Shown here: in pieces, positions 1 through 19,808 of the stretch | Numbering within the stretch: the first letter of the stretch is position 1 | Layout of the letters: every line of letters begins with the position of its first letter | Position numbers and translations under genes: made by a program | Source of the DNA: Candidatus Woesearchaeota archaeon | GTDB lineage: Archaea; Nanobdellota; Nanobdellia; Nanobdellales; CAZNIQ01 | DNA: 19,808 nucleotides | Reading direction: 5' to 3' | Assembly: GCA_964573185.1 (NCBI GenBank) | Contig: CAZNIQ010000011.1 | Coordinates: 1 to 19,808, forward strand | The notes under the pieces: model-generated | Databases searched by the model: none | What the model saw: only the letters and a program-made list of their open reading frames with translations | Told to the model about the DNA's origin: nothing

Positions 1-863
1 TAGTGCTTAATTATGTCTGAAGGTCTCAAGGATCTATCTGAAGGAACGTTTTCAACTAAAGGAGCTAAAACCACAATGTTTTTAGGTTTCGCAAAACCTT
101 TTTGAACGAGTTTGACGTATCCATATAAAGCTGCAATTACAGAAGCAGCTCCATGCATATCTATATGCATATCTTCGATATATCCTGTAGGTTTCAAATG
201 CAAACCCCCCGCATCAAAGCAAACACCTTTTCCTACAAGTACTATAGGCCTTTCATCTTTATTTGGCAAATACTCTATTATTAATAACTTTGGAGGATGT
301 ATAGAACCTTTACCTACATTGTATATTCCACCGAAACCTCTGTTTTTTAATTCTTCATGATCAAAAACAATTATGTTTACTGGTAAATCCTTAAATACTC
401 TTTCAACTTCTTTAACAAAAGTGGATGGGTTTAAATTTATTGGTCTTTCATTTGCCCAATCTCTGGCAAGATATACAGCATCCCTAATTACTTCAACTTC
501 CTTTAATTCTTTTTCATAATTTCCTTTAACATAAATTTTGTATTCAACTGTCTTTCTTTCCTTTTTATGTTTATCAAACTCATAAGCTGCTAGAAACATT
601 CCTAAAGCAACTTCTTTAAAATCTAATTCCCCTAAATCTAAATAAACCTCTTTGATTCTATTAGATTTCAAATATTTGAACAATCTAGCTCCAAATCTCA
701 AAGAATCATCTTTATTTCTATATGTTCCATAAATAACATTTCCTTCTCTATAGAAATTTACATCTTTAAAGAGTTCCTTATCTATATTTGCTTCTCCTTC
801 CTTTACTGCTTTTACTAATGGTTCTTTTAACTCTTCCGTAAAATAAAACTTTAGAATGTTCAT
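1..863 (-). CDS. pepA: M17 leucyl aminopeptidase (PepA-like), C-terminus cut by window edge
   Basis: Not in the ORF track because it runs off the edge. My reverse-strand translation from ATG (cat 861-863) gives MNILKFYFTEELKEPLVKAVKEGE...VLVGKGVCFDAGGLHLKPTGYIEDMHIDMHGAASVIAAL. This matches the M17 signature VGKG-x-TFDSGG-x-x-KP...M..DM.GAA. The frame stays open to position 1. Confidence 0.85.
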   Translation of the reverse strand, partial: MNILKFYFTEELKEPLVKAVKEGEANIDKELFKDVNFYREGNVIYGTYRNKDDSLRFGARLFKYLKSNRIKEVYLDLGELDFKEVALGMFLAAYEFDKHKKERKTVEYKIYVKGNYEKELKEVEVIRDAVYLARDWANERPINLNPSTFVKEVERVFKDLPVNIIVFDHEELKNRGFGGIYNVGKGSIHPPKLLIIEYLPNKDERPIVLVGKGVCFDAGGLHLKPTGYIEDMHIDMHGAASVIAALYGYVKLVQKGFAKPKNIVVLAPLVENVPSDRSLRPSDIIKH

Positions 864-956
864 ACTCTAACTATGCAAAAGATTTGGGTAAAGTATTTTA
901 TTATCACCATTTACCGGTTAATATTATAAATTTTTTATCTTATAAGTTTAATAATT

Positions 957-2258
957 ATGATAAGTAATAGTAATAATTTCTTAGAAAAAACGCTTCGGGA
1001 AGTGGGAATAGGTTATAATTTATATTACAATGGAAGATTGGAAATTACAAGTCAAATTACTATTAGAAAGGATTTTTACAATTTACTTCTTATTGCAAAA
1101 GGCAATAATCTTATTACTAGAGGGCCGATGTATGTTTCTGCACAAAGATTTCCAGTAGGACAAGATATTGGGAAAGAATGGGAACGTGAATTGCGTTTTT
1201 TATTGAACTGTATTAAAGAAGAACAATCTGTAATAGTCAAATATGTTTGTTTGGATCACTTAATTGAATCTTCCTCAACACTTTTATTAATTCTTAATAG
1301 ACTGATAGTTGAACATAACAGAAGACTTTATGAACAATTTCAAACGGCGTTATATACGCTTGCTCATTCTTCAGAAGCTATGTTTAATTTCTTGGAAGAT
1401 GGTACAATACCAAAAAGAATTATAAGAAGAATTTCAAATTTAATTGATAAGTTATTTTCACAGAAGTTACATCTTGAAGAATATTATAAAAAAGAGGGAA
1501 CAAAAGTTAGAAGATTTTGGAGACCAAGAGAAGCACAAAATGAAATCCATAATTATTATTTTTCAAAACAAGTGCTGAATGCTGTAAGTAAAAAGGAGCT
1601 AATGATAGATATAGTTACACCCGTTTTTTATGGAAGCGTATCAATATTAGGCCACGTTCTTGCAGGTTTAAGAAAACTAAATGAGAGCGCTTTACCAGCA
1701 ATCATGGTATATTCAAAAAATGAAAAAGTTCTGAATAGAAAAGAAGAAATAAATAATGAAAAAATTAGAATCTATAAGCATATTATTGAAATTTGGGGAT
1801 CACTAAAATACAGACCTATTCTTTTAGTAGATGATAGTATAGGATCCGGTAGAACAATAAGATATGCTTTAATATTATTACTATCTATTACTAGAGATGA
1901 GAACCTTGACGAGCTTCTACAGAAGTATAAGCAGTCATATAAAGATATAAAGGAGCTAGTAAATTATGCTAAAACAAAAGATATTTATGTAGCTATTGAA
2001 GCAAAGGTACCAGAGGAAACGATATCGGAACAAAAAAGAAACGAATATAAAAATCTTTTACAATCCTTATTAGTGGAGCCACCATTTTTAGTTATGCCAT
2101 CTAAAGTTATTATAATTTATCCAAAGCAACTTTACAAACAAGTAGGATTAGTAGCAAAATCTATTAGAGGACTGGCAGAATTTGATGTAGAATTGAAAGA
2201 TAAGGAGAAATTTCTTAATTTCCGAAAGAAATACGAAGAATTGATAAACACAGCATAA
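957..2258 (+). CDS. Uncharacterised 433-aa protein: unassigned N-terminal half (about aa 1-210) plus a type I phosphoribosyltransferase-like core and a C-terminal extension
   Basis: Long ATG ORF with TTATAAA-like elements 22-30 nt upstream. ILLVDDSIGSGRT (aa 288-300, nt 1818-1856) fits the PRPP-binding loop (hydrophobic x4, DD, x2, S/T-G-x-T). DIVTPVFYGSVSILGHVLAGL (aa 217-237) fits the first beta-alpha unit of PRTases. I recognise nothing in the N-terminal half. Confidence 0.6.
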   Translation: MISNSNNFLEKTLREVGIGYNLYYNGRLEITSQITIRKDFYNLLLIAKGNNLITRGPMYVSAQRFPVGQDIGKEWERELRFLLNCIKEEQSVIVKYVCLDHLIESSSTLLLILNRLIVEHNRRLYEQFQTALYTLAHSSEAMFNFLEDGTIPKRIIRRISNLIDKLFSQKLHLEEYYKKEGTKVRRFWRPREAQNEIHNYYFSKQVLNAVSKKELMIDIVTPVFYGSVSILGHVLAGLRKLNESALPAIMVYSKNEKVLNRKEEINNEKIRIYKHIIEIWGSLKYRPILLVDDSIGSGRTIRYALILLLSITRDENLDELLQKYKQSYKDIKELVNYAKTKDIYVAIEAKVPEETISEQKRNEYKNLLQSLLVEPPFLVMPSKVIIIYPKQLYKQVGLVAKSIRGLAEFDVELKDKEKFLNFRKKYEELINTA

Positions 2259-2278
2259 TCTGACCCGGAAGGACATCA

Positions 2279-3055
2279 TCATTTTTCAGTCCCGGGGTGG
2301 AGCTCTTCACATAAATTCCAAAAATCTTCTCTAAATTTAACCTTTTTCAGGTAAAGGAATTTTCCCGGAGCAGATTGTGGTTTCGGCTCAAGAATCCCTT
2401 TAAAAACGTAAGGAATATATTCTTCTTTAAATAAATCAAAGTACAAACCTAAGACAAAGGAAACTAATTTTCTTACCATTTGCTGCAAAAATCTATTTCC
2501 TCTAATTCTTATTTCAAAATAATTTTCTTTTTCTTCAAATTTAAAATCATAGATACAACATATAGAATTCTTAGGAAAACCTATCGTAAAATTATGAAAA
2601 CTTTTGCAACCTATAATTTCTTTTTCAAAAATTTTAACTGCTTTTATGTTTATTTTTTCGATCTTCTCTCTTTTTCTTACAAGAATTCTTTTATCATTTA
2701 AGATAAGATATTTTGGTTTAAATATCCATGTTTCTTCTATTTCTTTTGGTAATAAGTAAAGATATTCTTTCCATTCAACAAAATCTTTTATTTTTATATT
2801 TTTCTTTAACTTCCAAACATTTAAAATAAAAATATTATTAATTCTTTTTGGAAAACTAACCTCTTTATTATAAACCAACTTTATATAATTCTCAAAAGCA
2901 TTTACATCTTTATCTGTTCTAGATACTACCTCCCATTCCAAAGGTTTTCCTATCTTTTTAAATAGAGTTCCAAGAATAGTTTTCTTTCCTTTTTGAGGTA
3001 CTAAACCATGATATCCCTTCCCAGAATAAGCTATTTTAAGAACGTACGATTTCAA
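2279..3055 (-). CDS. truA: tRNA pseudouridine synthase A (TruA/Pus1 family)
   Basis: N-terminus KIAYSGKGYHGLVPQ, catalytic-Asp motif SRTDKDVNAF (consensus RTDxGVHA) and C-terminal RGNRFLQQMVRKLV (consensus F-L-x-x-M-V-R). Confidence 0.85.
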   Translation of the reverse strand: MKSYVLKIAYSGKGYHGLVPQKGKKTILGTLFKKIGKPLEWEVVSRTDKDVNAFENYIKLVYNKEVSFPKRINNIFILNVWKLKKNIKIKDFVEWKEYLYLLPKEIEETWIFKPKYLILNDKRILVRKREKIEKINIKAVKIFEKEIIGCKSFHNFTIGFPKNSICCIYDFKFEEKENYFEIRIRGNRFLQQMVRKLVSFVLGLYFDLFKEEYIPYVFKGILEPKPQSAPGKFLYLKKVKFREDFWNLCEELHPGTEK

Positions 3056-3647
3056 AATAATAAGAATTTAGTTTCTTTAAGTCTTCTATCTTTATATCAT
3101 TGATATCTTTGATAGGATACTCTGTAATAAACATAGCTTCAGAAATTATGCTTCCAAACTCCTTGGGTGGTAATAAAACTACTGGCCTTCTCTCCCTTTC
3201 CTTTACATTTTTTATATTTGTAATTATTGTATATATCTTCTTTCCCTTAGCTCTAACTACAAATAAATTATCATATTCTGGATGCTTGGAAACGGATAAG
3301 ATTTCTACAATATCGTACCTAAATATTTGGTATGGTTCTTTCGGACAGATTTTATATTTTCTTTCCAAGTCCTCTACTTCTTCAATAAAATATTCTATAA
3401 ACTTTTTTCCATATTCAGATGTTTTTGCATCTTTCAATTTCTTTACTTCTTCTTTCAATTGATTCAGAATTTCCTTAAAATAATTTTCATCATAATAGGA
3501 ATACTTTAATTGTTGAATTAGCGAGTTTATTTTTTTCAAAGTCTCCCTTTCTTTTTGGACATATTTTTCTAAGTGTTTAAACAAAGATTCTATCCATTGG
3601 TTCAGCAGTGTGTAACAGTCTTCACTATTCTGCTGTGGGACTGTCAT
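3036..3647 (-). CDS. Coiled-coil protein with C-terminal tRNA-binding OB domain (Trbp111/CsaA/EMAP-like)
   Basis: VEILSVSKHPEYDNLFVVRAKGKKIYTIITNIKNVKERERRPVVLLPPKEFGSIISEAMF follows the KHPxADxLxVxxVxxG...IVxxxxN...V.V...P....G..S.GM pattern of tRNA-binding domains. I shortened the track ORF (3036-3731) to the ATG at 3647 (MTVPQQ...). TTTATAAA lies about 29 nt upstream of it, and the longer version would overlap the divergent gene. The gene overlaps the truA start by 20 nt. Confidence 0.6.
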   Translation of the reverse strand: MTVPQQNSEDCYTLLNQWIESLFKHLEKYVQKERETLKKINSLIQQLKYSYYDENYFKEILNQLKEEVKKLKDAKTSEYGKKFIEYFIEEVEDLERKYKICPKEPYQIFRYDIVEILSVSKHPEYDNLFVVRAKGKKIYTIITNIKNVKERERRPVVLLPPKEFGSIISEAMFITEYPIKDINDIKIEDLKKLNSYYFEIVRS

Positions 3648-3650
3648 CAC

Positions 3651-3680
3651 TTTAAAAAGTCTAATCCTAAAATTTATAAA
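3651..3680. promoter_or_regulatory. Interleaved divergent promoter pair in a 32-bp intergenic region
   Basis: TTTAAAAAG (3651-3659) is centred 25 nt upstream of ATG 3680 (+). TTTATAAA (rc of 3673-3680) is centred about 29 nt upstream of ATG 3647 (-). Confidence 0.45.
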
Positions 3681-3955
3681 TGTCCTTGAAAAAGTACTCT
3701 GAGTTTTTAAAGAAAGGTTATGTTCTAACAAGCAAATTATGCCCCAAGTGCAAATCTCCTTTGTTAAAAGACCCTAGAACCAATGCTCTCTTTTGTCCCA
3801 TCTGTGGTTGGAAATCTATAGAATTTACAGAACAAGAAGTTTTATCAGATGTTTATACAAGGATTCTTACAAAATTATCTATCGAAGAAGATCCTAAAAA
3901 ATTATATTATTTATTAAAAAGTTTAAAGGAAATTAAAAAATTACTTAAGAAGTAG
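3680..3955 (+). CDS. Small zinc-ribbon protein (UPF0148 / autoantigen-p27-like family)
   Basis: LCPKCKSPLLKD...ALFCPICGW is a CxxC...CxxC ribbon after a short helix, as in the archaeal UPF0148 family. TTTAAAAAG is centred 25 nt upstream of the ATG. Confidence 0.65.
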   Translation: MSLKKYSEFLKKGYVLTSKLCPKCKSPLLKDPRTNALFCPICGWKSIEFTEQEVLSDVYTRILTKLSIEEDPKKLYYLLKSLKEIKKLLKK

Positions 3956-5410
3956 TTCTGCAAGTTTTGCAAATGCAGATCTAGTAATGAATACTCCTAT
4001 TGTTATTCCAATTAGAGTTGTGACTGCGAAACCTCTTAACAATCCTATTCCTGACCAAAATAGTGGTAACATTGCTAATGCAAATGCAAAATAGGATGTC
4101 ATTACGATAAAGAATGCCCTTCTTATTCTTTCAGCAATTTCCATCTTCTTTCCAAATAATATTTCATCTAAAATTACTATTTGGTCGTCAACACCAGTAC
4201 CAACGGCAATAATGATACCTACTAGGGAAGGTAAATCCAATGTCCAACCAATCGTTTTTGCAATAGCTAAAGTTGCTAGAGCCTCTACTAAAACGTTTAA
4301 CATCACCAACAGAGATGCTTTTATATTTCTATATCTTAAGAAAATAACAATTGCAACACCAATTATAGCAAATAAAGCTGCTAGAGAAATCTCTTTTAAG
4401 AATTCTTTTCCTAAGAAAGGCGATATTTTTTCAATTCTTATAATCTTTAGCTTAACTGGTAATGAAGCTGAAAGTATTGCTTGTAGTTTTCTCATTTCCA
4501 TCAAAGCATTCTTCCTAGCTTCCCACAAAGTATTTCCAAATCCTGAACCTTCTATAGAAACCTCAGTAACGGGTTTTTCTTTTAGACCAGCACCTATTCT
4601 TAATTCCTCAACAAATTTATTATCTAAATATAAATCTAAAGTAGCATTTACATAAGCTTTCCCAGTATAGGGATCGTATATAACACTTCTATTTTTAATT
4701 AGTTCATACAATCTCTTAGCAGCTTCTTTAGAAATAACAATCTGGAAATAGAAATTACAAGCATAACCATTAGCAACTCTTCCACAATATGTTATTCCAG
4801 AACAATATCTAGTATTACAGATGAACTTTATATCTTCTCCAGTAAAGACTAGCGTTTTATTGTCTAGATACGCTTCAAATTTACCTTGGGATTCTAAAAT
4901 TTCAAGTAATCTTCTTTCAGATTGTGGTAACTCAACAATAATATAGTATTTATTTGCTAGCGGATTCCTTTCAATCCTAATTTCTACTTGCTTTATTCCA
5001 TAAACATTTAATCTTTGCTCAAGGATATCCTTAATTCTTAATAAAGTTTGATAATCTACAGGTTTCTCAGGTTCTAGAACAACACGTATGCCACCCGTAA
5101 TATCTATTCCAAACTTTAATGGAATTCCTCCTACCTCTTTAACGGTAAAATTCAGAAGTTTTCCGTTAGAAGCATTAGCTTTTATTAATCCTTGATCGGT
5201 AAGAATATAAATTGTTCCATTCAAATGATCCATACATTGATAAAAGGAATTTAAATCTGTAACTTTACAAGAATTTATTGCTTTAACAATATAGTTTCCC
5301 GGCTCTAGAATAACTTTTTTTGGTGTGGGTAATAAAGAAAAAATGCTGAAAATTATTAATGCAAAGTATAAAATCATTCTAATATCCTTCAAAAATTTAG
5401 GTATTTTCAT
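3941..5410 (-). CDS. secD: Protein-export membrane protein SecD
   Basis: N-terminal TM helix, large extracytoplasmic domain with GIDITGGIRVVLEPE (SecD G-x-D-L-x-GG motif), five C-terminal TM helices and AVGTGVDDQIVILDE. No secF gene is adjacent. Confidence 0.8.
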   Translation of the reverse strand: MKIPKFLKDIRMILYFALIIFSIFSLLPTPKKVILEPGNYIVKAINSCKVTDLNSFYQCMDHLNGTIYILTDQGLIKANASNGKLLNFTVKEVGGIPLKFGIDITGGIRVVLEPEKPVDYQTLLRIKDILEQRLNVYGIKQVEIRIERNPLANKYYIIVELPQSERRLLEILESQGKFEAYLDNKTLVFTGEDIKFICNTRYCSGITYCGRVANGYACNFYFQIVISKEAAKRLYELIKNRSVIYDPYTGKAYVNATLDLYLDNKFVEELRIGAGLKEKPVTEVSIEGSGFGNTLWEARKNALMEMRKLQAILSASLPVKLKIIRIEKISPFLGKEFLKEISLAALFAIIGVAIVIFLRYRNIKASLLVMLNVLVEALATLAIAKTIGWTLDLPSLVGIIIAVGTGVDDQIVILDEILFGKKMEIAERIRRAFFIVMTSYFAFALAMLPLFWSGIGLLRGFAVTTLIGITIGVFITRSAFAKLAELLLK

Positions 5411-5418
5411 TCATCTAT

Positions 5419-5430
5419 CTTTTTAAAAAG
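5419..5430. promoter_or_regulatory. 12-bp perfect palindrome CTTTTTAAAAAG, 8 nt before the secD start and 4 nt after the DUF99 stop
   Basis: Read directly. An identical copy lies at 7438-7449. It gives T5 on both strands, consistent with an archaeal oligo-T terminator and/or a promoter element. Confidence 0.4.
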
Positions 5431-5434
5431 CAAT

Positions 5435-6010
5435 TTAAGGTTTTCCGTGAGATTCTCCCAGAGTTATTCCTTCAGCGATTAAATGTGCAACTCTTACAGG
5501 TTCTGGAATTACAGAATAAACGGCTGTATATCTAATTAACTCTTCAACTTTTTCTTTAGGCCAACCATAATATTGATACCATACAATTCCATTTTTAACT
5601 AATACTTTTTGAGGTTCTCCTGCTTTTCGTATTTTTCTCCATTTTTCTTCCCAATTAGGAACATTCTGTATAGCTCTATAAATTTCGTCAAAATTCGGTT
5701 TGTTTCTAGTAACAACAATAACTGGCAAACCTGTTAATTTATACAATTCTTCAATATCTATTACATTAAAACCCCCAACTGTGATTCCGTTTATCATAAT
5801 AACTCTTAATTGTGGTTTTTGTCTAGATTTGTTAATCATTTCAGCTATTTTTTCTGTAGCATCGTCACCATCAACAGTAACTTTTGTAGAGAGAACAGCG
5901 TCAATTTGTTTATAACCTCTCATCACAACACCTACTACCAAACACTCTTTATCTTTCTTTTTATCAAAATATCCATCATCTATACCTATTATCCGTATCT
6001 CAGGTTTCAT
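5435..6010 (-). CDS. DUF99 / UPF0215 family protein (endonuclease V-like fold)
   Basis: IRIIGIDDGYF...LVVGVVMRG...IDAVLSTKVTVDGDDATEKIAEMI...LRVIMINGITVGGFNVIDIEEL matches my memory of the archaeal UPF0215 family. 4-nt overlap with the upstream gene. Confidence 0.65.
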   Translation of the reverse strand: MKPEIRIIGIDDGYFDKKKDKECLVVGVVMRGYKQIDAVLSTKVTVDGDDATEKIAEMINKSRQKPQLRVIMINGITVGGFNVIDIEELYKLTGLPVIVVTRNKPNFDEIYRAIQNVPNWEEKWRKIRKAGEPQKVLVKNGIVWYQYYGWPKEKVEELIRYTAVYSVIPEPVRVAHLIAEGITLGESHGKP

Positions 6011-6450
6011 TTAATTTCTACTATATCTCCTAATGTTAGATATTCTTCCTCCTTCTTTTCTTCTTTTAAATAATAATGATATTTAACTTCTTCAATTAAT
6101 TTTACTCCTAATATCTTTTCAAGCTTTCTAGCGGTTTTTAAATCAGGTACCAATTTACCTTCTTCTATTTTTCTGTAAGTACTTTCCTTAAATCCAAATT
6201 TCCTGCAAAACTCTTCAATAGATAAACCTAATTTTTCTCTAGCTTTTCTAATTCTTTCAGCATAGTCTTCTACTATTTCATATTCTTTTTCAACAATTTC
6301 TTTCTCCTCTGTTATATTTTCTTCTTTAACTTCTCCAATTTTTCCAATTATTTTTCCATATCTTGCGCAAGAAGAACAGACTTTTAAAATAGTACCTTCT
6401 ACTTTAATTAAAAAAATAGCTTCGTTGGAGCCGCAGATCTCACATTTCAT
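6007..6450 (-). CDS. Archaeal multiprotein bridging factor 1 (aMBF1): zinc ribbon plus Cro/C1 HTH
   Basis: N-terminal CEICG...CSSCARYG ribbon. C-terminal HTH IRKAREKLGLSIEEFCRKFGFKESTYRKIEEGKLVPDLKTARKLEKILGVKL. Confidence 0.85.
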   Translation of the reverse strand: MKCEICGSNEAIFLIKVEGTILKVCSSCARYGKIIGKIGEVKEENITEEKEIVEKEYEIVEDYAERIRKAREKLGLSIEEFCRKFGFKESTYRKIEEGKLVPDLKTARKLEKILGVKLIEEVKYHYYLKEEKKEEEYLTLGDIVEIK

Positions 6451-7103
6451 TTTGCAAGATCCTCTAATAACTTTGCTATATCGTCTTTAAATTTAACAGC
6501 AATTACTAGTCCTAAACCAATACCCAATGCTATTGACAAAGCTAGAACTGCATATTTAAATGCAATAATTAATATTGTAGCATCAATTCCTATTGTTTCT
6601 AAAGCCATAACTAAAGCAAAATACAATATTAAGAATCTTACAGCCCCTGCTAAAACATCTTTATATTTCATTTCCATTTTCTGAATAGTATCTTTTAGGA
6701 ATTCTGAAATAAAGGCTCCTCCAATTAATATAAATATTGCTGCATAAAGATTCGGTAGAAACATTATTAAAGCATTAGCAAAATCTGTTAGTACTTTTAA
6801 TCCAATTATCTGTAAAGCTTGTGCTATGAATAAAATATATACATACCATTTTGCCAGGTTTGCTAAAAGATCTGAGAATTTCAATCCCATTAAAGCATCT
6901 TCCAATCCTTTCTTTTTTAACCAATTGTCTATATCAATTCCTTTAACCAAAACCAACTCTACTACTTTATATATTATTTTTCCCACAATATAACCTACTA
7001 CTAATACTACAGCAGCTCCTATCAAATTTGGTATTAGTACTACTATATTATTCCACAGATTTACAAGCAACTGTTTTACAGCTTGGAAAGCTGCTTCTAA
7101 CAT
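6447..7103 (-). CDS. Integral membrane protein with duplicated 'conserved TM helix' units (MscS-N-terminal-like)
   Basis: Several hydrophobic helices and an internal repeat: IPNLIGAAVVLVVGYIVGKIIYKVV versus LPNLYAAIFILIGGAFISEFLKDTI. TTTATAAA (7125-7132) lies about 26 nt upstream of the ATG. Confidence 0.55.
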   Translation of the reverse strand: MLEAAFQAVKQLLVNLWNNIVVLIPNLIGAAVVLVVGYIVGKIIYKVVELVLVKGIDIDNWLKKKGLEDALMGLKFSDLLANLAKWYVYILFIAQALQIIGLKVLTDFANALIMFLPNLYAAIFILIGGAFISEFLKDTIQKMEMKYKDVLAGAVRFLILYFALVMALETIGIDATILIIAFKYAVLALSIALGIGLGLVIAVKFKDDIAKLLEDLAK

Positions 7104-7135
7104 CTTAATTTAATTTTTCTTTCCTTTATAAATTT

Positions 7136-7429
7136 TTAGAACTCCTCTTCTAATTCTTTAAGATAGCCTTTCTTCTTTAAGTACTCTATTTCTTGCGTAT
7201 TATACCTATATATGATGTCACCCTTTTTATCTCCTTGTATTTCATATGGCTTTACCAGTACTATATCTCCTTCCCTTATCCACAATCTCCTTTGTAATTT
7301 ACCCGGGATCCTACAAATTCTTGTTTTACCATCAAAGCATCTAACTTTAGCATGAGCCCACCCAACCATTTCCTCAACTATCCCAAGCACTGTATTCTTA
7401 TCTGGTAAAGGTATTTTCTTCTCTTCCAC
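7136..7429 (-). CDS. eif1a: Translation initiation factor aIF-1A
   Basis: GIVEEMVGWAHAKVRCFDGKTRICRIPGKLQRRLWIREGDIVLVKPYEIQGDKKGDIIYRY is the conserved aIF1A/eIF1A S1-like OB core. The start codon is GTG (cac 7427-7429). Confidence 0.9.
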   Translation of the reverse strand: MEEKKIPLPDKNTVLGIVEEMVGWAHAKVRCFDGKTRICRIPGKLQRRLWIREGDIVLVKPYEIQGDKKGDIIYRYNTQEIEYLKKKGYLKELEEEF

Positions 7430-7437
7430 AAAGAAAA

Positions 7438-7449
7438 CTTTTTAAAAAG
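7438..7449. promoter_or_regulatory. Second copy of palindrome CTTTTTAAAAAG, 8 nt before the aIF1A GTG start
   Basis: Read directly. The distance to the downstream start codon is the same as for the secD copy. Confidence 0.4.
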
Positions 7450-7466
7450 AAAATAAAAAGGTTATT

Positions 7467-7592
7467 TTACCACTCCTCCTCTTCCCACTCTTCCTCCCAT
7501 TCCTCTTCCTCCTCCCACCATTCCTCTTCTCCTTCTTCATCCCAAAATTCTTCGCCTTCTTCATCTAACTGAAGCCTTAACCAATCTTCCAT
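7467..7592 (-). CDS. Unannotated 41-codon acidic, Trp-rich micro-ORF
   Basis: My own translation gives MEDWLRLQLDEEGEEFWDEEGEEEWWEEEEEWEEEWEEEEW* (ATG 7592-7590, TAA 7469-7467): 25 acidic residues, 7 Trp, 1 basic. TTTATAA (rc of 7615-7621) is centred 26 nt upstream of the ATG, the promoter spacing seen at other genes here. The ORF fills an otherwise empty 198-nt gap in a very compact region. Confidence 0.45.
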   Translation of the reverse strand: MEDWLRLQLDEEGEEFWDEEGEEEWWEEEEEWEEEWEEEEW

Positions 7593-7614
7593 GCCCTTTC
7601 AACAAACTAAAACC

Positions 7615-7621
7615 TTATAAA
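7615..7621 (-). promoter_or_regulatory. TATA-like TTTATAA upstream of the acidic micro-ORF
   Basis: The reverse complement of ttataaa (7615-7621) is centred 26 nt upstream of ATG 7592. Confidence 0.4.
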
Positions 7622-7627
7622 CTTTAT

Positions 7628-8311
7628 TTATTTTAAAAACCTCAATAACACTGTTAATTTGTAAACATTTTTACTGGTTTGTCTATCCCTGGTATGTAGT
7701 TTTCTAGTTATTTTTATTTCAACATTATAGATTCTTTTTATTTTATTTACAACTCTTATCACTCTTCTAGAATTTGTTACATAGAGATCTATTCCCTCCT
7801 TTTTTTCATCTTCCTTAGTTATTATTATATCTTCTTTTTCCAAAATCTTTTTCACTTCGTTTGAATAATACTCGATATTATTACCTCTTATCTGTATGAT
7901 GACTTCATAATATTTTGATTTTATTCTGGAACATTCTTTGCAAACTATCTTCTTTATCGGAATAACAATTATTCTCTTTAATCTTCCATAAACATTTTTT
8001 ATCTTTATTAATAGTGTAACATACAAAATATATGAATTGTTTTCAAATTTGACATCTTCTATTTGTAAATCTAAAATCTCGTATTCTTCTTTATTTAAAG
8101 CATCTAATATTATTCTTTTAAGATTATCTATCGTTGGCTCATATGATTTATTTTTATAAAAAAATCTTCCGCAAATAACACACTGTTTCAAATTTATATT
8201 TAGTTCCCATATTTTGCCTTCTGGCAACACCCTTTTAGCATAACAAGTAGGGCAAATACCATCGATAAGTATCTTTGTTTTTCTTCCGCATGAAGGACAT
8301 GTGAACATCAT
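7628..8311 (-). CDS. nmd3: NMD3 family protein (archaeal homolog of the 60S export/maturation adaptor)
   Basis: Two N-terminal Cys clusters, CPSCG...CPTC and CVICGRFF, with NMD3-like spacing. ATGA overlap with the upstream gene. Confidence 0.7.
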   Translation of the reverse strand: MMFTCPSCGRKTKILIDGICPTCYAKRVLPEGKIWELNINLKQCVICGRFFYKNKSYEPTIDNLKRIILDALNKEEYEILDLQIEDVKFENNSYILYVTLLIKIKNVYGRLKRIIVIPIKKIVCKECSRIKSKYYEVIIQIRGNNIEYYSNEVKKILEKEDIIITKEDEKKEGIDLYVTNSRRVIRVVNKIKRIYNVEIKITRKLHTRDRQTSKNVYKLTVLLRFLK

Positions 8312-8619
8312 ATTACGTATACCTGAATATGAGGTATATCCTTTATGTACTTTACGTGAACATCTCGTATAATACCCAACCTTTTCAGAAGCTCTATGGA
8401 ATTTTTACCTATAGCATTTATAACATCAAAATCTTGTAAAATTTCTTTTATTTTTTCCAAATCCTTCTCTATATCATATTCCTCACCTCCATAAAATGGT
8501 TCTTTAATTTTTATCCTTAAACCATTATGTTCTATTTCTTTATTAAATAAATCCTTATCACAAATGGATATGATCCTCAGATATTCATTATGTATTTTAA
8601 TTAAAACTTTAGAGGACAT
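8308..8619 (-). CDS. DUF424 family protein
   Basis: About 100 aa. KIHNEYLRIISICDKDLFNK...GLRIKIKEPFYGGEE...INAIGKNSIELLKRLGII...IKDIPHIQVY matches my recollection of the DUF424 pattern (V.V......vla.CD.eLlG......fYgGe....e......N.vG...v......g.I.....I.GvPH.Q). Confidence 0.6.
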   Translation of the reverse strand: MSSKVLIKIHNEYLRIISICDKDLFNKEIEHNGLRIKIKEPFYGGEEYDIEKDLEKIKEILQDFDVINAIGKNSIELLKRLGIIRDVHVKYIKDIPHIQVYVI

Positions 8620-9031
8620 ATCTTACTGGGGATTCTGCACCACATGCTTCGCATTTTAAATACCAGTATCTTCCCTTCTTGATTAATTTAGTATCCGGTT
8701 TCCCACATACAGGGCAAATTACGAATTCCTTAGCAAATAACTCTAATTTTTGATAAAGGCTTTTTGGAGTAATTTTCTTACCAATTATAGCTTTTCCTTC
8801 CTCAATCGTAACAGGAGTTCCATATTCTTTACCCAAGAATTTAGCAAGCAATTTTTCATCTCTTCTAAATCTTTGAACAATTTCCTTCCAATTTAATATA
8901 ACAGTTTTATTTTTCTGATAAATTATATTGGGTTTTGGAATTTCGAATCTAGAGACTTCTACTCTGATAGGTGGAAGTATCTTATACGCTCTTTCTAAAA
9001 GTTCTTCATAAGTATAAGGTAGCAGTTTCAT
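8609..9031 (-). CDS. eif2b: Translation initiation factor aIF-2 beta subunit
   Basis: YEELLERAYKILP..., a central helix-turn-helix region and a C-terminal zinc ribbon VICPVCGKPDTKLIKKGRYWYLKCEACGA, which is diagnostic of aIF2-beta/eIF2-beta. Confidence 0.9.
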   Translation of the reverse strand: MKLLPYTYEELLERAYKILPPIRVEVSRFEIPKPNIIYQKNKTVILNWKEIVQRFRRDEKLLAKFLGKEYGTPVTIEEGKAIIGKKITPKSLYQKLELFAKEFVICPVCGKPDTKLIKKGRYWYLKCEACGAESPVRYVL

Positions 9032-9041
9032 TTTATGACTT

Positions 9042-9605
9042 TTACTTTAAGATTTTTAATTTTCCCGGTTGTGGTTCATAAATAAAACCATAAAGTTTTA
9101 ATTCTTCTACAACTCTTTCTATTTCTTCAGGATTTGCATCTATTTTCTCATAAAGAACATTTATATCTACCCCTTCCCCTCTATCCTCTCTTTCTAAAAT
9201 TTCTAAGACAGCCTTTCTAATATCAACAACCTTCCTTTTTTCAACAGTTTTATCTTCCTCTCTCTTTTCCCTAGTTTCAATTTTTATTCCTCTAGATAAA
9301 TATTTTTTAATTATAGGAATTTTTAACAGGATTTCTACTTCGGGTTCAATTACTACTAAAAAGTCTGGATGTATATATTTTTTTCCTCTAAATTCTTTTA
9401 CTTTGCCTAAAACTAAAATACTCTGCCCTTCTTCCAAAGAAGGAAAATTAAATAATTCATTTTCAAAGATTCTAATAGTAAAGTTTTCTATTCCATTATT
9501 TACTATTACATCAATATATTTTCCTTTATCTATTATTTTAATCACTGTTCCAACTACATAAACTCTTTTGAAGTCCTCATATTTTAGGATTCCAATATAT
9601 CTCAT
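9042..9605 (-). CDS. OB-fold plus C-terminal winged-helix protein (RPA32/Stn1-like architecture)
   Basis: The OB pattern is VYVVGTVIKIID.GKYIDVIVNNGIENFTIRIFE...EGQSILVLGKVKEFRGKKYI. The C-terminal wH-like part is VLEILERE..GEGVDINVLYEKI...EEIERVVEELKLYGFIYEPQPGKLKIL. ATGA overlap with the mcm stop. Confidence 0.55.
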   Translation of the reverse strand: MRYIGILKYEDFKRVYVVGTVIKIIDKGKYIDVIVNNGIENFTIRIFENELFNFPSLEEGQSILVLGKVKEFRGKKYIHPDFLVVIEPEVEILLKIPIIKKYLSRGIKIETREKREEDKTVEKRKVVDIRKAVLEILEREDRGEGVDINVLYEKIDANPEEIERVVEELKLYGFIYEPQPGKLKILK

Positions 9606-11632
9606 CTTGCTCTCTGTATGAATCCTGGTTTTGGTTCATATAACTCGCCTTGTTTTAATAACTTTTGAATAATTTCTTCCGCCTTATTCTTGGGTATTTT
9701 GTATCTTTCTGCCTCAGTTAATATATCATTTATAGGAACTGGTCCATTATATGTTTTTTCTAGCTGATCTATTATATCTAAAATTATACTGATCTTACTT
9801 CTTTGTGAAGCTGAAACTCCTGCGGCTATTATATCTACATCCAATTTGCCTGTCTCAGGATCAATTCCTACTTGCTTCATAGAGTACATTAGAAGATTTA
9901 TTGCTAATTCAGCATCTTCTACAGTAACATATTTTGACAATCTCAATCTTGCAGAAGCTTCTGCCAACCTTATTAATGCTTCTAACTGTCTTGGAGAAAT
10001 TGGAACAGCTTTTATTCCTTCTTCAACGTTATAAGCCTTTCTTAATTTTAAATAAAATTCTTTTATTTTTTGGGCAGCTTCTTCAGTCCATTTAGGAATA
10101 ATTCTTCTAGCATAAGCTATATATTTCTTTAAGAATTCTGGAGGTAATATAGGTTCTATTTTTTCAGGATGTATAAGCGAGTTCAAGATATGAGAGGCTA
10201 TTACCTCATCCTTCTTTTCATCTGGAATATCTCTAATTACAAAAATCAAATCAAATCTATTTAGTATTGTAGGGGGTAAATCTATTTGTTCTGCAATAGT
10301 TTTCATTGGATCCCATCTTCCATATTTAGGATTTGCAGCTGCTAAAACAGATGTTTCTGCTTTTAATGTAGCATGAATGTTTGCTTTAGTTACAGTGATT
10401 GTTTGAGATTCCATTGCTTCATGTAATGCTGCTAATTCCTGTTTTGGTATTTTATCAAATTCGTCAATTGCACATATTCCTCCTGAAGCTAGAACTAAAG
10501 CTCCAGCTTCTAAAGCCCAACCTCCTTTTAGAAATTCATCCCTAACTACTGTAGCCGTAAGACCGACTGCTGAGGCAGACTTGCCTGAAACATATTTTCC
10601 TTTTGGAGAAATCTGGGAAGCATATCTTAATAATATTGTTTTTGCAACACCTGGATCTCCAACTAATAGAATATGGATATTCCCTCTTACTACAGTTCCA
10701 TCAGGTCTAATTTTTTTAACACCTCCCACCAATTGCAATAAAATTGCTTTCTTTATTTCCTCATATCCATGTATAGATGGAGCTATGGATCTTACCATAA
10801 TATTCCAAAAATTAGGTGATGCTGCTATTTCTTTTATCTTTAATTCATCTTCTTTTGTAATCTCTATTTCTTCAAGAGATTTTTCAACAGTTTCTATATA
10901 AATTGCTTCTATAACAATATCATATAGTGTCCCTTGTTTCGATTGTAAAGGTATTTCTTTTGGAATTCCTACTATTTTAACCCTATTACCAGGTAATGTT
11001 TTTCTTTCCATTTTTGGTTCACAAAGATCGTCTCTTAGAAATACATTTATCCTTCTAGGTTGTTCTCCTCCTTCTAAAACATCCGGTGGTTCTTCTATTA
11101 ATAATCTCTGAGTATCTATAAATTTCTTTGCAATTTCTATAAATTTACCTGAAGATTTTTTACATACCGGACAAATTTTTGGCTTCTCTATTTTAAATCC
11201 ATATTGCGGATACCAGAATTCTGCCTGACATTCTGGCAAATCATGTTTATACTTTACTGCAATTACCATTGGTCTAACTTCTGATGCTAGTTTAATTATT
11301 CCTTCAATCTGGATTAGTTTACCAATATGTTCGCTTCTTATATCCCTTATACGAATTTCTCTTGGTATATCTTTTACTCTAACGTAATATTCTTTTTTTG
11401 GTTCCTCTAATGTGTATTTTTGTATTAATTCTTTTAATACTTGTTTAAAATACTCTAAAATGTCCTCAGGATTTTCTAATAATTCTTCTGCAAGTTCCTT
11501 ATCAAATTTTTGCAAATCTTCAAAGGAGATAACCAAGGATCTTTTTCCTTCAGATATAATTCTAGCTATCTCATCCTTATAATAGCTTTCGAGGAACTCC
11601 TTTATCTTAAGTATGATCTGTTCTCTCTCCAC
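9602..11632 (-). CDS. mcm: MCM replicative helicase
   Basis: Walker A ILLVGDPGVAKT, Walker B CAIDEFDK, sensor SVLAAANP, Arg-finger region LNRFDLIF. N-terminal Zn motif H-x4-C...CPVC and C-terminal wH. No intein. The start codon is GTG (cac 11630-11632). Confidence 0.95.
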   Translation of the reverse strand: MEREQIILKIKEFLESYYKDEIARIISEGKRSLVISFEDLQKFDKELAEELLENPEDILEYFKQVLKELIQKYTLEEPKKEYYVRVKDIPREIRIRDIRSEHIGKLIQIEGIIKLASEVRPMVIAVKYKHDLPECQAEFWYPQYGFKIEKPKICPVCKKSSGKFIEIAKKFIDTQRLLIEEPPDVLEGGEQPRRINVFLRDDLCEPKMERKTLPGNRVKIVGIPKEIPLQSKQGTLYDIVIEAIYIETVEKSLEEIEITKEDELKIKEIAASPNFWNIMVRSIAPSIHGYEEIKKAILLQLVGGVKKIRPDGTVVRGNIHILLVGDPGVAKTILLRYASQISPKGKYVSGKSASAVGLTATVVRDEFLKGGWALEAGALVLASGGICAIDEFDKIPKQELAALHEAMESQTITVTKANIHATLKAETSVLAAANPKYGRWDPMKTIAEQIDLPPTILNRFDLIFVIRDIPDEKKDEVIASHILNSLIHPEKIEPILPPEFLKKYIAYARRIIPKWTEEAAQKIKEFYLKLRKAYNVEEGIKAVPISPRQLEALIRLAEASARLRLSKYVTVEDAELAINLLMYSMKQVGIDPETGKLDVDIIAAGVSASQRSKISIILDIIDQLEKTYNGPVPINDILTEAERYKIPKNKAEEIIQKLLKQGELYEPKPGFIQRAR

Positions 11633-11645
11633 AGTAAGTAATAGG

Positions 11646-11662
11646 TTTTAAAATATTTAAGG
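11646..11662. promoter_or_regulatory. Shared AT-rich TATA region between mcm (-) and tRNA-Lys (+)
   Basis: TTTTAAAATATTTAAGG lies in a 46-bp intergenic gap. It is about 21-26 nt from GTG 11632 on one strand and about 26 nt from tRNA position 1 (11679) on the other. Confidence 0.4.
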
Positions 11663-11678
11663 AAGACGTCATTATATT

Positions 11679-11752
11679 GGGCCGGTAGCTCAGCCTGGTA
11701 GAGCGGCGGGCTCTTAACCCGCAGGTCCCGGGTTCAAATCCCGGCCGGCCCG
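11679..11752 (+). tRNA. tRNA-Lys (anticodon CUU), 74 nt, no intron, CCA not encoded
   Basis: Hand-folded. Acceptor GGGCCGG/CCGGCCC, D arm GCTC-AGCCTGGTA-GAGC, anticodon arm GCGGG-CTCTTAA-CCCGC (CTT at positions 34-36), variable loop AGGTC, T arm CCGGG-TTCAAAT-CCCGG, discriminator G. Confidence 0.93.
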
Positions 11753-11789
11753 GGTTTCATTTATAAATCTTAATTTTAATGTCCAATAC

Positions 11790-12197
11790 ATGTTAAAGAA
11801 AATTGTAAAATTACTTTATGACGTAAAAGACGAAGCAAAAATAAAATTAGAGAAGATTTCAGACACATTACATTTAGGGATAAAGGATGGAACTGCTTAT
11901 ATAATAAAAATATTCTATCAGAAAAGAAATTTAACACCTTCTCATTTTAAAGAGTTAATAGAATATTTAGAAAGAAGATTAGATGAAGTTTTGAAAGAAA
12001 AGCAGATTGAAGCAAAAGAAAAAAGAGTAATTCTAATTATGAGAAGTAAATTATCTAAAGGAACAAAAGAGAAAATCAAGGAGCTTATTAATGGAAAGAA
12101 GGTTTGGGTATTTGAAATACCTGAAAAATTTGTATACGAACCTGAAAAAGACGAAGTATTTGATAAGTTTTTGAATATCTTAAAGGAACTTAAATAA
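11790..12197 (+). CDS. Hypothetical 135-aa K/E-rich protein
   Basis: Clean ATG ORF. TTTATAAA (11760-11767) is centred 26 nt upstream. The ORF ends 6 nt before the ABCE1 start. I recognise no motif. Confidence 0.55.
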   Translation: MLKKIVKLLYDVKDEAKIKLEKISDTLHLGIKDGTAYIIKIFYQKRNLTPSHFKELIEYLERRLDEVLKEKQIEAKEKRVILIMRSKLSKGTKEKIKELINGKKVWVFEIPEKFVYEPEKDEVFDKFLNILKELK

Positions 12198-12203
12198 TTT
12201 TTT

Positions 12204-13985
12204 ATGCGAATAGCCGTAATTGATAGAAGCAAATGTAAGCCTGATAAATGTGGTTACCTCTGTATAAAATATTGTCCTTTAATTAAAAATAATATAGAGG
12301 TAATCAAGATAGGTCCGGATAAAAAACCGATAATAGACGAAAATTTATGTATAGGTTGTGGGATATGCGTTAAGAAATGTCCTTTTAAGGCAATAGAAAT
12401 AGTTAATTTACCAGAAGAACTAAAAGAAGATCCCGTTTTCCAATATGGTCCCAATGCTTTCAGAATTTATAGATTACCAATACCTAAATTTGGAAATATC
12501 ATAGGAATTATTGGACCAAATGGAATTGGAAAATCTACTGCTATAAAAATATTAGCTGGTTTATTGAAACCCAACTTCGGAAAATTTGATGGTATTTCTG
12601 AAAAGGAAATAATCAAGAGGTTTAGGGGTACAGAACTTCAAACTTATTTTGAAAAATTATATAACAAAGAGCTTAAGATTTCTTATAAACCACAGGATAT
12701 TCTTCTGATAGCTAAGTTGTTTAAAGGGAAAACTGTTAAAGAACTTCTTTTAAATGTAACAAAGGATGAAAATAGAATTAGAGAAATTGCTGAAAAATTA
12801 AATATTTCGCATATTTTGGATAGGAATGTAGAAAACTTATCGGGAGGAGAGTTACAAAGGGTAGCTTTAGCAGCTTTATTTTTAAAACAAGCTAATGTAT
12901 TTTTAATTGATGAACCAACAGCCTTTTTAGATATAAAAGAAAGATTGAATCTTGCAACTTTTTTAAATAATTTTAAATCCGAAGATAAAGTTATTTTACT
13001 AGTTGAGCATGATTTGATTTTCTTAGATTATACTACGGACTTTGTTCATATCGTATATGGAAAGCCCAAAGTTTACGGTATTTTTAGCTTATTAAGAAGC
13101 ACAAAAGACGGTATAAATGAGTATCTTGAGGGATATCTTAGGGAAGAAAATGTTAGAATTAGAGATAGAAAGATAATCTTTGAAGTTAAAGCTCCGGAGA
13201 GGCCAGAGTATAAAGAGAAAATAATTTCTTGGACTAAGTTAATGAAAAAATTAGATGGATTTACATTGGAAGTTGAAGAAGGATACATAGGAAAAGGAGA
13301 GATCGTTGGTGTTGTAGGTCCTAACGGTATAGGAAAAACTACTTTTGCAAAAATACTTGCGGGGATTTTAAAACCAGATGAAGGGGAAATATCAAAAGAA
13401 ATAGAAATTTCATACAAGCCACAGTACATTGAATTAACTGAAGAGCAAAAATGGATAACTGTTCAGGAATTTTTAAGAAAAATCAATCCTAGATATAGAT
13501 CAGAAGAATATCTAATTAATCTAATAAGACCTCTAGGTGTAGATCTTCTATTTGAAAGGTATCTTGGGGAACTATCTGGTGGAGAATTACAAGCCGTATT
13601 TACAGTTGGATGTCTACTAAAAGAAGCAGATCTCTATGTTATAGACGAGCCCACTGCCTTTTTAGACGTTGAACAAAGAATAAACCTCTCAAAAGCTATT
13701 AGAGATTTTATAAAAACAAAAGAAAAATCAGCATTTGTTATAGATCACGATATTTTATTTATAGATTATATATCTGATAGCTTGATTGTCTTTAGAGGTG
13801 AACCTGGTAAATATGGAAAAGCTATAGGACCCCTTTCAATGAAAGAAGGGATGAATTTATTCTTAAAAGATTTAGGAATAACCTTCAGGAGAGATCCTGA
13901 AACAAAGAGACCCAGGGCAAATAAGCCCGGAAGCGTACTGGACAGACAACAAAAAGCGAAAGGGGAATACTACTATCTCTCGTAA
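12204..13985 (+). CDS. abce1: ABCE1 / RNase L inhibitor-type ribosome recycling ATPase
   Basis: N-terminal FeS domain RIAVIDRSKCKPDKCGYLCIKYCP...CIGCGICVKKCPF. Two ABC cassettes: GPNGIGKST/GPNGIGKTT Walker A, LSGGELQ signatures, IDEPTAFLD Walker B. Confidence 0.95.
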   Translation: MRIAVIDRSKCKPDKCGYLCIKYCPLIKNNIEVIKIGPDKKPIIDENLCIGCGICVKKCPFKAIEIVNLPEELKEDPVFQYGPNAFRIYRLPIPKFGNIIGIIGPNGIGKSTAIKILAGLLKPNFGKFDGISEKEIIKRFRGTELQTYFEKLYNKELKISYKPQDILLIAKLFKGKTVKELLLNVTKDENRIREIAEKLNISHILDRNVENLSGGELQRVALAALFLKQANVFLIDEPTAFLDIKERLNLATFLNNFKSEDKVILLVEHDLIFLDYTTDFVHIVYGKPKVYGIFSLLRSTKDGINEYLEGYLREENVRIRDRKIIFEVKAPERPEYKEKIISWTKLMKKLDGFTLEVEEGYIGKGEIVGVVGPNGIGKTTFAKILAGILKPDEGEISKEIEISYKPQYIELTEEQKWITVQEFLRKINPRYRSEEYLINLIRPLGVDLLFERYLGELSGGELQAVFTVGCLLKEADLYVIDEPTAFLDVEQRINLSKAIRDFIKTKEKSAFVIDHDILFIDYISDSLIVFRGEPGKYGKAIGPLSMKEGMNLFLKDLGITFRRDPETKRPRANKPGSVLDRQQKAKGEYYYLS

Positions 13986-14025
13986 GATTTAAAAGTAAGA
14001 TAGTAGTGGAGTAGTAAATCTAAAA

Positions 14026-14036
14026 CTTTTTAAAAG
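14026..14036 (+). promoter_or_regulatory. TATA-like element CTTTTTAAAAG, centre 26 nt upstream of ATG 14057
   Basis: Same spacing as other TATA-like elements in this window. It also supplies a T5 run downstream of the ABCE1 stop. Confidence 0.45.
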
Positions 14037-14083
14037 AATTATCAATCTTGATTAGCATGAACAATAGACTAGCGAGCTATACA

Positions 14084-14095
14084 TATATATATATA
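14084..14095. repeat. (TA)6 dinucleotide tract between an out-of-frame ATG and the surface-protein ORF
   Basis: Read directly: acATATATATATATAgc, with the alternating run at 14083-14095. Confidence 0.9.
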
Positions 14096-14103
14096 GCAAG
14101 CTT

Positions 14104-16602
14104 TTGCTATTAAGCGTTTTTGGGATTATAGCATTATTAGGAGGAACGTTTGCATTGACAATTTCTAATATAACAGTAAACGGACAACCAATACCAGTAG
14201 ATCTTGGATATGTAAATAGTAACTTTAACATAATAATAAACGCAACAGCGGATGTAGAAGCAAACTGGACTATAGTAATTTGGAATGAAACTTATTATAT
14301 AAAAGAAATACTTACTGGATACAATAAAACAAATAATCTAACAGATAAAGTAGTAACGGTAGATATAACGGGATTAACAGATGGGTTATATTATATTAAT
14401 TTAACAGCGTATAATGCTACTAATGCTACCTACAGGAACACAACATTGTTAGGAAACTTTACTTTAGATAAAACACCTCCTGTAATTGAAGTATTATGTA
14501 ATAACAAAACATTAAGCAATAACACATGGTATAATGAAACTTTAACTTGTACTATAAATGTAACAGATAATTTAAGTGGTGTAAATGCAACAGAAATCTA
14601 TTTAGATGGGCAACCAAAAACTACTGAAACATTTAATATAACAGCAGAGGGAAGGCATAACTTAACAATAAGAGCAGTAGATAATGCTGGAAATCCAAAT
14701 GAAATATATTATGAATTTGGAATAGATTTAACAGAACCATTAATAAACAGTGTAAATTATATCGCCCCAAGAAATTACACAGATAATTTAAATAGAACTT
14801 GGGTAGCTGGAATAATTAATGTAACTTATAATGTATCTGACAACTTAAATGGCAGTGGTATAAAGATTGTAAGGGTATTAATAGATGGAGGAGAATATAT
14901 TAATTCTACGAATACAACAGGTGTATTTACTATAGATACAACAAAATTATCTTCAAACACAAATCATACATTTGAATTAGAAGTATGTGATTTCGCTAAT
15001 CATTGTAATAAAACTGCAATCGCGGAACTATGGATAGATAATGAAGCACCATATTTTGAAATAGTATATCCAATAACCTATGGACAAACCTACTACACCA
15101 ATGGAACTTGGACTAATTTACCAACTAATATAACCGTTATGGTATTCGATAACGGGGCTGGAATAAACTGGACAGCTATATATCCAGTATTAGATATCAG
15201 ATTAATTAATGGAACACTAATTTGGATGCAAAAAGCCAATTATACAATAGATAATAGGACAGATTATAATGGAACAATAATTGTAGATGTTATAAAAACA
15301 TTAGAGTATTATACAGAAATTTATGGAGAAGGCGAATATTACTTCAAAGAAATAAAGGCATACGACTTACTAGGAAATTGCAATTATACATATAAAGTAA
15401 CATCTAATCCATTTTATATAGTAATTTATGATATAACACCTCCAAATGTTACATTAGTTAATGTAACGAAAGCAGATGGATTAGAAGCCAATTACATAAA
15501 TGGAAAATATTATGTAAATACAATAAATGTAACAATCTACATAAATGCAACAGATAATCTAGCAGGAGTTGATAAAGTTGTAGCATATGTAAATGGAGTA
15601 GAGATAAACGGAGCTAACTTAGGAAACGGAATATACGCTATAGAATTGACAAACTTAACAGATGGAGAATATAATATAACAGTAAAAGCTGTTGATTTAG
15701 CAGGAAATAGGAATATGTATACGCTAACAATAGTAGTAGACACAGTAGCTCCAGAAGTAGTATATGCAAAGGTAATATCTCCAAGAAAAGTAGAAGTATT
15801 TGTTAACGAAACAAATGGTATAGAGGTATTATATAAAGCAATTATAAGCAACAGACATTCTGTTAATATAACAAACGTTAGCATTGATAGCAATAAAGTA
15901 ATTTTAACAGTAAATGTAACTCCATTAGTAGGAGATAACTTAACAATAGAATTAAAAGATTTAGCAGGAAACGCTGGACAAGTAACAGTTAAAATAGAAA
16001 ATGCTGCAGATGCTGTTTACATATTATACAACACATCAGACTGGCATTATATAGCATTTGAAAAACCAATAGATGCAAGCTATGATATATTTCAGAAAGC
16101 TTTAACAGAGGAATTAGGATTAGTGGGAGAATCTAAAGCAACAGTATTAATGTATAAAGGAGACATAGGTAAAACTAATCCTTGGATAACCGTAGCACCA
16201 GCTAATTTAGGAAAAGAATATGGATATGGTTATGCGGTAAAGCCAGATTACCAAGGAAGAGAATATGTATTGCTACCAGTTAAATTCAGGCAAACAGCAG
16301 ATAGAACATACATAACACTAGAACCTGGATGGAATTTGGTAGGAATAATATTGTTGAATGAAACAGCTAGGAACGAGACAGCAGGATATATAGTATTAGA
16401 TTGGACAAACTTTAGACACTTAAAAGATGTCTATTATGCAGATCCATATGAAAGGATCATAAGGGTTCCTATAAAAATAACAGTACCTATAGAAGCTTAT
16501 ATATTACCAATATCAAATAAGACCTTTGAATTAGGATTTGCAGTATGGGTATGGACGGAAACTAGGAGATATGTACCATTAGAGCTACCAAACACCCCAT
16601 GA
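14104..16602 (+). CDS. Large secreted, sequon-dense surface (S-layer/adhesin-like) glycoprotein with tandem Ig-like modules; start uncertain
   Basis: Hydrophobic N-terminus. I counted about 55 N-x-S/T sequons in 832 aa. Recurrent module signatures are (V/A)(T/S)DNL(S/N/A)G, AVD(N/L)AGN and boundary motifs D-x-(T/E)-x-P (LDKTPP, IDLTEP, IDNEAP, YDITPP, VDTVAP). No TM anchor. The track start is TTG; see the finding on ATG 14057. Confidence 0.8.
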   Translation: MLLSVFGIIALLGGTFALTISNITVNGQPIPVDLGYVNSNFNIIINATADVEANWTIVIWNETYYIKEILTGYNKTNNLTDKVVTVDITGLTDGLYYINLTAYNATNATYRNTTLLGNFTLDKTPPVIEVLCNNKTLSNNTWYNETLTCTINVTDNLSGVNATEIYLDGQPKTTETFNITAEGRHNLTIRAVDNAGNPNEIYYEFGIDLTEPLINSVNYIAPRNYTDNLNRTWVAGIINVTYNVSDNLNGSGIKIVRVLIDGGEYINSTNTTGVFTIDTTKLSSNTNHTFELEVCDFANHCNKTAIAELWIDNEAPYFEIVYPITYGQTYYTNGTWTNLPTNITVMVFDNGAGINWTAIYPVLDIRLINGTLIWMQKANYTIDNRTDYNGTIIVDVIKTLEYYTEIYGEGEYYFKEIKAYDLLGNCNYTYKVTSNPFYIVIYDITPPNVTLVNVTKADGLEANYINGKYYVNTINVTIYINATDNLAGVDKVVAYVNGVEINGANLGNGIYAIELTNLTDGEYNITVKAVDLAGNRNMYTLTIVVDTVAPEVVYAKVISPRKVEVFVNETNGIEVLYKAIISNRHSVNITNVSIDSNKVILTVNVTPLVGDNLTIELKDLAGNAGQVTVKIENAADAVYILYNTSDWHYIAFEKPIDASYDIFQKALTEELGLVGESKATVLMYKGDIGKTNPWITVAPANLGKEYGYGYAVKPDYQGREYVLLPVKFRQTADRTYITLEPGWNLVGIILLNETARNETAGYIVLDWTNFRHLKDVYYADPYERIIRVPIKITVPIEAYILPISNKTFELGFAVWVWTETRRYVPLELPNTP

Positions 16603-17792
16603 AGTTAAAATTCCTTCTTTTTTTATTTTTTACAGTACCCTTAGTATTTGCACAACAAGTTCCAATACTTCCTGCAGTTTACAAAGGATATATAAATTCT
16701 GCATGTAACATAAATGGAGCAAAATTACAAGCATATATTAATAATGAACTAAGGGGTGAAACAATAATCTATTGTCAAAATAATATCTGTTGGTATGGTT
16801 CCATAAAAGGATTACAATATGCAGATTTAGCAGTTAGTGGAAAACCAGAAGAAAATGGTACAGCAATAATTGAATTTTATGTATACATTAATGGGAATAA
16901 AGTGAAACTTGATAAAACAGATATTTTTGTTTCAGGACAAGTAAAGATACTCAATTTTACTGTAACCTCGGAACAATGTAATATTTTATTTCCCTCTGTG
17001 CCTACTTATGTATCACCTACAACAGGACCAGGACCTACAATAATTACAACTAAGGAAATTGAAGAAAAACTAAAAGAATTGGGAATAAAGGCGGTAATCG
17101 AAAAGATAATTCCAATTCAAAATATAACAGAAGTTAAAGTAGAATATAATACTACCTTAAAAATAAAGCCGAAGGTAGAAGAAGTTATACCAAAACCAGA
17201 AATTAAGAAAGTAATAGAAAAGATCAAAGAGGAATTAGTAAAATTATTGAAGAAAGAAATAAAAGTAGAAGTTAAACCTATAGAAACTAAGATAAATGTA
17301 CAATTAATCAAAATAATAACAAAAGGTGGTAAAGAGAAAATATTTACAAAGATAGAGAAGGAAGTAAAAGTGGATAAAGTAATAGAAGTGGTACCAAAAG
17401 ATTTAGCAGAAACGGCAGATGAAATCATATGGTTAAAGGGAAAGATATTTGGAATATTAGAGAAAGATCCTGTATTTGAAGTTTCTCCAGAAGATAACAA
17501 GATAGCATACTTAGTTGAGGGTGATAAAACAGAGGAAGCATTGAAAACGATAACATTGACTTACAGCTATGAAATTATAGAAAAGCCAGTTGTAAGACAA
17601 AATGTTACGAACATTACAAAACCAGAAATAAAACCAAACATAACAGTTCCTCAAAATGTTACAAAGCCAAAAGCAAACATAACCACTCAGAAGAAGCCAA
17701 AGAAAGTAAGTTACCTACCATTGATAATAATACTTGCAGTAATAATTGGAGTTGCTGTTTACTTCCTAAGAAGAGCTAAACCTTCTTCTTAA
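16599..17792 (+). CDS. Signal-peptide protein with K/E/I/V-rich stalk and C-terminal TM anchor (putative membrane tether of the surface module)
   Basis: MKLKFLLFLFFTVPLVFAQQ signal. Cys-containing beta-rich N-domain. Low-complexity charged region (about aa 160-300). Sequon-rich pre-anchor QNVTNITKPEIKPNITVPQNVTKPKANIT. C-terminal LPLIIILAVIIGVAVYFLRRAK. ATGA overlap with the upstream ORF. Confidence 0.75.
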   Translation: MKLKFLLFLFFTVPLVFAQQVPILPAVYKGYINSACNINGAKLQAYINNELRGETIIYCQNNICWYGSIKGLQYADLAVSGKPEENGTAIIEFYVYINGNKVKLDKTDIFVSGQVKILNFTVTSEQCNILFPSVPTYVSPTTGPGPTIITTKEIEEKLKELGIKAVIEKIIPIQNITEVKVEYNTTLKIKPKVEEVIPKPEIKKVIEKIKEELVKLLKKEIKVEVKPIETKINVQLIKIITKGGKEKIFTKIEKEVKVDKVIEVVPKDLAETADEIIWLKGKIFGILEKDPVFEVSPEDNKIAYLVEGDKTEEALKTITLTYSYEIIEKPVVRQNVTNITKPEIKPNITVPQNVTKPKANITTQKKPKKVSYLPLIIILAVIIGVAVYFLRRAKPSS

Positions 17793-17797
17793 TTTTT
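17793..17797 (+). terminator. Oligo-T (T5) immediately after the stop of the anchor-protein gene
   Basis: taaTTTTTaac, with further T5 runs at 17806-17816. Archaeal RNA polymerase terminates at oligo-T tracts. Confidence 0.35.
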
Positions 17798-17834
17798 AAC
17801 TTAACTTTTTATTTTTCAAAATAGAAGATTCTTC

Positions 17835-18905
17835 ATGAGAGAAGCTGACTTATACAAAAAATTAAATTCAGAAGTACGATGTTTAGCTTGCGCAAGAAGA
17901 TGTACTATTCCCAACGGATTATATGGTTTTTGTGGTGTTAGAAAAAATGAAAATGGAAAATTAATTGTTACTAATTATGGGATATTTGTTGCTGTGAATT
18001 TAGATCCTATAGAGAAAAAACCATTATATCATTTTTATCCCGGTCACAAAGCTTTATCTCTAGGCACTACTGGTTGCTCTTGGGCTTGCAAGTTCTGTAT
18101 AAATTACGATATTTCCCAAAGGAGAAAAATAATGGGTTATGAACTTTCTCCAGAAGAAGTATTACAAATAGCAAAAGAATATGATGCTAAAATTGTTACT
18201 TTTACTTATAACGAGCCTTCTATTTATGCAGAGTTCTCTTATGATTTTGCAAAAATTGCTAAAAAAGAAGGGATAAAAATTACCTGGGTTACCAATGGTT
18301 GGCTCACTGATGAAGCAATAGATTATGCAAAGAAATTTTTAGATGCCGTTACCATAGATTTAAAGGCTTCAGAAAATAAGGAAGCTTTAAGGAAGTTATC
18401 TTTAGTTCCCGATCCAGAACCTGTATTTCAAACCATAGAGGAATTTTATAAAGCAGGTATTCATGTTGAAATAACAGATTTAATAATTCCGGAATATACT
18501 CCTAAAGAAGATACTAGAAGGGTTGCAAAGTTTTTATATGATGTTATGGGAGAAGATGCTATTGTACATGTCCTCAGATTTCATCCTGAATACAAAATGT
18601 CGGACCATTATCCGACACCAATATCAGAACTAGAGGAGCATGCAAAGATATTCAAAGAAGAGGGAGTAAAATATGTTTATATTGGAAATGTTCCGGGGCA
18701 TCCTTTAGAAAACACGTATTGTCCTAAATGTGGAAGACCTGTTATAAAGAGACACGGATTCTTAGTTTATGAAGTAAATTTAACAGAAGATGGGAGATGC
18801 AAATTCTGTGGTGCAAAGATAAATATTAAAGGAGAAGCAAAAACTTCTGAAATAGCATTTCCACAACCAGTACCTATAAATAAGCCATTCGTAGTTAAAG
18901 AATAA
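17835..18905 (+). CDS. AmmeMemoRadiSam-system radical SAM enzyme (PflA-like activase family)
   Basis: VRCLACARRCTIPNGLYGFCGVRKNENGKL...DPIEKKPLYHFYPG...SLGTTGCSWACKFCINYDISQ carries the CxxxCxxC cluster motif in the family-typical context. C-terminal CPKCG...CKFCG. Confidence 0.85.
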   Translation: MREADLYKKLNSEVRCLACARRCTIPNGLYGFCGVRKNENGKLIVTNYGIFVAVNLDPIEKKPLYHFYPGHKALSLGTTGCSWACKFCINYDISQRRKIMGYELSPEEVLQIAKEYDAKIVTFTYNEPSIYAEFSYDFAKIAKKEGIKITWVTNGWLTDEAIDYAKKFLDAVTIDLKASENKEALRKLSLVPDPEPVFQTIEEFYKAGIHVEITDLIIPEYTPKEDTRRVAKFLYDVMGEDAIVHVLRFHPEYKMSDHYPTPISELEEHAKIFKEEGVKYVYIGNVPGHPLENTYCPKCGRPVIKRHGFLVYEVNLTEDGRCKFCGAKINIKGEAKTSEIAFPQPVPINKPFVVKE

Positions 18906-19263
18906 GTTTCAATTTTAGTTCAGGAAACTCTTCCTTTATTTTTAGGAAATCTTTATCTTTTGTCCAAAGTTCTAAATCGTAAGCTAAGGCTGTGGCTGCT
19001 ATAAAGAAATCTAATTCTGAAATTAGTTTTCCTTTAGTTCTTAAAGTATAGTAAATCTCAGAATAAATATCTAGAATTTTGAGATCCAAAGGAACAACTT
19101 TAAATAAAGTTAAAATTAAATTTTTCCATACTTCTCTCTTCCCTTTCGGAACTCCTTTTAAAATTTCCGCCAAAGAAATTATGGAGACGCAATATCCTTC
19201 ATATTCTTCTAGCTTTTCTTTTCTAGCGAAATCTATTATTATACTTGTATCTAACAAAATCAT
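18895..19263 (-). CDS. vapC: PIN-domain toxin VapC
   Basis: MILLDTSIIIDF (first acidic PIN residue), a later conserved E and D (SLAEIL, ELDFFIAATA, LWTKDKDF). About 120 aa. ATGA overlap with the upstream small ORF. Confidence 0.8.
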   Translation of the reverse strand: MILLDTSIIIDFARKEKLEEYEGYCVSIISLAEILKGVPKGKREVWKNLILTLFKVVPLDLKILDIYSEIYYTLRTKGKLISELDFFIAATALAYDLELWTKDKDFLKIKEEFPELKLKLIL

Positions 19264-19502
19264 AGTTCGAGTTCTCTTAGTTTAAAGTTCTTCCTCCATT
19301 CCATAACTCTTTTCTCAAGTTCTTCCAATTCTTCTTTTGTAAACGTTTCTTTTAATCTTTTTATAGCTTCCCTTATTTTCATCTTCCTATATTCTTTGTA
19401 AATTTCTATTAGTTCCTTTAAAAACTCTGCCCAAGTTTTATTTCCCTTAAGTTTTTCCAACTCTTTTTTAATTTCAGAGGGTATTGTAATTGTTGTAATC
19501 AT
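19260..19502 (-). CDS. vapB: VapB-type antitoxin (DUF217-like)
   Basis: 80 aa. The N-terminus ITIPSEIKKELEKLKGNKTWAEFLKELI resembles the archaeal putative-antitoxin family (tIsIsdEvyekLkklKg.geSFSdvI). Translationally coupled to vapC. Confidence 0.6.
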   Translation of the reverse strand: MITTITIPSEIKKELEKLKGNKTWAEFLKELIEIYKEYRKMKIREAIKRLKETFTKEELEELEKRVMEWRKNFKLRELEL

Positions 19503-19525
19503 AGTAATTTGTTAAATTATTACAA

Positions 19526-19808
19526 TTAATAAATTTTTAGTTTTAATTCTGGAAACTCTTCTTTAACCTTCAAGAAATCTTTATCCAGAGTCCACAATTC
19601 TAGATTGCGAACTAGAACTGTTGCTGCAATAAAATAATCAATTTCAGAAATAGGCTTTCCTTTTTTATCCAGTTTTCTTTTAATTTCTATAGCTTTCAAA
19701 ATAATCTCATTATTAAGAGGAATTATAACAAAAAGCTTTGATAATAGATGTTTTTCTCTTTCGTAATTCTTTCTTCCATATAAATACTCAAACTCCGTTA
19801 AAATGGAA
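19526..19808 (-). CDS. vapC: Second VapC PIN-domain paralog, N-terminus beyond window edge
   Basis: Not in the track. My reverse translation gives ...LKAIEIKRKLDKKGKPISEIDYFIAATVLVRNLELWTLDKDFLKVKEEFPELKLKIY* (stop rc of 19526-19528). It is collinear with the C-terminus of the first VapC (KGKLISELDFFIAATALAYDLELWTKDKDFLKIKEEFPELKLKLIL*). Confidence 0.7.
   Translation of the reverse strand, partial: SILTEFEYLYGRKNYEREKHLLSKLFVIIPLNNEIILKAIEIKRKLDKKGKPISEIDYFIAATVLVRNLELWTLDKDFLKVKEEFPELKLKIY

Follow-up and report, generated by a model that had tools for sequence, protein, structure and literature searches.

The gene for an 832-aa surface glycoprotein in the analysed stretch of archaeal DNA (19,808 nt, hereafter the window) has been cut off from its ancestral ATG start by a frameshift of a single nucleotide in the signal-peptide n-region, and the same break is present in three assemblies. 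We favor the reading that this frameshift is fixed and tolerated, that it is the consensus in the population, and that the protein would still be made from a TTG codon at 14104; from the sequence comparisons below we give this reading about even odds (probability roughly 0.5). Table 1 lists the features concerned.

Table 1. Features at the frame break and in the adjoining genes (window coordinates).
Feature	Position	Strand	Remark
TATA-like box CTTTTTAAAAG	14026–14036	+	centre ~26 nt 5' of ATG 14057; putative promoter
Remnant ORF, 18 codons, MNNRLASYTYIYIASFCY*	14057–14113	+	ancestral start and signal-peptide n-region as aligned with the ortholog, no longer in the gene's frame
Interrupted alternating tract TATAC(AT)6A	14079–14095	.	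encodes YTYIYI in the ATG frame
7-bp perfect inverted repeat ATAGCAA / TTGCTAT, 4-nt loop	14093–14110	+	TTG start in the 3' arm
1-nt gap relative to the ortholog	14095–14097	+	window ATA-GCAAG, ortholog ATAGGTAAG; two independent alignments
Main ORF, 832 aa from TTG	14104–16602	+	all-beta secreted protein (predicted), Ig-like domains, 51 N-x-S/T sequons
SD-like GGAGG (14140–14144) and in-frame TTG 14155	14140–14157	+	start in the NCBI annotation of a sibling contig
Partner gene, 397 aa	16599–17792	+	predicted signal peptide (MKLKFLLFLFFTVPLVFA, MKLK) and C-terminal membrane anchor

Translation of the window sequence showed that the ATG at 14057–14059 opens a short frame closed by a TAA at 14111–14113, which we call the remnant ORF. 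The frame of the main ORF has its upstream stop in a TAG at 14065–14067, is open from 14068, and meets its first ATG, GTG or TTG in the TTG at 14104, from which 832 codons run to 16602. This layout had been described in an earlier sequence-only reading of the same DNA, and re-reading of the ATG, the 18 codons, both stops and the TTG found its frame arithmetic to be correct. The two frames are fused, as that reading stated, if one TA unit is deleted or 1 nt is added, and the addition of two TA units works as well. Its further statement that the 832-aa ORF holds no in-frame ATG was wrong: such ATGs occur at codons 346, 375, 538 and 683, and it is codons 1–345 that are free of them.

Upstream of the remnant ORF lies the TATA-like box, and its reported spacing of 26 nt from box centre to ATG 14057 was confirmed on re-reading. 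The same spacing had been claimed for most of the genes checked, which held for most first genes in the window; two CTTTTTAAAAAG boxes, however, lie only 8 nt from the called starts. None of the first genes is preceded by an SD-like motif, and most have an A/T box centred ~24–28 nt upstream. The box at 14026–14036 would be the promoter of a leaderless mRNA.

The ancestry of the break was read from the one close ortholog lineage found, which is 52% identical and represented by three assemblies. In contrast to the window gene, the ortholog (P0002/P0036) is a single continuous ORF from the aligned ATG, with the protein start MKDNPAKAIYIYIGKFLSLGVF; its N-terminus at the ATG aligned to 14057 reads MKDNPAKAIYIYIGKF..., and at the position of the window tract it carries an uninterrupted, in-frame (TA)8 in all three assemblies of its lineage. 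The ortholog box, TTTTTAAAG, stands 20 nt from the ATG, as in the window, with no indel between. Between the box and the tract's end, the alignment of the two loci is free of indels; it then shows a single gap of 1 nt, such that the distance from ATG to TTG is 47 nt in the window versus 48 nt in the ortholog, where the counterpart of TTG 14104 is a Leu codon (TTT TTG). Inserting a G into the window at the gap gives ...YIYIGKL... (YIYIGKLLLL), which compares with ...IYIYIGKF... in the ortholog. Because the ATG, the box and their spacing match and the gap is 1 nt, we concluded from this alignment that ATG 14057 is the ancestral start and that the window lineage was frameshifted in the signal-peptide n-region. 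Comparison of orthologous loci had been proposed in the sequence-only reading; the ortholog does start at the equivalent ATG and read through an in-frame TA tract, strongly supporting its core inference that a frame break separates the gene from the promoter and the true ATG. The protein alignment of window and ortholog has many codon-sized indels in this 5' region, and a two-step history, in which an ancestor with an in-frame distance of 45 nt gained one TA unit, is also conceivable.

Further orthologs were sought by several routes. Two genome-contig and two metagenome-contig scans returned only the JGI contig already known, and an exhaustive HMMER search returned, apart from generic Ig-repeat proteins, a single C-terminal fragment of 196 aa, which sits on a 1-kb contig without the 5' end of the gene. 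A profile search with the N-terminus gave zero matches and missed both known proteins too. A search by synteny, using the neighbouring ABCE1 and radical-SAM genes, found no related locus carrying the gene; the best named relatives of the ABCE1 neighbour are only 53–55% identical (Nanoarchaeota, Nanopusillaceae, Thermococcus), so by this marker the source can be assigned no more narrowly than to a deep thermophilic archaeon.

The sequence-only reading spoke of a frame-breaking (TA)6, which is an attribution rather than an observation: in the ortholog alignment the missing base maps beside the tract, not within it. The perfect A(TA)6 does lie at 14083–14095, as claimed, beginning 26 nt after the ancestral ATG, but it is part of the longer interrupted tract given in Table 1. 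The tract is beyond chance occurrence. A (TA)6 is present once in the window versus 0.03 expected (4 of 200 shuffles) and is the window's longest simple repeat, whereas A8 or T8 runs number 0 versus 20 expected. Special conservation of the tract was considered and rejected, because identity is just as high in further 19-nt blocks of the gene (19/19 windows elsewhere). The 7-bp inverted repeat at 14093–14110 is of weak significance; it is specific to the window, being missing in the ortholog, and is missing from the predicted minimum-energy fold. Loss of the G makes this repeat and a 32-nt quasi-palindrome more perfect, which is suggestive, and quasi-palindrome template switching was tried as the origin of the deletion; the idea was post hoc and not significant, and we set it aside.

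The identical break was found in the window (NCBI), in a MEGAHIT k141 contig from ENA (L001) and in a JGI/NCBI contig (L003). Against the window, L001 shows 8 SNPs and L003 shows 9, in flanking genes, and because SNPs separate them the three assemblies are not copies of each other; they may share source reads in part, through overlapping read sets. Across all three, identity is 100% both in the gene and in the region upstream of it, so that the gene offers no SNPs from which a within-lineage dN/dS could be computed. The break looks real, and we regard the frameshift as a fairly ordinary mutation; neither the tract lengths in the 3 + 3 assemblies of the two lineages nor the protein cluster gave any sign of a role as a switch.

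Downstream of the break, the gene has properties of one for a candidate S-layer-type surface glycoprotein: predicted export, richness in sequons, Ig-like domains, and a conserved membrane-anchoring partner. Domain matches were to Pfam Big_7/Big_13 and to an OmpL47-type NCBIfam family. Sequons number 6.1 per 100 aa, versus 0–1.2 in the cytoplasmic proteins of the window, and 55% of the Asn residues sit in sequons. So many sequons (51) make sense only for an exported protein. The gene still looks intact, and its 832 codons are open despite a genome of 30% GC. The first 17 codons of the main ORF encode the predicted h- and c-regions of a signal peptide (MLLSVFGIIALLGGTFA | LTISNIT), with the cleavage site judged by eye and by conservation in the ortholog. 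Also judged by eye, the TTG form MLLSVFGIIALLGGTFA|LT has a hydrophobic core and TFA but no charged residue, whereas the fused forms and the ortholog carry R/K in the n-region (K2, K7 and K15 in the ortholog). The start of the partner gene overlaps the stop of the 832-aa ORF (ATGA), and a homologue of the partner lies directly 3' of the ortholog too (34% identity, E 2e-30); by this comparison both lineages keep the two-gene operon. No PDB chain matched the 832-aa protein at E ≤ 1, its AF2 model is poor (pLDDT 47), and an Rfam search returned tRNA only.

These observations suggest the following history. In the ancestral state, translation of a leaderless mRNA from the box at 14026–14036 would have begun at ATG 14057 and run on across a TA tract coding YIYI to the signal peptide's hydrophobic core. 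One base was probably lost directly 3' of the tract, at about codon 14 (GG to G in the most parsimonious alignment), which would have stranded the first 18 codons as the remnant ORF ending in the TAA. The protein is most likely still produced, with TTG 14104 as its start; ancestrally this codon stood for Leu, where the hydrophobic core begins. Ribosomes entering at the 5'-terminal AUG and terminating at 14111–14113 could reinitiate there, giving a product whose signal peptide would have no charged n-region and whose mature protein would be unchanged. Termination-reinitiation is possible because the TTG, at 14104–14106 and 4 nt before the TAA, begins a 10-nt overlap with the remnant ORF. Such geometry is native to this genome: among the gene pairs of the window, five share a 4-nt overlap (ATGA) and one an 11-nt overlap. 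In one archaeon, strict termination-reinitiation coupling was demonstrated for 9 of 9 overlapping pairs (PMC6728339). Against this explanation, lack of charge in the n-region is unusual for a signal peptide, TTG is weak as a start when no SD motif precedes it, and a 10-nt overlap exceeds the 1- and 4-nt overlaps that have been tested experimentally. An upstream ORF with reinitiation was one of the readings offered from the sequence alone, and it survives as the best remaining candidate route of expression, but as a by-product of mutation. The arrangement of upstream ORF and gene is not conserved, the ortholog lineage having a continuous ORF from its ATG; because the ortholog lacks the upstream ORF, the remnant is not a conserved regulatory design.

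The other candidate start is the in-frame TTG at 14155, which follows the SD-like GGAGG. Its product (P0028) has 815 aa, begins with MTISNIT, and lacks the signal peptide. The ortholog reads AGTGGAGTG...CTA at this site, and because it does not conserve the GGAGG, the motif is probably a coincidence of Gly-Gly codons.

The strongest competitor to continued expression from TTG 14104 is that the frameshift abolished export or translation, leaving a recent pseudogene or a fixed loss whose frame has not yet decayed. With no within-lineage SNPs in the gene, the open 832-codon frame could merely reflect a recent mutation, and zero substitutions in the gene among three assemblies, against 8–9 flanking SNPs, are compatible with a recent sweep. 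The sole available start being a TTG without an SD motif, and the loss of the charged n-region, point the same way. Nonetheless, all 832 codons have stayed intact although stops arise easily in so AT-rich a genome, the ATGA-coupled partner gene is intact too, and the same allele is the consensus of three assemblies. The break, moreover, sits where a downstream start keeps the entire hydrophobic core and the cleavage site. We consider a silent gene unlikely on this balance.

Doubtful to a greater degree is slipped-strand switching of the surface-glycoprotein operon by TA length, with the window lineage OFF and (TA)5 or (TA)8 ON. In a fuller form of this idea, which we rate as equally improbable, the ortholog lineage is ON at (TA)8 and the other mostly OFF in a thermophilic, DPANN-like vent archaeon. 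A TA tract is kept at the same 5' position in both lineages, as (TA)8 versus A(TA)6; no simple repeat is longer in this genome, which otherwise avoids them; a surface protein is a typical target of such switching; and a good signal peptide is regained when one unit is lost, if by arithmetic only. Yet the tract length is constant in 3 + 3 assemblies (the window, L001 and L003; L002, L004 and L005), despite ~10 SNPs in the gene within the ortholog lineage; these are consensus assemblies, in which minority alleles are invisible. The two lineages differ by 1 nt beside the tract rather than by 2-nt units, a C interrupts the tract here, and the tract is no more conserved than other blocks of the gene. 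No fused protein of ON length was present in the cluster drawn from a collection of 15 billion proteins, and a pattern scan that allowed any tract length returned only the known contig. The phase switching suggested in the sequence-only reading was therefore unsupported, given the constant tract length, the 1-nt difference between lineages and the lack of a fused protein.

Three remaining possibilities appear very improbable to us. Ribosomes or RNA polymerases might shift by 2 nt on the (UA)n, joining the frames into MNNRLASYTYIYSKLLLL.... A 2-nt shift on UAUAUA (tRNA-Tyr from UAU to UAU; +2, equivalent to −1) re-pairs perfectly, an all-A:U hybrid could realign, with a 13-nt tract that might hold the whole RNA:DNA hybrid, and −1 frameshifting is documented in an archaeon (fucA1, PMC1616953). 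The overlap, however, contains no X XXY YYZ heptamer, the fold of 14057–14200 is not significant (z −0.98; 36 of 200 shuffles fold as well), the split is not conserved, the ortholog being in frame, and the parts consulted of a review of frameshifting and transcriptional slippage do not mention dinucleotide tracts (PMC5009743). Just as implausibly, the TA tract could act as a TATA box for a second transcript starting near 14104–14116: TATACATATATATATATA resembles an archaeal TATA element, and its 5' part is centred ~24–27 nt upstream of TTG 14104, but the same tract is inside the coding region in the ortholog, there is no evident BRE-like element, and the next in-frame start, TTG 14155, would delete the signal peptide. 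A 5'-terminal UUG is, in haloarchaeal work, a poor leaderless start. Lastly, a sequence error, with a base lost from reads or assembly at a low-complexity tract and the true genome in frame, would suit both the position of the break, at the margin of a dinucleotide repeat where indel errors classically occur, and the in-frame ortholog, but it is highly unlikely because the break is common to three assemblies that differ by SNPs elsewhere and come from different pipelines (NCBI, MEGAHIT and JGI); the assembly error entertained in the sequence-only reading is accordingly disfavored. PCR or polymerase stutter in (TA)n, moreover, proceeds in 2-nt steps, whereas only 1 nt is missing when the window is compared with the ortholog. 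Consensus indels from short reads are rare.

For annotation, the start of this gene has been mis-called, at TTG 14104 by two pipelines and at TTG 14155 by NCBI, and no pipeline recorded the frameshift or the ancestral ATG. The locus offers a natural test case for two questions: can reinitiation after a very short ORF on a leaderless archaeal mRNA supply ribosomes to an ORF further downstream, and does an archaeal signal peptide need a charged n-region to function? If TA-length heterogeneity were true, which is unlikely on present evidence, the gene would be one of the earliest candidates in Archaea for phase variation of a surface gene through a simple repeat, and such a switch could possibly be driven by contact with viruses or host cells.

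Among known systems, the overlapping gene pairs of Haloferax volcanii (Huber et al. 2019, PMC6728339) resemble the window in having stop and start overlap on one mRNA with no need for an SD motif. They differ in that the upstream ORF here is an 18-codon mutational remnant, missing in the ortholog, followed by a TTG with a 10-nt overlap, and in that coupling here is putative. The N-terminal frameshift indels described by Lin & Kussell 2012 (PMC3315296), to which gene termini are tolerant, likewise arise by a simple repeat at the extreme 5' end and spare the remainder of the ORF, which is rescued by a downstream start codon; in the window, by contrast, the charged n-region is lost, the mRNA would be leaderless, and the old start would stay the point of ribosome entry. 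The contingency loci of Neisseria, Haemophilus and Campylobacter (PMC11868660) share a 5' tandem repeat in a surface-protein gene, whose units toggle the frame, whereas the window tract is short, interrupted and without length variation, the difference between lineages is not a multiple of the unit, and the host is archaeal; the review gives no archaeal case and calls only for future surveys. The fucA1 gene of Saccharolobus solfataricus (PMC1616953, PMC8211752) is also split into overlapping frames joinable by −1 (or +2), but it has the slippery heptamer A-AAA-AAT, and the window has no heptamer, stimulatory structure or conserved split.

In architecture, the two-gene pair is like slaA-slaB of the Sulfolobales, in which a large, secreted, heavily N-glycosylated protein is followed by a smaller signal-peptide protein with a C-terminal membrane anchor. 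The pairing in the window is kept in the ortholog; unlike slaA-slaB, the window protein has no sequence similarity to any solved structure, and its recognised domains are generic Ig-like ones only.

In the window, ATG 14057 opens an 18-codon frame (MNNRLASYTYIYIASFCY) ended by a TAA, and the frame of the 832-codon gene, closed upstream by a TAG, has a TTG as its first canonical start. Both points, made in the sequence-only reading, were the same when we re-read the window, as was the meeting of the two frames at A(TA)6, where removing one TA unit, adding two, or adding a single base joins them. The accompanying statement that the large ORF lacks an in-frame ATG was mistaken; such codons are present, the earliest at codon 346. 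NCBI annotation of a sibling contig starts the protein at the next in-frame TTG, behind an SD-like GGAGG, and the resulting 815-aa product (P0028) loses the signal peptide. Three pipelines gave two different starts, and none flagged the frameshift.

Coordinates of features in the window
Feature	Position	Remark
ORF, 433 aa	957–2258	
CTTTTTAAAAAG, first copy	5419–5430	8 nt upstream of SecDF ATG 5410
CTTTTTAAAAAG, second copy	7438–7449	8 nt upstream of GTG 7429 (97-aa ORF)
Overlapping gene pair, minus strand	8609–9031 / 8308–8619	11-nt overlap, 8609–8619, if calls are right
ORF, 135 aa	11790–12197	
SNPs against siblings (all)	12080–12515, 17787–17988	5' parts of ABCE1 and radical-SAM gene; mostly synonymous
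TATA-like box	14026–14036	
ATG of remnant ORF	14057	18 codons
TAG	14065–14067	closes main frame upstream
Quasi-palindrome	14071–14102	32 nt, centred on TA tract
TATAC(AT)6A, interrupted	14079–14095	larger element holding the TA tract
A(TA)6	14083–14095	within overlap of the two frames
ATAGCAA/TTGCTAT	14093–14110	perfect 7-bp inverted repeat, window-specific; TTG 14104 in 3' arm
Main ORF	14104–16602	832 codons from TTG
TAA of remnant ORF	14111–14113	
SD-like GGAGG and TTG 14155	14140–14157	NCBI start
Partner gene, 397 aa	16599–17792	overlaps main ORF by ATGA

A protein search returned a sole close relative, P0002 (948 aa, 52% identity), beyond which nothing exceeded 31% identity, and that over a partial match. 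The N-terminus of P0002 is MKDNPAKAIYIYIGKFLSLGVFIIAALVASGVYA/LTIQ (the bar marks cleavage). Its DNA (L002) carries a matching TATA-like box, TTTTTAAAG, the box-to-ATG distance being exactly 20 nt there and in the window, as well as an in-frame C(TA)8GG tract; the TTT TTG that opens the hydrophobic core is common to both. In two alignments the stretch from the box, past the ATG, to the tract end needed no indel; each then placed a single gap of 1 nt in the window sequence (ATA-GCAAG, against ATAGGTAAG in the ortholog), the ATG-to-TTG distance being 47 nt in the window versus 48 nt in the ortholog. Adding a G to the window gives MNNRLASYTYIYIGKLLLLSVF, which agrees with the ortholog's IYIYIGKFLSLGVF. 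From this comparison we therefore concluded that translation ancestrally began at ATG 14057 and that the window lineage has a frameshift within the signal-peptide n-region. The proposal that the gene is separated from its ATG and promoter was thus borne out, since the orthologous locus begins at the equivalent upstream ATG, behind the same box and with its TA tract in frame. The tract had also been held to break the frame; the frames do meet there, but the 1-nt gap falls beside it. The most parsimonious event would be loss of one base next to the tract with TA unit number unchanged; a 3-nt difference plus gain of one TA may be the history instead, and is kept as an alternative because codon-sized indels are common in the region. 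The absent G improves both the quasi-palindrome and the 7-bp repeat, a slight indication that the deletion arose by hairpin template switching. Elsewhere, P0002 has an extra Ig-like module of ~88 aa (residues about 144–231; L002 about 770–1030) missing from the window protein, a modular gain or loss in a surface protein. GC-rich tRNA-like sequences lie directly upstream of the ortholog gene (L002 1–130), where the window has ABCE1; the promoter is therefore kept, but gene order ahead of the operon is not.

The window is archaeal (~30% GC) and encodes MCM, ABCE1, NMD3, SecDF, a VapBC pair and a single tRNA-Lys. Named ABCE1 proteins come no nearer than 53–55% identity (Nanoarchaeota, Nanopusillaceae and Thermococcus); the placement reaches no further than a deep-branching thermophilic archaeon, and one sample name, ANDE17-1, may point to vent metagenomes. 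The main ORF encodes an all-beta protein of 832 aa that carries Ig-like modules (Pfam Big_7/Big_13; an OmpL47-type domain). N-x-S/T sequons number 51 in it, a density of 6.1 per 100 residues versus 0 to 1.2 in cytoplasmic proteins of the window. Its partner gene encodes a protein with a signal peptide and, at the C-terminus, a membrane helix; a homologue (34% identity) also lies behind the ortholog gene. The label ‘surface glycoprotein’ is therefore well founded; the earlier ‘major’, or an S-layer role, is a candidate description only. The protein had no match among solved structures. The AF2 model reached moderate confidence at residues 125–310 only. Pfam/NCBIfam gave no credible match for the partner or for the 433-aa and 135-aa ORFs; PyrR was far sub-threshold for the 433-aa ORF (E 7.8e-4, 18.9 bits versus a 138-bit cutoff).

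SD motifs are missing ahead of first genes in the window; an A/T box lies 24–28 nt (centre to start) upstream of most of them, consistent with leaderless mRNAs. The spacing of ~26 nt reported earlier thus applies to most first genes, but not to the two intergenic copies of palindromic CTTTTTAAAAAG: their 8-nt spacing is unlike the 20 nt of the box at 14026–14036 and does not fit the leaderless pattern. The called starts may be wrong; alternatively, the box could be a bidirectional element or one of some other kind. We read the locus as a 1-nt frameshift, specific to this lineage, at the extreme 5' end of the surface-glycoprotein gene; a TTG that was already there probably rescues the gene, by reinitiation. 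A ribosome would start on the 5' AUG, read 18 codons and stop 4 nt past TTG 14104; on terminating, it might conceivably open the inverted repeat holding that TTG. Reinitiation would then yield MLLSVFGIIALLGGTFA/LTISNIT, with the full hydrophobic core and cleavage region kept and the same mature protein. Of the uORF idea put forward earlier, reinitiation is the probable part; a conserved regulatory design is not supported, as the ortholog is unsplit. A gene that has since fallen silent is the less likely alternative. Among the three window-lineage assemblies the gene shows no polymorphism (no SNP in 14000–16600).

Slipped-strand ON/OFF switching by TA-tract length is more doubtful still. The product is a surface protein, and the tract is kept in both lineages although the genome avoids simple repeats, but its length is invariant in three assemblies per lineage. 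In the ortholog lineage it stayed constant despite some 10 SNPs within the gene, of which 4 or more are non-synonymous (P0002 versus its counterpart P0036); the partner gene there has a 9-nt indel. The 90% protein cluster consists of two proteins called from TTG 14104 plus NCBI's version from TTG 14155, with the fused form absent; a DNA pattern scan allowing any tract length matched the known contig only, and the tract is conserved no more strongly than other blocks of the gene. We retain a small probability for switching because consensus assemblies cannot see minority alleles. Reviews of phase variation list no archaeal example. Homopolymer avoidance in the window is strong: A8/T8 runs number 0, where dinucleotide shuffles predict 20.45 ± 7.2, and two related loci (L006, L002) have none either. 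(TA)6, occurring once versus 0.03 expected, is the longest and sole long simple repeat.

A sequence error is very improbable. The 5' sequence is identical in three assemblies, whose samples may not be independent: the window (NCBI, 19.8 kb), L001 (an ENA MEGAHIT contig, 17.3 kb) and L003 (= L028, a JGI contig also in NCBI, 4.9 kb). These are not mutual copies because 8 and 9 SNPs, clustered in ABCE1 and the radical-SAM gene, separate the siblings from the window; the clustering suggests strain mosaicism or recombination tracts. Moreover, stutter at a TA tract would shift length by 2 nt, whereas the defect is 1 nt. Equally hard to credit is ribosomal or transcriptional recoding that joins the frames: a 2-nt shift on UAUAUA re-pairs perfectly and yields the right frame, but the canonical heptamer is absent, downstream structure is not significant (z −0.98; ortholog 0.15), and the split frame is not kept in the ortholog. 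The accessible portion of the main recoding review does not mention dinucleotide tracts. A regulatory uORF, a phase switch and a recoding site at this 5' end are candidate readings only.

The proposed reinitiation has parallels. Co-oriented gene pairs in the window overlap by ATGA in five cases and by 11 nt in one, the latter resembling the remnant ORF and TTG 14104 in geometry. In Haloferax, strict termination-reinitiation was found in all nine of nine overlapping pairs (PMC6728339). The event is of a known kind, and the gene is a new instance of it.
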